Made by a program: the position numbers and the translations under genes. The notes beneath the pieces are model-generated. The model searched no databases. It was not told where the DNA came from and saw only the letters and a program-made list of their open reading frames with translations. Source: a virus (Duplodnaviria > Caudoviricetes). Taken from it: 64,000 nucleotides of DNA. Below are positions 1 to 64,000 of the stretch, one piece after another (the first letter of the stretch is position 1; the number at the start of each line of letters is the position of its first letter). Location: positions 1 to 64,000 of IMG/VR virus record IMGVR_UViG_2814123268_000002. One strand, given 5' to 3'.

Positions 1-1026
1 TTAAACGTTTATCACTGCTGCACAGTACTCCTGGTCTTTTGACAATAGTGCCCACACAATCCGCGCATTCTTATTAGCCAATGCTACTGAGGCAATGTTG
101 TTATTTCGGCGTGCCAGTAGCCGACTGGCCCATCCCGATACAGCATCCTGTTTACGTTTGACCGACTGCAACACAGCCCTGGCTCCGTGAATAAGTAAGG
201 TTCGTAAATAAACATCACCTCGTTTGCTTATCCCGAGCAAGACTTGTTTGCCACCACTTGAATGCTGACGTGGAACCAGTCCTAACCAGGCAGCCAACTG
301 TCGGCTATTTTCGAAATTGCTGGCGTTGCCGATAGTCGCAATGAGTGCGGTGGCGGTGACTGGGCCAATGCCTGGGATCTTGCTGATACGCTGACATAGC
401 GCATTTTGGCGGTAGCACTGCTCAATCTGCTTGTCGAGCGTAGCGATGACATCGAACAGATATGTCATATGGTGCTGTAACAGACTCAGTTGTACACGAA
501 ATAGAGATGGTAATGAGTTATTGGCATCTTCCAGGATCTCAGGTAACTGTAGTTGTAACTGCTGGATCCCCCGGGATACAACGATGCCAAATTCAGCCAA
601 TAGCCCCCGAATTTGATTCGCCTGAGCGGTCCGTTGTTTGATGAAACTCTGACGACTCCGGTGAAGTGCCAATACGGCTTGTTGCTCAGGAGTCTTGACT
701 GGCACGAACCGCATGTTAGGTCGAGTGACGGCTTCGCAGATAGCCTCTGCGTCTGCAGCATCATGCTTATTGGTTTTGACATAGGGCTTGACGAACTGAG
801 GGGCCATCAGCTTGACGTTATGGCCCATCGATATGAGTTTGCCGGCCCAAAAGTGGGCAGAAGCACAGGCTTCCATGCCGATCAAACATGGAGGGATGTT
901 GGCAAAAAAGGAAAGCATTTTTGCTCGCTTGAGTTGCTTGTTGAACAAGCGCTTGCCGTGTTCGTCAGTTCCGTGGATCTGAAAAACCTCTTTTGCCAAA
1001 TCGATGCCGATAGTCTTAACACTCAT
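1..1026 (-). CDS. IS110-family transposase (IS1111-like)
   Basis: N-terminal GIDLAK DEDD motif, MEAC, KHDAADA, C-terminal IPGIGPVTA and GLVPRQHSSGG; likely start MSVKT at 1026. Confidence 0.95.
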   Translation of the reverse strand: MSVKTIGIDLAKEVFQIHGTDEHGKRLFNKQLKRAKMLSFFANIPPCLIGMEACASAHFWAGKLISMGHNVKLMAPQFVKPYVKTNKHDAADAEAICEAVTRPNMRFVPVKTPEQQAVLALHRSRQSFIKQRTAQANQIRGLLAEFGIVVSRGIQQLQLQLPEILEDANNSLPSLFRVQLSLLQHHMTYLFDVIATLDKQIEQCYRQNALCQRISKIPGIGPVTATALIATIGNASNFENSRQLAAWLGLVPRQHSSGGKQVLLGISKRGDVYLRTLLIHGARAVLQSVKRKQDAVSGWASRLLARRNNNIASVALANKNARIVWALLSKDQEYCAAVINV

Positions 1027-1110
1027 GATGGCCGCTCCGCTCAAGTAGTGACGATTTATCGTCCCACTGTGGCACAAGATGTAGGGGGCGACCATTCCAT
1101 TAACAAAGCC
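1..1110 (-). mobile_element. IS110-family insertion sequence (other end outside window)
   Basis: Transposase plus short non-coding end; junction with helicase reading frame near 1110 (approximate). Confidence 0.8.
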
Positions 1111-1111
1111 A

Positions 1112-2488
1112 CCCCGCCCATATCAAGACCTGATCATCAACCACGAAATCGACGCTCTGCGCTGCAACATCTGGGCTGGCATGGGCATGGGTAAAACCGT
1201 AGCGACACTCACCACGCTGGAAGATCTCTTCATGGCGGGCGTAGAGACACAACCCGCGCTGGTACTTGCGCCACTGCGCGTGGCGGCCAGCACTTGGCCT
1301 GATGAAGCGGTCAAATGGGGGCATCTGCGCAATATCGAGATGCAGCCGATTGTCGGTAACGCCAAAGCACGCGCTGCGGCGCTGGCGAACAGCAACGCGA
1401 GCGTGTTCACCATCAACTACGACAATCTGGTCTGGCTGGTGGAAGAGGTGGGCGGCCGCTGGCCGTTCGGTACTGTCATCCCGGACGAAAGCACTAGGCT
1501 GAAATCCTTCCGGCTGCGCGGGGGCGGCAAGCGCGCGGCGGCCCTAGGCAAGGTGGCACATAAGCACGTCCGGCGCTGGATGAATCTCACCGGTACGCCA
1601 GCGCCGAACGGCCTGGTGGACCTCTGGGGGCAGGCGTGGTTTGTGGATCAGGGGCAGCGCCTCGGGCGCACCTACGGCGCGTTTACTTCCCGCTGGTTCA
1701 ACTCAATACAGTTTCCGGGGCAGAGCTGGACGAAGCTCGAGCCGTTCGCCCATTCGCAGGATGAAATACAGCGGGCACTGGCCGATGTGACTATCTCACT
1801 GGACGCCGCTGACTGGTTCGACATCAAAGAGCCCATCCATAACGTGATCCGTGTGGACATGCCGCCGAAAGCTCGCCAGCAGTATCGCGAGATGGAAAAG
1901 GAAATGTTCCTTGAGCTGAACGGCGAAGGTATCGAAGCGCCAAACGCCGCGGCAAAAACGGTGAAGTGCCTGCAGATCGCCAGCGGCGCGGTATACACCG
2001 ACGATACCGGAAGCTGGTCAGAACTGCACGATGCAAAGCTGCAGGCGCTGGACAGCATCCTCACCGAAGCAGCTGGCGCGCCGGTGCTGGTGGCCTATCA
2101 CTGGAAACACGACCTTGAGCGTCTACTTAAAGCATTTCCTCGCGGTCGCCATCTTGACCAGGATCCGCAAACGCTGCGCGACTGGAATGCCGGAAAGATA
2201 CCTGTTTTGTTCGCACATCCGGCCAGCGCGGGCCACGGCCTGAACATGCAGGACGGCGGCAACATACTGGTGTTTTTCTCACACTGGTGGGATCTGGAGC
2301 AGTACCAGCAAATTATCGAACGCATCGGGCCAACCCGGCAGATTCAGGCCGGACACAACCGCCCGGTGTTCATTCACCACATTATCGCCGCCGACACTAT
2401 GGACGAAATGGTGATGGAGCGGCGCAACTCAAAACGAACAGTGCAGGATCTCCTGCTCGATGCCATGAAAAAGAGAGGTATAGCATGA
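1112..2488 (+). pseudogene. Phage SNF2-like helicase, start codon removed by IS110 insertion
   Basis: Frame reads PRPYQ (Q motif, 1112) ...WAGMGMGKT (Walker A), DEST, LTGTP, GHGLN, QIIERIG; no start codon upstream of PRPYQ before the in-frame TAG at 1082. Confidence 0.8.
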
Positions 2489-2751
2489 CACCACATACAT
2501 CTCCCACCACCGGAAATGACATCATTTCCGACCCTGATATCGAGATACTAACCGGGTATAAAATTCCATCCAAACAATGCAAGACCCTGCGTGAGGCCGG
2601 CATTTTCTTCATTACCCGGCGAGATGGCCGCCCACGAACCACCTGGGCGCACTTCAATAACCCACTCTCTCATCGTCAACGCATGCAGGATACCAACCCA
2701 ACGCCAACGCCAACGCCAACGCCAGAGCCTGATTTTGGAGCGCTTGACTGA
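2485..2751 (+). CDS. DUF4224-like / excisionase-like protein
   Basis: LTGYKIPSKQC...L...GIFF..RRDGRPRTTW...PDFGAL pattern, directly upstream of and overlapping the integrase start; contains (ccaacg)n encoding Pro-Thr repeats. Confidence 0.75.
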   Translation: MTPHTSPTTGNDIISDPDIEILTGYKIPSKQCKTLREAGIFFITRRDGRPRTTWAHFNNPLSHRQRMQDTNPTPTPTPTPEPDFGALD

Positions 2752-3761
2752 TGCCCAGGATAAGAAAAAACAAAGATGATGCCTGGATGCCGCCCCGGGT
2801 ATATATGGGGCGATCCGCCTATGAGTTTCATCCAATAAATGGTGGAAATATCCGCTTATGCGATAAAACGGCAACACAGGCCCAGGTATGGGCTGCATGG
2901 GAAGCATTGATTAACGAGAGACCAGACACCACTACACTGGCTGGACTGGTTGAACGCTTTCTCAAATCAGCCGACTTCTTTGGATTAGCTGTAGAAACAC
3001 AGAAGGACTATCACAAGTATTCACAGAAAATACTGTCCGTATTCGGGAAAATGCCGCCCGATGCCATCAGGCCTGAGCATGTTCGACGCTATATGGATAA
3101 GCGAGGGTTGAGGAGTCACACCCAGGCAAACCGCGAAAAATCCTTTATGTCACGGGTCTATCGCTGGGCCTATGAAAGAGGCTATGTAAAAGGTAACCCG
3201 ACGAAGGGCGTCAGACAATTTAAAGAGCCTGGCCGCGATCGCTACATCACGCACCAAGAGTACCTGGCACTATACGGCGTCACTTCAGATGTAGTGAGAG
3301 TCGCGATGGAGCTGGCCTATCTATGCTGTGCCCGGCAAAAGGATGTACTGAACATGATGAAAAGCCAATTTTTGCCAGAGGGTATCCTAATCAAGCAGAG
3401 CAAGACTGCCGTAGGACAAATCAAAGCCTGGAGCCCACGCCTACGTGAGGCAATAAAATTGGCTTCTACCCTCCCCTTAGACTCAGGTAGAAGCACACTT
3501 TACGTCATCCACCAGCGCTCTGGTGACAAGTACAGCCGGCACGGTTTCAACAGCCGTTGGCGTCAGGCAAAGAAAGCAGCCAAAAAGCGATATCCCGAGC
3601 TGGACTTCAACTTCACCTTTCACGATCTGAAAGCTAAGGGGATCTCTGATCTGAAGGGGAACATCTACGAGAAGCAGGCCATTTCTGGCCACAAGAACGT
3701 GGAGCAAACAGCTCGTTATAACCGAAAGATCCCGATTGTTCCTACGGTGGATGGGCAGTGA
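2751..3761 (+). CDS. int: Tyrosine recombinase/integrase of prophage 1
   Basis: CARQKD, FHDLKAK, SGHK, TARY catalytic motifs; adjacent to tRNA-Leu-derived att. Confidence 0.92.
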   Translation: MPRIRKNKDDAWMPPRVYMGRSAYEFHPINGGNIRLCDKTATQAQVWAAWEALINERPDTTTLAGLVERFLKSADFFGLAVETQKDYHKYSQKILSVFGKMPPDAIRPEHVRRYMDKRGLRSHTQANREKSFMSRVYRWAYERGYVKGNPTKGVRQFKEPGRDRYITHQEYLALYGVTSDVVRVAMELAYLCCARQKDVLNMMKSQFLPEGILIKQSKTAVGQIKAWSPRLREAIKLASTLPLDSGRSTLYVIHQRSGDKYSRHGFNSRWRQAKKAAKKRYPELDFNFTFHDLKAKGISDLKGNIYEKQAISGHKNVEQTARYNRKIPIVPTVDGQ

Positions 3762-3804
3762 TGGGAAGGATAATATTATGAAAACATATTATGAAAGGGG
3801 GATG

Positions 3805-3932
3805 AAGACACAAAAAAACCACCTTGCGGTGGCTTAATAACAAAATATATCTTTTTGATTTTTATACCATTTTGTCATGGTGCCCGGAGCGGGACTTGAA
3901 CCCGCACAGCGCGAACGCCGAGGGATTTTAAA
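3805..3932. repeat. att direct repeat (3' half of tRNA-Leu plus downstream terminator), left copy
   Basis: Matches 37750..37877 with one mismatch (caaaatatat vs caaaacatat). Confidence 0.95.
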
Positions 3933-4015
3933 AACTAAATCGACCTTTTAAAAATCATAAGAATATGATTTTAAATATATTTAATTGGCGTGAAACGGGG
4001 CAAATCGATTCTCTA

Positions 4016-5053
4016 TCAAATTCTGCTGCCATTTTTGCCACCGCATTTTTTCAGCGTATCAAGGTTATCAAATGGGTTCAGAGCCAGCGCCGCATCCAAA
4101 TGATCGGGCGCAAAGTGTGCATAGCGCATCGTCATCGTGATCGTGCTATGGCCCAATATCTGCTGCAATACCAGAATATTGCCGCCCTGCATCATAAAAT
4201 GGCTGGCAAAGGTGTGGCGCAATACGTGGGTACGCTGTCCTTTCGGCAGGTGAAGCCCTGCCCGTGCCAGTGCAGCCTTGAAAGCTTCATAGCAGGGGGT
4301 AAACAACCTTCCCTGCTTTGTAGGCAGCAGGGCCTGCAATCGTTCGGAGATGGGTACAGTGCGGTTCTTTTTGCTCTTGGTATGGGTAAAGGTCAATCGT
4401 CCAGGCAACACCTGCGATTGGCGCAACGACTGCACCTCGCTCCAGCGCGCTCCGGTAGCCAGACATACCCGCACGATACCCCCCAAATCAGCCTTACTCG
4501 ATGCATCGCAGGCCGCCAGCAGGCGCGTAATCTCATCGGCATATAAAAAAGCCAGCTCTTGATCCCCTTCGCGAAACTGGCGAATGCCATCGAGAGGGTT
4601 ACCCCCTTCCCACTCACCGAGCCTGCGCAGTTCCGCAAATACCGCATGCAGATAAGCCTGTTCACGGTTAACCGTGGCCTCCTGCAGGCGCTTTTTCCCC
4701 TTGGGATTCCACTCTCCATTCAGCCGCCGCTCCCGATAACGGGCAAACATACCCTTATCAAAATCACCGGCCAATGGATCGCCAAGCCGCCGACAAATTG
4801 CATCCAATTTTCCCTTACGCCCAGCGCCTGATGACAGCATCCGTCCATGTAACTCATACCAACGCAGAATCAAATCCGATAGATGAGTTGCTGACTCACC
4901 CATATCTAAACTCACTCCCCGCGGATTCATCCTACGCTCAAAAGCAAGGGCCTCTCCCCTGGTCGTAAATTGCCGGCGGATACGCTGGCCATCCCGCCCA
5001 TAAGGGAAACATTGGCAAAGCCATTTTCCTGACGCCAATCTGCGGATTGTCAT
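4016..5053 (-). CDS. int: P2/HP1-type integrase
   Basis: TGARWSE, HVLRHTFASHF, LGHS, TMRYAH; start MTIRRL at 5053. Confidence 0.95.
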   Translation of the reverse strand: MTIRRLASGKWLCQCFPYGRDGQRIRRQFTTRGEALAFERRMNPRGVSLDMGESATHLSDLILRWYELHGRMLSSGAGRKGKLDAICRRLGDPLAGDFDKGMFARYRERRLNGEWNPKGKKRLQEATVNREQAYLHAVFAELRRLGEWEGGNPLDGIRQFREGDQELAFLYADEITRLLAACDASSKADLGGIVRVCLATGARWSEVQSLRQSQVLPGRLTFTHTKSKKNRTVPISERLQALLPTKQGRLFTPCYEAFKAALARAGLHLPKGQRTHVLRHTFASHFMMQGGNILVLQQILGHSTITMTMRYAHFAPDHLDAALALNPFDNLDTLKKCGGKNGSRI

Positions 5054-5090
5054 ATGCCACCACACTTCAAAAATCCATTTATGAAAACCA

Positions 5091-5684
5091 TTACCACCAT
5101 AGCCCCAGCAGAACACCCGCCATAAACAGCACGCTGCACAGCAACGGGGCACGATAGCGCGGCCAGAAGGGAGACGTTAACGCAGGTATATCGTCACCGC
5201 CCCTCTCCTCCAACCAAGCCAGCGCCTGGCGCAACTGGCTGCGGCTAAGTTCATGCAGATAGCCCGAACCAAACTGAATATGGCAATAGCGTTGCAACTG
5301 TCGGCGCCGGATCGATGTCGTAGCTCCCGTTTGCAATAAGCGAATAAGCGCCTTATCTGCGCTCTTGGCCCTGGCTTGCTTCAGCAATATATGCAAGTAA
5401 CCCCGTGCTGCCGGGTAATGACTTACCGTCAGCTCATCCAGCCCATTAACGCCCAGTTCCGCATAAACTTTTTGCCAGATGGTCATCCCCATATCATCGC
5501 CACAATCTGTAATCTGCTGCACCAGCTGATTCAGGCGCATACGCTGAGCGGGTACCAATGGGCGCAGATCTGACTGTGGCGCAGACAGAGTAATGTTGAC
5601 CCAATAGCGGCCGATATAGACGCTGCGCTCATAAAAATCACGCCCTCCCACCCGATTGCGCCGCCCTCTTGCCTCCGTGCCCAT
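5091..5684 (-). CDS. Flk-like membrane-anchored protein with N-terminal RVGGRDFYE motif
   Basis: LVPAQR..LN.L...IWQKVYAELGV segment resembles Flk-like phage proteins; C-terminal hydrophobic helix; RBS GGAG before ATG 5684. Confidence 0.6.
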   Translation of the reverse strand: MGTEARGRRNRVGGRDFYERSVYIGRYWVNITLSAPQSDLRPLVPAQRMRLNQLVQQITDCGDDMGMTIWQKVYAELGVNGLDELTVSHYPAARGYLHILLKQARAKSADKALIRLLQTGATTSIRRRQLQRYCHIQFGSGYLHELSRSQLRQALAWLEERGGDDIPALTSPFWPRYRAPLLCSVLFMAGVLLGLWW

Positions 5685-6050
5685 AGTATTCTCCAGACTT
5701 ATTACCCCATTTCTGACATCGGCATATATAACCGGAATATATTGCCACTGCAGCAGTGTCACAAATAAAAGCATGACACAAGCGATAAAGTGACTCTTCC
5801 GCTATTTTTAGTATAATTAAGTGGAGCGCCGTATTTTATAATGAATAATACTTATCCAGCCACAGGCAATATAAATAAAATATCCACATGGAGTTAATAT
5901 TTTACATACAAAATAAAAATACTATTAGACACAGAGTCATGGGTATCTGCACAGGGAAGCACAGCCCCACGAAATGCGCGCAAAAAACACGCTCCCCATC
6001 ATTTGAATCATTAGGTAGAACATTATCAAACCAAGGAGTTATCCTATCAC

Positions 6051-6152
6051 ATGGATAGCTTTGCGGAGAGCAGCCGCCAAATCACAGGGTTGCCACCGTT
6101 GCTCCGTCTCTCAGAGAGAGCTTACGAACATATAGACACGCTATATCAATAA
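6051..6152 (+). pseudogene. RnlA/LsoA toxin C-terminal remnant (33-codon ORF)
   Basis: YHMDSFAESSRQITGLPPLLRLSERAYEHIDTLYQ aligns by eye with the recalled E. coli RnlA C-terminus FHMETVVDASRMISDMARLMGKATRAWGIIKDLYIV; stop is 1 nt before the rnlB-like ATG. Confidence 0.65.
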
Positions 6153-6153
6153 A

Positions 6154-6510
6154 ATGTTTAAATTCAGAGCGGGATCTGACATGACCTACCCCATGCTTGT
6201 CGTAGCAACCAGCTACGAGAGCCCTTTGTCATGTCTGGGCTCCATTGCCCAACATCTCAGGGACGAAGCATTTGAAGGCAGCGTTCTGTTCGACTTGCTC
6301 TGTACCAACGGATTAGAGGGCAACCGCTTCGTTGCCCTGTACTTTGATGGCATGGACTTTGTCCGCAACACCTTCCGTCTGGTTGATAAAGCCGACTTAT
6401 CACCCGATCTTCTGCATACGCAGGATAAATTCTTTGCCGAGCATCCAGCTATTCTGCAAATGTCACTCCTGAACCAGAATGAAGTGCAGGCCTTTACCGC
6501 CAGACATTGA
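6154..6510 (+). CDS. rnlB: RnlB/LsoB-family antitoxin
   Basis: VVATSYESPLS...G.VLFDLLCTNG.EGNRFV...HP.IL..S.L matches recalled RnlB (VVMATGFENPLS...GEILFDLLCANGPEWNRFV). Confidence 0.85.
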   Translation: MFKFRAGSDMTYPMLVVATSYESPLSCLGSIAQHLRDEAFEGSVLFDLLCTNGLEGNRFVALYFDGMDFVRNTFRLVDKADLSPDLLHTQDKFFAEHPAILQMSLLNQNEVQAFTARH

Positions 6511-6550
6511 TCCCGGGAACCGGAGCCATCCGGTTCTTGCCCCGCTGTTT

Positions 6551-6940
6551 TCACTCCTTATGCTCATGGTAGTCACGGCCTGCGATACGCTGATCGCTGC
6601 CACCGCTCACGGTGACTGAGCTGGCCACTGCACTGCCGGCGGCCAGGGCCGCAAGAGCCGCCGCCTTTACCGCTGGCGGTGCCGCACGATAAAGTTTGAT
6701 GAACTCCAATTCATCGGTACTGACATCTCCTATATCCGGCGTTCTGCGCCCGGTTAATATATATAAAACATCAACTCCAGTCCCCGCCAACGCTGATAAG
6801 TACCCACCACCAGGGATCTTTTCATCTCGCTCATAGGCAGCCTGTGAGCCACGAGAACCTTTAGCTAGCGCAGCAAAATCAGTCTGATTTAATCCTTTGC
6901 AAGTGCGCTCCTCTCTCAACCTAGATCCCAAAGTGGACAT
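6551..6940 (-). CDS. XRE/CI-like prophage repressor with C-terminal RIAGRDYHE tail
   Basis: LGSRLREER..GLNQTDFA..YER..P..YL...GVDVLYILTG HTH; divergent from early operon; no S24 peptidase domain. Confidence 0.85.
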   Translation of the reverse strand: MSTLGSRLREERTCKGLNQTDFAALAKGSRGSQAAYERDEKIPGGGYLSALAGTGVDVLYILTGRRTPDIGDVSTDELEFIKLYRAAPPAVKAAALAALAAGSAVASSVTVSGGSDQRIAGRDYHEHKE

Positions 6941-7024
6941 TTTTCATAATTCTCTAGTTGACTTGACAATGATAGTGATCAAGGATGCTTTTAACAGACA
7001 TCCAACCAAGGACACTATACCACT

Positions 7025-7216
7025 ATGGAACAGACCAACCAGCCACCCCGCGCACGGCAGCAAAAGGGCATTGGATCCGGTGGACGCATTGCCATGTACC
7101 TCAGCGACGCAGAACGCCGCCACTTAATCCAGCTGGCAGAACAGGAATGCCGCTCAGCCGCCAGTATGGCAAGGCTGATCTACCTGCGGGGGCTACGGGC
7201 CGTTACCGAAAGCTAA
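7025..7216 (+). CDS. Small ribbon-helix-helix-like regulator
   Basis: IAMYLSDAERRHLIQLAEQECRSAASMAR pattern; first gene of the early operon. Confidence 0.6.
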   Translation: MEQTNQPPRARQQKGIGSGGRIAMYLSDAERRHLIQLAEQECRSAASMARLIYLRGLRAVTES

Positions 7217-7228
7217 AGGAGCACAACG

Positions 7229-7438
7229 ATGGGGAACATCACTATTAACGTCACCGTCAGCGCGCCATACGTCTCGATCAATGAATATGCGCGCCTCTCC
7301 GGTATTCCTGTCGCGACCTGCCGGGGCATGGTTGCCGATGGCCGTATCATCATTCGCCCCAAGAGCAGTGCGCAAGAAAAAATCGAGGTCAATATGATTG
7401 CGATGCTGAAAGACGCCATCGCTAACAGCGGCCCGTAG
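7229..7438 (+). CDS. cox: Cox/Apl-like regulator/excisionase
   Basis: PYVSINEYARLSGIPVATCRGMVADGRIIIRPK winged-HTH pattern, position typical of P2-family cox; RBS AAGGAG. Confidence 0.75.
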   Translation: MGNITINVTVSAPYVSINEYARLSGIPVATCRGMVADGRIIIRPKSSAQEKIEVNMIAMLKDAIANSGP

Positions 7439-7482
7439 GCAATCGTCACCACTGCTGCCAGCAACTCACCAAGGAAGAAAAA

Positions 7483-7794
7483 ATGAAAAATATATTTATT
7501 GAGATAATAGATAAATACAGTCCTATGGGACATGCCTTCTTTAGACTTGCAGATATTTCATCTGTCAAACCGTTTAATGAATGGGGTTATTACGCCTTAA
7601 TACACACCAGATCCGGCTGTGTCGGGGAGCATGTGCCATATAAAGCGTTTGTTGATTTTCTAAAAAATACGCTTTCTAACCAAGAGCTGATGACCAATAC
7701 AGACAAGCCGGTCATCATTCCATTTATAGTTACGGCTGAAATGGCGGACCCTAAGCTTCCGCCATTAATACCTGACCCGATAAAAAAAGAGTAA
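7483..7794 (+). CDS. Hypothetical AT-rich protein
   Basis: ORF with RBS AAGGAAG. Confidence 0.55.
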   Translation: MKNIFIEIIDKYSPMGHAFFRLADISSVKPFNEWGYYALIHTRSGCVGEHVPYKAFVDFLKNTLSNQELMTNTDKPVIIPFIVTAEMADPKLPPLIPDPIKKE

Positions 7795-7812
7795 GCCAAT
7801 CTTTACCTTAGT

Positions 7813-8094
7813 CTAAGTCACGGTTCTTGAGAAACTGATAAGACGGGTGATCGTCGCCGATATCATATTTATTTGCAAAATCACGGGGAAATACATATTT
7901 GGCATTTTAATACCAGCGAAGTTCACAATCTTAATATTATAAATTGCGGAAGATAAAATGACAGCCTCAAGGTTTTTAATGGCCGAAGGCTGGGTTTCAA
8001 AGGGACCACCAGAAAGGCTGGGGACATTTGGGTGGGCTTCCCAATAAAATTTATTATCAGCCGCCTGGAACACATAAATTTTAACCTGACTCAT
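7813..8094 (-). CDS. Hypothetical AT-rich protein, antisense to early operon
   Basis: ORF with RBS GAGAGG upstream of ATG 8094. Confidence 0.55.
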   Translation of the reverse strand: MSQVKIYVFQAADNKFYWEAHPNVPSLSGGPFETQPSAIKNLEAVILSSAIYNIKIVNFAGIKMPNMYFPVILQINMISATITRLISFSRTVT

Positions 8095-8228
8095 ATTGCA
8101 CCTCTCCTTGTGGTGTTGAACGTTACGCCTGCCAACGTCTAAGCAGGACTGCAGGCCTAACGAGGCTTACCACGACGCGGCCGGGCGCGTTATATCCCGG
8201 CACCCATTCAGGATATTTAATCAGTTCG

Positions 8229-8513
8229 GTGATAAACATGAACATATGCTTTCAGAAAATAATTAATCAGCTGTTATTAACATATTCAAATAAAGAAGCA
8301 AATTTACAAAGCATCAATGCCATGAATCCAATGCTGACCCGTTACTGTCTCAATCGTCACATGACAGACCTGGCCATTGGTATTGAATTACTTGAAGGGG
8401 TTGCCCGGGCCATGGGCGATTATCGCGCTGCCGATGATATCCAAGCCCTGCTCACCGGGCTCTGTGTCAGCGATAAGCCACCACCGTTATTGACCACCGT
8501 GGAGGCGCACTGA
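8229..8513 (+). CDS. Hypothetical phage protein
   Basis: ORF in early operon. Confidence 0.5.
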   Translation: MINMNICFQKIINQLLLTYSNKEANLQSINAMNPMLTRYCLNRHMTDLAIGIELLEGVARAMGDYRAADDIQALLTGLCVSDKPPPLLTTVEAH

Positions 8514-8621
8514 ATGAACATGGTCAAAGCTTTCACCGCCTTGGTGTTTGGCATACTGCTGCTGATCTCAGCATGCGCCAGCATTTTCTTTTTATTGCTC
8601 TGTATCAGCAGCATGCAATAG
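8514..8621 (+). CDS. Small hydrophobic peptide (35 aa)
   Basis: MNMVKAFTALVFGILLLISACASIFFLLLCISSMQ; GGAGG RBS; abuts upstream stop. Confidence 0.4.
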   Translation: MNMVKAFTALVFGILLLISACASIFFLLLCISSMQ

Positions 8622-8676
8622 GCATATTGCCGCGCCATTTGCCCTGTCAACCACGACCCACGGAGGAAACACCGAT

Positions 8677-8919
8677 ATGCGGTTGATAATTCCACCTCTG
8701 TATCGCGGCGGTGAACTGGAACGCCAGGCTCGGGCAGCATTCAATCGAGTATTAACCGGCGATGACAGCCACATTCGCCGCCTTGACGTATTACCCCGGG
8801 CCCGGGTGATTAATATCACCGACCGTTATCGGCTGTTCAGCCTGGATGAAGGAAATACATGGAAGCTGCTTAAACACCCACAATACACCAGGAATATACG
8901 CAAATGGCGCACACATTGA
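8677..8919 (+). CDS. ParE/RelE-like small phage protein
   Basis: RVINITDRYRLFSLDEGNTWKLLKHPQY pattern of ParE-like phage proteins; GGAGG RBS. Confidence 0.55.
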   Translation: MRLIIPPLYRGGELERQARAAFNRVLTGDDSHIRRLDVLPRARVINITDRYRLFSLDEGNTWKLLKHPQYTRNIRKWRTH

Positions 8920-9440
8920 TTTTCAGTGAGGCACTAAAAACCGCCATTCTTGATGGCTGCAAAACCGTGACACGTCGCCCGATAAAATCCGCCTGTACCC
9001 GATCTGTCATTAAATCAGATCAGTGGTACTGGGAGACGGCCTTTAAGACCATGACCACCCTTCCTCTGCCTGAGCGTGACTGCGAGCTGGTTATCGCCGC
9101 CAACACCCCCGTTCTCATTAAGGCCTCGCAGGCGTTTATGATTTCACGGTGCCCTCATGGGAACGCAGGCGATCTCATTGAGCTGGCGACACGCCGCGCC
9201 GATCAATCCGTGACCCCCTTCGCCCGCGCGGAGCTAAAAGCCATCGCCATTGAACTGCTCCATGACATCACCGACCACGCCGCCATCGCCGAGGGTATGC
9301 CGCCGGACACTCCCCGGGAACATTTCCGCTGTATCTGGGATGGTTTCTACCATTACACCCCCTACAGCTGGCGCTGGAACCCGGCAGTTTGGGTATTGCA
9401 GTTTGCACCGACCGAAATCTTAGCGGAGGCACACCGATGA
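8904..9440 (+). CDS. ASCH/PUA-like domain protein
   Basis: LIFSEALKTAILDGCKTVTRRPIK ... CPHG ... LHDIT..AIAEG ... WNPAVWVLQF. Confidence 0.7.
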   Translation: MAHTLIFSEALKTAILDGCKTVTRRPIKSACTRSVIKSDQWYWETAFKTMTTLPLPERDCELVIAANTPVLIKASQAFMISRCPHGNAGDLIELATRRADQSVTPFARAELKAIAIELLHDITDHAAIAEGMPPDTPREHFRCIWDGFYHYTPYSWRWNPAVWVLQFAPTEILAEAHR

Positions 9441-9742
9441 AACGCCTATGGACAAAACAGGAGGAGCGACAGCTGGAGCAGGGGATCGCCGATGGCCAGA
9501 GCCTCAAAGCGATCGCCGGGCAGCTGGGCCGCACCTATGCCTCCGTGAGCCAAAAGACCTACGTCATGGGGTTGCCACGCCGCGCCTTTTATATCGACCA
9601 ATGGGATATCAATATGGCCCATGCCCTGCGCGCCGAGGGGCTGACTCACCCGGCCATCGCCGAAAAGCTCGAGCTAGAGCGCCGCACGGTTGATTACATC
9701 ATCTACCACAAAAAACCAGATTCCTGTCATGCAGCCGTGTAA
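9437..9742 (+). CDS. HTH DNA-binding protein
   Basis: WTKQEE...IAGQLGRT and GLTHPAIAEKLEL tandem HTH. Confidence 0.65.
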   Translation: MKRLWTKQEERQLEQGIADGQSLKAIAGQLGRTYASVSQKTYVMGLPRRAFYIDQWDINMAHALRAEGLTHPAIAEKLELERRTVDYIIYHKKPDSCHAAV

Positions 9743-10439
9743 TCACTGCCTCGCCCGCCCTATCGCCCGCGATCGGGCTCACAAGTTCGATACGGCCCTG
9801 GCCAGTGCACCACTGGCCAGGGCCGGCACCGCCAAAAACCGCTTGCGCGATCCAATGACCGGGCGCTATATTTCCCGGGCAGCCGCAAAATCGGCTGCCG
9901 GGATTGGAACCCCGGACATTACAAGAGCGCACAACCGCGCTATAAGCGGTTTTTTTGTGTGCGAGGCACGGCCACATCTACGCATTATGGTGGGGCGTGC
10001 AGGGGCGTCTACGGACGCGCCGGGTTCTCTTGTAACCGGTAGTTCCAACCCTGTACGTCTCACCACCCCGAGATTGGAACCTCTGGCTGGTGAGTTATCA
10101 CAACTTACAAGAGAGGATGCCCGATCATGGCAGCCAAACACCGTAATACCCCGCATTCCCGTCAGCTCTCATCTGACGCCCCCAGCATTACCTCACGGCT
10201 TCACCGTATCCACACCCTGGCGCTCTATCTGCAGGTCGAGCTGTCTCACCGTAAGGACACCCTGCCGTTTATGTGTGTCCCTGCGGTACTCAGCTATATC
10301 GCAGACGATATCACCGCCATCCAGCGCGATATCGCCGCCAGCCCGGAACAGCCCATGTAACGCATCAACCCGCGGTGCCCCGTTGGCGCCCGCGGGTTTT
10401 ATCGTTTATCCGCACCGACGGAGGGCGCCCCATGCCTAA
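9729..10439 (+). CDS. Ash/Icd-like ORF overlapping the C4-type RNA region
   Basis: YISRAAAKSAAGIGTP...SGFF...MVGRAGA..APGS.TGSSNPVRLTT signature; may be partly an RNA-driven reading frame. Confidence 0.55.
   Translation: MQPCNHCLARPIARDRAHKFDTALASAPLARAGTAKNRLRDPMTGRYISRAAAKSAAGIGTPDITRAHNRAISGFFVCEARPHLRIMVGRAGASTDAPGSLVTGSSNPVRLTTPRLEPLAGELSQLTREDARSWQPNTVIPRIPVSSHLTPPALPHGFTVSTPWRSICRSSCLTVRTPCRLCVSLRYSAISQTISPPSSAISPPARNSPCNASTRGAPLAPAGFIVYPHRRRAPHA
9988..10066 (+). ncRNA. C4/CI-type antisense RNA
   Basis: tggtggggcgtgcagg...cctgtacgtctcacca stem; loops ctcttgtaa and gttccaa complementary to ttggaac/ttacaagag at 9904-9927 and 10074-10113. Confidence 0.75.
10127..10360 (+). CDS. Small protein under C4-type control
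   Basis: RBS GAGAGGA overlaps antisense target; followed by terminator. Confidence 0.6.
   Translation: MAAKHRNTPHSRQLSSDAPSITSRLHRIHTLALYLQVELSHRKDTLPFMCVPAVLSYIADDITAIQRDIAASPEQPM
10367..10400 (+). terminator. Rho-independent terminator
   Basis: aacccgcgg...ccgcgggtttt hairpin with U-tract. Confidence 0.65.
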
Positions 10440-10890
10440 AAATCACGTTGTTGCACCACTCATCGCCGAACAACCTGCTGCGCCGGCAACTGACTTTCAC
10501 GCCTTCATTGAGTGGCTATGGTCTATCGATGCAAGCCTGGGCGTTAAAGTCCAGGAGCTTCACGATCTGTGGCGTCACAAACTGGCACGCCACAATCAAC
10601 AGTGCACGCTCCAGGCGAACGAGTTCATTATCGATGGCCGTTACCGCGTCCGCATCAACCCACCCGACAGCGTAGAGCGCCCCGCCGGACTTAAGTTGAC
10701 AAGCCTCATGGAGACCGGCGGCGTCATCGCCATCTATCAGACATCGGGCGCCCTGGTCGCAGACCTGATAGCACACAGTACCAGTCGATCGGGCCACCAA
10801 GTCAGCGCCCGGCAGTATGCCCCAGAGGCTGCCCGGCTGCTCGATGCCTGCCGTCAGGCATGGCTGCAGAACGTGGGCATGGAGCCGTAA
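10432..10890 (+). CDS. Hypothetical phage protein
   Basis: MPKNHVV start with GGAGGG RBS; ends just before repA. Confidence 0.6.
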   Translation: MPKNHVVAPLIAEQPAAPATDFHAFIEWLWSIDASLGVKVQELHDLWRHKLARHNQQCTLQANEFIIDGRYRVRINPPDSVERPAGLKLTSLMETGGVIAIYQTSGALVADLIAHSTSRSGHQVSARQYAPEAARLLDACRQAWLQNVGMEP

Positions 10891-10893
10891 CGC

Positions 10894-13500
10894 ATGTCAG
10901 GGCAATATCCACGCGCCTGGGGCGCACCTCATCCCGCGATCGACCCGGAGACATTCGGCCGCGCCCCACGCACCGCCCTGGGCGATGCGATAGCACTTTA
11001 TGCTAAAGAGGATAAAGACCGCAAAGCACGCGAAGAACAGGAAGCCCGTCAGCAAAGAGCCGAGAAAAAGCAGGCCGCATCCCACCAGGAGGCGCTCGCC
11101 GCGGCGGCCGGCGAACGCTTTCGCCAGCGCGATCTGCTGCTGCCAAAAATACGCATTGCTCATGCCGCCGCCCGCAAAGATCCAGATTCCGGCCCGCTGG
11201 CCGATCTGATGGCCCTGCCGGACTATCTGCGCACCCCGCTGCTGCAACGCTTAAAGCTCCTGCAGAAAAAACAGGAGGCCGCAGAGGCTGCCGGCAAGTC
11301 ATCCAGACCAGCGAGCCGCTACATCCGTAGTAAATTGGCCCTGCTACTGCGCCGCATCGCGCTGACCAATAGCCGGTTTTTAACGCATAAATACCAGCTG
11401 CTCGCCGTGCGTGAACGTCTCGACGAGCTGCTGCACCTGCCGCTCCTGAACAAACGCGGGATCCAGACGCTGGCCACACTGACCGCCAGCGCATTCAGCG
11501 GGGAGTTCGACAGGCAGTACACGCAGCCCGGCATCAAGCAGACGCCCATGCAGGCACTCGCCATCTACCAGCGCCTGGGACATATGGCGCTCTCCCTGCA
11601 CATTACCCCGCCAAACTGGGAGGCATTACGGCCCGACAAAGGCCGCCGCAAAGAAATTGATTTGGAAAAACTACCCGGTGCCCTGTCTCGCCTGATGTGT
11701 GCCGAGTGGTGGACGCACCAATTATGGCGTCTGCGCTGCCGCTGGCGCGAGGAGCAGCTGCGCGCCGCCGGCCAGGTATCACGCCAGACCTCCCCTTACC
11801 TGAGTCGGGATGCGCTGAACGCATTCCGGGAACAGCGCCGCCGCCTGCGGGATTTCCTCAAATCACATGAACTGGTTAACGAGGACGGCTTCACCATCGA
11901 TCTCTATGATGTCTATTACGCCAGCGCCAGCAGTCCCAAACATCGTCGGTTTGAAATGATGACCACCATGAAGGGACTGGAGCTCATCGCCGAGGCGCGT
12001 GGCGATATTCCCACGTTCATCACGGTGACCTGCCCATCACGCTTTCACGCCACTACCGAAGATGGTCACCCCAATGCCCGGTGGGATGGCTCCACCGTAC
12101 GCGATAGCAGCGACTATCTGGTTAACCGTTTTTTTTCCGCCGTACGTAAAAAACTCAAACGTAACAATCTGTATTGGTATGGCATCCGCGTTGCCGAGCC
12201 GCACCACGACGGCACCGTTCACTGGCACATGATGATATTTGCCCACCCAGAAGAGCGCGAGACGATCGAGAAAATTGTGCGCGATATTGCCATTCGGGAC
12301 GAGCGGGAAGAGCTGGGCGATGACATTACCCCACGCTTTAAGAGCGAGATCATCACTGCCGAAAAAGGCTCCCCCACCGGCTACATCGCCACCTATATCG
12401 GCAAAAATATCGATCGCGGTGCCGTAGACGGAGATGACCCCAAAACGGGCAAGCCACGCAAAGACAATGAGAGCGGCAAAGAAATGGCCGAGACGGTCGA
12501 AAATGCCATCGGCTGGGCAGGGTTACACGGTGTGCGCCAGTTTCAGTTTTTCGGCATTCCGTCACGCCAGGTCTGGCGTGAGCTGCGCCGCCTGGCCTGC
12601 CAGATGGCACGCACCCCGGACGGCCCGCAACGCTTACCGGATCCGGCCATGGATAACGTTCTGGCCTGCGCCGATGCCGGCGACTTTGCCGCCTACATCA
12701 TGGCCCAGGGCGGCGTACTGATCCCCCGTAGAGATTACGTGGTACGCACTGCCTACGATATCGCCGATACCGAGAATGACTATGGCGAAACCCCCATTCA
12801 GATTTACGGCATCTACTCACCAATGCTCGGCGACGCGTCCCGCATATGCACCCATCCCGACACCTGGAAGCTGGTCAAAAAGGCCGCGCCCGCTACCTCT
12901 CCCGCGGCGCAGCCGGGGGAGTCTGTTGACGTTCCGGGCGGCTCCGCCGCCCCTTGGACTCGTGGCAATAACTGTCCCCTGCACCAAAATACGGCAACGG
13001 AGCTCCGCACAGAACTGCTGTGGCGTGAGGGCCCCCCCTCTCGCCGGACGCCTGCGGCCACGGCCGACGGCGGTAACGTCGCCGAGCGACGGGCCCGTAT
13101 TCAGCAACGTATTCCGGCGGCACAGCTGGAGATCACCCCGGAGGAGATCGACCTGCTGGCGCGCGGCTGCGTGGTCCGCCTGGAGGATGGCCGTACCTAC
13201 CGCGCCAGCCGCATCACGGGCGAACTGCTGCCGGTGACACACCCGCCACCGCTCAAGCGTATACCGGGACGTATCAGAGAGCAGCGCTGGCGCGCCAACC
13301 GCCGGGATCCCCGCACGCTGGCCCGGCAGTGCATCGAGCAATGGAAAGTCAAGCAGGCAGAACTGCAGGCGTTGTCCACCCGGCAGGCAGAAGCAAGCTC
13401 CGAGACCCCGGATCCTGCCGAGCACACGACCACCGCCGAGCGGGCGGCCTCGCTTATTGAAAGGATGAAAAGGGCAACGCGGGGAAATGGCAACGGTTAG
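10894..13500 (+). CDS. P2 gpA-type rolling-circle replication endonuclease
   Basis: TCPSRFH, EPHHDGTVHWH (HUH), YIATYIGKNI, RQFQFFG, PWTRGNNC. Confidence 0.95.
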   Translation: MSGQYPRAWGAPHPAIDPETFGRAPRTALGDAIALYAKEDKDRKAREEQEARQQRAEKKQAASHQEALAAAAGERFRQRDLLLPKIRIAHAAARKDPDSGPLADLMALPDYLRTPLLQRLKLLQKKQEAAEAAGKSSRPASRYIRSKLALLLRRIALTNSRFLTHKYQLLAVRERLDELLHLPLLNKRGIQTLATLTASAFSGEFDRQYTQPGIKQTPMQALAIYQRLGHMALSLHITPPNWEALRPDKGRRKEIDLEKLPGALSRLMCAEWWTHQLWRLRCRWREEQLRAAGQVSRQTSPYLSRDALNAFREQRRRLRDFLKSHELVNEDGFTIDLYDVYYASASSPKHRRFEMMTTMKGLELIAEARGDIPTFITVTCPSRFHATTEDGHPNARWDGSTVRDSSDYLVNRFFSAVRKKLKRNNLYWYGIRVAEPHHDGTVHWHMMIFAHPEERETIEKIVRDIAIRDEREELGDDITPRFKSEIITAEKGSPTGYIATYIGKNIDRGAVDGDDPKTGKPRKDNESGKEMAETVENAIGWAGLHGVRQFQFFGIPSRQVWRELRRLACQMARTPDGPQRLPDPAMDNVLACADAGDFAAYIMAQGGVLIPRRDYVVRTAYDIADTENDYGETPIQIYGIYSPMLGDASRICTHPDTWKLVKKAAPATSPAAQPGESVDVPGGSAAPWTRGNNCPLHQNTATELRTELLWREGPPSRRTPAATADGGNVAERRARIQQRIPAAQLEITPEEIDLLARGCVVRLEDGRTYRASRITGELLPVTHPPPLKRIPGRIREQRWRANRRDPRTLARQCIEQWKVKQAELQALSTRQAEASSETPDPAEHTTTAERAASLIERMKRATRGNGNG

Positions 13501-13838
13501 TGACTACCGTGATACGGTACGATTCAATATCGAGCTTGTATCGATGACTGCCCCGTTGAGCAAAAAGCACATAGACACGACGCATCCCTTACAATAGCCA
13601 CTAGCTATTGATGATGTAGAGGTTGAAAGATAAGTCTTCTGTTAATAAATGTAAAATCAGCTAAAGCAAAAACTTCCCTATGAAATACATCATTTTGAAT
13701 AAAAAGCTAGTAAAGCCATTCATGCGATAATCACATAAACTAAGCGCCATCAAAACCGACCAATTAATATCCAAACTATTTAACCAGAGGATGCTAACTA
13801 CATAGGCTAGCCAAAACAAACAGCCAGCCTATCAACTA

Positions 13839-14495
13839 CTATTGTCCCTTAACTCTAAAAATAGAGTCAGCCAACCTAGTACCGGTTGATACAAGTTTAG
13901 ATAACACTCGCAATTGTTCTTTACACGCGAAATTCTCAGTTGGGTGAGGGTAATTTATTGTATGATCAATCTCACCCCAAATTTCCTCAAAAAGAGTTCT
14001 CACCTGAATCTCACAACAAATATTTGAATCAGTCTTTGGCTTAATAACATAATGAATGCTTGTATAATAAGACTCTTTGATTTTTGGCGTAAGACCTAAC
14101 GACGTAAAGAAGTCACAACTTTCAGGATCCCATGAATACGCGATAGGACTTTCTCTGTAAAACCAATCACCATCATCTACTTTTTTCTGTATTAATTCAT
14201 GAATATTTTTTAGTTGATCTTGATAAAGATGTAATATGCGAACACCAGCAAGATCAGTTACCCGATAAAATACATTCTCCTCAGAGATCGGGGCGTCACT
14301 GCTATTTTTTCTCTCAATCTTATCTCTTAAATGGTCAACATCCTTCAACCTGCTTTTTATAGTATGAATGACAGGGTGATGATAATCATTTAAACTAGGG
14401 TCTAGTCTAAAAGTATCAACAACACCATTCATAAAATGTTCAAAAAGATGTCGATTTGAAACATACTTATTTAATATAGTGTCTACATTTTCCAT
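13839..14495 (-). CDS. RelA/SpoT-domain small alarmone synthetase-like nucleotidyltransferase
   Basis: SRLKDVDHLRDK, TDLAGVRI, YYTSIHY, CEIQVRTLFEEIWGEIDH (Syn1-4 motifs). Confidence 0.88.
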   Translation of the reverse strand: MENVDTILNKYVSNRHLFEHFMNGVVDTFRLDPSLNDYHHPVIHTIKSRLKDVDHLRDKIERKNSSDAPISEENVFYRVTDLAGVRILHLYQDQLKNIHELIQKKVDDGDWFYRESPIAYSWDPESCDFFTSLGLTPKIKESYYTSIHYVIKPKTDSNICCEIQVRTLFEEIWGEIDHTINYPHPTENFACKEQLRVLSKLVSTGTRLADSIFRVKGQ

Positions 14496-14497
14496 AA

Positions 14498-15607
14498 TTA
14501 ATTACCGAGCATAGATATTCTTGCAATCAAATCTTTGGTAAAAGCTTCATAGCTTTTCTTGGTGGCAATGTATTTTGACTTTGACCCTCTCAAAGTATTT
14601 GCATGCTCGCTTTCTATATTAGGATATTCAGGAACTAACCACATAGGCAGATTATAATACTGTGCCATTGAAGGAAATGTATTATGACTATACATTACTG
14701 CTGTATTACCAATAGGTTCAGCTAGGACTGAATTGTCAATGCTACCTCTTATTGAACTAATAATAAACTGATCAATTGTATTAGGGATACGCTCAGCATA
14801 ATTTAAATGCGCTTGAGCCAGATCCCATTTTCTTTTTCCATTTTCATATTTTCTTGCATTATAGATTGTATAACCTAAAAATCTCACAAAATTTTCAGGG
14901 AATGAATGTCTTTTCTCTGATGATATAAGTTGATAGACTGCATCGAATTCCCTCTTCCAAGAGGAAAGAGATTTTCCAATATTTTTAATTCCATAAAGGC
15001 TAAATAAATCAGGTAGTGCAGGTATAAAAAATCCATCTACTGTAGATATGATTACTTTATTCAAGGATCCTAAGCTAGGAGACGTATCAATTATAATGTA
15101 ATCATAACCATAACGTTCATTATATTCTTCAGCTAATTTTCTTATTCTGGAAATGGTTCTAATTGCAAGAGGCTCTCCTCGATATAAATCATTCCACCTA
15201 CTAGCAATCTTCTCCTCATACAAATGCAGCGTTAGCCTCCCAGGAATAATATCAAGATTATCCCTCAAGTTAACAGGAGGAGGCAAAATCTTATGATCAC
15301 CAGTACCTTCTTGCGTCGGTTGTAATATATAATGAAGGCTTCTTGGTTCATTTGATATGATGTTAAAGTCTTCTGCTGATAATTTCTTTTTTGCCGAGTC
15401 AAAGCCTGAGTCTATAAAATCATTCTCTACCTCCCATAGCCTCTGTATTTTTTCTTGCTTTAAAGAATAAATAGTTAAATTACACTGAGGATCAGCATCA
15501 ATCATTAATACCCTATATCCCATCTCGCACATGCTTTGCGCAATATGAAAAGTGAGCGTTGTTTTACCAACACCACCCTTATTATTAAAGACAGATATTA
15601 TCTTCAT
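14498..15607 (-). CDS. ParA/Soj-family ATPase (long form)
   Basis: Deviant Walker A NNKGGVGKTT, DADPQCNLT, Walker B IIIDTSPSLG. Confidence 0.9.
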   Translation of the reverse strand: MKIISVFNNKGGVGKTTLTFHIAQSMCEMGYRVLMIDADPQCNLTIYSLKQEKIQRLWEVENDFIDSGFDSAKKKLSAEDFNIISNEPRSLHYILQPTQEGTGDHKILPPPVNLRDNLDIIPGRLTLHLYEEKIASRWNDLYRGEPLAIRTISRIRKLAEEYNERYGYDYIIIDTSPSLGSLNKVIISTVDGFFIPALPDLFSLYGIKNIGKSLSSWKREFDAVYQLISSEKRHSFPENFVRFLGYTIYNARKYENGKRKWDLAQAHLNYAERIPNTIDQFIISSIRGSIDNSVLAEPIGNTAVMYSHNTFPSMAQYYNLPMWLVPEYPNIESEHANTLRGSKSKYIATKKSYEAFTKDLIARISMLGN

Positions 15608-15954
15608 ACATCACCTTATTATATCAATGATTATTTTCATTTATAAAACAATATTAACGATCATAATTTATAATGGAAATTATCAAAACATAAACATTGA
15701 AGTTATAAAAGCCAAGTTATAGCGATTAGCTTAGCCTCAAAGACACAGAATAATCAATAATATTATGCGTGCCAACTTGATCGAATTAATTTTGATTTAA
15801 AGTCAAGAACAGACCATGTAAAAATCTAACACAATCAACCGTTTTTACTAGTTAATAAAAAATCAGAAATGACACAAAACACATATGTTCATTATGTGAG
15901 ATGGAGAGACTCCAAGCCTCCACAAGTATAGCCTTCCCTCAGCCGAACAATCAC

Positions 15955-16218
15955 CTACCCCCCCTGCAGCAACTCCAGCGCCATCTGCTTTTCCTCTGGC
16001 CCCAGTCGCTCGATCAGCAGCTTCAGGACACCGCTTTGCAACCCACTCGGCACCAGGGTATGGGAATAGGTCAGGTTCATCACCCAGGTATGGCCACACT
16101 CCAGGCGCGTACAGCGGTAGTAGGCATCGGCAAAATCATAGTTGTCGGTCTTCCAGACCGTCTTTTGGATAATCGCCGGCGCCCCGCAGCAGCGGCATTT
16201 AATTTTTTGTCTGCGCAT
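15955..16218 (-). CDS. ogr: Ogr/Delta zinc-finger late activator
   Basis: CRCCG...YYRCTRLECGHTW...HTLVPS. Confidence 0.88.
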   Translation of the reverse strand: MRRQKIKCRCCGAPAIIQKTVWKTDNYDFADAYYRCTRLECGHTWVMNLTYSHTLVPSGLQSGVLKLLIERLGPEEKQMALELLQGG

Positions 16219-16282
16219 ATCCACCCCTGCACACCGTGGCTGTCATGGCGAAATTTTACCCATTTTTTAACCATGCCGCGAT

Positions 16283-17338
16283 TCACTGTGCTATCTGGGC
16301 ATCATCGTCAAACGTCAGGCTGAATGTCACCCGCCCAAGCCCCCCGATATCGGGAGCGGCATTGACCCCTTCCATAATCAGGCGGCGCAGCGGGATCACC
16401 TCATCCCGGTAGTACGCCTCGCGCGCCTTCAGCGGGTCACCCAGTCCGCCAGCATTGCTGGGGATGATACCGGCGAGGCCGGGCGGAAAGCGGTGGGCCG
16501 TCAGCTGATCCTGCGCGCTGACGTTCTTGATATTCAGAAACTCATCCTTGGTGCCGGAGTCTCCGATGGGGATGACTTTTACCCCTTCCTTATCACCGCC
16601 GGGGATGTTGATAAACATCGACTTAAAGTTGCCGGCCCCCTTGGATGCCTCAATCTTCTTGCGAAACAGCCCCTCAAGCTGCGGATCCATATCCGGGTCG
16701 GTGCTGTAGAGGATATAGCCCAGGTGAGCGCCGTTCTTGTAGTAGCGCCGGCGAAAACGGGTGGCATCGACGTTAAGCATGGCGGACTCCATGCCGTGGA
16801 GGTAGTCGGGAACGCCGTAGACCTGCTGCTGGGGATCGTACTGCGCGACAAAAATCACCTCGCCGCCGCCATAGGTGAGATCGTTGATACCGCCCTGCAC
16901 GATGACCGTCCTGCGATCGGCGGTGCGGCGCAGATAGAGGGAGGGTAAAACGTGCAGCCGGTTGATGCGCCCCAGCCGATTACGCACCTTCAGCAGCCCC
17001 ATATCCCCGAAGATAAGCAGGTTGGTGACCGCGGCCGCCATATCGCTGTGGGTCAGTCCCCCGCCCCCCTGAAACCCGGCCATGACCATATTGACGCGGG
17101 CGCGCAGCACTGCACCGTGGTAAGGGGCGATGTTGGCCAGCACGGCGAGATCCATCCGTTCAATCGGCGGCAGGTAATAACCGTCGTACCCGCTCCACAG
17201 CACGCCGTTATAGCTCCCCCAGGCCGCGACCGGCTCGGGATCGCCAAACTCGATAAAGCTCCCCGGCGAACGGTGCCGCATAGCGCGCTGTCCCAGCTTG
17301 CCGCCGCGCGCCTTAGGCGGCGTTTTTGTTTTCTTCAT
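16283..17338 (-). CDS. Portal protein (gpQ)
   Basis: YDPQQQVYGVPDY, RRRYYKNGAHLG, AHRFPPGLAGIIP. Confidence 0.93.
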   Translation of the reverse strand: MKKTKTPPKARGGKLGQRAMRHRSPGSFIEFGDPEPVAAWGSYNGVLWSGYDGYYLPPIERMDLAVLANIAPYHGAVLRARVNMVMAGFQGGGGLTHSDMAAAVTNLLIFGDMGLLKVRNRLGRINRLHVLPSLYLRRTADRRTVIVQGGINDLTYGGGEVIFVAQYDPQQQVYGVPDYLHGMESAMLNVDATRFRRRYYKNGAHLGYILYSTDPDMDPQLEGLFRKKIEASKGAGNFKSMFINIPGGDKEGVKVIPIGDSGTKDEFLNIKNVSAQDQLTAHRFPPGLAGIIPSNAGGLGDPLKAREAYYRDEVIPLRRLIMEGVNAAPDIGGLGRVTFSLTFDDDAQIAQ

Positions 17339-19118
17339 CACCAAAAATCCAGGTTGACCTGCGTTTGTTCCTATAGCCGATGGGCTCATTGGCCAGGGCG
17401 TGAGCGATGGCAAAGAAGATATCGGCGTGTCCGGTTTCATCGGTACGGTCGGCGGTAAAGGTCACCGCATTGCCGGAGGCGGTCGCGCTCTGCTTTATCG
17501 CCAGGAACGACGCGGGGATATCTCTGGCGTCTTCATCCCACTCGATACGATTGCTGTCGATGACATCCAGCATTTTCAGCACCAGGCGATTTTTTGACTC
17601 GACGCTGTAGTGAATGGCCTTGGCCTCACGCCGTGCAAACCCCTGCACCAGTTCATAGACGCCATAGCCGATGCCGGTCACATCGATGCCGATATGGGTC
17701 ATGTTGTAGCGCGATTTGATCGTCCGAATCTGGTCGGCCATCCACTGGAATGACAGGCCGCGCCAGTGGTGCTTTTCCAGCACCCGGAACCGCTCCACCG
17801 CCAGCAATGGGACGGCGATGACGACAAAGGTCGCATTATCTCCGCTGCGCGCCGGGTCAAACCCGCCCCACACCTCACGATTACCCAGCGGCGCCGCCTC
17901 GTCGGGATGAAAGTCCTGCCAGATATGCGGATCAACGCCACACCGCACCAGTTTGGCGAAGTCGAATACGCTGTCTTTGTCATCCACAAAAACGCACATA
18001 TACAGCCGGTTAAAGGCGTTTTCGCCGTAACGCTCGCGCAGCTCCTCAATATCTGCCCGGTTAAATCCGTCGGCGATGGCATCCTCCATCGTCACCACGT
18101 AGCGCCACTGCTTATCCGGGCATTCACGGCCACCGTCACGCAGTTCGTCGAATGCCGGGAACACCACGCTCTTGCGCTCGGCGTTGCCACGCCGCCATTC
18201 GTCACCGCTCCAAAACGCATAGCCCTGGTGGTTTTTGGCGGAGGGAGTGGAGAAATAGGTCAAGCGCCAATGGCTCTGGGTCGCCATCCCGGAGGCCACC
18301 TCATTAAAGGTGGTAAATTTCGAGATCCACAGATACTCATCGATATACAAATGGCCGGAGTTCGACTGTGCCGTATTGGAGTTGGTGGCCAGAAAATGCA
18401 GCTCGGCCATATTGCTCAGCCTGATCGGATTCCCTTTTAACTGAATGCCGAATTCAACCTGTGCGATTTTCAGGATATAGGTGCGAAAGACTTCGGCCTG
18501 GCGCCGGGAGGCCGACAGGAAGATTTGGTTATCCCCCGTCAGCACCGCATCTTCGAATGCCTCAAAGGCAAAATAGTAGGTGGCGCCAATCTGGCGCGCC
18601 TTGAGCAAATTACGCACGCGGCGAAATTTATTGTCACGCAGATGCAGCTGATACTTGAACAGGTTATCCAGAAACGGCGTGAAGCTCTCGGCGGTCAACT
18701 CAGAAATATCATTCTGTTTACGCCGTCCCTTGCGCCTCCCTTCCCCCTCGGCCGCCTCAGCCTCCCCCGTAGCAGCGACATAGTCAGCCCCGGTAGCACG
18801 CCGCTGTGCAATCTCGGCCATCCGCTCCGCATGCTTATTCTTCTGCGCCATCAACTTAACGTGATGGCCAATAAGCCGATCCAGCTCGTCACATTCCACG
18901 TCGCTCTTATGCTCGCGGGCAGCAAGCAGGGTCAGGCGCTGGGCGATGGCATCCTCGATGCAATCGGTACTGAGCTGTGCATACCATTCATATTTGGTCG
19001 CCCAGTAATACACCACTCGCGGGCTGCTTAGCTTTAATTTGCGCTGTATTTCCTTTGGCGTGTGCCGCTTTAAGTAGAGCGCCTTAGCCGCAGCGATCAC
19101 TTCTTCAGAATAGGCCAT
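17313..19118 (-). CDS. Terminase ATPase subunit (gpP)
   Basis: LKARQIGATYYFA, YIDEY, GFDPARSGD, IDVTGIG, HADIFFA. Confidence 0.95.
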   Translation of the reverse strand: MAYSEEVIAAAKALYLKRHTPKEIQRKLKLSSPRVVYYWATKYEWYAQLSTDCIEDAIAQRLTLLAAREHKSDVECDELDRLIGHHVKLMAQKNKHAERMAEIAQRRATGADYVAATGEAEAAEGEGRRKGRRKQNDISELTAESFTPFLDNLFKYQLHLRDNKFRRVRNLLKARQIGATYYFAFEAFEDAVLTGDNQIFLSASRRQAEVFRTYILKIAQVEFGIQLKGNPIRLSNMAELHFLATNSNTAQSNSGHLYIDEYLWISKFTTFNEVASGMATQSHWRLTYFSTPSAKNHQGYAFWSGDEWRRGNAERKSVVFPAFDELRDGGRECPDKQWRYVVTMEDAIADGFNRADIEELRERYGENAFNRLYMCVFVDDKDSVFDFAKLVRCGVDPHIWQDFHPDEAAPLGNREVWGGFDPARSGDNATFVVIAVPLLAVERFRVLEKHHWRGLSFQWMADQIRTIKSRYNMTHIGIDVTGIGYGVYELVQGFARREAKAIHYSVESKNRLVLKMLDVIDSNRIEWDEDARDIPASFLAIKQSATASGNAVTFTADRTDETGHADIFFAIAHALANEPIGYRNKRRSTWIFGDEENKNAA

Positions 19119-19189
19119 TACCTATCACCGCGTTGATTGTGTTCCGTCAATTCTCTGTGGGAACCCACGCGGCGGCGAGAGCGGGAAAG

Positions 19190-19229
19190 CGGATAGTTTC
19201 GGATACCCCGCCATAGCCGAAACTATCCG
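19190..19229. promoter_or_regulatory. 13-bp-arm inverted repeat between divergent late genes P and O
   Basis: cggatagtttcgg-N14-ccgaaactatccg. Confidence 0.55.
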
Positions 19230-19305
19230 TAACGGCCTGCATGACACCCGCGATTTTCACCGGTTAAATTTGGCTACTCCTCTTTAATCAGGTCGGTATC
19301 TTGAT

Positions 19306-20205
19306 ATGGCGCGCTTAAAAACAGACTGGATAGCCATCGCGACCGCCGGACCCACCATTGACGGCCGCCAGATTGAGGCGCAATGGCTCACCGACGCCGC
19401 CAAATGCTATAACCGGGATGAGTATACCGCCATGATCTGGCCCTATCACGAAAGCCCCTATTGGCGCGCATTCGGCACCAACTTTGGCGAAGTCGACGAG
19501 TTAAAGACCGAAACGCGCGACGGTAAAATACAGTTAATGGCCCGCCTCATTCCCAATCAGTTTCTCATTGAGGCCAACAGGAGCGGGCAGAAACTGTTTA
19601 CCTCTGTCGAGATCGTCGAGGACTACCTCGGCAGCGGGAAATACTTTCTCAAAGGGCTGGCGGTGACCGATACACCGGCCAGCATCGGCACCACCCGCCT
19701 GCAGTTCAGCCAGGACAATCCCGGCGCCCATCACGGCAACGTGGAAGCGCTGATCCTGACGCTGCCGGGTGACGACGCGGACAGTGCTGCTGAACAACAG
19801 GCCAGGCGGGGATTCTTTTCCCGCCTGTTCTCCCAGGAAACACCCGCCCCCAACGAAACAGCAAAGGCGACCCCTATGGACGAGAAGCAATTTAACCAGG
19901 TGATGGACGCCATCAACCTCATCGGTACGCGTGTTGAGACGATGGAGAAATCCTTCGCTGATGCCAGTCCCTCCGCAGCCACGGCGCCCACGCCGCCGCA
20001 AGGCGCCACATCCGACCCGGCAGGTAATGATGGGGGCGAGGGTCACTTTGCGAGCCAGGAACAGCTCGAGCAACTGGCGACGGCTATCGAGAGCCTGTCT
20101 AAAAAGATGGATGACATCAGCCAGACCTTCGCCGACCTGCAGGGCGATAACACCCCACTGCCGAACGGAAACCCGTCCGGTGACGAATCCATCAATCTGG
20201 TCTGA
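19306..20205 (+). CDS. Capsid scaffolding protein (gpO)
   Basis: AGPTIDGRQI, QKLFTSVE, GLAVTDTPASIGT. Confidence 0.92.
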   Translation: MARLKTDWIAIATAGPTIDGRQIEAQWLTDAAKCYNRDEYTAMIWPYHESPYWRAFGTNFGEVDELKTETRDGKIQLMARLIPNQFLIEANRSGQKLFTSVEIVEDYLGSGKYFLKGLAVTDTPASIGTTRLQFSQDNPGAHHGNVEALILTLPGDDADSAAEQQARRGFFSRLFSQETPAPNETAKATPMDEKQFNQVMDAINLIGTRVETMEKSFADASPSAATAPTPPQGATSDPAGNDGGEGHFASQEQLEQLATAIESLSKKMDDISQTFADLQGDNTPLPNGNPSGDESINLV

Positions 20206-20219
20206 GGCAAATAAACACC

Positions 20220-21305
20220 ATGAGTATGATCACCCCCGAAGCCCAGAAGCTGACGCAGCTGTTCATCGCGAAATTCTCCGATACGTTTAACGACTGCGGG
20301 CGCTCTGGCGATATGCAGTTCACCCTGACCGAGCCGCGCGCCATCGCGCTGCGCAAGGCACTGCTGGAAAGTACCGAGTTTTTACGCCTGATCAATTTGA
20401 TGGATGTACCACACCCGCAGGGGCAGGTCGTCACCGTGGGTGAGTCCACCCTGCGCACCGGCCGTGTCAAGGATGGGCGCTTCACTAAGGGCAGCGGCAT
20501 CAGCGGCAACGAGTTCAGGCTGGTCGAGACAGACTCCTGCTGCGTCATCACCTGGGCGCAGCTGGCCATCTGGGCAAATGCCGGCACGCCGGGCGAGTTT
20601 TTCAACCTGATGAATTCGACGGCAGTGATCAATTTTGCACTCGATATGCTGCGTATCGGCTTTAACGGTACCCACGCCGCCGAGAACTCTAACCCCACTG
20701 ACTACCCCAGCGGTGAAGACATCAACATCGGTTGGCATCAGATTGCCAGGAACTGGGGGGACAACGAGGGACGGGTTTCACGCATTCTCACGACGCCCGT
20801 GACCGTGGGAGAAGGGGGCGACTATATCAGTCTGGATGCGATGGCGTCAGACCTGATCCACGCCTCCATCCCGCCGCAGTACCACAACGACCCACGCCTG
20901 GTTGTCCTGGTCGGCGCTGATCTGATCGCCGCAGAAAGCCTACGCCTGTTCAACAAAGAGGATAAACCCTCTGAACAGGTTGCCGCGCGTCAGCTGGGTA
21001 AGGACATCGCCGGGCGCCGCGCCATCGTACCGCCGTTTATGCCCGGCAAGCGTATGGTCATTACCATGCTGCCCAATCTGCAGATCCTGACGCTGAAAGG
21101 CTCACGCCGCCGCAAGGCCGAGGATGCCGGCGAGCGCAAGCAGTTTGAAAACTCTTACTGGCGCTATGAGGGCTACGCCCTGGGTGATCCCGACCTGTAC
21201 GCCGCGGTCGATGAGAGCGCAATCACTATCGCCGGTGAGAAGCCAACCAGCGAGGCAGCCCATGATAACTCCAATGCAGCGCCAGAGGGCACAGCAGCAG
21301 AATAA
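20220..21305 (+). CDS. Major capsid protein (gpN)
   Basis: ALDMLRIGFNG, NIGWHQ, LVVLVGADL, PPFMP. Confidence 0.93.
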   Translation: MSMITPEAQKLTQLFIAKFSDTFNDCGRSGDMQFTLTEPRAIALRKALLESTEFLRLINLMDVPHPQGQVVTVGESTLRTGRVKDGRFTKGSGISGNEFRLVETDSCCVITWAQLAIWANAGTPGEFFNLMNSTAVINFALDMLRIGFNGTHAAENSNPTDYPSGEDINIGWHQIARNWGDNEGRVSRILTTPVTVGEGGDYISLDAMASDLIHASIPPQYHNDPRLVVLVGADLIAAESLRLFNKEDKPSEQVAARQLGKDIAGRRAIVPPFMPGKRMVITMLPNLQILTLKGSRRRKAEDAGERKQFENSYWRYEGYALGDPDLYAAVDESAITIAGEKPTSEAAHDNSNAAPEGTAAE

Positions 21306-21963
21306 GCTGCGCGCCGAACGCCTGGGGCATCCCGCAGCCGGGGCCACCGGGGAGAGCCAGCACATCAAGATGCTGGCGCTGGATAACGACGTGGCGCGAC
21401 TGCGCGGCATCGAGCGCGTCGTTGACAAGGTGGAGATGAAGCGCAGCGAGCTACTGCCAAAATGGCTCCCACACGCCCAGGCCTATCTGGAGGGCGGACG
21501 CGTCTACCAAAACCCGATACTGGTCTACTGCATCATCTGGCTACTGGATACGCAGCAGTTTGAGCAGGCGCTGGACTGGGCGGATATTGCCATCCCCCAG
21601 GGCCAGGAGACGCCGGGCAACATCAAGTCGAAGCTGCCGACATTTGTTGCCAGCAACATCCTGGAATGGGCGGAGCGGGAGGCTGAGGCCGGGCACAGCG
21701 TGCAGCCCTACTTCTCCCGGGTGTTCGACCGGGTCAGGCATCAGTGGCAAATCAACGAGCGTCTGGGTGCGCGTTACCACAAATTTGCCGCCCTGCTGCT
21801 GCTGCGCAGCGGCGGGAGCGAGCAGCCCAGCGCTATCAGCTCTGTTGAGTTGCTGGAGCAGGCCGACGCCCTGCTGGAAAAGGCGGCACTACTGCATCCT
21901 AAAGTACAGGTGAAGACCCTGCGCCAGCGCATTGCCATGCGATTGCGGGCGCTGGAAGGTTAG
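21262..21963 (+). CDS. Terminase endonuclease subunit (gpM)
   Basis: K..LLPKWLP, IIWLLD, QETP; position after capsid. Confidence 0.85.
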   Translation: MITPMQRQRAQQQNKLRAERLGHPAAGATGESQHIKMLALDNDVARLRGIERVVDKVEMKRSELLPKWLPHAQAYLEGGRVYQNPILVYCIIWLLDTQQFEQALDWADIAIPQGQETPGNIKSKLPTFVASNILEWAEREAEAGHSVQPYFSRVFDRVRHQWQINERLGARYHKFAALLLLRSGGSEQPSAISSVELLEQADALLEKAALLHPKVQVKTLRQRIAMRLRALEG

Positions 21964-22068
21964 TAAAACGACTACCACAGGCCAAAGCGGGCGCGGTGGA
22001 GGGACACAGGCCAATCGGCCGGCGTGTACCGCGGAAACCGGTCTGCCCGCTTTTTTTAGGATTACGCC

Positions 22069-22551
22069 ATGTTTGACGGTAAAAGCATCGACTATCAGCA
22101 GACAACCCTCCAGAACGATGGATTCTGGCCGGACATTGACGCGGGTGATTTTGAGCGCGCCCGCACTATTCCGCCCGTCATCGATCACGGCGTGGTGATC
22201 AACGCCCTGCTGACGGCGATCGCCGAGTTGAACATGAGCCTGACCGCCACCCAGACACGCTATCGGGAGGCCGGATACAACACCGCTGATGCCGTGCCCG
22301 GCCCCGCCGCCATCGATGCCGTGCGGCGCGATGGGGCACCGCGCCGCACGCATCTGACGGCGCTGTATATCAAGGCGCTCTATGCCCGCGCAAAGGCCGA
22401 CCTGCTGCCCGAGTTCGCCACCATTGGACGGCGCGACGCGCACCCCGGGCAGGAGGCGCCGGACGTACGCCGGGGACTGCTGGCTGAGTCTGCCATGGCA
22501 CTGCGCGCCATCATGCAGCGCCCGCGCTGCTCTGTCAGCCTGATCGATTGA
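22069..22551 (+). CDS. Head completion protein (gpL)
   Basis: NDGFWPDI, YIKALYARAKADLL. Confidence 0.88.
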   Translation: MFDGKSIDYQQTTLQNDGFWPDIDAGDFERARTIPPVIDHGVVINALLTAIAELNMSLTATQTRYREAGYNTADAVPGPAAIDAVRRDGAPRRTHLTALYIKALYARAKADLLPEFATIGRRDAHPGQEAPDVRRGLLAESAMALRAIMQRPRCSVSLID

Positions 22552-22560
22552 GGATACGCC

Positions 22561-23040
22561 ATGACGCAGCTGTCGGAACTGACCGCCTATATCCAGCACC
22601 ACCTGCCGCCGCGGGCGAACACCCGCTTTTACAGCGAGATGGACAACATCACGCTACGCCGCGCCGCCAAGAGCCTGGGCAATGGCTGTCGGCGCATCCA
22701 GGTGCGCCAGTATGACGCGGTGCTGACGTGGGAGGCATGGCCCTACCGGCTGGCCAACCCCGACCTGCTTTTCGCCATCATCGACAGCTGGCTGACCACT
22801 CACGCCAACGGACTGCGCGATGAGCTGGAGCTGGCCGGACCGGGCATCGATGTGGATGTCGACGATCAGGGGAGTGCCTGGCTACAAATCACCCTTCCCC
22901 TGGCCGACCCGATTACGCTGGTCGAGGATATGCGCGGGGAGATCCCCTACGGCAACCAGCGCTATCGGCTGGACGCGGCAGATATCTGGGTCGCAGAGCA
23001 CTGCACCATCCATCCGGGCGCTGACGATGATCAGGGGTGA
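22561..23040 (+). CDS. Tail completion protein (gpR-like)
   Basis: Synteny; YDAVLTWEAWPY. Confidence 0.7.
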   Translation: MTQLSELTAYIQHHLPPRANTRFYSEMDNITLRRAAKSLGNGCRRIQVRQYDAVLTWEAWPYRLANPDLLFAIIDSWLTTHANGLRDELELAGPGIDVDVDDQGSAWLQITLPLADPITLVEDMRGEIPYGNQRYRLDAADIWVAEHCTIHPGADDDQG

Positions 23041-23761
23041 GGTTAACGCTGCGCAGCTCAAGCAGCTGCGCCAGGCGCTTAAACAGGCCGACATGTCGCC
23101 CGCCAAGCGTCAGCGCCTATTGTGGCGTATCGCCAGGCGTGGGCTTATCCCGCTGGCCAAGCGCCATGTTAGAGCACAGACCGCCCCGGATGGTTCGCCC
23201 TGGCCCAAGCGTCGGCGCGGCAAACGCAAGATGCTGACCGGACTGCCGAAGTTTTTGGGTGTACGCGAGAACGGCGATGGCTCTGTCACGCTGCGCTTTG
23301 GACGCGGGAGCTACGAGAGCAACACGCACGCCGGTGCCATCGGCTACGTCAACCAGCACGGAGCTGATATCCAGATGTCCGCCGCCGCCCTGCGTCGCAG
23401 TGGCACCCAGCAGGCTGGTAAGTCAGCCACCCGAGCGCAGGCGCGCACGCTGGTATCGCTCGGCTATCAGGTCCCGGACACGCCAGACCGTGGGGCCGAC
23501 GGACGCTACAAGGCACCGACAACACGCGGCAAAAAACGCCGGGTTAGCCAGGCGTGGATCTGCGCGAACCTGAGCATGGCTCAGGCGGGATTGATAATCC
23601 GGCAGCTCAAGGGTGAAGCGCCTAAAACGGCGTGGACTATCACCCTGCCGGCACGCGCATTTTTGGGTGCCAGTGATGACGAATTCGCCACCATTCTGGC
23701 GCGCGAACTGCGCGGGATCCAGTTTGGCTGGAATGTGAAAAAACAGGATATCAAGAGGTAA
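23027..23761 (+). CDS. Virion morphogenesis protein (gpS-like)
   Basis: QTAPDGSPWPKR, LPARAFLG. Confidence 0.8.
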   Translation: MIRGEVNAAQLKQLRQALKQADMSPAKRQRLLWRIARRGLIPLAKRHVRAQTAPDGSPWPKRRRGKRKMLTGLPKFLGVRENGDGSVTLRFGRGSYESNTHAGAIGYVNQHGADIQMSAAALRRSGTQQAGKSATRAQARTLVSLGYQVPDTPDRGADGRYKAPTTRGKKRRVSQAWICANLSMAQAGLIIRQLKGEAPKTAWTITLPARAFLGASDDEFATILARELRGIQFGWNVKKQDIKR

Positions 23762-23765
23762 GCCT

Positions 23766-24920
23766 ATGGTTTGGCCCAGTGTCACGATTACCCAGCTGAA
23801 CACGTTCGGCGGCGTCACCAGGTCCATCGAGCGCACCGTGCTGTTTGTCGGGACTGCCAGTATGAACTATGAAGCGATCTTTCCCGTCATCGCCAGCAGC
23901 GATCTCGATGCCATGTTCGGCAGCGACGACTGTGTGCTGAAAGATGAGATCGCCGCGTTTTTCAAGAGCGCCGGGCCGGGCGCGTTTTGCTACGCGGCGG
24001 TTATATCAGATTTTATTCCTTTTCCCGCGCCGGGGGAGAAGCGTCAACCCATCTGGGCCAATACCGTTCGCCGCGCCATGGCGCGGGTATCGGTAGAGGG
24101 AGTCATCATCACTGAAACCATCAGCACTCAGGAGGAGATCCTGGCCGCCCAGGCGCTGCGCACCGAGCTCAATAACACGCTGGGGCGCTGGCTGTGGTTT
24201 GCCCTGCCCGTCGCCGGTATCGATGTCAACAACGAGATTTGGGCGGAATACATCGAAAAACTGACCGCGCTGCAGCAGGGCATCGTCGCGCCACAGGTAC
24301 AGCTGGTGCCGACGTTTTTTGGTAATGATATCGGCGTACTGGCCGGGCGCCTGTGTAATGCCGCGGTAACCGTAGCCGATAGCCCGGCACGCGTCGCAAC
24401 AGGGCCGCTGCAGGGGCTCAAAAACCTGGACAGACCCGTTGATGTAGACGACAACCAGCTCGGTTTGGCCACGCTGCAGGCGCTGGCCCGCGTGCGCTAC
24501 AGCGTGCCGATGTGGTATGCCGATTACGAAGGCCTGTACTGGTCAGACGGCGTCACGCTGGAGGCCGAGGGCGGAGATTATGGCGTGATCGAAAACGTGC
24601 GCGTGGCTGACAAAGCCGCCCGGCGCATCCGTATCATGGCGATCCCCAAAATTGCCGATCGTACCCTGAACAGCACACCGGGCAGTATCGCTGCCCATGA
24701 GATGCTGTTTGGCAAGCCGCTGCGTGAGATGGCCAAGAGCGTGCAGATCAACGGTATCACCTTCCCCGGTGAGGTTCGCCCGCCGAAAGATGGCGATGTG
24801 ACCATCACCTGGCCAGAGAACTCCCGCGTCAGTATCAATTTCATTATCCGCCCCTACAACTGCCCGAAGGAAATCACCGTCGGGATTATGTTGGATACCG
24901 ATCAGGAGAATAACGTATGA
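23766..24920 (+). CDS. Tail sheath protein (HP1-type, DUF2586-like)
   Basis: WPSVTITQLN, VADSPARVATG, RYSVPMWY, IENVRVADKAARRIR. Confidence 0.85.
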   Translation: MVWPSVTITQLNTFGGVTRSIERTVLFVGTASMNYEAIFPVIASSDLDAMFGSDDCVLKDEIAAFFKSAGPGAFCYAAVISDFIPFPAPGEKRQPIWANTVRRAMARVSVEGVIITETISTQEEILAAQALRTELNNTLGRWLWFALPVAGIDVNNEIWAEYIEKLTALQQGIVAPQVQLVPTFFGNDIGVLAGRLCNAAVTVADSPARVATGPLQGLKNLDRPVDVDDNQLGLATLQALARVRYSVPMWYADYEGLYWSDGVTLEAEGGDYGVIENVRVADKAARRIRIMAIPKIADRTLNSTPGSIAAHEMLFGKPLREMAKSVQINGITFPGEVRPPKDGDVTITWPENSRVSINFIIRPYNCPKEITVGIMLDTDQENNV

Positions 24921-25372
24921 CCGCCCGCATCAGTGGTATGTCATTCGACGTCAACGTCGGCGGCATCGAGATCCACATCAACACCGTTTCCCTGGATATC
25001 AGCGACGAGACCAGTGTCGCCAAGACGCGCGGCATCCCCGACGGTACCATCGACGGCGCCATCAGCGCCGAGGGGGAAATCGAGGTGGATAGCCGTAATT
25101 TTAATTTATTGGGCGAGGCAGCCAGCCAGGCCGGATCGTGGCGCGGCCTGCCGCCGATGGATTTTCTGTTTTTTGCCGACACCGGCGACGAAAGAATCGA
25201 TGTGAAAGCCTTCGGCTGCAAGCTGTTGCTCTCTAACCTGCTGAATATCGACAGCAAGGGGGGGGAGCTCGCCATGCATAAGCTGAAGTACCTGGTCTCC
25301 AGCCCGGATTTTGTCCATATCAACGGCACGCGCGTACTGTCCGAGCACGACGTGCGCGGGCTGATGGGGTGA
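24917..25372 (+). CDS. Tail tube protein (DUF2597-like)
   Basis: RISGMSFDV, RGIPDG, SPDFVHING. Confidence 0.85.
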   Translation: MTARISGMSFDVNVGGIEIHINTVSLDISDETSVAKTRGIPDGTIDGAISAEGEIEVDSRNFNLLGEAASQAGSWRGLPPMDFLFFADTGDERIDVKAFGCKLLLSNLLNIDSKGGELAMHKLKYLVSSPDFVHINGTRVLSEHDVRGLMG

Positions 25373-25375
25373 CCT

Positions 25376-25666
25376 ATGTTCAACGAGCATGAGCGAACCC
25401 TGTTCACCCTGGCGCTGATCGGTGCCGGTTCCGCCATTGGCCGGGTCTTGCTGAGTGAGGAGCCCATCACCTGGAAGCTGTTCATCGGACGGACGCTGCT
25501 CGGCAGCGGGCTCTCCATGTCCGCCGCCGCCCTGCTGATCCAGTACCCCAGCCTCTCCCCGCTGGCCGTCGCTGGCGTCGGCGCCGCACTGGGGGTTGCC
25601 GGGTACCAGTGCATAGAAATCTATCTGCGCCGCTGGTTACGGCGGCGCGACCGGGATAAACGCTAA
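25376..25666 (+). CDS. Holin
   Basis: Three hydrophobic helices, basic C-terminus, upstream of endolysin. Confidence 0.85.
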   Translation: MFNEHERTLFTLALIGAGSAIGRVLLSEEPITWKLFIGRTLLGSGLSMSAAALLIQYPSLSPLAVAGVGAALGVAGYQCIEIYLRRWLRRRDRDKR

Positions 25667-25682
25667 CCGTACGAGGTATTTC

Positions 25683-26234
25683 ATGAACATTGATGCCATT
25701 TTCGATCAATTGCTGGGCAAAGAGGGGAATTATGTCGATCACCCCAGCGATAAGGGCGGTCCCACCAACTGGGGTATCACCGAAAAAACCGCCCGCGCGC
25801 ATGGCTACACCGGTGATATGCGTTACCTGACCCGCGGGCAGGCCCTGGAGATCTACCGTGCCGACTATTGGCGCGCGCCCCGCTTCGATCAGGTCTATGC
25901 CCTGAGCCCCCCGCTGGCCGAGGAGTTACTGGATACGGGGGTCAACATGGGGCCGTCCGTCCCCTCTGCCTGGCTACAACGCTGGCTTAACGCCTTCAAC
26001 CAGCGCGGAAAACTGTATCCGGATTTACAGGCCGATGGCAGCATCGGTCCCCGTACCCTCTCCGCTCTGCAGGCTTACCTGAACGCCCGCGGCGACGAGG
26101 GCGCCACGGTTTTGCTCTCTGCGCTGAACTGCAGCCAGGGAGCCCGCTACCTTGAGATCACCGAGCGGGATCAAGCCCAGGAAGACTTTACCTATGGCTG
26201 GATGCGGGCACGGGTGGCCACGCCCCAAACCTAA
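25683..26234 (+). CDS. GH108 endolysin with peptidoglycan-binding domain
   Basis: EGNYVDHPSDKGGPTNWGIT, DTGVNMG, DGSIGPRT, FTYGW. Confidence 0.92.
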   Translation: MNIDAIFDQLLGKEGNYVDHPSDKGGPTNWGITEKTARAHGYTGDMRYLTRGQALEIYRADYWRAPRFDQVYALSPPLAEELLDTGVNMGPSVPSAWLQRWLNAFNQRGKLYPDLQADGSIGPRTLSALQAYLNARGDEGATVLLSALNCSQGARYLEITERDQAQEDFTYGWMRARVATPQT

Positions 26235-26264
26235 TAACGCCACCGATTATCCCAGGAGTCTCCT

Positions 26265-26552
26265 ATGACGGAAAAAACGCAGTACAACGATGCACCCGGC
26301 CTGATCACCCTGCAGATCGGTGAGCAGGAGCTGACCTTCGCCCCAACGCCGCAGGCCTACGACACCCTGCAAAACGACTTTATGCCGAACAACAAAGTCG
26401 CGCCGCTGAAAAACTACCTGCGCCGCATCGTCATCAAGGATCATCGCCAGGCGCTGGATACGCTGCTGCAAAAACCCGGGATGCCGGCGGCGATAGCAAG
26501 CGCGGTAAATGACGAGTACGCCCCGAACATCGAGATCATCGTAAAAAAATAG
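26265..26552 (+). CDS. Tail assembly chaperone
   Basis: Position before tape measure; ends at slippery A7 run. Confidence 0.8.
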   Translation: MTEKTQYNDAPGLITLQIGEQELTFAPTPQAYDTLQNDFMPNNKVAPLKNYLRRIVIKDHRQALDTLLQKPGMPAAIASAVNDEYAPNIEIIVKK

Positions 26553-26737
26553 CGGCGCAGGTTGAGGCTATCAGGCATAACCCGTTTTCGCAGCTGCTGG
26601 CCCTGCGCCGCCACTATCTGCCGGGTGAGGATGACGGGCCGCAGAGTCTCGCCATGGCCGCCTGGCTGGATAACCACTACTGGGAGAGCCTGTGCGCCGC
26701 CGTCAATAACGGCATCGTGAAAGCCTTTAAGGGGTAA
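26549..26737 (+). CDS. -1 frameshift extension of tail chaperone
   Basis: Open -1 frame IAAQVEAIRHNPFSQLLALRRHYLPGEDD...AFKG from A AAA AAA at 26543-26549. Confidence 0.8.
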   Translation: MAAQVEAIRHNPFSQLLALRRHYLPGEDDGPQSLAMAAWLDNHYWESLCAAVNNGIVKAFKG

Positions 26738-26740
26738 GAC

Positions 26741-28936
26741 ATGCAACGCCTGGAGCTGCTGCTTTCGCTCAATAACAAGCTGACCCGACCGCTGCGTGCG
26801 GCCGGCAGTCAGGTACAGGCGTTTGCCGCCACCAGTCGTGCCGCATTCGGCCAAATCGCTATCGGCGGCGCGGCATTGTGGGGGGTGGGTCATGCCATCA
26901 AAGGGGCGCTGCAGCCCGCCATCGAAATGGACAGGGCGCTGGGTGAGGTCAGGTCACTGGGGGTGGCGGAGAGCGGACTGCGTAAACTGCAGCGCGCCTC
27001 CCTCGACTTCACCATGGCCTATGGTGGCAATGCCGCGGAGTTTGTACGCTCCTCCTACGATATCCAGTCCGCCATCGCGGGTCTGACCGATAACGAGCTG
27101 TCCCGATTTACGGCGGCCTCCGCCACCCTGGCCAGAGCCACCAAGTCGAGCAGTGCGACAATCACCGCCTACATGGGCACGATGTACGGCATTTTCGAGC
27201 AGCAGGCCAACGCCATGGGCAGGGGCGCCTGGGTGGAGCAAATCGCCGGCCAGACGGCGACGGCGGTGCAGATGTTCAAAACCACCGGCGATCAGATGTC
27301 TGCCGCATTCACCTCGCTGGGCGCCAGCGCCACCGCTGCCGGCGTCGATGTCGCCGAACAGTTCGCCGTGCTCGGCCAGCTGCAGGCCACCATGAGCGGC
27401 AGCGAGGCCGGAACAAAGTACCGGGCGTTCCTGGCCGGCATCGGCGGTGCGCAGACAACCCTGGGGCTGAATTTCACCCGCCGTGACGGCACCATGAAGG
27501 GCATCACCGAAATCATGCGCCTGATCCAGGGTAAATTTGGCGATCTGTCCAAAGTTACCGACAGTGACCTACTGGCAAAGGCCTTTGGCTCCAAGCAGGC
27601 CGTCGCGATGGTCAAGTTGCTCAATGCCAATATCGGTAATCTGGAAAAGAACATTACCACCCTGGGAAACAGCAGGGGGATGGGTAAGGCCGCCGAGATG
27701 GCCGGGGCGATGGCCGATCCTTGGAAACAGAGTCTGGCCGTCATCAATGCCATGCGCATTGAGATCGGCACCCAGTTGCTGCCGGTGCTCTATCCGTTTA
27801 TCGATCAGGCCGTCAGCGGTGGCCGCGAGTTCATCAAATGGCTGCAGCTCTACCCCAACATTACCCGCGCCATCGGGCTGATGGCCGTCGCCATGCTGGC
27901 GCTGGCCGCCGCGGGTGCCGTCGTCAATATCACGCTGGGTGTCATGCGATTTGTCGGTAGTGGCCTGAAAGCGGCCTTTACCGTGCTCGCCTGGGCATTT
28001 CGCCTTAATGCCATCGGCACCCTGATTTCCGCCAGCGCCACAAAAGTTTATGCCATGGCTCTGCGCCACCTGCGCGCCGGCATGCTTGCCTCGAGTATCG
28101 CCGGCCGGGGACTGGCAGTCTCTATCGCCATGGTCACCTGGCCGATACTGCTGATCGGCGCCGCCATCGCAGGCGTCGTGCTGCTGGTCTACAAATTTTG
28201 GCAGCCCATCAGGGCCTTTTTCTCGGGCTTCATTCAGGGATTTTCTGACGCCTGGGTCGAGCTATCCAAGGGATCCCCCCTGTTCACCATAATGGCCAGG
28301 GGGATTGCCTGGGTGTGGTCCGGTGTAAAAACCCTCTTCGGTTGGCTGTCAGGCCTGTTCACTCCCATCGCGCTGACCGGCGAACAGTTCAGCCGCGTCA
28401 GCCAGGCGGGCGCCTCATTTGGCCGCATCGCTGCCGCTGCCGTCAGCGCCATTCTGGCACCGCTGGAGATGATAACCAACGCACTCGGATTGGTGTGGGA
28501 TGCCATTGTCATCATTGGCCAGGGATGGATAGACATCTGGGAGGCCATCGATATCGAAAACCCCCTGCAGTCAATGAAGCGTATCGCCGCAGGGATCCTG
28601 AACATTTTTGGCAACCTGTGGGCGCTGGTGAAATCCTCATTTTCCAGCGCCTATAACTGGATCATCGAAAAACTGAACCTGATCCCCGGCGTCAGCATAG
28701 AGATGCAGCCCATCCCCACACCCGACGCGCTGAATGGCAATGCCGGCGACGAGGCCACCCCACTGCTGACCGCAGGACAGGTGCAGAGCGCGGGGCCCGG
28801 CGGCATCGGCCAGCAGATCCGCAACAGCAACAACAGCAAAACCGACATCGATCAGTCGGTTCGCACCACCACGTTTAACATCGCCAGTGCGTCTGCCGGC
28901 GACATCAGGGAGCTTCAGGAACTCTATGCACGATAG
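26741..28936 (+). CDS. Tail tape measure protein
   Basis: Long Ala/Gly-rich helical protein; SYDIQSAIAGL; synteny. Confidence 0.92.
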   Translation: MQRLELLLSLNNKLTRPLRAAGSQVQAFAATSRAAFGQIAIGGAALWGVGHAIKGALQPAIEMDRALGEVRSLGVAESGLRKLQRASLDFTMAYGGNAAEFVRSSYDIQSAIAGLTDNELSRFTAASATLARATKSSSATITAYMGTMYGIFEQQANAMGRGAWVEQIAGQTATAVQMFKTTGDQMSAAFTSLGASATAAGVDVAEQFAVLGQLQATMSGSEAGTKYRAFLAGIGGAQTTLGLNFTRRDGTMKGITEIMRLIQGKFGDLSKVTDSDLLAKAFGSKQAVAMVKLLNANIGNLEKNITTLGNSRGMGKAAEMAGAMADPWKQSLAVINAMRIEIGTQLLPVLYPFIDQAVSGGREFIKWLQLYPNITRAIGLMAVAMLALAAAGAVVNITLGVMRFVGSGLKAAFTVLAWAFRLNAIGTLISASATKVYAMALRHLRAGMLASSIAGRGLAVSIAMVTWPILLIGAAIAGVVLLVYKFWQPIRAFFSGFIQGFSDAWVELSKGSPLFTIMARGIAWVWSGVKTLFGWLSGLFTPIALTGEQFSRVSQAGASFGRIAAAAVSAILAPLEMITNALGLVWDAIVIIGQGWIDIWEAIDIENPLQSMKRIAAGILNIFGNLWALVKSSFSSAYNWIIEKLNLIPGVSIEMQPIPTPDALNGNAGDEATPLLTAGQVQSAGPGGIGQQIRNSNNSKTDIDQSVRTTTFNIASASAGDIRELQELYAR

Positions 28937-29279
28937 TCCAGCGCGCTATATCGACCTGCTGATCACCGACCGCAATTTCACCCTGAACAGCGGCCGGGAA
29001 CCGGTGCTGTGCGATAACCTGCGCAGCATTGCCCAAGACTGCCAGCACGCCATTATCGAGAGCGGGCTGGCGACACGCATGCTGGCGGAGAAAAGCCCCA
29101 CCCTGCGCGCTGACCTGATGATGCAGATGATGCTGCTGGTCGAAGATGACGATCGCATCGTTCCGGGCACGGTCAGCGTAACCGAAGAGACGCCGCTTTC
29201 CGGCCGGCTGCTTATCCTGGCCGCAACCGAAGATTTTCGCCATGAACCGCTGAGATTTGAGGTGACACTGAATGATTAA
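28926..29279 (+). CDS. Baseplate protein (DUF2590-like)
   Basis: YIDLLIT, IAQDCQHAIIESGL, RIVPGT. Confidence 0.8.
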   Translation: MHDSPARYIDLLITDRNFTLNSGREPVLCDNLRSIAQDCQHAIIESGLATRMLAEKSPTLRADLMMQMMLLVEDDDRIVPGTVSVTEETPLSGRLLILAATEDFRHEPLRFEVTLND

Positions 29280-30456
29280 TGGCAAGCCGAAGGTCGATTA
29301 CGAGAAAATTTTGGCGGAGCAGGGCATGCCCACCACTCCCGCGCAGGCGCGAGCCCGGTTTGACGCCATCGTCAAAGCAGAGGGGTTGATCACCAATGCG
29401 TCGCGCATGTCGCCCTTCTGGAAGTTGATCACCGCCATCGTCACAACGCCGGTGATGTGGCTCAAGGATGCGCTGGTCAACGTGGTGATGAAAAACCTGT
29501 TTTTGGCGACAGCCAGCGGCGTCTTCGTCGATATCATGGCCTGGGCGGTCAACCTGCCCCGTAAGCCTGCCACTGCCGCCCGGGGGGTCATCCTGTTTAC
29601 CAAGGCCGATGCCGCCCGGCTCATCACCGTACCTGCTGGCACCCAGATCCAGACAGAGCGCATCAATGGCGTCATCTACTCGCTGACCACCACCGCCGAC
29701 GCCGTCATTCCGGAAGGGGTAGCGCAGCTGCGCCTGAAGGTCACCGCTGACGCTCCCGGTGCCGGTTTCAATCTGGCCCCGGGCTATTACCGCATTCTGC
29801 CTACCGCCATCGACGGTATCGAGCGCGTCGAAAACCCCGAGGACTGGCTGCTCTCCCCCGGTGCCGATGCCGAGCGCGACGATGAGCTGCGCGATCGGGT
29901 GCGCAATCAGTTCAATCTGGCCGGTGCCTACCACACCGATGCCGTATACCGTGGCCTGATCTCCAGCGTTGCCGGTATCAGCGCCGAGCGCATCTACTTT
30001 GTACACGACGCGCCGCGCGGTCCGGGCACCGCCAACGCCTATATTCTGCTGGACAGCGGGATCCCCGCCCAGCCGTTCATCGACACCATCAATGACCATA
30101 TCATGGACCGGGGGCATCACGGCCACGGCGACGATCTGCGTACATTCGCGATGCCCGAAACACGCCACGACCTGACTGTTACCCTGTACCTCGATGCCAG
30201 CCTTGGGCTGACCGGACAGGCGATCGATGTACTGCGGCGCGATGTCGGCAACCTGGTGCGCTGCGCGTTCCGTGAAAATACCGAATATGACGTACAGAAG
30301 ACCTGGCCCTACAGCCGCTTTAGCATGTCGCGTCTGAGTGAGGAGATTCACCAGCACTTTGCCGAAATCGAATCGGTCATACTCTCGCTGACAGATATCG
30401 AAAGCGGCCTGGCCGTGCCGCGCCTGCGTGCCCTGTCCATCGAGGTACCCGTATGA
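29272..30456 (+). CDS. Baseplate J-like protein
   Basis: PGADAERDDELRDR, PRGPGTANAYI. Confidence 0.9.
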   Translation: MINGKPKVDYEKILAEQGMPTTPAQARARFDAIVKAEGLITNASRMSPFWKLITAIVTTPVMWLKDALVNVVMKNLFLATASGVFVDIMAWAVNLPRKPATAARGVILFTKADAARLITVPAGTQIQTERINGVIYSLTTTADAVIPEGVAQLRLKVTADAPGAGFNLAPGYYRILPTAIDGIERVENPEDWLLSPGADAERDDELRDRVRNQFNLAGAYHTDAVYRGLISSVAGISAERIYFVHDAPRGPGTANAYILLDSGIPAQPFIDTINDHIMDRGHHGHGDDLRTFAMPETRHDLTVTLYLDASLGLTGQAIDVLRRDVGNLVRCAFRENTEYDVQKTWPYSRFSMSRLSEEIHQHFAEIESVILSLTDIESGLAVPRLRALSIEVPV

Positions 30457-31022
30457 ATCTGCCAAAACTGCCTGACATCGCCCTGCCCGGCTGGATGAGC
30501 CTGGGCGAGCCGCTGACGCTGGCACACGCCTCAAAACGCTACTGGGAGATAGTCTATGGCTGGCTGACATGGCCTCTGGCACAAATCGATGTGGACAGCT
30601 GTGCGGTACCACTGCTTAACCTGCTGGCCTACCAGCGCAGCATCACCCGTTTTAACGGTGAACCGCTGAGGCTGTTCCGCCTGCGCGTAAAGCACGCCTT
30701 TATCAACGCCCAAGACGCCGGCGAGCAGCGCGGCTTTGAGCGTATTTTTCAGCGGTTGGAGATAGGTGACGTACAAACGCTGCAACGCCAGTCACGGCTC
30801 GACTGGGATCAGATCATGCTGCGTATCAACGATCTCCAGCTCAGCGAGAACAACGCGTTAATGATGAGCCTGGTGCGCCAGTATGGCCGAACCTGCCGCC
30901 GCTATTTTTTCCAGATCATCAATAACCGCACCCTGCATATCACCGGCGCAACCTTTGACGGCGACTACCGCTATTTACACGCCAAAATTCCCCGGGTCAC
31001 CAATGAGGGCACACACCCATGA
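30453..31022 (+). CDS. Tail/baseplate protein (gpI-like)
   Basis: LLAYQRSITRFNGEPLRLFRLRVKHA. Confidence 0.85.
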   Translation: MNLPKLPDIALPGWMSLGEPLTLAHASKRYWEIVYGWLTWPLAQIDVDSCAVPLLNLLAYQRSITRFNGEPLRLFRLRVKHAFINAQDAGEQRGFERIFQRLEIGDVQTLQRQSRLDWDQIMLRINDLQLSENNALMMSLVRQYGRTCRRYFFQIINNRTLHITGATFDGDYRYLHAKIPRVTNEGTHP

Positions 31023-32917
31023 GCACTGTGATCACCCAACACTACCAGCAGTGGTGTGCCAGCCAGATGTCACATGACCTGCCTGCCCGCCCGGATACCG
31101 TCATTTTTGCCTATATCCCCGGGCAAGACGAAAATGCAGAGATAGACCACACCGAGCCGTTGCCAGCGGATACGTTCATCCGCCACCGTATGCCCGTAAT
31201 GCAATACGGACTGCTCAACCCGAACGTCGTGGCATTCTCCGTTATCCTGGACACCACCGTAGGCAATTTTGACTATAACTGGATAGGTCTGCTGCACGCA
31301 GAGAGCAACACCCTGTGCATGATCTCCCACGTTCCCCGTCAGCAAAAAATCAAAGCCGCAGACGGTATACAGGGCAATAACCTGACGCGCACTTTCGCCA
31401 TGGAGTTCGACGGTGCCGCCGCCGCCATGCAGGTGACCGTTACCGCAGAGGTTTGGCAGATAGATTTCACCGCCCGCCTGGCTGGCATGGATGAGATCCG
31501 CCGCCTGATAGCCCGTGACCATTACGGACCCGCGGCCTTTCTGGACGATGGCTGGCGCGTCACGCCGCAAGAGGGGGCAGCGCACATCGCGCCAGGCATC
31601 GGCTACGTTCAGGGGCTGCGTGTGGTGCTACCCTCGGCCACCACATTGCCCGTGCAACCCGGACAGACAATCTGGCTTGATGCCAGCTGGCAAGGCACCG
31701 CGACCGGTGCCTGGCAGACCGCTATCCAACTGTTCGCCGATAACAGGCAGGCCATTGATGACTACACCGACGCGGCGGGGTTTTGTCACTACCTGGCCCC
31801 ACTGGCCACCGTTGCGACGGATGGTGCCACTGACCTGCGCCCTGCTACGCCGGGCGATCGGCAGCAAGATGCACTCAGAGCCCATGAGGCATCACGCAAC
31901 CACCCTACTGCCACCTTAGATGAAGTAGGTTTCGTACGCCTTAACGACAGCACCGACAGCGACAGCACCACCCAGGCAGCGACGCCCAATGCGGTAAAGC
32001 GTACTTATGAGGAGGCCACCCGCGCCGCCAGCACCAGCCAGGCCGGACAGGTCCTGCTTGAAGACAGTATCAGCAGCTACAGCACCACAAATGCAGCGAC
32101 GGCCAATGCAGTAAGGTACGCCTATGAGAATGCAGTGCGTCCCGCGACTACCAGCCAGGCCGGACAGGTCCTGCTTGAAGACAGCGTCAGCAGCACCAGC
32201 ACCACAAATGCGCCGACGGCCAATGCAGTAAGGTACGCCTATGAGAATGCAGTGCGTCCCGCGACTACCAGCCAGGCCGGACAGGTCCTGCTTGAAGACA
32301 GCGTCAGCAGCACCAGCACCACAAATGCGCCGACGTCCTCTGCGTTAAAACGCACCTATGACAGGGCGAACAGTGCCTATGACAGGGCGAACAGTGCCTA
32401 TGACAGGGCGAGCAGTGCCTATAGTTACGCCGGCTCAATCTACGATAAGGCCTATGATGCATATGACATTGCCCGTCGGGCACCCCCAGTAGGCACACCT
32501 CAACCCTGGCCCAACACCTCCATTCCATCGGGGTGGATCAAATGTGCGGGGCAATCGTTCTCAACCTCAAGCTATCCCGAGCTGGCAAAAGCCTATCCCA
32601 ATGGCCGATTGCCTGATTTACGCGGCGAGTTTATCCGTGGGTATGATGATTACGGTGGTACTGACAGCCAGCGACAGATATTAAGCTGGCAGGGTGATGC
32701 AATGCGAAATATCACGGGGACTTTTGGTGTTGATGATCAGACGATAGAACAAGTAACAGGTGTCTTTAGGGAATATGGGAGGTTCAGCTACGACGCTCGT
32801 TCTGAAAGAAACGGCGCGGGACGTATTATTTACTTTGATGCATCCCAGGTAGTGCCGACGGCAAATGAAAACCGACCACGTAATATCGCATTTCTGTACA
32901 TCGTGAGGGCACAATAA
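31019..32917 (+). CDS. Tail fibre protein
   Basis: DUF3751-like N-terminus, 40-aa fibre repeats, collar PVGTPQPWP...LPDLRGEFIRG, ENRPRNIAFLYIVRA. Confidence 0.93.
   Translation: MSTVITQHYQQWCASQMSHDLPARPDTVIFAYIPGQDENAEIDHTEPLPADTFIRHRMPVMQYGLLNPNVVAFSVILDTTVGNFDYNWIGLLHAESNTLCMISHVPRQQKIKAADGIQGNNLTRTFAMEFDGAAAAMQVTVTAEVWQIDFTARLAGMDEIRRLIARDHYGPAAFLDDGWRVTPQEGAAHIAPGIGYVQGLRVVLPSATTLPVQPGQTIWLDASWQGTATGAWQTAIQLFADNRQAIDDYTDAAGFCHYLAPLATVATDGATDLRPATPGDRQQDALRAHEASRNHPTATLDEVGFVRLNDSTDSDSTTQAATPNAVKRTYEEATRAASTSQAGQVLLEDSISSYSTTNAATANAVRYAYENAVRPATTSQAGQVLLEDSVSSTSTTNAPTANAVRYAYENAVRPATTSQAGQVLLEDSVSSTSTTNAPTSSALKRTYDRANSAYDRANSAYDRASSAYSYAGSIYDKAYDAYDIARRAPPVGTPQPWPNTSIPSGWIKCAGQSFSTSSYPELAKAYPNGRLPDLRGEFIRGYDDYGGTDSQRQILSWQGDAMRNITGTFGVDDQTIEQVTGVFREYGRFSYDARSERNGAGRIIYFDASQVVPTANENRPRNIAFLYIVRAQ
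32031..32422 (+). repeat. 120-bp tandem fibre repeats followed by 21-bp tandem repeats
   Basis: accagccaggccggacaggtcctgcttgaagacag three times; cctatgacagggcgaacagtg about three times (YDRANSA). Confidence 0.9.
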
Positions 32918-33537
32918 TGAAATATCCCTTAACTCCTGAAGTTGCCGAACTTGGCAAAAACCGACTGGCTAAAAAAGCAGGCTGGCTGACGGTATATCAT
33001 ACGGATGAAGCAACCGGCGAATATACAGGTGCCAGTTATGAATTTATTCTGGAGGATACCGGCCTGCCGGCCAACGCATATACCGATGCACCGACAGAGC
33101 CTGCCGCCGGTTACGCCATTGTCCGCAGCCCGGATCGCAAAACGTGGCAGCATGTGCCGGATCACCGGGGAGAAACCGTGTTTGATACCCGTACAGGGAA
33201 ACCAGTGACGGTAAGTATGCCGGGGAATTATCCGCAATACACCACGCCGTTACAACCTGACACACCCTATGATGTGTGGAACGGAGAGAAATGGGTGACA
33301 GATACCCGGCAGCAGCAACAGCACATCACCGCCAACCATTTGCGGAAAAAAAATGCGCTGCTGGAAACGGCCACCCAGCGCATTGAGATCCTGATGGATA
33401 AAATCAGTCTGACTGCCACTGATACACCCACCCAGACCATTCAGGAGCGCTTACTGGCATGGCGGAAATACCGTGCGCAGGTGGATGACATCTCTGCGGA
33501 CACACCCCATATTGACTGGCCCGCTATGCCGGAGTAA
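32917..33537 (+). CDS. Tail fibre assembly protein
   Basis: GLPANAY.DAP, VPDHRGETVF, WNGEKWVTD, WRKYR, IDWP. Confidence 0.9.
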   Translation: MKYPLTPEVAELGKNRLAKKAGWLTVYHTDEATGEYTGASYEFILEDTGLPANAYTDAPTEPAAGYAIVRSPDRKTWQHVPDHRGETVFDTRTGKPVTVSMPGNYPQYTTPLQPDTPYDVWNGEKWVTDTRQQQQHITANHLRKKNALLETATQRIEILMDKISLTATDTPTQTIQERLLAWRKYRAQVDDISADTPHIDWPAMPE

Positions 33538-33542
33538 TCACC

Positions 33543-34265
33543 ATGCCCTGGCAACGCGTCCATCTCACCCTGCCGGATGAATTACCGCCAATAACCTGTT
33601 CTGTCCTGGCTGTCCATCCGTGGACCCATGGTGCCGGGCTGCGCACAGACTCCGGCTGTTACTTAAGCCCGGAAAATGCGATTGCTTTTCTGGCTGACCG
33701 AATCGGAGCCATTTCAGATACACAGGATTTTTTGCTGTTTCTGGTATGTGCCGGGGCTGCGGATGACTTTGCCCGCCGTCTGACCGAACTCGCCGGGGTT
33801 CTCCCCCTGCCGGAAATCGCGCGACTGCGCCGTCTGGTTGATGCCGGGCAGATCCTTGCAGAAAGCCGCATGCAAATTCCGGCCCGTCCACGCCCCGGAA
33901 TTCCCGCACCGACCCGCCTGTCCCTTTCCAATCTCCGTCAACTCCATGCCGCCGGACAGGCAACTACGGCCATGATGCCCATGGCAGGCAGTCTGACTGA
34001 ACTGTCACAGGTACTGCAGCGGTTTCACCGCCAGCGCAACGAACACCTGAATACCCTGCGTGAGCACACGCAACGTCTGCAACAGACCAGTTGCGAACTG
34101 TGGCAATTCAGCCCGGCGCAGAATACCCGGGATGTCCGCCAGCCTCTGCAATGGAATATTCCACAGCCTGAGGCAAGTTTCTCGCTGGGTCTGTTGTTTG
34201 TCGGCGATGACCTGTCAACACTGCGAGCCTGTATATATGAACCAGATAATCGTCCTCGCCCTTGA
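33543..34265 (+). CDS. Phage baseplate/tail protein (HP1-type)
   Basis: VHPW, YLSPENAI; synteny. Confidence 0.65.
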   Translation: MPWQRVHLTLPDELPPITCSVLAVHPWTHGAGLRTDSGCYLSPENAIAFLADRIGAISDTQDFLLFLVCAGAADDFARRLTELAGVLPLPEIARLRRLVDAGQILAESRMQIPARPRPGIPAPTRLSLSNLRQLHAAGQATTAMMPMAGSLTELSQVLQRFHRQRNEHLNTLREHTQRLQQTSCELWQFSPAQNTRDVRQPLQWNIPQPEASFSLGLLFVGDDLSTLRACIYEPDNRPRP

Positions 34266-34821
34266 TGGCGAATCTATCCTGCTGCAGAACATCAATATCA
34301 GCATCACCCTGCGCCTGCCGGATAAAGACATGTCCGGACAGGCCAGCAGCACAGCCAGCGCCGAACAGGGTGACAAGGCCAAGGAGCTGCGCGTGTCCGG
34401 CATCATCAGCTTTGCCGATGAGCGACATCTGACGCGCATTTTTCAGCTGGCCGAAGCCCGCGATGCCAATGGTGCAAAACAATGCTATCGCATCGCCAAC
34501 GCTACCGCCGCCGCCGTCAACATGCGCCAGGGGGTGTTTTCAGGCGCTATCGATGCCACCGAGCAACGCGATACCATGGCATGGCAGATAACGTTCACCC
34601 TGCGTGAAAAAATGAGCGTGCCGGAAAAAGTCGCCGCCCGCAGTAACATCACCACCGGTGCGGGCGGTAACGTCACGGTAAAGCAGCAGACACAGGACGG
34701 CACCGAACCAGCCACCAATGAAAATCAGCAAAGCGCGCTCTGGGCAAATATCAACAGAATTGCAGGCGATACCCTGGATTGGGCAGGCATTGGCGCAGTG
34801 AAAGACGGGGGCCGCAAATGA
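34237..34821 (+). CDS. Phage baseplate complex protein
   Basis: DKDMSGQASST.SAEQGDKAKELRVSG, WQITFTLRE. Confidence 0.7.
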   Translation: MNQIIVLALDGESILLQNINISITLRLPDKDMSGQASSTASAEQGDKAKELRVSGIISFADERHLTRIFQLAEARDANGAKQCYRIANATAAAVNMRQGVFSGAIDATEQRDTMAWQITFTLREKMSVPEKVAARSNITTGAGGNVTVKQQTQDGTEPATNENQQSALWANINRIAGDTLDWAGIGAVKDGGRK

Positions 34822-36566
34822 AACCGATTCAACTCTGCACCGTTGCCGGCAAAGCCTATCAGCCAGCAAGCATGGAGCTTGTCCTGGTGCTAAACGGTGT
34901 CGGCAGGGGCTTTATCACGATCACCCCGGAAGAGGCCACCACTGGCCTGGCTGGCGCCATGGTGCAAATCGACCTGGGTGAGGGAACCGAGGCATGGCGC
35001 TATTTTACCGGCTACGTCGAACGTGATCAGCCGGCAGAGAACGGCGCCCGCCGGCTGTTTGTGCGTGAGGCTGCAGGCCTGCTGGACTTTGAGTTACCCT
35101 GCTCCCATCAGCACCCGACGCTAAAAACCGTCCTGGACACCCTCAGCCAGCAGAGCGGTCTGACTATCTACGCGCCGACGGATGAGAGCTACAGCACCAC
35201 CAGGATCCCACACCTGACCCATGCAGGCAGCGGCACGCAGCTGCTCACCCAACTGGGGCGCTGTTTTGCGATCCCGGATTACGTCTGGCACCCCATGCCT
35301 GACGGCAGCGTCTACGTCGGCAGCGCCAAACAGTCGCGCTTTGCCAGCCTCGCGCTGCCCGAACTGCCGCCGCAGTACCTCATCAGCCAGAGCGCTGGCA
35401 ACAGCGCCACGCTGATGCCGATCCCCACGCTACGCCCCGGCGTTAATCTGCCGAACGGGCGCATCACCGATGTCGCCGTCAAAGACAGCGCCATGACACT
35501 GACCTGGGCGCGCCTGGATGCCAGCGGCAAACCGCTATCGAAAAGCCCAACGCGCCGGTTGATCGAGGGAGAGTTTCCCGAGTTGGCCAGCGGCGCGCTG
35601 CGCACCCGGCTGGCCCGCGTCGTATCCCCAACAGAAAGCGCCAGCCTGGGCGACGTGGCTGATCCGTTCCGGCCAAAATACGCCGTTGATCTGCAGCTAC
35701 TCGACGAACAGGGTAATGACCTGCCGGATACCCCGGTTTATGCTGCGGTTCCCCTCCCCGTTCCCATGGCAGGACCGGAGGCCGGACTGCTGGCCTACCC
35801 GCCCGAGGGAACGCTGGTTGAGGTCGCATTTGTCGAAGGCCGCCCAGACAAACCCATGGTGCGCCAGCTCATCCCACAGGGACATAGCCTGCCCGACATC
35901 AAGCCAGGCGAGCAGCTGCAGCAGCAGCGCGCGGAGGTATTCCAGCGCGTCGGGCAGGATGGCAGCTGGCACCGAGAAACCGATCAGGTTATCCGTGAGG
36001 CCTCGGCGCAGCGCGACATCACCAGCGACAGCGAGAGCAGAACGACAACCACGCGCGAAACCCTGGTGCAGGCCAACGACACAACCACCGTACTCGGTAC
36101 CGCCAGACTACTGGCAGGCCATGTCATCCAGATAGCGGACGGCGACTACAGCATCGCCGCCGGCAACCAGCTGCTGGTGAAAGCCAGGGCGCTACTGGCG
36201 GAGCTGGAGCGCGCCGAGCTGACCATCAACGGCCCACTCACGGAAACCGTCACCGGCAATGTCGAACGCACCACCGGCGGCAACCACACCGAGACCACTA
36301 CCGGCCAGCACAGCATCGAGGCAGCCCAGATGGACATCACGACCGGTCGTGTGTTTATGGGCAGAGGTAGCTCGCATCAGAGCACCGATCGCCTGAACCT
36401 GCTAACGCTGCTGCTTGATATCCTCGACCTGGTCAATCAGCTGGCGCAGCACACCGCTGCACACACCCACAGCAACACCGGCAGCCCCACCAACAGCGGC
36501 AGCCTGTCCGGCGACGCCACCCAGGCCACCAACCTGAAAGCCAGATACCGCGATCTCATCGCCTGA
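34818..36566 (+). CDS. Baseplate hub/spike-like tail protein
   Basis: IPDYVW, DPFRPKYAVD, C-terminal beta-repeat and HTH(S) metal-tip motif AHTHS. Confidence 0.75.
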   Translation: MKPIQLCTVAGKAYQPASMELVLVLNGVGRGFITITPEEATTGLAGAMVQIDLGEGTEAWRYFTGYVERDQPAENGARRLFVREAAGLLDFELPCSHQHPTLKTVLDTLSQQSGLTIYAPTDESYSTTRIPHLTHAGSGTQLLTQLGRCFAIPDYVWHPMPDGSVYVGSAKQSRFASLALPELPPQYLISQSAGNSATLMPIPTLRPGVNLPNGRITDVAVKDSAMTLTWARLDASGKPLSKSPTRRLIEGEFPELASGALRTRLARVVSPTESASLGDVADPFRPKYAVDLQLLDEQGNDLPDTPVYAAVPLPVPMAGPEAGLLAYPPEGTLVEVAFVEGRPDKPMVRQLIPQGHSLPDIKPGEQLQQQRAEVFQRVGQDGSWHRETDQVIREASAQRDITSDSESRTTTTRETLVQANDTTTVLGTARLLAGHVIQIADGDYSIAAGNQLLVKARALLAELERAELTINGPLTETVTGNVERTTGGNHTETTTGQHSIEAAQMDITTGRVFMGRGSSHQSTDRLNLLTLLLDILDLVNQLAQHTAAHTHSNTGSPTNSGSLSGDATQATNLKARYRDLIA

Positions 36567-37354
36567 TCTGCGGCCACCCGGCCGCATCCCCCACCAATAC
36601 CCCATGTAAAACGCACAAGAGCCACCCTGCGAGCCCGCACAACTAAGCTATCGCACACCCCGATGAAACACATGGCGCGCCGCACAGGCTGCAGATGACG
36701 TAATCCGCGCCACGGAATCCTTACGCCACGTAAACCGCACTACTCCCCCCTGCCCGCGGGTTGTGCGTTGAGAATTTTTTTCAGTTTTATTTTTCGCAAA
36801 AACACCCGCTAGCCCGCGCCGGTACTGGGGGCTGGGAAAGATCCAAAATCGCACGCTTTTCAGTTTTTTGCAGTTTTAAACGATCGCGTGCAGTGCGCAG
36901 ACAAGGAAAAAAAACAAAAAACAGTTGATATAAAAGGGGTTTATATACTTTACGTGAGCATCAAAAACGATCGCGTTAGGATCAGGCGGCAAGAGACTAA
37001 AAAGCACAAAGCCTTGCAGGGCGCGGCCTGAGCAGTTTTTGGGGTGCTTAGAAAATTGCAAAAATGATCACAGGACGATCGCGCAGAACGACCGTGAGGG
37101 CAAAGCGGCATCAGGTGCGAAACTCACGTGAAATCGGCCGTGGACTACGCGGCAGCAGGATGAGCAGCGGTGATTATTTGCGCAGAATAGCGAAAGGCGA
37201 TAGATTAGCCGCGGGTGCCTTGGACTTGTCTGTCCGGGCAACCGGCAGGCAAAGAAAAAGCCCCACCTGACGATAAATCAAAGTGGAGCCTCTCTTATGC
37301 ATGACAACATGATAGTAGCCCACTTACTCGCCAAATGGCAAGGAGAAGTCGGCT

Positions 37355-37507
37355 ATGGAGCCACACAAACCAGCGCTCATCGCGCTAATCGTTATCAGCA
37401 TCACCCTATTAGGTGTACTGCTGCTGACAAAACAAAATCTCTGCGACGTTAGCTTCCGAAGCGGCAAAGTGGAGATAGTGGCTCACATGGCCTACGAATC
37501 CGAGTAA
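37355..37507 (+). CDS. hok: Hok/Gef-family type I toxin (50 aa)
   Basis: MEPHKPALIALIVISITLLGVLLLTKQNLCDVSFRSGKVEIVAHMAYESE; AAGGAG RBS; not in ORF track. Confidence 0.88.
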   Translation: MEPHKPALIALIVISITLLGVLLLTKQNLCDVSFRSGKVEIVAHMAYESE

Positions 37508-37585
37508 GTGAGCGACAGGGGCGGTTCGCCGCCCCGATCGCATTGTCGAACGCATGGCCCCAAGGCACCCAAACCTCAGTAATAC

Positions 37586-37616
37586 AAAAAGCCCGCAGGG
37601 AAACCCGCGGGCTTTT
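37586..37616. terminator. Bidirectional Rho-independent terminator
   Basis: aaaaagcccgc...gcgggctttt. Confidence 0.75.
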
Positions 37617-37707
37617 CTGTTTATACGTAGCATGGCACGTCGCCACCCTCTCGCGATGGGAGAAATCGCGGGTAAAAAACATGGAGAAAGCGGGGCGCTA
37701 TTTTCTC

Positions 37708-37739
37708 TGCTGCCACTCTGCTGCCATTTTGCTGCCACT
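37708..37739. repeat. Probable integrase arm-type sites
   Basis: tgctgcca three times; same motif at 4024-4040 at the other prophage end. Confidence 0.65.
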
Positions 37740-37749
37740 GGACAAATTT

Positions 37750-37877
37750 AAGACACAAAAAAACCACCTTGCGGTGGCTTAATAACAAAACATATCTTTT
37801 TGATTTTTATACCATTTTGTCATGGTGCCCGGAGCGGGACTTGAACCCGCACAGCGCGAACGCCGAGGGATTTTAAA
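37750..37877. repeat. att direct repeat, right copy
   Basis: Matches 3805..3932. Confidence 0.95.
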
Positions 37878-37909
37878 TCCCTTGTGTCTACCGATTCCAC
37901 CATCCGGGC
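37823..37909 (-). tRNA. leuZ: tRNA-Leu(TAA)
   Basis: 87 nt, GCCCGGATGGTGGAATCGG...TAA anticodon...GGTTCAAGTCC...CCA. Confidence 0.97.
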
Positions 37910-37923
37910 GGCGACAAATAAAT

Positions 37924-37997
37924 TGGAGGCGCGTTCCGGAGTCGAACCGGACTAGACGGATTTGCAATCCGCTACATAACCGCTTTGTTAACGCGCC
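37924..37997 (-). tRNA. cysT: tRNA-Cys(GCA)
   Basis: 74 nt, GGCGCGTTAACAAAGCGG...GCA...CCA. Confidence 0.97.
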
Positions 37998-38036
37998 TAA
38001 ATGATTGTTCCCGCCGTAGGGCGAGAGCTTAAAATT

Positions 38037-38112
<76 letters not shown>

Positions 38113-38249
38113 ATAATCAACTTATTTATCTGTATCTTCTGGCTTTTCATTATTGCCGTCTGATGCGATGCATTCTACTTATCTGACCGGCGGCGTCAAC
38201 TCTCTTTTTTGCATCGGCCACCCGTTTGCCGTTTTTTAACGCAGCATCA

Positions 38250-38798
38250 TCAGGAGTCCAGCAGATCGCTGCGGGCGGCGCTCAGGTATTGGAACATGGA
38301 CCAGAAAGTCAGCACCGCGGCAATATACAGCGCAACGATCCCGGCAACGGTGATATAGATATCCGGACGCCACAGCAGGCCGACCAACGCCATCATCTGC
38401 GCGGTAGTTTTTACCTTGCCGATCCAAGAGACGGCGACGCTGCTACGCTTGCCGATCTCCGCCATCCACTCTCGCAGGGCAGAGATGATAATTTCGCGGG
38501 CGATCATGGTGGCAGCCGGCAGGGTAACCCACCAGACGTGGTAATACTCCGTGACCAACACCAGCGCCGTCGCCACCATCACTTTATCGGCCACCGGATC
38601 AAGGAAGGCACCAAAGCGGGTGGTCTGCTTCAGGCGGCGGGCGAGATAGCCGTCAAACCAGTCGGTCACCGCCGCCACCACAAAGATCAGCGCGCAGACG
38701 AAGGGGGCCCAGGCAAACGGAAGATAGAACGCCAGAACAAAAAACGGAATCAATATAACGCGAAACAGCGTTAATAACGTGGGGATATTTAATCGCAT
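38250..38798 (-). CDS. pgsA: CDP-diacylglycerol--glycerol-3-phosphate 3-phosphatidyltransferase
   Basis: DWFDGYLAR...[11 protein letters not shown]; synteny. Confidence 0.97.
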
Positions 38799-38853
38799 AG
38801 TACTGTGACGATCTTCCTTTCGTGGATACTGCGTTTATGTTGCTACAACGCCC

Positions 38854-40686
38854 TCATTGTTTCAATGCATAGTGGATCTTTTCCGCCAATGCGGCTGAAA
38901 TACCGGGCACTTTTGCAATCTCATCAATACTGGCATCGCGCAGCGGTTGCATTCCGCCCATATATTTGAGCAGCAACTGGCGCCGCTTGGGCCCAATGCC
39001 TTCAATAGACTCAAGCGCGCTGGTGCTGCGTACCTTAGCCCTTCTCTTCCGATGGCCGGCGATCGCATGGTTGTGCGACTCATCGCGGATATGCTGGATC
39101 AAATGTAGCGCCGGTGAGTCTGGCGGCAGGGAGAATCCCTCCCCCTGCGCCTCAAAGAACAGCGTCTCCAACCCCGCCTTGCGATCGCTCCCTTTGGCAA
39201 TTCCCAGCAGCAGCGGGCGATGTGTATCCCAAGGCACCTCCAGTTCAGCAAACACCTGCTTAGCCTGCCCCAGCTGCCCCTTGCCGCCGTCGATAAAAAT
39301 AATGTCGGGGATCTTCTCTTCGTTCAGTGCCTTGTCATAGCGACGACGCAGCACCTGGTCCATGGCGGCATAGTCATCTCCCGGGGTGATACCCTTGATA
39401 TTATAGCGCCGGTATTCACTGCGCAGCGGTCCATTGCGATCGAATACCACGCAGGAGGCCACTGTCTCCTCCCCCATGGTATGACTGATATCAAAACACT
39501 CCATGCGTTGAATATCCGCCCGTTGCAGCACCTGCTCCAGCTGCACCAGACGCTGCAGAATGGTCGACTGCTGGGAGAGCTTGCTGTTCAGGGCCGTTAC
39601 TGCGTTGGTACGCGCCAGCTTAAGGTAACGGGCACGATCGCCGCGCGGCTGTGACTGAATAGGGATCCTCCGCCCGGCCAGTTCGCTGATAGAGTCCGCC
39701 AGCAGCTTGCGATCCGGCAGGAGAAAGTCGATCAGGATCTCCCCCGGCAGCGTACGTATCTGGCTGCCCTGCAGGTAAAACTGGCCGACAAAGGTCTGCA
39801 GTACCTCAGCCAGCGTCGTACCGGCGGGAACCCGTGGAAAGTAGCTACGGCTGCCCAGCACCTGCCCATGACGAATAAACAGCACATGGATACAGGCCAT
39901 CCCCGCCTCAAAGGCGACGCCGATCACGTCGATATCCTCGTGATCGCCGGAGATAAACTGGCGCTCGGTCACCCTCCGCACCGCCTGGATCTGATCGCGC
40001 AGCCGCGCGGCCTCCTCAAAGCGCAGCGCCCGGCTGGCCTCCTCCATTCTGGCCACCAGCGCGTCGATCACCTGGCTGTCCTTCCCGGAGAGGAACAGCC
40101 GCACATACTCCACCTGACGGGCATACTCCCCATCGTTGACCAGCCCGGTGACGCAGGGCCCCAGACAGCGCTGGATCTGGTATTGCAGGCAGGGACGTGA
40201 ACGATTGCGGTAGACGCTGTCTTCACACTGGCGAATGGGGAATAGCTTCTGCAGCAGGGCCAGCGTCTCACGCACCGCGTTCGCGTTGGGAAAGGGGCCA
40301 AAATAGTCACCACGGGCGCGCCTAGCGCCGCGGTGTACCGCCAAACGCGGGTGGCGATCGGCGCTGAGAAAGATCAGAGGGTAGGATTTGTCGTCACGCA
40401 GCAGCACGTTATAGCGGGGTTGGTAACGCTTGATGTAATTGTGCTCCAGCAGCAGCGCCTCTGTTTCCGTGTGGGTCACGGTCACGTCGATCTGGGCTAT
40501 CTGACGTACAAGAGCTTCGGTTTTGCGACTGGCAAGCTGGCAGCGGAAGTAGCTGGAGAGGCGTTTTTTGAGATCTTTCGCCTTGCCGACATAAATAACC
40601 TCTGCCCCGGCATCGTACATCCGGTATACACCCGGTTGGTTGGTCACCGTCTTTAGAAAGGCGACCGCATCAAAGCGCTCACTCAC
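38854..40686 (-). CDS. uvrC: Excinuclease ABC subunit C
   Basis: GIY-YIG N-terminus (PGVYRM, YVGKAK), ECFDISH, HhH C-terminus. Confidence 0.98.
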
Positions 40687-41335
40687 TGCTCAAGATTTTC
40701 TCTGCGTTGCACAGCCCGTGACGGATAGCCAGGTGGGTTAACTCGACATCCCCGCTGATGTTCAGCTTGCTGAACATGCGGTAACGATAGCTGTTTACTG
40801 TTTTTGGACTCAGATTCAGCTGCTCAGAAATCTCTGTCACCTTGCTGCCTTTAGTGATCATCAGCATAATTTGCAACTCGCGCTCGGACAGAGATCCAAA
40901 CGGGGAATCTCCCTGCGGCGTCAGCTGGCTCAGCGCCATCTGCTGAGCAATATCAGAAGCGATATAGCGCTGACCGGCGTATACCGCCCGGATCGCGCTG
41001 ATCATCTCCTGTGGCGCAGCCCCTTTGCTCAGATAGCCGAACGCACCGGCCTGCATCACCTTCGCCGGCAGCGGATTTTCCGTATGAATGGTCAGCATGA
41101 TGACTTTTATATCCGATTTTACCCGCAGGATCTTACGTGTAGCCTCCAGCCCGCCGATGCCCGGCATGTTCATGTCCATCAATATGATATCTGCACAGTT
41201 ATTACGGCACCACTTCACTGCATCTTCGCCGCACTGCGCCTCGCCTACCACTTTAATCCCTTTGATATCTTCAAGAATGCGTCGGATCCCTGCGCGCACC
41301 AGTTCGTGGTCATCAACAAGAAGAACGCTGATCAA
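40679..41335 (-). CDS. uvrY: Response regulator UvrY/SirA
   Basis: [16 protein letters not shown], LuxR HTH; upstream of uvrC. Confidence 0.97.
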
Positions 41336-41900
41336 AGATGAATCTCCCAGCTAGAGGAAACAACAGCATACTTTTATACTAAACAGACTAAGTCTACTGT
41401 TTTTCGCCAAAAGAATGAATAGTGTAAATGTTATTTAATGCGGAAATCTTGATAAGGCGATTGACCATACTGATATCCTAGCGCACCGCCGTTGGATAAC
41501 AACATTTTTTAAAACCAATGAGTTACATAAAAATCGTTTAAAAACACTCCATTAAATCATAAACAGCCGCACAGAAAAACGTGGTTTTGATGCAGCCATA
41601 TAATACGCTGAATATAATCAGCGTATTGAGAAAATATACGACAAAAATGACTTAATGCTGCCATAGATAAATTGCGCGCCTGTCATCATGGTGTATACAA
41701 AAACGACACTTTTCTGTGTATATAAAGTAAAAAAATAAACAACGCTATAATTGAATCAATACCAGTAACGTTACCGCGCAATAAACCAGGTTTTGTGATA
41801 TACTCCGCTACCGATTTTGCTCTGCGTAATCGTTATTGCCCCCCAATGAACAGCCGTGTGCCACAGGCGAGCGGTATATTATCTGAACAAAAGGTAACTT

Positions 41901-42125
41901 ATGAGTAACGTTGATTTTTCTACCGAAGCGACCATTGAAGCCTTAACGCACGAAGTCACCTGCCTGAAAGCGACCCTGACCGAGATGCTCAAGGCGATGG
42001 GCCAGGCTGACGCCGGTAAAGTGATCATCAACATGGAAAAATACGCCGCCCGCATCGAGGATCAGGAGCAATCTGACGCCTTTAAGAAAACCATGGCGCA
42101 GATCAAGCACGTCTATCGTCAGTAA
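41901..42125 (+). CDS. yecF: DUF2594 protein YecF
   Basis: LTHEVTCLKATLT.MLKAMGQADAGKVI; divergent from uvrY. Confidence 0.88.
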   Translation: MSNVDFSTEATIEALTHEVTCLKATLTEMLKAMGQADAGKVIINMEKYAARIEDQEQSDAFKKTMAQIKHVYRQ

Positions 42126-42236
42126 CCGATTCCCGCCGATAACCGGGCGGAGCTCCCCGGCACTGCGGGTATCGTTGTCAATGACGCGCCCTGTTCAGGG
42201 GGATTCTCCGCCCCCCCCGCAAAGGAGTGCCGCGCA

Positions 42237-42552
42237 ATGGGACTCACCCTCAAAGCGCCGATCGGCGCACTGGCAGTAGCTTTCGCGCAGCAAAAGCTAC
42301 TATCTGGCAAGACTGGTGCCCATGTTCCCCACCTTCGCGCTGATCGCACACTACATCGTAGATCATGAACACAGCCTTGACACCCTGCGCCGCACGATCC
42401 TGTTCGGCATCTGGACCACCATTCCCTATCTTGTCTACCTGCTCTCGCTGTACCTGCTGCTTCCCCATATTCGTCTCTCCCTGGCACTGCTGGGCGCCAT
42501 CGTCGCCTAGGGGATCGCCGCCACGCTGCTGATCCTGCGGTGAGTGCATTGA
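42237..42552 (+). pseudogene. GlpM/YdgC-family membrane protein pseudogene
   Basis: MGLTLKAPIGAL, frameshift, then PMFPTFALIAHYIV...IPYLVYL, in-frame TAG at 42508 and TGA at 42541. Confidence 0.8.
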
Positions 42553-42569
42553 GCCACGCTCCCATCAGA

Positions 42570-43000
42570 AACGCGACGCGGCAGGCGCCATATGCGATCT
42601 TGATGTACCTGCCCCGAAATTGCCGTATTGGCCAGGGTCATGCCCATCGCCTGTAGCTGCTCTCCGAAAAACCACGGCAGCTCGCCCGGCATATAGCCGA
42701 TCGCTGACGTTTACCGGTCGGCGCTATCGGGGAAGCCGCAAGGACATCTCTCCGCTGCGGGCTATCCCCCTGAGCAAGAGTGAGAATCACCTCTGGACCA
42801 TGACAAATGGCGATCAGATAGCGATCGCGGCGCATGGTCCAGCGGATCGTCTCCGCCACATCGACGTCAGAAGGCTGGCTGAGAAGCGTGCCGGGAATAA
42901 ATACGCCGACGTAATCCTGCTCTTCCGCCGTCAACACTGGCAGAACATCCCACAGACGATGCAGGCGATGAAACTGAGGCTGATAACGCTGATACAGCAC
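42570..43000 (-). pseudogene. hchA: HchA (Hsp31/glyoxalase III) 3' remnant, frameshifted
   Basis: VFIPG...DVAETIRW..RDRYLIAICHGP then, in another frame, [19 protein letters not shown]...GQVHQDR, matching recalled HchA; boundaries approximate. Confidence 0.75.
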
Positions 43001-43204
43001 CTGAATCGACGTGGCCCCTGCCCCAAAGCCCGGTACCGATCAAAAAGCCACATATAGTGCTTCTATACTGAACAAACCACTAGAGACCTACCTCCTCACA
43101 GGGCTCGAAGTTCAACATTATGCTCTTGGACTACATCATTAAGACTGAAGAAAATGCCAAAATCATGAGCAAAAAACACAAAAAAATGATTATTTTTTGT
43201 ACGG

Positions 43205-43240
43205 TTTTGAGGAAGAGTTTTGGGGAAGTTTTGGGGAAAG
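43205..43240. repeat. ttttggggaa repeats, probable integrase arm sites
   Basis: ttttgaggaag/ttttggggaag/ttttggggaaag; another copy at 43590. Confidence 0.55.
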
Positions 43241-43305
43241 ATGTGCAGATCAAAAAGCCAACATAAAATTAACAATTTATGTTGGCCATATGTTAACAGA
43301 AAAAA

Positions 43306-43470
43306 TCACATATTGTCGATGATCGCGTCGCCAAACTCAGAGCATTTCAGCAACTTAGCGCCATCCATCAGACGTTCGAAGTCATAGGTCACGGTCTTAT
43401 TGGCGATCGCCCCTTCCATACCTTTAACAATCAGGTCCGCCGCTTCCGTCCAGCCCATGTGACGCAGCAG
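43306..43470 (-). pseudogene. icd: icd 3' fragment (165 bp), prophage att junction
   Basis: [54 protein letters not shown] stop = isocitrate dehydrogenase C-terminus. Confidence 0.93.
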
Positions 43471-43654
43471 TATATGAATCAAATCATGTTAATCAACTGA
43501 AATTAAAATAGTTTTTCCATCATTTAGGCCCAAAAATCGGTAAAGTCCCATGATCACAAATCGCAGCAATTACATATAGTTAGATTCGGTTTTGGGGAAT
43601 AGAATTTCCCCGATCTGAGCCGGGGATGTGTTGTGTACATTGCCTGTATACCGC

Positions 43655-44233
43655 TTACATAATGCGTGGCCTTTGGCCTGGCAGTAGCCGCTCATTAAGC
43701 GATCGTTCAACGTATGACAGGAAAGCGGCGCCATCGATAAATCTGTCGTACAGCCTTCCGGCAATCGGTGACTCCAGCTGGCGCAGGGCGGGATATATCC
43801 GCTCCCTCCATGCTGAGAAAATCTCCCGATAATGCAGGCTCAGTGCATTGATGTTGTAGGCGTCGATCTCTTCCCGGCTGATGGCCTTTTTTATAACGGT
43901 TGATTTTTTAATCAACCGTCTCTCGCAATCGATAAAATAGCGGCGGATCTGACGGCCCCTCTCGTTACGTTCAACCATCGCAAGCTCTTTAGCGGTGTCG
44001 AGAGTAAGGTGATAATCAGTAGTTGGGCGACCTCGTTTTATTATTTCCCGATTTTGGGAAATAATAATATAGTCTTGATTTTCAACAAATTCATACTCTG
44101 CAATGCGTTCGGTCACCCATGAGGCAAAGCGTTTGCCCACACCGAGAAACTTGTGCAGATCACGAGCGTTGCAAAGTAATGTGGATTCGTTAGAAATGGT
44201 TCCGTTAAAAACGGGGATGAGCTGAGTAGTCAT
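43655..44233 (-). CDS. AntA/AntB antirepressor
   Basis: CNARDLHKFLGV, FVENQDY, YHLTLDTAKELAMVERNERGRQIRRYFIDCE. Confidence 0.9.
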   Translation of the reverse strand: MTTQLIPVFNGTISNESTLLCNARDLHKFLGVGKRFASWVTERIAEYEFVENQDYIIISQNREIIKRGRPTTDYHLTLDTAKELAMVERNERGRQIRRYFIDCERRLIKKSTVIKKAISREEIDAYNINALSLHYREIFSAWRERIYPALRQLESPIAGRLYDRFIDGAAFLSYVERSLNERLLPGQRPRIM

Positions 44234-44277
44234 GACGACCTCGTGAATTTCTTTGAGATAACCACTTTTGAGGGTGG

Positions 44278-44356
44278 TGCCGGGAGGCTCAAAACGGCTT
44301 CACGAAACCGCGGACTTATTCCCCATAAGGGTGTTGTATTCGTCGCCCTCCCGACA
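44278..44356 (-). ncRNA. C4-like antisense RNA controlling antA/B
   Basis: Closing stem tgccgggagg/cctcccgaca; ctcaaaac and ttcacg segments complementary to flanking sites at 44242-44272 and 44440-44458. Confidence 0.6.
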
Positions 44357-44680
44357 TTGATCGGGGTGTGACCGCGCATAGCGCCATCACTAAACAACAG
44401 GCATAAAAAATCCAACACTGACGGGGTTGGTCTTAGCCGCGTGAAAAGAGGTTTTGAGTCCTCATGGTGGAGTATAGTCAGTATTGGATTACAGAGTCAA
44501 CCATGCATATGCCCGATACCCTCTTTGAACGCGGCAGCACGCTTACCGGTGAAACCCATGACCAGAAAGACGAAGCCGTCTTTGGTCATTTCGTAGTATT
44601 TGGAGTCCCGGTTTACCGCGCCAGCCTGGATGTTTTTCACGTGGGCTGAAAATTCAGCCGACGCAAATTCCGGGGAGCAA

Positions 44681-45995
44681 GAGCCTGTACATAAATTTGT
44701 GTAATTGCCTGATTTTGATATGTTCAATCCAACATCAAAAGCAGGTTACTTTATGAACGAAAAACAGTTGCAGGCTCTGGCTAACGAACTGGCCAAAAAT
44801 CTCAAAACCCCTGACGATCTCAGTCAGTTCGATCGCCTGCTGAAGAAAATCAGCGTTGAGGCGGCTCTCAACGCCGAAATGTCCCACCATCTGGGCTACG
44901 ATAAAAATCAGCCTAAACCGGGTGCCAACTCCCGCAATGGCTATTCCACAAAGACCGTTACCACCGGTGATGGCCCTCTGGAACTACGCACGCCGCGTGA
45001 TCGTGATGGCTCTTTCGAACCGCAACTGGTGAAGAAAAACCAGACCCGGATCACCGGTATGGATAACCAGATTTTATCGTTGTACGCCAAAGGGATGACC
45101 ACCCGCGAGATAGCGGCCGCGTTCAAAGAGCTGTATGACGCTGATGTCTCACCGGCGCTGGTCTCGAAGGTCACCGACGCCGTAATGGAGCAGGTTACCG
45201 AATGGCAGAATCGTCCACTGGATGCAGTCTATCCCATTGTTTACCTTGACTGTATCGTCCTGAAGGTCCGGCAGGACAGTCGCGTCATTAATAAATCCGT
45301 GTTCCTTGCCCTGGGTATCAACCTCGAAGGCCAGAAAGAACTGCTGGGTATGTGGCTGGCCGAAAACGAAGGCGCGAAGTTCTGGCTCAATGTGCTGACA
45401 GAGCTGAAGAATCGCGGCCTGAACGATATCCTCATCGCCTGTGTCGATGGTCTGAAAGGCTTCCCGGACGCGATCAATACGGTGTATCCGGAAGCCCGCA
45501 TCCAGCTGTGCATCGTGCATATGGTGCGTAACAGCCTGCGGTTCGTCTCCTGGAAGGACTACAAAGCCGTCACCCGCGACCTGAAAGCCATTTATCAGGC
45601 CCCCACGGAAGACGCAGGGCAGCAGGCGCTGGAAGCGTTCGCCAGCGCATGGGACAACCGCTACCCGCAGATAAGCCGTAGCTGGCAGACAAACTGGGCT
45701 AACCTGGCGACGTTCTTCGCTTACCCGGCAGACATCCGCAAGGTGATCTACACAACGAATGCTATCGAGTCGCTGAACAGCGTGATCCGGCATGCCATCA
45801 AAAAGCGTAAGGTGTTCCCGACGGACGAAGCAGTGAAAAAGGTGGTGTGGTTAGCGATCCAGGCGGCATCACAGAAATGGACCATGCCGCTGAGGGACTG
45901 GCGTATGGCAATGAGCCGCTTTATTATCGAGTTCGGTGATCGTCTGGACGGTCACTTCTGAGAAAAGGCATTTACACAGAATCGTGTACAGGGTC
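44681..45995 (+). mobile_element. IS256-family element (1315 bp, IS285/IS1414-like), copy 1
   Basis: IRs gagcctgtacataaatttgtgtaa / ttacacagaatcgtgtacagggtc; 8-bp TSD gggagcaa at 44673-44680 and 45996-46003. Confidence 0.97.
44753..45961 (+). CDS. IS256-family transposase
   Basis: PRDRDGSFEP, YLDCI, CVDGLKG, CIVHMVRN, YTTNAIESLN. Confidence 0.97.
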   Translation: MNEKQLQALANELAKNLKTPDDLSQFDRLLKKISVEAALNAEMSHHLGYDKNQPKPGANSRNGYSTKTVTTGDGPLELRTPRDRDGSFEPQLVKKNQTRITGMDNQILSLYAKGMTTREIAAAFKELYDADVSPALVSKVTDAVMEQVTEWQNRPLDAVYPIVYLDCIVLKVRQDSRVINKSVFLALGINLEGQKELLGMWLAENEGAKFWLNVLTELKNRGLNDILIACVDGLKGFPDAINTVYPEARIQLCIVHMVRNSLRFVSWKDYKAVTRDLKAIYQAPTEDAGQQALEAFASAWDNRYPQISRSWQTNWANLATFFAYPADIRKVIYTTNAIESLNSVIRHAIKKRKVFPTDEAVKKVVWLAIQAASQKWTMPLRDWRMAMSRFIIEFGDRLDGHF

Positions 45996-46187
45996 GGGAG
46001 CAATCCAGCGTTTCAATCTTCTGGATAACGTTCTTGTGCTGCTTGCCAAAGAACTCAGCCACCGCAGTGGACGTGGTGATGGGGCGGTGGTTTCGGATGA
46101 TGACACTGGGGGTATGTACAGAAAGCTGATGGGTCATTTTTCTGTGTCCTTTGTATTTGTTCAGATTTTCCCTGTGTTCAGCAGGGC

Positions 46188-46269
46188 GGTCGGGTACTTG
46201 AACACCGTACAAAGATCGGCCAGCAGTTTTCCCCTTGCGGGTGTTGTATGGTCTGCTCGCTACCCGGCC
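46188..46269 (-). ncRNA. C4-like antisense RNA controlling rha
   Basis: Stem ggtcgggta/tacccggcc; tgaacac and tacaaag complementary to sites at 46149-46180 and 46324-46341. Confidence 0.6.
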
Positions 46270-46401
46270 ATATCTGAAAGTATGGACACAAAAAATCCGC
46301 ATGGCTGTCGGGTGCGGAGGCCGCTTTGTAAGGTGTGTTCAGCACCTGAGCGGACTATACCCCCGGCATCGCGGATAAAACTAATTCCGATTTATGATAC
46401 T

Positions 46402-46950
46402 TTACTTATAAATCATAGAAGTGCAATAACTCTTCCAGCCCTGACCACACAGAGCCCCATTTGGCCCGCCACGCTCGATTAGCCTAATCCGCCCCGGCCG
46501 CAACGAAAAGCTTTCCGCTGCTGCAACTCGACTCTGCATCTGTTGAATTGTCATGTCCGTTAACCCGGAGAAATCCAACAGATTAATATCCTTGCTCCCC
46601 TCCAGCTCTGTCATATGGTCAAACACCTGGGCCTGCAGCTCGTAGCTATAGCTCATGGCCATCAGGCAAGCCTCACGCTTGGGAAAGCTATAAACCTGGC
46701 GCGTAGCCTGAGCCCCGTTGCCCGCAACGTAGGTATCATCAGCCAAAAATTTGGCCGATGTTTCCCCTAGGACTTTAGGGACCTTGGCGAGGAAATGCTT
46801 ATGCTGCAGCTTGCGATACTTCTTGCTAGGGAACGAAACACCATCAGCCCGAGCTTTTGATCTCCGATCAGCATTAATGTAATCGACCATCTCTAAACTG
46901 CTCATGGTCGGGGTTTCGCTATTGGGTAATGTGACTACAGATTTATTCAT
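46402..46950 (-). CDS. Rha-like/antirepressor protein (C-terminus probably truncated)
   Basis: PTMSSLEMVDYIN, HKHFLAKVPKVLG, FPKREACLMAMSYSYELQA. Confidence 0.75.
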   Translation of the reverse strand: MNKSVVTLPNSETPTMSSLEMVDYINADRRSKARADGVSFPSKKYRKLQHKHFLAKVPKVLGETSAKFLADDTYVAGNGAQATRQVYSFPKREACLMAMSYSYELQAQVFDHMTELEGSKDINLLDFSGLTDMTIQQMQSRVAAAESFSLRPGRIRLIERGGPNGALCGQGWKSYCTSMIYK

Positions 46951-46960
46951 ATCGATAGTT

Positions 46961-47134
46961 ACCTTATAGAAACAAGCCTCGTTGCCCAGAAACGCCGCCC
47001 ACAGAGAGGTCGCCACCTATAACGGCGGTTCTCCGAGGCCTGTTTCTATAAGGCTCTGTGTGATTGTTTGCGCCGGACATGGCGCAGATATAAAAAAACC
47101 ACCAACGCGGTAAGCGTCAGTGGCTTATTGATAC
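46961..47134 (-). promoter_or_regulatory. Structured RNA leader, copy 1
   Basis: 20-bp stem 46962-46981/47034-47053; homologous to 57888..58058. Confidence 0.7.
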
Positions 47135-47216
47135 TGTCTCCATTGATGACTGCTCCCCGCTCTGAAGACCGAGGTTTCCCGGGGGCATTCTGATGATCAC
47201 TCAGTCTATCTTCAGA

Positions 47217-48233
47217 CTACTTAATAGGGGCCGTTGCCTCAATAGACATCCGGTATCCGCCTGAGCGTGTTCCTCTGGCCACCACACGATCGATGGACAT
47301 CGCACCCGCCATACCATTCGGAAACGACTCATCCAGCGTGATGGGGCTTTCTGCCGCCAGATACGGATCACCCGGGACATCCAGAGTGATCCGCCTTTTT
47401 TCCCTCACGTTCTTTCGACTGTATCCCGCCAGTGCCTGCCGTGCCTGCTGCTCATTGATATACAGGGCAGGCAGACGTCGGTAGGGTGAGCGCCCTGACT
47501 TCACTTCATGCACCGTGCCAGTTGCATCATCCTGCCATCGGGCAATCATGCCGCCAGCGCTGTGTCGCTGAGGCATATCCAGCTCGCAGTTAATAAAACG
47601 CGGGGTGCCGGGACGATTATCCGGAGGAACCCGCAGCGTCACCGGCTCCATCTCTTTGCCACTGATCGTCGTCGTCCGCCCACGTAAGGCCAGCACATAC
47701 AGACCATCCATCGGCTTTGCCACGGCATCGAACTCCTTGGCCAGGCGTGTCAGGAAAGCAGCATCCGTTTCATCGGTCTGATCGACATGCCCCAATGGGA
47801 TGGCATCAAGTTCGGGATCAACACGCGGCGTCATGTCATGCGCCTGCACCACCTCCCGGAACAACTGCCCTAACGTCGGGGAATCCCAGCTGCGAGTGCG
47901 CCGCTCCTTAAAGCCTGTCTCATCTTTTCCGGTGAAAGGAGCCGACGTGGCGACGATGGTTAACCTGCGCGGAAACAGTCGTGGCGTGATACGGGTGATC
48001 GTAAAGTCCCCGATGCGTACCGCCCCTATCTCCTGATACCCCTCAAACCACGTCAGCCGCTGCCCCTCCTCTGGGAGTCCATCAACGCCTTCGACGTTAA
48101 CCACCAGTGTCAGCTGGTCACTCTGATGACCGGAAGCATCGACACGATCAAATGACTCCAAGCGGGCATTGATCATCTTACTCCCCGGCCCCTCACAGTA
48201 ATGCACCGGTGTGGTACCCAGTCTCAGCTCCAT
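47217..48233 (-). CDS. Late control / baseplate hub protein (gpD-like)
   Basis: SDQLTL, VDQTDETDAAFLTRLA. Confidence 0.88.
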   Translation of the reverse strand: MELRLGTTPVHYCEGPGSKMINARLESFDRVDASGHQSDQLTLVVNVEGVDGLPEEGQRLTWFEGYQEIGAVRIGDFTITRITPRLFPRRLTIVATSAPFTGKDETGFKERRTRSWDSPTLGQLFREVVQAHDMTPRVDPELDAIPLGHVDQTDETDAAFLTRLAKEFDAVAKPMDGLYVLALRGRTTTISGKEMEPVTLRVPPDNRPGTPRFINCELDMPQRHSAGGMIARWQDDATGTVHEVKSGRSPYRRLPALYINEQQARQALAGYSRKNVREKRRITLDVPGDPYLAAESPITLDESFPNGMAGAMSIDRVVARGTRSGGYRMSIEATAPIK

Positions 48234-48430
48234 ACCCCCTCCCTTTCCTTCGGCGCACTGGGTGGCGCCTCCGGCATCGTAATCACCACCCCGGCGGGCA
48301 GTATCAGGCCATAGTCATGCAGGTGTGGATTCAGCCTGTAGACTCTCTCCTCAATGGCATCATCATCCCGGCCAAGCAAGCGCCAGGTCAGCAGCCCTAC
48401 CGTATCGCCATCTGCTGTCCGGACTCTCAT
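48224..48430 (-). CDS. Tail protein X (LysM-like)
   Basis: GDTVGLL..R..G, LNPHL, LPAGVVITMP, VW. Confidence 0.88.
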   Translation of the reverse strand: MRVRTADGDTVGLLTWRLLGRDDDAIEERVYRLNPHLHDYGLILPAGVVITMPEAPPSAPKEREGVWS

Positions 48431-48900
48431 CGGCGCTGACTCCCCAGTGATGGATTGGCAAACTCACACAGCGAGATCGTAATATCCTGCACCACACAGG
48501 TTCCGTTATGGATCATCTGCTCCCCCTTCACCTCAAACGTCCGCAGGACATACTGTCCATAGCTTGAGCCATCCCCACGAACCAGAGTGCGGGGCCTGGC
48601 CTCATCACGGATCTTTTTCAGGTTTTCGATCTGCATCTCGCCATCGGTTGAGTACCAACGGCCTGTGAATGTGACCGTATCCAGCTTACGCCCTGTCTGT
48701 TGCAAGAGAGGCAGCTCATTTAACAGCGGGACCTCCACCCAGCCGCCATCCAGGCTACGGGAAATACCGCTAAGCGGGTTGCCTCCGGACATAGAGAAGT
48801 TATAGTCACCCCAGCTAAACTGCTTATCTGGTTTGGCCATCGCTTGGTTTAAAAATAAACCGGCGCCCAGATTGGCCAGAAATGAGGTTGAAATGGCCAT
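48427..48900 (-). CDS. Tail protein gpU-like
   Basis: LQQTG, TVTFTG, LVRGDG.SYGQYV. Confidence 0.8.
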   Translation of the reverse strand: MAISTSFLANLGAGLFLNQAMAKPDKQFSWGDYNFSMSGGNPLSGISRSLDGGWVEVPLLNELPLLQQTGRKLDTVTFTGRWYSTDGEMQIENLKKIRDEARPRTLVRGDGSSYGQYVLRTFEVKGEQMIHNGTCVVQDITISLCEFANPSLGSQRR

Positions 48901-51698
48901 CAGTCACTCCCTAACCCAGCCAGGCTGGCATCCGTGCGGGTATGCAGCGATAGGCTGCTGGACATCAGCGATGGCAAAAGGGTAGACAATTGGGCCTTGA
49001 TTTTTTCCACCAGCGCGTTGTCCTGTTCCGGATCACCACTGGCTCTGACGTCAAAGCGCAGATCAAACTTATTGGAGATATCTGTCTGATTGGTCTCCTG
49101 CTTGATGACCTCTTTAACGGGATCCGCACCGTTGGCCAGCGCAGTTTTATCCTTGGAAAACCACTGTCCGACCTTATCTCCGATAATATTACCGAGTTCC
49201 CCGCCGCCCCAGGAGCCAAGCACGCCGCCGATAGCAGCCCCAATAGCGGTGCCAATAACAGGAACCAGCGAACCAATAGCGGCTCCAGCTGCTGCTCCCG
49301 CCCAGCCACCAGCCACACCGCCAACGATATCACCGGCAGCCCCGCCAATGGCTGCAGTGTTACCCGTATTAGCAGCTCCATAAAGCTCACTGCCTGCTGA
49401 GATAAGACCGAGAGGCCGTATCACCTTCCCTGCCACCCGGCCTGCCGATTTACCGCCAGACACCAATAGCGAGGCTGCACCACCACCGACATCAGCCACA
49501 TCCTGAACAGCCGCAGATGCTTGCGCCTGCTTTGGCAGCATCATCAATCCGGCACCTACGCCAAGCAGTCCCGCACCACGCCCCCATCGCCCAAGCCTAC
49601 GACGACGATGAGAACCGGCATTCGCAATCCGCTCTTCAGCCTCACGTAGCCGACCGAGGCGCGATCGGCCACGCCCACGGCGCCCGCCGCGTCCCCCGAC
49701 ACCGGGTAGCCCACCGGCACCACTCATGCGATCCAGTTGCCTATTAACAGCAGCCAGCGCGCGCGCTGCAGCCGAACCTGAGCGGGTAGTGTGGTCAGTC
49801 TGCCCACCCAGCTTGGCCCTCATGATCCGGCCTGCCTGGAATAAATCACTGAAAATGGACTTCACGCCCTTAAAGACGATCATACCCGCCTTTAAGGCAA
49901 CCAAACCGGCACCCGCTTTAACCAGCCAGCCGGCCGTTTCTCTGGCTGCCGATGAGGTCTCCATCAGCTTTGCGCCGGACGCGGCCAAATCAGACAGCGG
50001 CTGTACGACCCCATCCATCAACGGCAGGAATAAATCACCAATATTAATAACAAGCCGATCAAAATTGGCACCGGCACGATCCAGCATCGCCTGGCGTGTT
50101 TTGGCTTTATTCTGGTACTCCAGCTCCATAGAGCCGGCATACGCGACCTGATCACCGGCCAGTTTCATCGCCTTACGCAGCAACTCGGTATTGGCCGTCA
50201 GCTTGCTGACCGCGCCGACCACCTCCTCCCCAAACAATTGGCTGATGACCGCCGCCTGCTTATCCTTATCCTGCCTGCCGATTTTCCCCAGCACGCTGAA
50301 CAGGGTACCGCCCGCATCACGCTGCATATCCTTGGCTAAGGCAATCGGATCAAAGCCCAGCATTGCCAGTGTTTCTTTCTGTGCTTTGGTGGTGGCAAAT
50401 GACTTATTCAGGCGTCCGGTGATATTTTTCATCGCCGTGGCGGTCCTTTCCTCCCCCTCACCACCCGCGATCAATGATGCTGCCAAGGCCGCTGCCTGAC
50501 GGTCAGTAAAACCGGCCTTCATGGTGGTGGCACCCTGGCGCAGCATTACCCGCGCGACTTCGGCAGGCTTGGCCGCCATTTCGTTGGAGATGGCATTGGA
50601 ATAGTCAGCCAGGCGCATCGCCTGATCCTGATCCAATCCCATTGATGAGCGCCACTTGGCCAGCGTACTGCCCGCCTCTTCGGCGCTCATATCCATGGCA
50701 ACGGACATCTTCGCCGCATCACCGGCAAAACGCAGGAGTTGCTTAACATCTGTGGTACCGTCAGCCCGCTTACCGATCCCTGCCTCACCCGCTGCAGCGA
50801 CGATATTGGTCATCCCGACCTGATCGATACCCAACTTCCCGGCCAACCCCATCATCCCGGTCCGGGTAGCACTTTTCTCCTGCTCATTCCGGAAGTTAAC
50901 CACCTTGGTTACCCCGGCAAAGGCACTTTCATAATCGACCGCTTTCTTGGCCGCATAAATCGCCGGTGCACTGGCCGCAGCCAGCCCCAAGAGGTCACCA
51001 GCCATATCCCGGCGCGTCTGCTTATTGGCCGCCATCCTGGCCTGTGCATCAGATATCGTGCTCAGGCGCTTCTGCTGGCGATCCATCGCTGCTGTGGCCA
51101 GCTCAGTATCACGCTTCAGACGCAGCTGCTCTGCTCCGAGGGCTTTTGTATTGAGTCCGGCCTGGCTCAAATCCCTGGCCAGTGAACCGAGACGGCGCCC
51201 CTGTCCCCCCAGAGCGTCGGTCAGCCTTTTAGCCTCGCCACCTGCGGTCTTCTGTACCCGCCCGGCGGATTTAATCTCCTTGCCTACGCGGCTATAAGCC
51301 TGCGTTAACTCAGCCACCTTTTTCGTTGTGGCGGCCAGCGCTTCCTGCTGGGCGGGTGTCGTCGGGCCGATAAAGCCCTTCATCCTCTCCAGCTGGCGTT
51401 CTGCTGCCTGCAGCTCTTTTTTATAGCCAGCCTGTTTTTCGGTCAGGGCCTTAATCGTATTCGCCGCGGTTACCGCTTCACTCCTGGCACCCGCCAGTGC
51501 GCTTTTGGTCCCCTCCATTTCCTTACGTAGTGAGCCAAAATCACTCGCACGCTTGCTGGTACTGCCCAGCGCCTTTATCTGACGGTTGGTCCTCTCTATC
51601 TCTTTACCCAGCCGATCAGCTGCCGTACCGGCAGAGGCAAATGCCGTACTCATCTGCTCCCGGGCAGACAGGGTTACCGAGAATTTTTTATCAGCCAT
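48900..51698 (-). CDS. Tail tape measure protein
   Basis: YESAFAGVTKVV TP901-like core; coiled-coil; Gly-rich C-terminus. Confidence 0.92.
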   Translation of the reverse strand: MADKKFSVTLSAREQMSTAFASAGTAADRLGKEIERTNRQIKALGSTSKRASDFGSLRKEMEGTKSALAGARSEAVTAANTIKALTEKQAGYKKELQAAERQLERMKGFIGPTTPAQQEALAATTKKVAELTQAYSRVGKEIKSAGRVQKTAGGEAKRLTDALGGQGRRLGSLARDLSQAGLNTKALGAEQLRLKRDTELATAAMDRQQKRLSTISDAQARMAANKQTRRDMAGDLLGLAAASAPAIYAAKKAVDYESAFAGVTKVVNFRNEQEKSATRTGMMGLAGKLGIDQVGMTNIVAAAGEAGIGKRADGTTDVKQLLRFAGDAAKMSVAMDMSAEEAGSTLAKWRSSMGLDQDQAMRLADYSNAISNEMAAKPAEVARVMLRQGATTMKAGFTDRQAAALAASLIAGGEGEERTATAMKNITGRLNKSFATTKAQKETLAMLGFDPIALAKDMQRDAGGTLFSVLGKIGRQDKDKQAAVISQLFGEEVVGAVSKLTANTELLRKAMKLAGDQVAYAGSMELEYQNKAKTRQAMLDRAGANFDRLVINIGDLFLPLMDGVVQPLSDLAASGAKLMETSSAARETAGWLVKAGAGLVALKAGMIVFKGVKSIFSDLFQAGRIMRAKLGGQTDHTTRSGSAAARALAAVNRQLDRMSGAGGLPGVGGRGGRRGRGRSRLGRLREAEERIANAGSHRRRRLGRWGRGAGLLGVGAGLMMLPKQAQASAAVQDVADVGGGAASLLVSGGKSAGRVAGKVIRPLGLISAGSELYGAANTGNTAAIGGAAGDIVGGVAGGWAGAAAGAAIGSLVPVIGTAIGAAIGGVLGSWGGGELGNIIGDKVGQWFSKDKTALANGADPVKEVIKQETNQTDISNKFDLRFDVRASGDPEQDNALVEKIKAQLSTLLPSLMSSSLSLHTRTDASLAGLGSD

Positions 51699-51864
51699 GT
51701 TGCTTTACCCCGAGTCTGGCCAGCGCCAGCTCATAACGGCGCAGGGCGGCGGGAACCCGCCAGCCCATAATCTCCTGCGTTGATACTGAGTACACCAGCG
51801 GAACCACATCGATCAGCCGTTCGACGTCACTTGGGGAAAGTAGTCCGCTGTTTCTGTCAAAAAA
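51691..51864 (-). CDS. -1 frameshift extension of tail chaperone (gpE+E'-like)
   Basis: TTTTTTG slippery site at 51858-51864; -1 frame DVERLIDVVPLVYS..EIMGW...LRRYELALARLG ends overlapping the TMP start. Confidence 0.75.
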   Translation of the reverse strand, partial: FFDRNSGLLSPSDVERLIDVVPLVYSVSTQEIMGWRVPAALRRYELALARLGVKQHG

Positions 51865-52406
51865 TCGGACAGTCTCTGTTGCAGTGCCAGCCAGTCAGGC
51901 ATATGCAGTTTATCCACGGTCTCCGGCATCACGCCCGTACAGGTGGCAACCAGCTCGCGCTCCCGCTCAAAACCTGCCAGCTCCCGCACGGAGTCTGTCA
52001 GGCGGACAGTGGGTGGCATCATATGAAGATGTGTGATGGGCCCCTGCCGCATCGCATCGGTAACAGGTACCAGCAGGGGGAAGGTGTCTGGAGACTCTCC
52101 CCGGGCGTTTGCCGACAGCTGATCACTGGGTGTCATAACCAGCTCATGGATCAGCAGCGTAATGGAGGTGAGATCCGGATGAGCCAGCTCGCCACGCTGC
52201 GCATCGCTCAACTCGGTATGCAACATAAATACCGCAGCAGAAAAGCCATGCCTGTCTTGTTTCGCTTCATCCGGGTCATCCATGCAAAATCGCTTTCGCA
52301 AGGCGCGCATCTCACCGATGGTATGTGTGCTCACAGTAACAACAGCGATACCCTCAATGGGCCAGCGCAGGGTATGCTGATGGGTAAACGGCGTCGTCAT
52401 GGGCAA
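51813..52406 (-). CDS. Tail assembly chaperone
   Basis: HTLRWPI, LHMPDWLALQQRLSDFL; between tube and TMP. Confidence 0.8.
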   Translation of the reverse strand: MPMTTPFTHQHTLRWPIEGIAVVTVSTHTIGEMRALRKRFCMDDPDEAKQDRHGFSAAVFMLHTELSDAQRGELAHPDLTSITLLIHELVMTPSDQLSANARGESPDTFPLLVPVTDAMRQGPITHLHMMPPTVRLTDSVRELAGFERERELVATCTGVMPETVDKLHMPDWLALQQRLSDFLTETADYFPQVTSNG

Positions 52407-52462
52407 TCCTCAATAAAAAACCCCGCAATGCAGGGCCGGGGGTAAAACAGGAAAGGGTGGCG

Positions 52463-52966
52463 TTAAAACATGCCAACGTTGCTGCGATGATCGGCCAACA
52501 GGTCGCCGTCACCCAAATCGCAAATGGATGCCTTACGGCTGACATGCCACTCCTGGATGCCGTTTACCACCCGGCGTGATTCATCCAGGCTTAAATTCAG
52601 CGTATCCTCCGGCAGCTCACTCACGACACTGCTGGCGCGCTCACGGCTGGAAATACGCCCTGTCCAGAACTCCTGCACTGCTGTTGTGATCCCCTCCTCA
52701 TCCTCCCATGACTCATTGACAATAACCGTAACCAGCTGACCCGCCCGACGTCCCGTCATCTTCAGGATATAGGAGGTAATCCCCTTGCCGACGATTTTGG
52801 CCGTCATCTTTTCAATGCCGGTACGGATATCTCCACCAATGAAGCTGCCACCGATATCACCCGCCTTTTCTTTCGGCGGCGTAGACTCCCACGACGTAAC
52901 CTCACGCTGCAGCGGGATCCCGTCAACGATGATCCTCAGCATCATACGCACATTTTGACCAGCCAT
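52463..52966 (-). CDS. Major tail tube protein
   Basis: Synteny after sheath; C-terminal GDLLADHRSNVGM. Confidence 0.8.
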   Translation of the reverse strand: MAGQNVRMMLRIIVDGIPLQREVTSWESTPPKEKAGDIGGSFIGGDIRTGIEKMTAKIVGKGITSYILKMTGRRAGQLVTVIVNESWEDEEGITTAVQEFWTGRISSRERASSVVSELPEDTLNLSLDESRRVVNGIQEWHVSRKASICDLGDGDLLADHRSNVGMF

Positions 52967-54420
52967 TATTGCAACACTCCATTCAGGAAAGATTCGACAA
53001 TTCCCACATCCTCTCGCAGGTGATAAACCATGTGCTCGTTCGGGCTATACCCTGCATAGCCAATAACAATGTGCCACTCACCGTTGCGGTAGTTGTCCGG
53101 CGTATTGAGCGTGGGATGCAGATAAACCCTGGCACCGATCAGTTTGCCGGCTGCCGCCTCGCCATCCAGCCAGTTTTGCAGTGACGCCACTTTCGACTGC
53201 ATAAACTCTTTGCTGAGGAGCTCAGCCATCCCCGGCTCTGTCGTAGCAATCAGCTTGCGGATAATGGCCAGCTCAAGGCGCACTAGGTTGATAAACCGGC
53301 CATCCAGCGTACGGTTCCCCAGCAGCGAGAAGCCGCCCCGGCTGGTTCGTCCAAAGTAGGCCACGCCGTATTTGTTCAATCGGTCACCGGCACTGGTTTT
53401 ATCCAGCAGGTTATAATCAATGGTGCGCTGACACCCGTCGATATAGACATTCATCCGCCCCTTGCCGGGAGCCTCATGCACATCCACCCGCGCCACACAG
53501 CCGAGATAATGGGCAACGCCGGACATGTAGACATACCCTTTGGCCGCGTTTGACCACACTTTGACAAACGGATCGACCAGTACGGCATCACCATAACCCG
53601 TGCCCGCCGTTCCCAATGACTGGGACAGGGATATCACCGCGTCATCAGTTGTGCTGGTGCCCTCCAACGCCGCAGCGGCGAACAGGCGTTTACCCATTTT
53701 GGCCAATGCATCATGCACCGCCGGATGGTTGAAGCCGGCAGCAGCAATATCTGTCAGGGTTTCCGGAATATCTGCCGCCAACGCCTCAATCCCGGTACGG
53801 CGGCCAGTCAAGGGATCTACACCGCCAACAACATTGGCAATGGTCCCTGATGCCGCCAGTTCTTTCCCATGGATGACAACCGTGGCCTGCGCCGTCAGAT
53901 CTTCCAGCCTGATGCCCCCGTCGCTCTTCAGCGTCAGGACATTGCTTTCCCCCGGAACGTAGCTCACCATCTCTGTCGTTTTGCCACCGATCTCCACGCT
54001 CCAGCTGACAGCTTGGGCACCAACCACGGCATCCAGAAGGGTTGGATTGGTCAAGATAACCGTCATCACCCCGCTATCAAGGACGGCGGCACTTATAATC
54101 ACCCCCTCATAATCCCTGTCGGCAGGCAGTACCTGGTTATCCTCATCCACGATGACTGCATAAATAGAGCACTGCGCTGCATCCAGCATGGCATTGCACA
54201 CACGCCATAAGGTACCCCGCTCCAGCCCTGCAATATCCAGCCTGGCCAGGGCGGCTTTGTTATTGACCCAGTAGGCCTTATTGCGCGGGATATCCGGATG
54301 GGCATCCGGGGCCGTTCCGACCAGACCAAATACTGCACGACCTAGCGGCCCCATCGGAGACGGAGCAGGCTCTCGGATAATGGAGGCCCCGTTATGCACG
54401 AAATTTTCAATAATGGGCAT
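52966..54420 (-). CDS. Tail sheath protein
   Basis: FVHNG, GLVGTAPDA, RTGIEAL, LGNRT, NTPDNY. Confidence 0.9.
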   Translation of the reverse strand: MPIIENFVHNGASIIREPAPSPMGPLGRAVFGLVGTAPDAHPDIPRNKAYWVNNKAALARLDIAGLERGTLWRVCNAMLDAAQCSIYAVIVDEDNQVLPADRDYEGVIISAAVLDSGVMTVILTNPTLLDAVVGAQAVSWSVEIGGKTTEMVSYVPGESNVLTLKSDGGIRLEDLTAQATVVIHGKELAASGTIANVVGGVDPLTGRRTGIEALAADIPETLTDIAAAGFNHPAVHDALAKMGKRLFAAAALEGTSTTDDAVISLSQSLGTAGTGYGDAVLVDPFVKVWSNAAKGYVYMSGVAHYLGCVARVDVHEAPGKGRMNVYIDGCQRTIDYNLLDKTSAGDRLNKYGVAYFGRTSRGGFSLLGNRTLDGRFINLVRLELAIIRKLIATTEPGMAELLSKEFMQSKVASLQNWLDGEAAAGKLIGARVYLHPTLNTPDNYRNGEWHIVIGYAGYSPNEHMVYHLREDVGIVESFLNGVLQ

Positions 54421-54423
54421 GGG

Positions 54424-54582
54424 TTACTTCCTCTTTGTAACAGGCCTGGCAATGAGATAGCCACTGAGAACCAACTGGGTGGCCTCACTCTCACTCATCT
54501 CAACAACAGTGCCCGCCTTCTGCCAATGGCCGGAGTTGGGATGCTCGAAGCCGAGCAGCACCAGATACGCTTTTTTTTCCAT
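54424..54582 (-). CDS. Small phage tail-associated protein
   Basis: AGGAG RBS; GTVVEMSESEA..L...GY pattern. Confidence 0.6.
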   Translation of the reverse strand: MEKKAYLVLLGFEHPNSGHWQKAGTVVEMSESEATQLVLSGYLIARPVTKRK

Positions 54583-54645
54583 AAATGGCTCCTGGACTGG
54601 ACAATAAAAAACCGCCAAAACGTGTTTACATTATCTGGTGCGCCG

Positions 54646-54864
54646 TCAAACCTCCTTTTTCAGTTCGGGGGAAGATGTCAAATGAGTCTCTTGCGGCTCA
54701 ACAAACCCCATGCGTTTCGCATCAAATACTTTTTTTTGCAAACTAAAATCATCCTCAACATTAATTACATGGTAATTATCCAAATCCAATGGCACGGGAA
54801 AATCAATATAGCCATCTGGATTTTTCTTTGGAATATATATTGTTTTCATAACAAAACCACTCAT
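54646..54864 (-). CDS. Hypothetical protein downstream of tail fibre
   Basis: ORF overlapping the fibre stop. Confidence 0.5.
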   Translation of the reverse strand: MSGFVMKTIYIPKKNPDGYIDFPVPLDLDNYHVINVEDDFSLQKKVFDAKRMGFVEPQETHLTSSPELKKEV

Positions 54865-56045
54865 TATGTGTAATTGACGCCATATATTAGCAGGATACGA
54901 GAACTTTCAGAGCTGACTTCCCATAATGTCGAAAGGAATGTCCGTGTTATAATTGACCAGTGCGTCCCATCCATTGAGCGAATGCTAATAGAGCTCGCCA
55001 AGCTTCTATTAACAATTTCAGTAATCAACCATATTGGCTTAATATCGATTGCAGCATGCCAACTGTTATCATCAGTAGAGAAAATAATAATTTCATCAAA
55101 ATTTGATGGGCTTTGTGACAGCGGGATATTACCATTCCCAATATTACCGCTAAAAAGCAGCGTCTTGTGCCCCACTGCTGCCTTGTTAACTCTCTCGTTG
55201 ACTTTTTTTAGCGCATAGGCCGTCGGCGCCCGTGTGGTACTGGTACTGCTGACGCTGTCTTCAAGCTGGACCTGTCCGGGTCGGGTGGTAGTTGCGGCAC
55301 GGGTTGCATCTCGATAGGTTTTCTTCATCACGGAGGCCGTCGCCGCCTCCACGTTGCTGTCGTTATTGATACTGTCGCTGAGCACGACCTGTCCGGGACG
55401 GCCAATTGCGGCGCGACGGGTTGCCTCGTCATAGGTTCGCTTTAGCGCAGAGCATGTCGGCGCATTTCTGGTGCTGGTACTGCTGACGCTGTCTTCAAGC
55501 TGGACCTGTCCGGCCTGGCCGGTACTCGCGCGACGGGTTGCCTCGTCATAGGTTCGCTTTAGCGCAGAGCATGTCGGCACCCGTGCGGTACTGGTACTGC
55601 TGACGCTGTCTTCAAGCTGGACCTGTCCGGGTCGGGTGGTAGTTGCGGCACGGGTTGCCTCGTTATAGACATCCCTTAGCGCACCGCATGTCGGCACATT
55701 TGTGGTGCTGGTGCTGTTGATGTTATTTTCAATCTGGACCTGTCCGGGCTGGGTGGCAGTCGCGCGACGGGTTGCATGCTCATAGACACGCTTTAGCGCA
55801 TTGGATGTAGGCGCATTTGCGAGGCTGGTGCTGTCTATGTTGTCTTGAAGCTGGACCTGTCCGGGAGTGCCGGTACTCGCGCGACGGGTTGCCTCGTCAT
55901 AGACACGCTTTAGCGCAGAGCATGTCGGCGCATTTGTGGTGCTGGTGCTGTTGATGTTGTTTTCAAGCTGGACCTGTCCGGGCTGGGTGGTAGTCGCGCG
56001 ACGGGTTGCAATCTGATAGGTGTACCTTACTGCATTGGCCGTCGC
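54864..56045 (-). pseudogene. Tail fibre C-terminal part, truncated by IS256
   Basis: About seven 40-aa repeats (GQVQLEDSVSSTST.APTCSALKR.Y), AT-rich tip; N-terminal anchor missing. Confidence 0.88.
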
Positions 56046-57360
56046 GAGCCTGTACATAAATTTGTGTAATTGCCTGATTTTGATATGTTCAATCCAACAT
56101 CAAAAGCAGGTTACTTTATGAACGAAAAACAGTTGCAGGCTCTGGCTAACGAACTGGCCAAAAATCTCAAAACCCCTGACGATCTCAGTCAGTTCGATCG
56201 CCTGCTGAAGAAAATCAGCGTTGAGGCGGCTCTCAACGCCGAAATGTCCCACCATCTGGGCTACGATAAAAATCAGCCTAAACCGGGTGCCAACTCCCGC
56301 AATGGCTATTCCACAAAGACCGTTACCACCGGTGATGGCCCTCTGGAACTACGCACGCCGCGTGATCGTGATGGCTCTTTCGAACCGCAACTGGTGAAGA
56401 AAAACCAGACCCGGATCACCGGTATGGATAACCAGATTTTATCGTTGTACGCCAAAGGGATGACCACCCGCGAGATAGCGGCCGCGTTCAAAGAGCTGTA
56501 TGACGCTGATGTCTCACCGGCGCTGGTCTCGAAGGTCACCGACGCCGTAATGGAGCAGGTTACCGAATGGCAGAATCGTCCACTGGATGCAGTCTATCCC
56601 ATTGTTTACCTTGACTGTATCGTCCTGAAGGTCCGGCAGGACAGTCGCGTCATTAATAAATCCGTGTTCCTTGCCCTGGGTATCAACCTCGAAGGCCAGA
56701 AAGAACTGCTGGGTATGTGGCTGGCCGAAAACGAAGGCGCGAAGTTCTGGCTCAATGTGCTGACAGAGCTGAAGAATCGCGGCCTGAACGATATCCTCAT
56801 CGCCTGTGTCGATGGTCTGAAAGGCTTCCCGGACGCGATCAATACGGTGTATCCGGAAGCCCGCATCCAGCTGTGCATCGTGCATATGGTGCGTAACAGC
56901 CTGCGGTTCGTCTCCTGGAAGGACTACAAAGCCGTCACCCGCGACCTGAAAGCCATTTATCAGGCCCCCACGGAAGACGCAGGGCAGCAGGCGCTGGAAG
57001 CGTTCGCCAGCGCATGGGACAACCGCTACCCGCAGATAAGCCGTAGCTGGCAGACAAACTGGGCTAACCTGGCGACGTTCTTCGCTTACCCGGCAGACAT
57101 CCGCAAGGTGATCTACACAACGAATGCTATCGAGTCGCTGAACAGCGTGATCCGGCATGCCATCAAAAAGCGTAAGGTGTTCCCGACGGACGAAGCAGTG
57201 AAAAAGGTGGTGTGGTTAGCGATCCAGGCGGCATCACAGAAATGGACCATGCCGCTGAGGGACTGGCGTATGGCAATGAGCCGCTTTATTATCGAGTTCG
57301 GTGATCGTCTGGACGGTCACTTCTGAGAAAAGGCATTTACACAGAATCGTGTACAGGGTC
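56046..57360 (+). mobile_element. IS256-family element, copy 2, no TSD
   Basis: Same sequence as copy 1; flanks gccgtcgc and ccggcaaa differ. Confidence 0.97.
56118..57326 (+). CDS. IS256-family transposase
   Basis: Identical protein to 44753..45961. Confidence 0.97.
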   Translation: MNEKQLQALANELAKNLKTPDDLSQFDRLLKKISVEAALNAEMSHHLGYDKNQPKPGANSRNGYSTKTVTTGDGPLELRTPRDRDGSFEPQLVKKNQTRITGMDNQILSLYAKGMTTREIAAAFKELYDADVSPALVSKVTDAVMEQVTEWQNRPLDAVYPIVYLDCIVLKVRQDSRVINKSVFLALGINLEGQKELLGMWLAENEGAKFWLNVLTELKNRGLNDILIACVDGLKGFPDAINTVYPEARIQLCIVHMVRNSLRFVSWKDYKAVTRDLKAIYQAPTEDAGQQALEAFASAWDNRYPQISRSWQTNWANLATFFAYPADIRKVIYTTNAIESLNSVIRHAIKKRKVFPTDEAVKKVVWLAIQAASQKWTMPLRDWRMAMSRFIIEFGDRLDGHF

Positions 57361-57877
57361 CCGGCAAACACATCTGCACTTCATCCACGATCCTTTCTCT
57401 GGCCGTGTGCAATAATCGCTTACGCCCACCCACTCCCCATCTAGCCATTCGACTTGCGCACTGGCTGATATCCTTTGTTTCAGTCTTAATGACAAGATCG
57501 AGCTTATTCAACCGAGTCATGGCGTCAAACCCTTTCCTGACAAAAGACTGAAAGGTTTGATACACACGGATCTCAAACTCAGCGCTCAGCCATGCCGCGT
57601 AGCGTATGGCAACAATCTCCTCTGCCCATACACCTTGATTAAACCCGCCATTAATTACAATAACTGGCTGATTTTGTTCCAGAATGCATTTCTGCATTCT
57701 GGTCAAGGTTTCAACAAATGCTTTTACCTTCTTAGTTCGAAGGAACTGGCTCGGGCCCTGATTTTCTTTGGCTTGTCCACAAGCTACCGCAGACATGTGG
57801 AGATCGTTCAGGCTATAACGCCCCGCTTCATCAACGCGAACGGACACACCGTTTACCAACACGGTTGGATATTTCAT
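57361..57877 (-). CDS. KilA-N domain protein, last codons cut by IS
   Basis: GRYSLNDLH, PSQFLR, QGVW...AIRYAAWLSAEFEIRVYQTF. Confidence 0.88.
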
Positions 57878-57887
57878 TGAGCGTACT

Positions 57888-58058
57888 CCTATAGAAATGA
57901 GCCTTGTTGCCCAGAAACGCCGCCCGCAGAGAGGTCGCCACCTATAACGACGGTTCTCCAAGGCTCATTTCTGTAAGGCTCTGCGATTTACATGCGCCGG
58001 GCATGGCGCAGATATAAAAAAACCACCAACGCGGTAAGCGTCAGTGGCTTATTGATAC
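57888..58058 (-). promoter_or_regulatory. Structured RNA leader, copy 2
   Basis: Stem tatagaaatgagccttg/caaggctcatttctgta next to the KilA-N RBS. Confidence 0.7.
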
Positions 58059-58373
58059 AGCCTCAAATTAATTGCCAGCACCGAGGTACCCACCCACAGA
58101 AGTTTCCCCTCGTTTTGGGGTGAGCTGGTCAACATTTGCGCTACCCAGTTTTGGGGAGCTCAAACGTTCAACGATGATGCTGCAGATGCGTTCATACCGG
58201 CTTTACCTTTTAGTGATGAGTCTTGTTCGCACAGGAAGACGGCCCCAAGAACGCTCCGACAGCCAGCCGGTTCCTCAAGGCTCATCCTGAAAGGTTCTTG
58301 GTGATATGCGTTATGATACGCAGATACGACAAAGCCCCGGCATAGACCGGGGCCTATCATTCTCAGATCGGGC

Positions 58374-58643
58374 TTACGCCAGCCCTCTCATGAGAGCCTG
58401 GCGAGCACTCGCATCCCCTCGACAAATACATCTGACCGTATCACCCGTTAACGTGGTGATATACGCCTCATCACTCTTTGCGATAGAAATGCTCGGTGTG
58501 TTACCGCGCCGAAAATACTCAATACTGGCAGCCTGTTTCGGGTCTTTCGGATGAAACTCAACCCGGTACATGCTTCCCAAAACGTGCACCTCTTCAACAC
58601 ATCGACCGTCGTTTGTTACCGTGATTTTCTTTAGTGCGTACAT
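58374..58643 (-). CDS. Hypothetical phage protein
   Basis: AAGGAG RBS; flanked by terminators. Confidence 0.65.
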   Translation of the reverse strand: MYALKKITVTNDGRCVEEVHVLGSMYRVEFHPKDPKQAASIEYFRRGNTPSISIAKSDEAYITTLTGDTVRCICRGDASARQALMRGLA

Positions 58644-58716
58644 ATAGATCTCCTTTCGTCAGTAATAAAAAAGTCGCCTAAGCGACCTGTTAATTCTGGC
58701 TTCACATCAAAGACGA

Positions 58717-59268
58717 TCAGGACAGCGCCACCCGCTCCCGTACCCAGCCATACAGAAATGACTCGTTCTGCACCCGCTGCTCGGCCAGCGCCAGATAACG
58801 ATCGCCCTGACTGCAGTTCAGCGCCCGCAGCAGCACCTGCTCCCCCTCTGCACCCCGGGCATCCAGATAGGCACGCAGCGCAGAGAGCGTACGTGGCCCA
58901 ATCACCCCGTCGGCGCTGATATCCGGGTACAGACGTCCGCCATCGTTAAAGGCAGTCAGCCAGCGCTGCAGCCACTTGCCGGGAACCGATGGCCCCATAT
59001 TCACCCCGGTATCCAGCAGCTCGGCGGCCACCAGCTCGGAATAGTCTGCCACCAGGTCAAAGCGGGGCCCTGACCAATAGTCGCTCTCATAGATTTCCAG
59101 CGCCTGCGCCCGCGTCAGGTTGCGCATATCGCCGGTGTAGCCGTGAGCACGGGCCACCTTCTCGGTGATCCCCCAGTTGGTTGGCCCGCCCTTGTCGTTG
59201 GGGTGATCGACGTATCCTCCTTCACGCCCCAGCAGGGCATCGAAGATTTGATCCTTGGTGAGTGCCAT
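58717..59268 (-). CDS. GH108 endolysin
   Basis: EGGYVDHPNDKGGPTNWGIT, DTGVNMG, FLYGW. Confidence 0.92.
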   Translation of the reverse strand: MALTKDQIFDALLGREGGYVDHPNDKGGPTNWGITEKVARAHGYTGDMRNLTRAQALEIYESDYWSGPRFDLVADYSELVAAELLDTGVNMGPSVPGKWLQRWLTAFNDGGRLYPDISADGVIGPRTLSALRAYLDARGAEGEQVLLRALNCSQGDRYLALAEQRVQNESFLYGWVRERVALS

Positions 59269-59270
59269 AA

Positions 59271-59618
59271 TTACCGCTCCTTGTCTGTCGGCATCCCCAG
59301 CTTGCGCTGCAGGATATACATCGCAAAACGCTGGATCTGCTGCACGCCGATAAAACCTATCGCACCGCCGATGGCCGGGGTCAGCGACTTCGGCAGGCTG
59401 AAATAGTCCAGCGTCGCCACCACGGTCAGCGTCAGCGCGCCGCACAGCACCCCCTCTAACGCCGTTTGCTTCCACCCACCTCCCTGATACGTCACCCGGA
59501 CAGCCGCCGTCATAGCCGCCAGCAGAACACCGCCTACCGGTGTGTCGCCCTGCCACCAGCTCTGTAACAGCTCTTTCCAGTCCAGCCAGGTTTCCGGGTT
59601 ATGGTGCATAGTCGCCAT
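59271..59618 (-). CDS. Lambda-family holin
   Basis: AAVRVTYQGGGWKQTALEGVLCG, IGGAIGFIGV. Confidence 0.9.
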   Translation of the reverse strand: MATMHHNPETWLDWKELLQSWWQGDTPVGGVLLAAMTAAVRVTYQGGGWKQTALEGVLCGALTLTVVATLDYFSLPKSLTPAIGGAIGFIGVQQIQRFAMYILQRKLGMPTDKER

Positions 59619-59693
59619 CTCGTTATCCCCTCTATGGGGTTCAGATATAAAAAAACCCGGCGTTTGCCAGGGTTCACGATTAAGGGTAACTGA

Positions 59694-59909
59694 CTAATTT
59701 TGATATGTATCTTCCCTGAAAAAATCCTGTCCACGTTCAAATAAAAACAGCGAAATAGCCAACAGACCAACATCATGATTTTTATCTACAATATCAACCA
59801 GTTGTTTCTCTATCGTATTTATTGCATGCCGCTTATCTTCTGGAAGAGAACGAACCATTGACAAAATATAAATATATAAATTATAACTTTCATCATTGTT
59901 TTTTATCAT
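59694..59909 (-). CDS. Hypothetical AT-rich moron between late promoter and holin
   Basis: GGAG RBS; followed by terminator at about 59650-59675. Confidence 0.55.
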   Translation of the reverse strand: MIKNNDESYNLYIYILSMVRSLPEDKRHAINTIEKQLVDIVDKNHDVGLLAISLFLFERGQDFFREDTYQN

Positions 59910-60114
59910 ACATCTCCGTCAGGGGATGGTTAGGCATATCACTAATATCGTTCGATTTGAAATAGATTCAATACCATAATATTATGATGCGAACTATATT
60001 CATACTGCATATGTAATCAAAATGAGCCCAGAACTCGACAACAAGCACATAACTGCCTGAGCACTCCAACATCCACCAGTCCCCTCAAGGAAGCAGATTT
60101 CGATGATTAAGCGG

Positions 60115-60180
60115 TGTGACGTAGCAACCACTCTTAACACACTACACAACAAAATGCGGACCGCGTTAGTGATTTTTTTG
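60115..60180 (-). promoter_or_regulatory. Probable late promoter pR'/qut region
   Basis: ctaacgcggtccgcatttt...tagtgtgttaagagtggt resembles lambdoid pR'/qut sequences downstream of Q. Confidence 0.5.
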
Positions 60181-60226
60181 TGCTTATCCGGTACGTTCTA
60201 CATATTGGGAAAAGAAGATTCTATCA

Positions 60227-60670
60227 ATGATTAAGGCCATCACTAAACGCGCCATTTCTGCAGGCCATATAAAAGTATCTGACCACCTTCGCTTCAGCCT
60301 GAAAGCTGATGCAGTCAACTGCTTCGGCCGTGAAATAAAATCGCTGCAATGTGGGGGAACATTTACCGGACGACATGATTTCTGGGTATGGTTTCCCGAT
60401 ACGGATAACCAAGAGTGGTCAAATGAAATCAGCAAATGCGGCACAAAAATATACGAACGTAAAAAAGGTGATGCAGCGGAAGCTAAAGCCTATCTGAAAA
60501 AACAAATTTCAGACAATAAAAAGCATCATGTGTTTTTAAGAAGTAAAGTAGGAAACTCAACATACTATACCTATCGAGGCACCTTCCAATTATCAATAGA
60601 ATGCTCTCTCGCTGAAAAGCGCGCTGTATGGACTCGCTATGATACTCAGGCAGAAACGTATGCCGTATAA
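60227..60670 (+). CDS. Stand-alone PvuRts1I/AbaSI-like SRA (modified-cytosine-binding) domain
   Basis: DAVNCFG...QCGG...WVWFP...EWSNEISKCG.KIYE...VFLR...Y.YRG.F...AVW.R....TY collinear with the recalled AbaSI C-domain. Confidence 0.7.
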   Translation: MIKAITKRAISAGHIKVSDHLRFSLKADAVNCFGREIKSLQCGGTFTGRHDFWVWFPDTDNQEWSNEISKCGTKIYERKKGDAAEAKAYLKKQISDNKKHHVFLRSKVGNSTYYTYRGTFQLSIECSLAEKRAVWTRYDTQAETYAV

Positions 60671-60722
60671 CTGATAACCACAAGCCAGCCCCCCAGCCCA
60701 ACGGGGGGGAGTTTTAAATATT

Positions 60723-61094
60723 TTATACTATCCCATCCATTTCTAAGCAAACATCCAGCATAGACAAACACCCATCAATAAACCCCTCAGCCATCTGTAT
60801 TTCGATGCGAATCAGCTTTTCATCTTTTTTACGCACCTTGGCAATCTTCCGTTTTGAAATGCCATAAAGGTAATGTGCCACCAGCAAAGAATGCTCATAT
60901 GGCTTTCGTTTCTTTAACTGGGCCAGACATCCCTCAATGATAAGGCCATCATCATCCGTACATGACAGCCTCATTTTCCCCGATTGAGGTAACAGCCCTT
61001 TGAATCCGGCAGCAATGTGAGAATAGTCTACCCCGGCGTGATCAGAAGCAGCCCACCCACCCCAACGCTCCAATACTTTCGACATATCACGCAT
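60723..61094 (-). CDS. Antiterminator Q
   Basis: MRDMSKVLERWGGWAA, IAAGFKGLLP, CTDDDGL, AEGFIDGCL. Confidence 0.92.
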   Translation of the reverse strand: MRDMSKVLERWGGWAASDHAGVDYSHIAAGFKGLLPQSGKMRLSCTDDDGLIIEGCLAQLKKRKPYEHSLLVAHYLYGISKRKIAKVRKKDEKLIRIEIQMAEGFIDGCLSMLDVCLEMDGIV

Positions 61095-61110
61095 CCACAC
61101 CCTCCACACA

Positions 61111-61500
61111 TTACGCCTTCACTATGGCACCTATCCCCAACGCCCGATTCAGGAATTGCACCAACAACACCAACTGGCTGCCGTTCCTCTGCTCCCAGCC
61201 ACCCACATCACGATGTAGTTCGTCATGGCACCGCCGGCACAGCGGTATCACGAACAAATCATGCGTTTTAGTTCCTATGCCACCCAATCCCAATCCCGAA
61301 TTGATGATGTGATGTGGGTCATCGGCAGGGTTTCCGCACCCGCAGCACGGCTGTGTCTTCACCCAGCGCGTGTATTTACCACTCTCCCAGCGCAGAAGCT
61401 TGGGCCGCAGCATAAACCCCGCCGCCGGTGCCTCATCTGCCGCCAGCGTGATCACCGGCTGTGGGATAACGGCCGCCCCCCTGCTTGATTTAAGGCTCAC
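61111..61500 (-). CDS. DUF968-like HNH/zinc-finger protein (short form)
   Basis: QPCCGCG..ADDPHHII, IPLCRRCHDELH. Confidence 0.85.
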   Translation of the reverse strand: MSLKSSRGAAVIPQPVITLAADEAPAAGFMLRPKLLRWESGKYTRWVKTQPCCGCGNPADDPHHIINSGLGLGGIGTKTHDLFVIPLCRRCHDELHRDVGGWEQRNGSQLVLLVQFLNRALGIGAIVKA

Positions 61501-61738
61501 AGGACTCCCCCACGCAGCTCTCATAGTCCATACGCGGATCACCGCTGACACGCTGAGCACAACGCACATGGCGCGATAGTTCGTTACGGCGCACCACAAC
61601 CCTGCTTATCTGCGCCGCATCGGCAAATTCCGCCGCCCTGGTCAGCTCAGTAAGCGCCCGGCGATACAGCCCGCGGGAGACCAACGCTTCTGCCCGCCGG
61701 CAATGTGCATCGGCCATAGCCGAATTCTCTCTGCTCAT
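61490..61738 (-). CDS. PerC-family activator
   Basis: AEALVSRGLYRRA. Confidence 0.7.
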   Translation of the reverse strand: MSRENSAMADAHCRRAEALVSRGLYRRALTELTRAAEFADAAQISRVVVRRNELSRHVRCAQRVSGDPRMDYESCVGESCEP

Positions 61739-62469
61739 ACCGCCCCCTCCCCTGAACTCCCCCGCAGTTTCTGGCGGATAGCTGCCAACGCAGCGACCCC
61801 GACCGATTGGTAATGCTCCGCGTTCCCTGCCAGCTCCGCCGCCGTCTTGGGCCTGCGGCAATCGGCAATTCGGGCCACCGGCTGTGGGATCACTTTTCCG
61901 GCCGCCATCTCCTTGGCCCACTGCTTCATCTGCGCCTTGATCGCCCGCAGCACCTCGGCCTCGGTGTAGTTGTACCGGTACATCAGCTGGCGTACATCCA
62001 GCACCACCCAGTACATCACCGGGTGTGCCCAGTCGAACGCCTCCGGCGTGGCAACTCGGTGTTTATCGCGGGCATAGCGGTGGAACTCAGCCAGCACCTC
62101 ATCGTCAGAGGGCAATCCACCCGCACCCCGCGCACCCTCACGGCACCACGCCATGAAGCGCCCGCAGGAGGGCCAGAAATCTCCACCGTGTTGGCGGGCC
62201 ATGCTGACACCGGCCTTGACCTGCTCCAGCGTCGTAATCCCCCCTTCGGCGAATGCTGTAATCCACTGGCGCTTCATCGCCGCCACCTCATCCGGCGCGC
62301 CAAACACCGTATTGCGCGCCGCCGGGAACAGCAGCAGCAGATTTTCAAACAGCACATCCACCAGCTTTTCAGCGTTGCCGTTCACCACCCGCGCCTGCAG
62401 GGGCTGACCAGCCATGCGGGACAGTGCGGCTGCATCCCGGCGCTGTACGGCAGAAACCAGATTTTTCAT
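61735..62469 (-). CDS. Replication protein P (lambda-like)
   Basis: KRQWITAFAEGGITTLEQVKAG, FWPSCGRFMAWC, YWVV. Confidence 0.9.
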   Translation of the reverse strand: MKNLVSAVQRRDAAALSRMAGQPLQARVVNGNAEKLVDVLFENLLLLFPAARNTVFGAPDEVAAMKRQWITAFAEGGITTLEQVKAGVSMARQHGGDFWPSCGRFMAWCREGARGAGGLPSDDEVLAEFHRYARDKHRVATPEAFDWAHPVMYWVVLDVRQLMYRYNYTEAEVLRAIKAQMKQWAKEMAAGKVIPQPVARIADCRRPKTAAELAGNAEHYQSVGVAALAAIRQKLRGSSGEGAV

Positions 62470-63464
62470 AGCACGTCCTCCCATCCCTGCGCCGTGTTCC
62501 ACTCCGCCCCCAGCAGGGTTTTCAGTGAGCGATCCTGAACACCCGCTTCCGGTGCCCCCAGACGGATCACCAGCTCATCCCATTTCTCACGCAACTTCGC
62601 CGGGCTCAGGACATTGCGGCACCAGAACGGATCACGGTTTACCCGGCCAAACAGCTCGCAAATCTGCCGGTGAGTGCGCCCATCCAGCTCGCACATCAGG
62701 CGCACCTCGTTAGCCCAGGCTATCCAGTTGGGTGCCTTGGGCCTGACCATCTCCCCATCGTATTCAGCGGCTTGTTCGTGCAGTCGAAGGATGCGCCCCC
62801 ATATCCATTCGGCGCAGGTCAGATCCTCCTGCCCGCCCCACAGGCGCTTTTTGGCACTGAACACCACCGCATCCGGATGACGGGCCAAAAATTCATGATC
62901 GCGGTCAGACTCGTCCGGTTGCGCAGCGTCCGGACAAGAAGATCTTTTTACTGACGGATCTGTTTTAACTGACGGATCGGGGTCAACCATTGACCCCTTA
63001 ACGGGGGTGTTTTTACCAATGGTTGACCCCTCAACGATTGGGGGGTCAATATTTGGGGGGTCAACCGTTAACCCCTCAACCGTTGGGGGGTCAATATTTG
63101 AGGGGTCAATCATTGGGGGGGTAACGCGCCCACCCCGCTTTTTGGACTTGTTGGCCATGCGGGCCGCCGCTGCCGCCTCCTCCAGCTTATCGACATTGAT
63201 CTGGTAAACATTGCTCAGATCACGCCCACCAGACTTACGGGCAGTCTTAGTCAGCCAGCCATCACGCGCCAGCTCATCTATCGCCGCCGAAACGGTGGTC
63301 TTGCTCCTGGCACCTATCTGACGCTGGATAGTCTCCACCGCCGGCCACGACAGCCCCTCATCGTTGCTGTAATCCGCCAGCCGTGCCATCACAGCCACGC
63401 GGGAAAGGATCAGACCAGCATGGGCACACCCTTCCCATACCAGACCATGCAATTTGCTACTCAT
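62466..63464 (-). CDS. Replication initiator (O-like, HTH)
   Basis: LADYSNDEGLSWP, WANEVRLM..DGRT, FWCRNVLSPAKLREKWDEL. Confidence 0.9.
   Translation of the reverse strand: MSSKLHGLVWEGCAHAGLILSRVAVMARLADYSNDEGLSWPAVETIQRQIGARSKTTVSAAIDELARDGWLTKTARKSGGRDLSNVYQINVDKLEEAAAAARMANKSKKRGGRVTPPMIDPSNIDPPTVEGLTVDPPNIDPPIVEGSTIGKNTPVKGSMVDPDPSVKTDPSVKRSSCPDAAQPDESDRDHEFLARHPDAVVFSAKKRLWGGQEDLTCAEWIWGRILRLHEQAAEYDGEMVRPKAPNWIAWANEVRLMCELDGRTHRQICELFGRVNRDPFWCRNVLSPAKLREKWDELVIRLGAPEAGVQDRSLKTLLGAEWNTAQGWEDVL
62938..63125. repeat. Iteron array (replication origin) inside initiator gene
   Basis: Repeated ggggtcaa/ttgacccc units and two actgacggatc repeats. Confidence 0.8.
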
Positions 63465-64000
63465 GGCATACCTCCTTGTTGCTGTTCAGCGAACGATCGA
63501 CAAGCGCTGAGGCGAAAAGACCATCGTTGATGTAGTCATGCAGGCTATGAGCCAAGGGAGACTGGGAAGCCACCAGCATGGGGCGCAGGTGAGCCATCCA
63601 CACCCGGTGGATCTCTGTCATGTAGAGATATACAGCGTGCGCATTGTGTGCGGGGCCCGGTAGCGCTGGTGCGCCGTTTAGGGCCCTTTCCATCTGGCTA
63701 AAGGCGGTGATGTAGGCTTCTTTGAACCGGGCCGCCCGCTTGCCGGTAAAGCCCATCGCCAGGAACGCGAAACCATCGCGGGTGATTTGGTAGTAGGGTT
63801 GAGGTTTGCCGTTCTGTAACGCACTGTTTTTACGGCAAACCGCAAAATTGCGGGCATGAAAACCGGGGGAACATTCGAGAGTGCGGATCTTCTTTAGAAC
63901 GTCATCGTGACGCTTAAGGAAATAGTCAGCAATAGCGACAGAAGAAGTAACAACCTGGCCGTTGATAACGGTGATTTCAGGGTGATCGGGGACGGGGATC
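63457..64000 (-). CDS. Rha-family regulator (5' end outside window)
   Basis: PEITVINGQVVTSSVAIADYFLKRHDDVLKKI...YQITRDGFAFLAMGFTGKRAARFKEAYI. Confidence 0.9.
   Translation of the reverse strand, partial: IPVPDHPEITVINGQVVTSSVAIADYFLKRHDDVLKKIRTLECSPGFHARNFAVCRKNSALQNGKPQPYYQITRDGFAFLAMGFTGKRAARFKEAYITAFSQMERALNGAPALPGPAHNAHAVYLYMTEIHRVWMAHLRPMLVASQSPLAHSLHDYINDGLFASALVDRSLNSNKEVCHE

What the first reader, a model, noticed from the sequence alone, without database searches (positions are those of the whole stretch)
5091..6940. Repressor and membrane protein share a terminal AGRD motif: possible amyloid-type signalling switch for prophage control
Seen: the repressor ends, after an Ala-rich linker, in VTVSGGSDQRIAGRDYHE and has no autocleavage domain. 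The same-strand downstream membrane-anchored protein begins MGTEARGRRNRVGGRDFYE. Shared pattern: G-x-x-[NQ]-R-[IV]-[AG]-G-R-D-[YF]-x-E at opposite termini. Known: adjacent genes sharing a short motif at the C-terminus of one and N-terminus of the other is the hallmark of RHIM/HET-s/BASS amyloid signalling pairs, and some BASS motifs contain AGRD-like cores. Inference: an envelope-anchored Flk-like sensor could template or sequester the repressor by homotypic beta-stacking, giving RecA-independent induction or immunity control. I know of no description of this in a phage lysis-lysogeny switch.
Basis: partly seen in the sequence, partly recalled or inferred. Interest (0 to 1): 0.82.

Follow-up and report, generated by a model that had tools for sequence, protein, structure and literature searches.

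The report
Repressor tail matches membrane partner's head
In this P2-like prophage the repressor ends with the same short flexible peptide that begins a membrane-anchored protein encoded downstream, and the two copies change together across many phages, which suggests an undescribed physical link between lysogeny control and the cell membrane.

Summary
The 129-aa XRE repressor (6551-6940, minus strand) ends in ..QRIAGRDYHEHKE. The 197-aa tail-anchored Flk-like protein (5091-5684, minus strand) begins M..NRVGGRDFYE.

In this window alone the match is not above chance. Comparison with related loci makes it significant:
- 63 of 63 tail-bearing repressor loci carry a partner with the matching N-terminal motif; 0 of 7 tail-less ones do.
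- 79 of 80 Flk-like loci have a tail-bearing repressor upstream.
- An Flk-like domain is present in 85 of 95 tail-bearing loci and 0 of 55 others.
- Very different motif types (AGRD[YF], NNVQ[VI]G, NIYNI, VGQN[IV][YF]G and others) are each matched within their own pair.
- Codons differ between the copies, so selection acts on the protein.
- Natural HTH-linker-Flk-like fusions exist.
- Both motifs are modelled as disordered in the AlphaFold monomers.

Best reading: the tail and the head pair directly and homotypically, tethering the repressor to a membrane protein. Amyloid-type templating and a role in induction remain unproven.

My literature searches found no description. This scan noted the same pairing earlier on other DNA (e1-1911088, e1-408138, e1-1907357). 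The module is in 524 of 5426 complete E. coli genomes.

The parts
6551..6940 (-). Immunity repressor, 129 aa: XRE/CI-type HTH (residues 1-63), helical hairpin (75-100), flexible tail (104-129)
   Evidence: ORF. PHROG transcriptional repressor families. HTH profile matches P22 C2, 434 and ImmR. AlphaFold model. No S24 peptidase domain.
6554..6631 (-). C-terminal tail, residues 104-129. The core QRIAGRDYHE (residues 117-126) lies at 6563-6592.
   Evidence: pLDDT below 50 over 104-129. G113, R118, A120, G121 and E126 are invariant, and R122, D123 and K128 nearly invariant, in 23 homologues.
5091..5684 (-). Tail-anchored Flk-like membrane protein, 197 aa. The ORF is open up to 5774, but the start is placed at 5684.
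   Evidence: phrog_5825, E 3e-48. NCBIfam Flk central region, E 4e-16 but below the cut-off. Homologues begin at the equivalent Met. GGAG 8 nt upstream.
5583..5684 (-). N-terminal motif region, residues 1-34. The core NRVGGRDFYE (residues 10-19) lies at 5628-5657. A second element, YIGRYWVNITL, follows.
   Evidence: pLDDT below 50 over residues 1-21, with a small hairpin at 22-29. Both elements are conserved in alignment A2.
5199..5552 (-). Cytoplasmic helical domain, residues 45-162 (Flk-like; ORF6C/GemA-like at low significance)
   Evidence: pLDDT 85-93. No Foldseek match in the PDB at E<=1e-3. Best VIA-align Z 8.3-7.3 to NinB, the Sak C-terminal part and the Red-beta C-terminal domain, over residues ~40-107 only. 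Near-threshold ORF6C hits in fused relatives.
5097..5153 (-). C-terminal transmembrane tail anchor, residues 178-196
   Evidence: Helix 178-196 in the model. The hydrophobic C-terminus is conserved in A2.
6154..6510 (+). RnlB-like antitoxin gene inserted between the two partner genes on the opposite strand. It is an insertion, not part of the module.
   Evidence: PF15933, E 7e-24. In 56 of 63 related loci the two partner genes are only -4 to 25 nt apart.
7025..7438 (+). Divergent early operon: Arc-like repressor (7025-7216) and Cox-like excisionase/repressor (7229-7438)
   Evidence: phrog_3431, E 3e-17, and phrog_575, E 8e-25. The same layout is annotated in Escherichia phage 520873.
4016..5053 (-). 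P2-type integrase at the prophage end. The start is inferred from homologues; the ORF is open up to 5152.
   Evidence: Int_N plus Phage_integrase. Homologous integrases in related loci start at the equivalent Met.

Best explanation
This is a two-protein immunity module of P2-like (Peduoviridae) prophages.

The CI-type XRE repressor has an HTH, a helical dimerisation hairpin, and a ~25-residue Gly/Asn-rich flexible tail. The next lysogenic gene product is an inner-membrane protein whose cytoplasmic N-terminus carries the same motif. That motif is followed by a helical Flk/ORF6C-like domain and a C-terminal membrane anchor; the beta-proteobacterial versions add a periplasmic Cys-pair domain.

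I propose that the repressor tail and the partner's head pair directly through homotypic beta-strand association. This ties part of the repressor pool to the membrane protein, so the membrane protein can hold, release or inactivate repressor. Lysogeny would then be coupled to a membrane or envelope state without RecA-dependent cleavage.

Shown: the anatomy, co-occurrence, class-level co-variation, selection on the protein rather than the DNA, and the existence of fused forms.

Inferred: direct binding, the direction of control (sequestration or induction versus stabilisation or immunity), and the signal.
For: 1. Co-occurrence, starting from the repressor. Of 70 viral-contig loci found with the repressor alignment, 63 have a Gly-rich tail. 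All 63 have a downstream ORF beginning with the matching motif; 0 of 7 tail-less ones do. The gap is -4 to 25 nt in 56 of the 63, 73 nt in one, and 446-1973 nt in six.

2. Co-occurrence, starting from the partner. Of 80 loci found with the Flk-like alignment, 79 have an upstream ORF ending in the motif. The exception, L169, has a frameshifted tail.

3. Domain-level test. A profile built from A2 finds an Flk-like domain in 60 of 63 plus 25 of 32 tail-bearing loci, and in 0 of 7 plus 0 of 48 others.

4. Class-level co-variation. Tail and partner head share each of the following:
- ..NR[IV]AGRD[YF]xE (34 distinct motif pairs);
- QIAG..IY (8 loci) and GQV.A.NIYNI (3 loci, where the partner body is unrelated);
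- FHG.VGQN[IV][YF]G (L084/85) and VGQ.V.G[DN]V types;
- GGSNNVQ[VI]G against GNGNVQI[GS] in Ralstonia-type loci, where the partner is on the opposite strand;
- GRD[IL][IV] in Ralstonia phage YO107_2, which has two motif-bearing downstream proteins.
In a 45-cluster matrix the cognate locus ranked 1st for 5 tail clusters and 2nd for 4 tail clusters. Tail-less clusters scattered.

5. Two unlike motif types occur in phages of one host genus, Ralstonia (names). This argues against a single host factor reading both.

6. Codon identity at identical residues is 0.375 within pairs and 0.383 between non-cognate pairs. This excludes a DNA repeat or gene conversion.

7. Rosetta-stone fusions. P0259 has an HTH 38% identical to this repressor (E 8e-10), a Gly/Val/Asn-rich linker containing a repeated element, and an Flk-like domain at residues 97-256. 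P0238 has HTH_3, an Asn/Gly-rich linker, and an Flk-like domain.

8. Both motif regions are strongly conserved yet modelled as disordered (pLDDT below 50) in the monomers.

9. Topology allows contact. The partner's N-terminus and helical domain are cytoplasmic if the C-terminal helix is a tail anchor (the orientation follows what I recall of Flk).
Against: Within the AGRD class I saw no convincing residue-by-residue co-variation. The core is simply conserved, and the partial association at position 9 may be phylogenetic.

Several classes match only weakly by score. QIAG scored 33 against shuffle maxima of 39-47. Several Burkholderia-type tails had z below 2 in six-frame searches, and some clusters (L086, L110, L132, L146) failed the matrix test.

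Seven of 32 beta-proteobacterial tail-bearing loci gave no Flk-like profile hit.

In this window the genes are 893 nt apart with an opposite-strand gene between them. In the Ralstonia NNVQ class the partner is convergent. Co-transcription is therefore not universal.

Eleven loci have a repressor with a different C-terminal domain, followed by a membrane protein that has a Gly-rich segment with no match in the repressor.

No fused form turned up in the word-based search for longer homologues (3 hits, none fused).
Confidence: 0.55

Rival explanations
1. Shared third-party signal. Both termini are read by the same host or phage factor (a protease, adaptor, chaperone or membrane-targeting factor), for example as a common degron. 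The two proteins are then co-regulated without touching each other.
For: Short, conserved, disordered terminal peptides are typical of degrons and recognition tags (established knowledge). Both motifs are modelled as disordered. The core is strongly conserved within the enterobacterial class, without pair-specific co-variation.
Against: Motif types differ radically between phage lineages yet match within each pair. Two unlike types occur in phages of one genus, Ralstonia. Natural fusions place the HTH and the Flk-like domain in one chain, joined by a motif-like linker. One copy is C-terminal and the other N-terminal, which few recognition systems treat alike (established knowledge).
Confidence: 0.15
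2. Parallel self-assembly, or a remnant of gene fission. The motif is an oligomerisation element used separately by each protein: repressor tails join repressor dimers, and partner heads join partner molecules. The likeness reflects descent from a fused ancestor split at the linker, with no cross-talk.
For: Fused forms exist, and the linker in one contains a repeated element. Some membrane partners carry a Gly-rich segment although the repressor has none. Within-class co-variation is weak.
Against: Tail and partner are gained or lost together: 85 of 95 against 0 of 55, 63 of 63 against 0 of 7. The motif stays matched across deep divergence, even where the partner body is unrelated (3 loci of the NIYNI class; one search gave no PHROG family for that partner and no Flk-like hit). 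If the same peptide self-associates in each protein, mixed association is hard to avoid when both are in one cytoplasm (inference).
Confidence: 0.15
3. Chance likeness, or a DNA- or RNA-level feature (direct repeats, an operator, a coupling signal) that happens to be translated.
For: In this window alone the score is within the shuffle range (L002: 38 against a maximum of 45).
Against: The pairing recurs in 63 of 63 and 79 of 80 loci. Codons are no more alike within pairs than between them, 0.375 against 0.383. The gap length between the genes takes many values, in frame and out of frame, so read-through is not conserved.
Confidence: 0.02

Closest known systems
Amyloid signalling motif pairs: fungal HET-S/NWD2, bacterial BASS1-10 (Bell-domain protein plus NLR), and BASS11 in the E. 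coli Bab/Agp abortive-infection pair
   Same: One short motif (~20-30 aa) sits at the C-terminus of one protein and at the N-terminus of the product of a neighbouring gene. Many motif families exist, each matched within its pair. The composition is Gly/Asn/Gln/Val/Ile-rich and Lys/Pro/Leu-poor (compared with the passage). The motif attaches to different protein bodies. Bab/Agp lies in an E. coli prophage island (section read).
   Different: Here the C-motif protein is a DNA-binding prophage repressor, not a pore-forming death effector. The N-motif protein is a small tail-anchored Flk-like membrane protein, not an NLR or TPR receptor. Fibril formation, prion-like foci and templating are untested. 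Sequence membership in BASS1-11 could not be tested because the logos are only in figures. The conserved adjacent Arg-Asp pair would suit antiparallel pairing as well as in-register stacking (inference).
Membrane control of a transcription repressor: Mlc held by PtsG, BlaI/MecI controlled by BlaR1/MecR1, anti-sigma factors (all recalled, not from a call)
   Same: A membrane protein determines how much active cytoplasmic regulator is available.
   Different: Those systems use folded-domain contacts or proteolysis. None uses the same peptide on both partners. None is a phage immunity repressor.
Phage antirepressors and SOS-independent induction modules: P22 Ant, 186 Tum, Gifsy antirepressors (PMC3121763, listing only), RstC-driven aggregation of RstR (recalled), small-protein modules (PMC10432266, abstract start only)
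   Same: A phage-encoded protein acts on a repressor that cannot cleave itself. One recalled case works by aggregating the repressor. There is weak similarity between the partner's helical domain and Ant and ORF6C families (phrog_245, E 2e-5; ORF6C near threshold).
   Different: Known antirepressors are soluble and are expressed from separately controlled promoters. Here the partner is usually the next gene in the repressor's own operon, is membrane-anchored, and shares a peptide with its presumed target.
Flk, the flagella biosynthesis regulator of Salmonella and E. coli
   Same: A homologous central helical domain (long Flk-type proteins appear in the family search) and a C-terminal tail anchor.
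   Different: The score is far below the equivalog cut-off (59 against 353 bits). The long chromosomal members begin with Pro/Gly-rich N-termini and lack the motif. The setting is a prophage, next to the repressor.

Membership tests
Amyloid signalling motif pair (HET-s/BASS type) | The same short motif at the C-terminus of one protein and the N-terminus of a protein encoded by a neighbouring gene | tested here: met
   63 of 63 and 79 of 80 loci, in several motif classes.
Amyloid signalling motif pair (HET-s/BASS type) | Motif of about 25 residues, enriched in G/N/Q/V/I, depleted in K/P/L, and beta-prone | tested here: inconclusive
   The composition fits: G+N+Q+V+I is 39-42% in motifs against 26-29% in the protein bodies, and K+P+L is 8-15% against 20-22% (criterion from the passage). 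Beta propensity is not established: the monomer models are disordered apart from a small hairpin at residues 22-29.
Amyloid signalling motif pair (HET-s/BASS type) | The motif forms cross-beta fibrils or transmissible foci, and one copy templates the other | not testable with these tools
   This needs peptides (ThT, EM, ssNMR) or GFP-foci assays of the kind used for BASS11.
Amyloid signalling motif pair (HET-s/BASS type) | The N-motif protein is an NLR/STAND or other ligand-activated oligomerising receptor | tested here: not met
   The partner is a ~200-aa helical domain plus a tail anchor, with no NTPase or repeat domain.
Amyloid signalling motif pair (HET-s/BASS type) | The C-motif protein is a membrane-targeting cell-death effector (HeLo/Bell/Bab) | tested here: not met
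   It is an XRE HTH repressor.
Amyloid signalling motif pair (HET-s/BASS type) | Sequence match to a described BASS/FASS motif family | not tested
   No motif profiles were held. The logos appear only in figures.
CI/XRE-type temperate-phage repressor | 434/P22 C2-type HTH DNA-binding domain | tested here: met
   The A1 profile matches P22 C2 (E 6e-7), ImmR and 434. PHROG repressor families also match.
CI/XRE-type temperate-phage repressor | Encoded divergently from the early lytic operon, beside the integrase | tested here: met
   The Arc-like and Cox-like genes are divergent, and the integrase lies downstream. The same layout is annotated in phage 520873 and in an E. coli O157:H7 prophage.
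CI/XRE-type temperate-phage repressor | LexA-like S24 autocleavage domain (lambda-type induction) | tested here: not met
   No such Pfam domain. The protein is 129 aa.
Flk (NCBIfam NF007987 equivalog) | Whole-protein score at or above the curated cut-off | tested here: not met
   59.2 bits against 353. Only profile positions 24-147 of 339 match.
Flk (NCBIfam NF007987 equivalog) | C-terminal tail anchor with a cytoplasmic body | tested here: inconclusive
   A C-terminal hydrophobic helix at 178-196 is modelled. Its orientation was not tested.
Phage antirepressor (Ant/Tum type) | Expressed apart from the repressor, under separate (for example LexA) control | tested here: not met
   In 56 of 63 loci the partner follows the repressor stop codon by -4 to 25 nt on the same strand.
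Phage antirepressor (Ant/Tum type) | Sequence membership in an antirepressor family | tested here: inconclusive
   phrog_245 Ant, E 1.7e-5, over ~60 residues for one homologue. ORF6C scores 21 bits against a cut-off of 22 in the fused relatives.

The most novel reading that the evidence does not exclude
The shared peptide is a true amyloid or prion-like signalling motif. On an envelope or membrane signal the membrane-anchored partner assembles, and its N-terminal motif templates the repressor tails into a cross-beta aggregate. This removes active repressor and switches the prophage to lytic growth. It would be a self-propagating, RecA-independent lysis-lysogeny switch, with motif diversity insulating co-resident prophages from one another.
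Probability: 0.2. Interest if true: 0.95.

Novelty: new variant of a known kind. Interest (0 to 1): 0.8.

Why it matters
P2-type prophages are common, yet how those without a cleavable repressor or a Tum-type antirepressor sense the cell's state is largely unknown. This module is widespread. It occurs in 524 of 5426 complete E. coli genomes, where its genes are annotated only as 'helix-turn-helix domain-containing protein' (or 'transcriptional regulator') and 'hypothetical protein'. It also occurs in Edwardsiella, Yersinia, Erwinia and Klebsiella and in Burkholderia- and Ralstonia-type phages.

If the two peptides pair, this would be the first case in which a phage immunity repressor is wired to a membrane protein through a homotypic short motif. 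It would extend the logic of amyloid signalling pairs from cell-death effectors to transcription control. It is directly testable in E. coli K-12 with cloned genes.

Tried and rejected
- The single genome-contig scan returned only the window's own species (L001, Edwardsiella ictaluri).
- blastn of the region against the phage records found nothing. tblastn found 3 records, representing 2 phages.
- Foldseek against the PDB gave no match at E<=1e-3. The VIA-align wide search gave only middling helical matches, Z at most 8.3. The PDB sequence search for the partner gave nothing meaningful.
- The word-based search for longer, fused repressor homologues gave 3 proteins, none fused to an Flk-like domain.
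- RNA runs: contigs from 3 of the 4 runs laid covered only 6048-6779, at 95-99% identity and with unlike flanks. They come from a relative and say nothing about expression of the partner gene. One run laid nothing.
- Six-frame Smith-Waterman with shuffles lacks power for the weaker motif classes.
- Residue-level co-variation within the AGRD class was not convincing.
- A conserved read-through fusion was considered and rejected because the gap lengths fall in all three frames.
- No Tum-like gene turned up in the PHROG scan of 41 window ORFs. An Ant-like gene lies at 43658-44233, outside the P2-like structural block.
- Literature searches that found no description of this pairing. Term look-ups inside two amyloid-signalling papers also found nothing. 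Supplements were not read.
Full report
WHAT IS THERE

The window is a virus record. Its repressor is 100% identical to a stretch of an Edwardsiella ictaluri contig.

On the minus strand, 6551-6940 encodes a 129-aa protein. Its first ~63 residues are a phage-repressor-type HTH. PHROG repressor families match it, and a profile of it and 22 homologues matches P22 C2, ICEBs1 ImmR and 434 repressor DNA-binding domains. It has no peptidase domain.

It lies divergently to an Arc-like gene and a Cox-like gene. Downstream on its own strand lie a 197-aa protein (5091-5684) and a P2-type integrase. The rest of the element is a P2-like structural block. A related named phage, Escherichia phage 520873, belongs to Peduoviridae, genus Xuanwuvirus, and has the same layout.

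The 197-aa protein matches phrog_5825 and the central part of the NCBIfam Flk model, far below that model's cut-off.

AlphaFold models built from alignments give the following. For the partner: a disordered N-terminus (residues 1-21, pLDDT below 50), a small hairpin (22-29), a confident helical domain (45-162), and a C-terminal helix that would be a tail anchor (178-196). For the repressor: an HTH, a helical hairpin (75-100), and a disordered tail (104-129).

THE OBSERVATION

Taken alone this is not beyond chance. For the near-identical locus L002 the best local alignment scored 38, against a maximum of 45 for shuffled tails searched over six frames.

In this window the two genes are separated by 893 nt that hold an RnlB-like antitoxin gene on the other strand.

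COMPARATIVE EVIDENCE

Among 99 repressor relatives, 27 end in ..NR[IV]AGRD[YF]xE followed by Lys. They are named by their sources as Erwinia, E. coli, Klebsiella, Cedecea, Scandinavium, Yersinia and others. Seven of 8 partner relatives (Edwardsiella, Yersinia) begin with the motif. In the 23-sequence repressor alignment the tail residues G113, R118, A120, G121 and E126 are invariant.

A viral-contig scan with the repressor alignment gave 70 loci. Of these, 63 have a Gly-rich tail, and every one has a downstream ORF that starts with the matching motif. The 7 tail-less repressors have none. In 56 of the 63 the partner starts -4 to 25 nt after the repressor's stop codon, which is an operon arrangement.

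The reverse scan with the partner alignment gave 80 loci. Of these, 79 have an upstream ORF ending in the motif, and the exception has a frameshifted tail. The two sets overlap in contigs. Together they hold 34 distinct motif pairs of the AGRD class.

A profile of the partner family finds an Flk-like domain in 85 of 95 tail-bearing loci and in 0 of 55 loci whose repressor lacks such a tail. The tail-bearing loci of the second set were picked by eye.

THE MOTIF CHANGES IN STEP

Other lineages carry quite different peptides, and each tail is matched by its own partner:
- QIAG..IY, 8 loci.
- GQV.A.NIYNI, 3 loci. Here the partner body is not Flk-like.
- FHG.VGQN[IV][YF]G.
- A range of VGQ.V.G[DN]V forms in Burkholderia-type phages.
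- GGSNNVQ[VI]G against GNGNVQI[GS] in Ralstonia-type loci, where the partner lies 0.8-3.6 kb away on the opposite strand.
- In Ralstonia phage YO107_2, a GRD[IL][IV] form shared by the tail and by two successive downstream membrane proteins.

In a matrix of 45 tail clusters against the N-termini of all long ORFs of each representative locus, the cognate locus ranked first for 5 tail clusters and second for 4 tail clusters. Tail-less clusters scattered. Weaker classes did not stand out by score. Within the AGRD class I found no convincing residue-level co-variation.

Codons at identical residues are no more alike within a pair (0.375) than between non-cognate pairs (0.383). Selection therefore acts on the peptide, not on a DNA repeat.

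FUSIONS

A profile search of 1.84 billion representative proteins found only 207 family members at E<=1e-3.

The long chromosomal Flk-type members have Pro/Gly-rich N-termini without the motif. Most short members start with a Gly-rich motif of one of the classes above.

Two members are fusions:
- P0259 has an HTH 38% identical to this repressor (E 8e-10), then a Gly/Val/Asn-rich linker with a repeated element, then the Flk-like domain.
- P0238 has an HTH_3 domain, an Asn/Gly-rich linker and the Flk-like domain.

A third member, P0231, joins a Rha-type N-terminal domain to the Flk-like domain.

Fusion of two proteins that are separate elsewhere is classic evidence that they work together. Here the junction is exactly where the shared motif sits.

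HOW IT MOST LIKELY WORKS

I conclude, at 0.55, that the tail and the head pair with each other by homotypic beta-strand association, and that this ties repressor to a membrane protein.

Tail-less relatives with the same HTH and helical hairpin exist without any partner. The tail-plus-partner unit therefore looks like an accessory control layer, not part of basic repression (inference).

The partner is usually made from the repressor's own operon. A regulated rather than constitutive effect is therefore more plausible (inference). The beta-proteobacterial partners (phrog_6521, annotated only as 'membrane protein', for example KS5 gp12 next to repressor gp11) add a periplasmic domain with a conserved Cys pair after the membrane helix. 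That fits a sensor.

I cannot tell whether pairing sequesters or inactivates repressor (giving induction) or stabilises or positions it (giving immunity).

Motif diversity, including two unlike types in phages of one host genus, fits insulation between heteroimmune phages. It argues against a common host reader.

COMPARISON WITH WHAT IS KNOWN

The closest known logic is the amyloid signalling pair: HET-S/NWD2 in fungi, BASS1-10 in filamentous bacteria (passages read), and BASS11 in the E. coli Bab/Agp abortive-infection system, which sits in a prophage island (abstract and one section read).

Shared with these: the placement of the motif at a C-terminus and a neighbouring N-terminus, motif length, composition bias, many motif families, and modular attachment to different protein bodies.

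Different: the proteins that carry the motif, and the absence of any evidence for fibrils or templating. Two defining features of the described systems, an NLR-like receptor and a death effector, were tested and not met. I therefore do not file this as a member. I file it as a new variant of that kind of wiring.

A 2026 review of amyloid switches mentions neither phages nor phage or transcriptional repressors. Six literature searches found no description of this pair. I did not read supplements.

This scan itself noted the same pairing earlier in three other genomes, with similar follow-up readings. I saw those notes only after my own analysis, and they are not independent evidence.

PREVALENCE

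A 1.25-kb stretch holding an E. coli version of the pair is found in 524 of 5426 complete E. coli genomes, 514 of them at 80% coverage or more. One example is an O157:H7 prophage beside yecA, where the genes are annotated 'transcriptional regulator' and 'hypothetical protein'.

VERDICT

Its amyloid and induction parts remain open. This is a widespread, unannotated and experimentally accessible module. Interest 0.8.

Noticed in passing
window 6154-6510 (+): An RnlB-like antitoxin gene (PF15933, E 7e-24) sits alone between the repressor and its partner, convergent with the repressor. No RnlA-like ORF appears in the ORF list of 3500-9000. It may be an orphan antitoxin carried by the prophage.
   Followed up: partly
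window 4-3761: A transposase (4-1095, minus strand), a helicase fragment (1181-2485, plus strand) and a second integrase (2751-3761, plus strand) lie just outside the P2-like prophage end. These suggest another mobile element abutting it.
   Followed up: no
window 43658-44233 (-) and 44705-45958 (+): An Ant-type antirepressor gene and a transposase lie beyond the P2-like structural block. Whether Ant acts on this repressor is unknown.
   Followed up: no
L079, L084, L076, L125, L146 partner ORFs (coordinates): The beta-proteobacterial partners (phrog_6521) continue past the membrane helix into a ~50-residue periplasmic domain with two conserved Cys and a G..YS.GS pattern. It may be a sensor domain. 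The enterobacterial tail-anchored form lacks it.
   Followed up: partly
L097, L099-L102, L104, L106, L107, L113, L117, L138: Eleven loci have a related HTH repressor with a different helical C-terminal domain. It is followed, 16-17 nt downstream where checked (L097, L099, L107), by a zinc-ribbon, two-TM protein whose N-terminal part holds a Gly-rich segment (..IKGNRGHINLGHQ..) with no counterpart in the repressor.
   Followed up: partly
L021 (about 400 nt after the repressor) and L038 (about 300 nt after): A second, partial copy of the repressor's 3' part, motif included, lies between the repressor and the partner (scores 127 and 78). In L038 the copy reads AGCDY instead of AGRDY.
   Followed up: no
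L072 = Escherichia phage 520873, locus 3001-3613: In this deposited phage genome the partner gene is unannotated and split into pieces (3 tblastn pieces, two ORFs), while the repressor gp04 keeps its tail.
   Followed up: partly
proteins P0139, P0145, P0148, P0216 and others: The chromosomal Flk proteins share the helical domain and tail anchor with these prophage proteins, but have a Pro/Gly-rich N-terminus in place of the motif. Flk might descend from a prophage gene of this family. This is speculative.
   Followed up: no
window 6048-6779: RNA-library contigs from two studies, and one run of uncertain type, hold a 95-99% similar copy of the rnlB-like gene plus the 3' part of the repressor gene, with unlike flanks. 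A relative therefore carries this piece in another context.
   Followed up: partly

What the first reader, a model, noticed from the sequence alone, without database searches (positions are those of the whole stretch)
13839..15607. ParA ATPase plus RelA/SpoT-like enzyme in the P2 defence hotspot: candidate new anti-phage system
Seen: two tightly linked (2-nt gap), strongly AT-rich genes antisense to repA, between repA and ogr/portal, with their own AT-rich upstream region. The first is a 369-aa ParA/Soj ATPase with large insertions and no parB or parS. The second is a 218-aa stand-alone synthetase-fold protein with Syn1-4 motifs (His at the usual Syn1 Ser) and no hydrolase. Known: this locus in P2-like phages is a hotspot of defence systems; toxic small alarmone synthetases (toxSAS, CapRel) make (p)ppGpp/(p)ppApp or pyrophosphorylate tRNA and mediate abortive infection; an integrated prophage needs no partition ATPase. 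Inference: ParA acts as sensor/antitoxin controlling an RSH toxin. I do not recognise this pair as a named system.
Basis: partly seen in the sequence, partly recalled or inferred. Interest (0 to 1): 0.87.

Follow-up and report, generated by a model that had tools for sequence, protein, structure and literature searches.

The report
ParA-like ATPase plus alarmone-synthetase defence candidate
A P2-like prophage carries, in its known anti-phage cargo slot, a tightly linked pair of genes (a ParA-like ATPase and a small RelA/SpoT-type synthetase) that always travel together across many bacterial phyla; relatives of the ATPase pair instead with a classic NAD-destroying defence enzyme, so the pair is most likely an untested phage-defence module.

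Summary
Two co-directional, AT-rich genes 2 nt apart lie between the P2-type replication gene and ogr/portal: a 369-aa ParA-like ATPase and a 218-aa synthetase-only RelA/SpoT homologue (RSH). The provirus record has no ParB and no HD hydrolase.

The pair is an obligate module. In 74 of 75 loci found through the RSH gene, the ATPase gene lies directly upstream; the last locus has no upstream DNA. All 27 testable close relatives of the ATPase (45% identity or more) are followed by the RSH gene. The module spans several phyla and sits in the same repA-portal slot of about ten divergent P2-like elements, including 7 of 5,426 complete E. coli genomes.

New here: more distant members of the same long ParA-like family (hhalign E 7.6e-56, full length) are followed by a SIR2-like effector in 18 of 46 viral and 59 of 80 metagenome loci, sometimes in the same P2 slot. 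Nine others are preceded by a Schlafen/AlbA_2 protein, once inside a BREX locus.

I read it as an ATPase sensor/switch with an exchangeable effector. Function and mechanism are untested. PADLOC v2 has no model and my searches found no paper. This scan has met the pair before on other DNA; earlier notes cite an untested catalogue entry that I could not check.

The parts
15608..15954 (-). AT-rich upstream leader of the operon, with a promoter-like site (15647..15618) and an AAGGTGATG ribosome-binding site before the ATG at 15607. It holds no conserved third gene.
   Evidence: One search finds no upstream small ORF conserved across related loci.
14498..15607 (-). Long ParA-like (SIMIBI-class) ATPase, 369 aa. 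It has a deviant Walker A (FNNKGGVGKT; K10, K15), D37/D39 and Walker B D174. It also has an insertion at about 62-85 and a family-specific C-terminal extension at about 220-369.
   Evidence: Pfam AAA_31, E 4.7e-31. Invariant residues in 68 sequences. AF2 pLDDT 91.5. Best fold match is 3pg5 (DIP2308, uncharacterised), E 7.4e-16, then ParA/Soj. hhalign to the SIR2-linked ATPases gives E 7.6e-56 over residues 1-367.
13839..14495 (-). Stand-alone synthetase-only RelA/SpoT homologue, 218 aa, acidic (pI 6.0). The catalytic set is conserved: R49, K51, K59, D81-x-x-G84-x-R86, Y144, H148, E162, Q164, R166, H178, Y182. There is a strongly conserved C-terminal helical tail at 189-214.
   Evidence: Pfam RelA_SpoT, E 7.4e-18. 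Invariant columns in 70 sequences. AF2 pLDDT 86.5. Foldseek best matches are RelP/RelQ (E 4e-9, TM 0.56-0.67), with CapRel at 2e-6. pI values come.
13501..13838 (.). AT-rich spacer between the RSH stop and the repA stop. Its 52-codon ORF (13661..13819, -) is found only in this element's own copy.
   Evidence: In one search, tblastn of the 52-aa ORF hits only L001.
10894..13500 (+). Left border of the cargo slot: the P2 gpA-type replication endonuclease gene.
   Evidence: Homologues flank the pair or its SIR2 sister in L060, L063, L096, L097, L100, L134 and L148. The E. coli annotation reads 'replication endonuclease'.
15955..17440 (-). Right border of the cargo slot: ogr-type zinc-finger activator (15955..16224) and portal gene (16283..17440).
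   Evidence: The 'ogr' label is my reading of the translated sequence from recall; no family search was run on it. Portal homologues lie next to the pair in other P2-like contigs and in E. coli.

Best explanation
The two genes form a self-contained, horizontally mobile anti-phage (abortive-infection type) module carried as cargo in the P2 hotspot. The long ParA-like ATPase is the sensor/switch and the small RSH enzyme is the effector.

Proposed working:
1. In the uninfected lysogen, the ATPase cycles between ATP-bound dimer and monomer, possibly on DNA as ParA proteins do, and the RSH enzyme is kept idle.
2. An infection cue changes the state of the ATPase, and it then licenses the RSH enzyme.
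3. The RSH enzyme transfers pyrophosphate from ATP to a purine-nucleotide acceptor, making a (p)ppGpp- or (p)ppApp-type alarmone. I think tRNA is the less likely acceptor.
4. Growth stops before the invading phage completes its cycle.

Shown here:
- Gene structure and intact catalytic residues in both proteins.
- Strict two-way linkage of the genes.
- Mobility across phyla.
- Repeated hotspot location.
- Homologous ATPases paired with SIR2 or Schlafen-like partners.

Inferred:
- Anti-phage function.
- Which protein senses.
- Activation versus neutralisation of the RSH enzyme.
- The acceptor substrate.
- The infection cue.
For: 1. Obligate pair. The ATPase gene lies directly upstream on the same strand in 74 of 75 loci found through the RSH gene. 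L072 has no upstream DNA, L064 is cut by the contig end, and L039 and L044 are frameshifted. Conversely, 27 of 32 viral loci with an ATPase at 45% identity or more have the RSH gene directly downstream, and the other 5 end at the ATPase gene.

2. Mobility. Hosts include Gamma- and Betaproteobacteria, Bacteroidota, Firmicutes, a cyanobacterial MAG, a Nitrospinales MAG and a Methanobacterium MAG, all at 52% identity or more apart from the truncated L058 copy (44%). GC is 0.33 against 0.60 in the flanks. Neighbours are variable: 118 Pfam families among 120 upstream ORFs and 104 among 109 downstream ORFs. No third gene is conserved.

3. Hotspot. The pair lies between repA and portal/terminase in the window and in L060, L061, L063, L070, L096, L097, L100 and L101, with P2-type capsid and scaffold genes nearby in L103. 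Core-gene identity to the window is only 25-46%, and the pair occurs in either orientation. It is present in 7 of 5,426 complete E. coli genomes. In the two inspected, the order is replication endonuclease, hypothetical, DinI, ParA, RelA/SpoT, portal.

4. Effector exchange.
- ATPases homologous over their whole length (hhalign probability 100, E 7.6e-56) are followed by a SIR2_2 protein of about 285 aa. This holds in 18 of 46 viral loci and 59 of 80 metagenome loci, usually with a 4-nt overlap.
- These SIR2 proteins match ThsA, LmuA and Dsr1/2 models and keep the GAGxS, TPNFD and HG motifs.
- They sit in the same repA-portal slot in L134 and L148/L149, and beside a portal gene in L127.
- Nine further ATPases are preceded by an AlbA_2 + HATPase_c_4 protein, once between a PglX-like methylase and PglZ/BrxL.
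- Partner type follows the ATPase tree: the RSH-linked clade holds 79 rows, needs one change and has SH-aLRT 100.

5. Defence neighbours among the nearest ORFs include mad3 x3, AriA x3, type I and IIG restriction-modification, AbiLi, PtuA, HEC-01A, PD-Lambda-1, GajB and DRT.

6. Both enzymes look active.

7. Substrate. The RSH family is acidic (median pI 6.2, n=70). CapRel^SJ46 has pI 9.5 and net charge +18.

8. Precedent. In PANGU type I, a DNA-bound partner activates an otherwise inert toxSAS (bioRxiv 10.64898/2026.04.06.716658; outline, passages and section 11 read).
Against: - No experiment exists, and I have no expression data.
- There is no PADLOC v2 model. The only hits are at the P-loop (24.8 bits) and a weak PDC-S33 match (23.9 bits).
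- By sequence and fold the RSH protein is closest to the non-toxic housekeeping RelP/RelQ.
- Many related loci are flanked by ordinary metabolic genes.
- I did not compute a statistical enrichment near defence genes. The PADLOC tallies overlap, so I cannot give the number of distinct defence neighbours.
- A physical ATPase-RSH contact is not shown.
- Hotspot cargo and effector exchange would also fit an addiction module.
- A few family members are basic (pI up to 9.3), so the charge argument does not hold for all.
Confidence: 0.6

Rival explanations
1. It is a toxin-antitoxin or addiction module whose main role is to stabilise the mobile element. The RSH enzyme is a constitutively toxic toxSAS and the ParA-like ATPase is its protein antitoxin. 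Any anti-phage effect would be secondary.
For: The gene order (partner first, RSH second) and tight coupling resemble toxSAS TA operons (PMC7229694, passages read; PMC11782079, abstract seen). The module is mobile, lies on prophages and moves between phyla. It carries no hydrolase gene.
Against: A 369-aa ATPase with fully conserved catalytic residues is unlike known toxSAS antitoxins. Its homologues partner SIR2 and Schlafen-like proteins, which is the pattern of sensor-effector defence systems. Decayed copies show no asymmetry: the ATPase is frameshifted in 2 loci and the RSH gene disrupted in 3, all in draft assemblies. Two loci with a frameshifted ATPase keep an intact RSH gene (L039, L044), which would be lethal for a strict TA pair unless these are assembly errors.
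Confidence: 0.15
2. It is a lysogenic-conversion or physiology module. The prophage uses a locally regulated alarmone synthetase to tune host growth, stress tolerance or its own lysis-lysogeny decision, with no role against other phages.
For: The RSH protein is nearest RelP/RelQ, which are regulatory, non-toxic synthetases. It is acidic and keeps all synthetase motifs. Many non-phage loci lie among housekeeping genes.
Against: The distribution is sporadic: 7 of 5,426 E. coli genomes. The module spreads between phyla, is exchanged with SIR2 modules in the same slot and has defence-gene neighbours. These are not expected for a physiological regulator.
Confidence: 0.12
3. It is a remnant or variant of a DNA partition system (ParA with a non-canonical partner) serving an episomal stage of the element.
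For: The fold and Walker A motif are of ParA/Soj type. PHROG 164, 'ParA-like partition protein', matches at E 2.9e-39.
Against: The record has no ParB_N. NCBIfam partition models score far below their cut-offs (72 against 180 bits). The same pair sits in chromosomes and integrated prophages of many phyla. The partner is always an enzyme, RSH or SIR2.
Confidence: 0.02

Closest known systems
PANGU type I (Pag1A YejK-like nucleoid protein + Pag1B GRel toxSAS), bioRxiv 10.64898/2026.04.06.716658. I read the outline, passages and section 11.
   Same: It is a two-gene anti-phage operon in which a DNA-associated partner controls a small alarmone synthetase. Neither gene is toxic alone, the partner activates the enzyme, and the family exchanges effectors in a modular way.
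   Different: The partner here is a ParA-like P-loop ATPase, not a YejK-like protein. The RSH protein is 218 aa and lacks the C-terminal DNA-mimic domain of Pag1B. None of the ten listed PANGU-like clusters has a ParA partner. DNA binding by this ATPase was not tested.
toxSAS toxin-antitoxin modules and fused CapRel (PMC7229694, PMC11782079, PMC9712102). I saw search-listing abstracts for all three and passages of PMC7229694 only.
   Same: A synthetase-only RSH enzyme sits on mobile elements and prophages next to a cognate control element. CapRel is a proven anti-phage effector.
   Different: No solved toxSAS is found by sequence at E up to 1. CapRel ranks below RelP/RelQ by fold. The protein is acidic, whereas CapRel^SJ46 has pI 9.5. 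The partner is a large ATPase rather than a small antitoxin or a fused domain.
ATPase + effector abortive-infection pairs such as PARIS (AriA/AriB; PMC9122126), Septu and Lamassu. Apart from PARIS, their architectures are recalled from memory.
   Same: An NTPase sensor/scaffold gene is followed by an effector gene, carried in P2/P4 hotspots, and the effector domain varies between relatives.
   Different: The NTPase here belongs to the ParA/MinD (SIMIBI) class, not the ABC/SMC/AAA15 class. No PADLOC model of those systems matches beyond the P-loop.
Chromosome and plasmid partition ATPases ParA/Soj, and the uncharacterised DIP2308 (PDB 3pg5)
   Same: The fold, the deviant Walker A with its signature lysine, and the Walker A' and B aspartates are shared. 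3pg5 has a similar overall length (361 aa) and is the best structural match.
   Different: There is no ParB. The protein has extra insertions and a C-terminal extension. It is always paired with an enzyme.
Catalogue entry '#110 ParA/AAA_31 | RelA_SpoT' in Table S5 of Rousset et al. 2022 (PMC9122126), as reported by earlier notes of this scan. I did not see it.
   Same: It would be the same arrangement in the same E. coli P2 hotspot that I found independently.
   Different: It is said to be only listed and not tested. The main text never mentions RelA/SpoT, ParA or alarmones. Supplements were closed, so I could not verify the entry.
Long ParA-like ATPase + SIR2 pair.
   Same: The ATPase is homologous over its whole length. 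The operon layout is the same, and the pair occupies the same P2 slot in some contigs.
   Different: The effector is a SIR2-type presumed NADase instead of an RSH enzyme. The ATPase is 27-36% identical to the window's and lacks the 62-85 insertion.

Membership tests
ParA/Soj partition ATPases | Deviant Walker A (KGGxGK[ST]) with signature lysine, plus a ParA/MinD fold | tested here: met
   FNNKGGVGKT, with K10 and K15 invariant in 68 sequences. Foldseek hits ParA/Soj at E 1e-10 to 1e-11.
ParA/Soj partition ATPases | A cognate ParB-type centromere-binding partner encoded alongside | tested here: not met
   The 76,972-bp record has no ParB_N. The downstream gene is the RSH gene in every testable locus. 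NCBIfam ParA_partition scores 72 bits against a cut-off of 180.
toxSAS toxin-antitoxin / CapRel | A synthetase-only RSH fold with intact catalytic motifs | tested here: met
   Pfam RelA_SpoT only. Conserved R49, K51, K59, D81, G84, R86, Y144, H148, E162, Q164, R166, H178 and Y182. RelP/RelQ/CapRel fold.
toxSAS toxin-antitoxin / CapRel | Membership of a validated toxSAS subfamily (FaRel, FaRel2, PhRel, PhRel2, CapRel, Tas1) | tested here: inconclusive
   No solved toxSAS is found by sequence at E up to 1. A family profile scores CapRel^SJ46 at only 13.9 bits. The subfamily HMMs of Jimmy et al. were not available.
toxSAS toxin-antitoxin / CapRel | Toxicity of the RSH enzyme that is neutralised by the cognate partner | not testable with these tools
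   This needs expression of each gene alone and of both together.
PANGU type I | A YejK-like nucleoid-associated partner, and a GRel synthetase with a C-terminal DNA-mimic domain | tested here: not met
   The partner is AAA_31/CbiA. The RSH protein ends at residue 218 with no extra domain. The PANGU definition was read.
Systems modelled in PADLOC-DB v2.0.0 | A full-length match of both proteins to the models of one system | tested here: not met
   The best hits are PDC-M28B (24.8 bits, residues 4-39 only) and PDC-S33 (23.9 bits).
P2-like prophage hotspot cargo (Rousset et al. 2022) | A variable locus between the replication gene A and the portal gene Q of a P2-like element | tested here: met
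   Window, other P2-like contigs and annotated E. coli prophages. Main-text passages of the paper on this hotspot were read; the A-to-Q borders as its definition are recalled.
Housekeeping small alarmone synthetases RelP/RelQ | Equivalog-level sequence match and conserved acceptor-site residues | tested here: not met
   NCBIfam GTPPhKinYjbM scores 51.6 bits against a cut-off of 320. In the RelP alignment, the Syn1 Ser is His55, the Arg of GYRSLH is Thr145 and the Lys of YK is Pro183. All three are invariant or nearly so in the family. The roles of these RelP residues are recalled, not tested.

The most novel reading that the evidence does not exclude
The long ParA-like ATPases are a previously unrecognised class of infection sensors. 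Like partition ParA proteins, they would sit on the nucleoid as ATP-bound dimers and respond when a phage degrades, displaces or floods the cell's DNA. They would then license whichever effector is encoded beside them: an alarmone synthetase here, a SIR2 NADase or a Schlafen-like protein in sister modules. This would be a second, independent invention of the nucleoid-integrity sensing recently proposed for PANGU. It would also make a chromosome-segregation machine the ancestor of an immune sensor.
Probability: 0.2. Interest if true: 0.85.

Novelty: new variant of a known kind. Interest (0 to 1): 0.62.

Why it matters
If the pair defends against phages, it adds a ParA/MinD-class ATPase to the known kinds of immune sensor. 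It also adds a RelP/RelQ-like, acidic alarmone synthetase to the known effectors.

The ATPase family pairs with three unrelated partner proteins (RSH, SIR2, Schlafen-like). That gives a natural experiment for separating sensing from killing: the same sensor scaffold can be studied with different outputs.

A version of the module already sits in E. coli P2 prophages, so the standard tests are directly feasible: plaque assays, catalytic mutants, nucleotide LC-MS and escape mutants. The work would also test whether sensing the state of the nucleoid, as proposed for PANGU, is a general strategy.

Tried and rejected
Tools unavailable or unhelpful:
I used the search for related loci instead.
- Expression: no RNA holder was listed.
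- ESM Atlas: returned only generic RelA/SpoT clusters.

Analyses that gave nothing:
- Fusion evidence. Among 33 longer relatives of the RSH protein, none carries a ParA domain. About 20 of them (47-66% identity) add C-terminal extensions of roughly 170-310 aa with no Pfam family, one carries TPR repeats and one a methyltransferase domain.
- A docking motif shared by the RSH and SIR2 partners: none seen.
- A conserved third gene. None was found among 106 loci. The largest cluster of upstream ORFs has 8 loci, which are 4 contigs fetched twice. The three-gene variant mentioned in earlier notes is therefore not a feature of this clade.
- Asymmetric decay of one partner: none.
- The C-terminal extension searched alone. 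It found only 70 representatives, many of them fragments. Wherever the protein is full length the extension is C-terminal, and no other architecture appeared.

Literature: I found no paper on ParA with RSH, or on ParA with SIR2. The main text of Rousset et al. 2022 has no mention. Subscription journals and supplements were not searchable.

Partition reading: rejected.

Correction: I first counted 19 SIR2-linked viral loci. A recount gives 18 of 46.
Full report
**What is there.** The window holds two co-directional ORFs on the minus strand. One is a 369-aa protein at 14498..15607 and the other a 218-aa protein at 13839..14495, and they are 2 nt apart. They lie in an island of 0.30-0.37 GC inside a 0.56-0.69 GC P2-like provirus. 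The borders are the gpA-type replication gene (10894..13500, +) on one side and, on the other, an ORF that I read from its sequence as an ogr-type zinc-finger activator, then the portal and terminase genes (all minus strand).

Pfam gives AAA_31/CbiA for the first protein (E 4.7e-31). For the second it gives RelA_SpoT alone (E 7.4e-18), with no hydrolase domain. NCBIfam partition and RelQ equivalogs score far below their cut-offs. PHROGs gives 'ParA-like partition protein' for the first and families of unknown function for the second. The 76,972-bp provirus record contains no ParB_N and no HD_4 domain. A 345-nt AT-rich leader with one good promoter-like site and a ribosome-binding site precedes the ATPase gene, and it holds no third gene. 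An identical copy of the region is locus L001, whose record title names Edwardsiella ictaluri.

**The pair is an obligate, mobile module.** The large protein collection holds 3,226 relatives of the RSH protein and more than 7,000 of the ATPase. Many hits of the two searches share the same longest-contig lengths.

A profile of the RSH protein retrieved 59 loci from species-representative genomes and 16 from IMG/VR. In 74 of these 75 loci, tblastn finds the ATPase gene immediately upstream on the same strand. L072 has no upstream DNA, L064 is cut by the contig end, and L039 and L044 are frameshifted.

Searching the other way, with the ATPase profile, gave 32 viral loci at 45% identity or more. 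Of these, 27 have the RSH gene directly downstream and the other 5 end at the ATPase gene. About 30 distinct viral contigs carry the confirmed pair.

Hosts include Gamma- and Betaproteobacteria, Bacteroidota, Firmicutes, a cyanobacterial MAG, a Nitrospinales MAG and a Methanobacterium MAG, at 52% identity or more apart from the truncated L058 copy (44%).

The two nearest ORFs on each side are almost never the same: 118 Pfam families among 120 upstream proteins, and 104 among 109 downstream. No small upstream gene is conserved. Neighbours include mad3, AriA, type I and IIG restriction-modification, AbiLi, PtuA, HEC-01A, PD-Lambda-1, GajB and DRT proteins, mixed with transposases, phage genes and ordinary metabolic genes. 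I did not compute an enrichment statistic.

**Hotspot location.** Besides the window, the pair lies between repA and portal/terminase homologues in L060, L061, L063, L070, L096, L097, L100 and L101, and near P2-type capsid genes in L103. These elements share only 25-46% identity with the window's core proteins, and they hold the pair in either orientation.

A sensitive DNA search finds the pair in 7 of 5,426 complete E. coli genomes. In the two I inspected, the order is replication endonuclease, hypothetical, DinI, ParA family protein, RelA/SpoT domain protein, portal. This is the P2 hotspot of Rousset et al. 2022. Their main text does not mention the pair. Earlier notes of this scan say it is entry #110 of their Table S5, untested. 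I could not open supplements.

**The proteins.** Across 68 ATPase sequences, several groups of residues are invariant: the deviant Walker A (K10, K15), D37/D39 and Walker B D174, together with much of the C-terminal 150 residues. The AlphaFold model is confident (pLDDT 91.5). Its best structural match is the uncharacterised DIP2308 (3pg5, E 7.4e-16), followed by ParA/Soj. The C-terminal extension searched alone finds only 70 cluster representatives, and it is C-terminal in every full-length protein.

Across 70 RSH sequences, the catalytic set R49, K51, K59, D81/G84/R86, Y144, H148, E162, Q164, R166, H178 and Y182 is conserved. So is a C-terminal helical tail (189-214), which is modelled with lower confidence.

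By sequence and by fold, the nearest solved structures are RelP and RelQ (E about 1e-9; TM 0.56-0.67). CapRel ranks lower, and no toxSAS is reached by sequence.

Relative to RelP, the family has three changes: His for the Syn1 Ser, Thr for the Arg of GYRSLH and Pro for the Lys of YK. What these changes mean for the acceptor is unknown.

The family is acidic (median pI 6.2, range 5.2-9.3). The tRNA-modifying CapRel^SJ46 has pI 9.5 and net charge +18. I take this as weak evidence for a nucleotide acceptor rather than tRNA.

The ATPase search also returned 46 viral loci with relatives at 25-36% identity.
- In 18 of them the next gene, usually overlapping by 4 nt, encodes a protein of about 285 aa. 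All five that I scanned are SIR2_2 (E 1e-19 to 1e-24). They match the SIR2 models of ThsA, LmuA and Dsr1/Dsr2 and keep the NAD-binding and catalytic motifs.
- A profile-profile comparison shows that the RSH-linked and SIR2-linked ATPases are homologous over their whole length, including the extension (probability 100, E 7.6e-56, 324 columns).
- A metagenome scan with the SIR2-linked profile gave 80 loci. In 59 of them SIR2 lies directly downstream, 7 have no downstream DNA, 14 have other genes and none has the RSH gene.
- The SIR2 module occupies the same repA-portal slot in L134 and L148/L149, and it lies beside a portal gene in L127.
- Nine further ATPases (L123, L144, L221, L231-L235, L237) are immediately preceded by a Schlafen AlbA_2 + HATPase_c_4 protein. 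In L123 this pair sits between a PglX-like methylase and PglZ/BrxL.
- On a maximum-likelihood tree of 109 ATPases, the 79 RSH-linked rows form one side of a branch with SH-aLRT 100, and partner labels need 4 changes against a minimum of 3. I used the quick method without a mixture model, the root is unknown, and several long branches were flagged.
- The ATPases of all three kinds hit PADLOC only at the P-loop.

**Interpretation.** A conserved NTPase with interchangeable enzymatic partners, carried in prophage cargo slots and defence loci, is the signature of sensor-effector immune systems. I therefore read the ATPase as the sensor/switch and the RSH enzyme as the effector (confidence 0.6 for a defence function).

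Within that reading, I slightly favour licensing of an otherwise idle enzyme over neutralisation of a constitutive toxin, for three reasons:
- SIR2 effectors in known systems are switched on by infection (recalled, not tested here).
- PANGU offers a direct precedent for an activated toxSAS.
- Two draft loci keep an intact RSH gene beside a frameshifted ATPase gene.

None of these points is strong. The boldest reading is that ParA-type ATP-dependent nucleoid binding is itself the sensing principle. Nothing I saw excludes it, but it rests only on family knowledge and analogy (probability 0.2).

The rivals are an addiction module (0.15), a physiological or lysogenic-conversion regulator (0.12) and a partition remnant (0.02).

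**Novelty and limits.** My nine valid literature searches and PADLOC v2 give no named or tested system for ParA with RSH, or for ParA with SIR2. An untested catalogue listing probably exists.

This scan has reported the same pair on other DNA several times. Those notes agree with my independent results on conservation and hotspot location. Their three-gene variant is not present in this clade. A word search of the notes for a ParA-SIR2 sister module found none.

Noticed in passing
L131:6001-7873 and 17 other viral loci (L127, L133-L136, L138, L139, L141-L143, L145-L150, L152); 59 metagenome loci among L158-L237: A sister two-gene module: a long ParA-like ATPase (about 330-345 aa) followed, usually with a 4-nt overlap, by a SIR2_2 protein of about 285 aa that matches the ThsA, LmuA and Dsr SIR2 models. 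PADLOC v2 does not model it, and I found no paper on it.
   Followed up: yes
L123:1559-11351; also L144, L221, L231-L235, L237: A Schlafen AlbA_2 + HATPase_c_4 protein (about 400-443 aa) sits directly upstream of a long ParA-like ATPase. In L123 the pair is embedded between a PglX-like methylase and PglZ/BrxL of a BREX locus.
   Followed up: partly
P0241-P0260 (proteins of 388-528 aa); P0261 (813 aa); P0250 (474 aa): Relatives of this RSH protein at 47-66% identity carry C-terminal extensions of roughly 170-310 aa with no Pfam family. A 39% relative is fused to TPR repeats and another relative to a methyltransferase domain. These may be single-gene versions with a fused sensor. Their genomic context could not be checked.
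   Followed up: partly
L110:5992-8008 and about 11 near-identical viral loci (L112-L121): A third kind of long ParA-like ATPase (332 aa) recurs in a group of near-identical viral contigs. It is followed by conserved 95-aa and 144-aa ORFs with no PADLOC hit, and their function is unknown.
   Followed up: partly
L063:7703-11716 (same contig as L078): In this P2-like contig, about 4 kb of further cargo lies between the RSH gene and repA. It may be a second system stacked in the same hotspot.
   Followed up: no
L155:3338-5014 (E. coli prophage carrying the pair): A 'SNIPE associated domain-containing protein' lies between the integrase and CI repressor genes of one E. coli P2-like prophage and is absent from the otherwise similar prophage in L154. 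This looks like a second variable cargo site.
   Followed up: no
window 13661-13819 (-): A 52-codon hydrophobic ORF lies in the AT-rich spacer downstream of the RSH gene. It was found only in the element's own copy (L001), so it is probably not a gene of the module.
   Followed up: partly
window 17313-17440: The listed portal and terminase ORFs overlap by 128 nt. The portal start is probably downstream of the first in-frame ATG.
   Followed up: no
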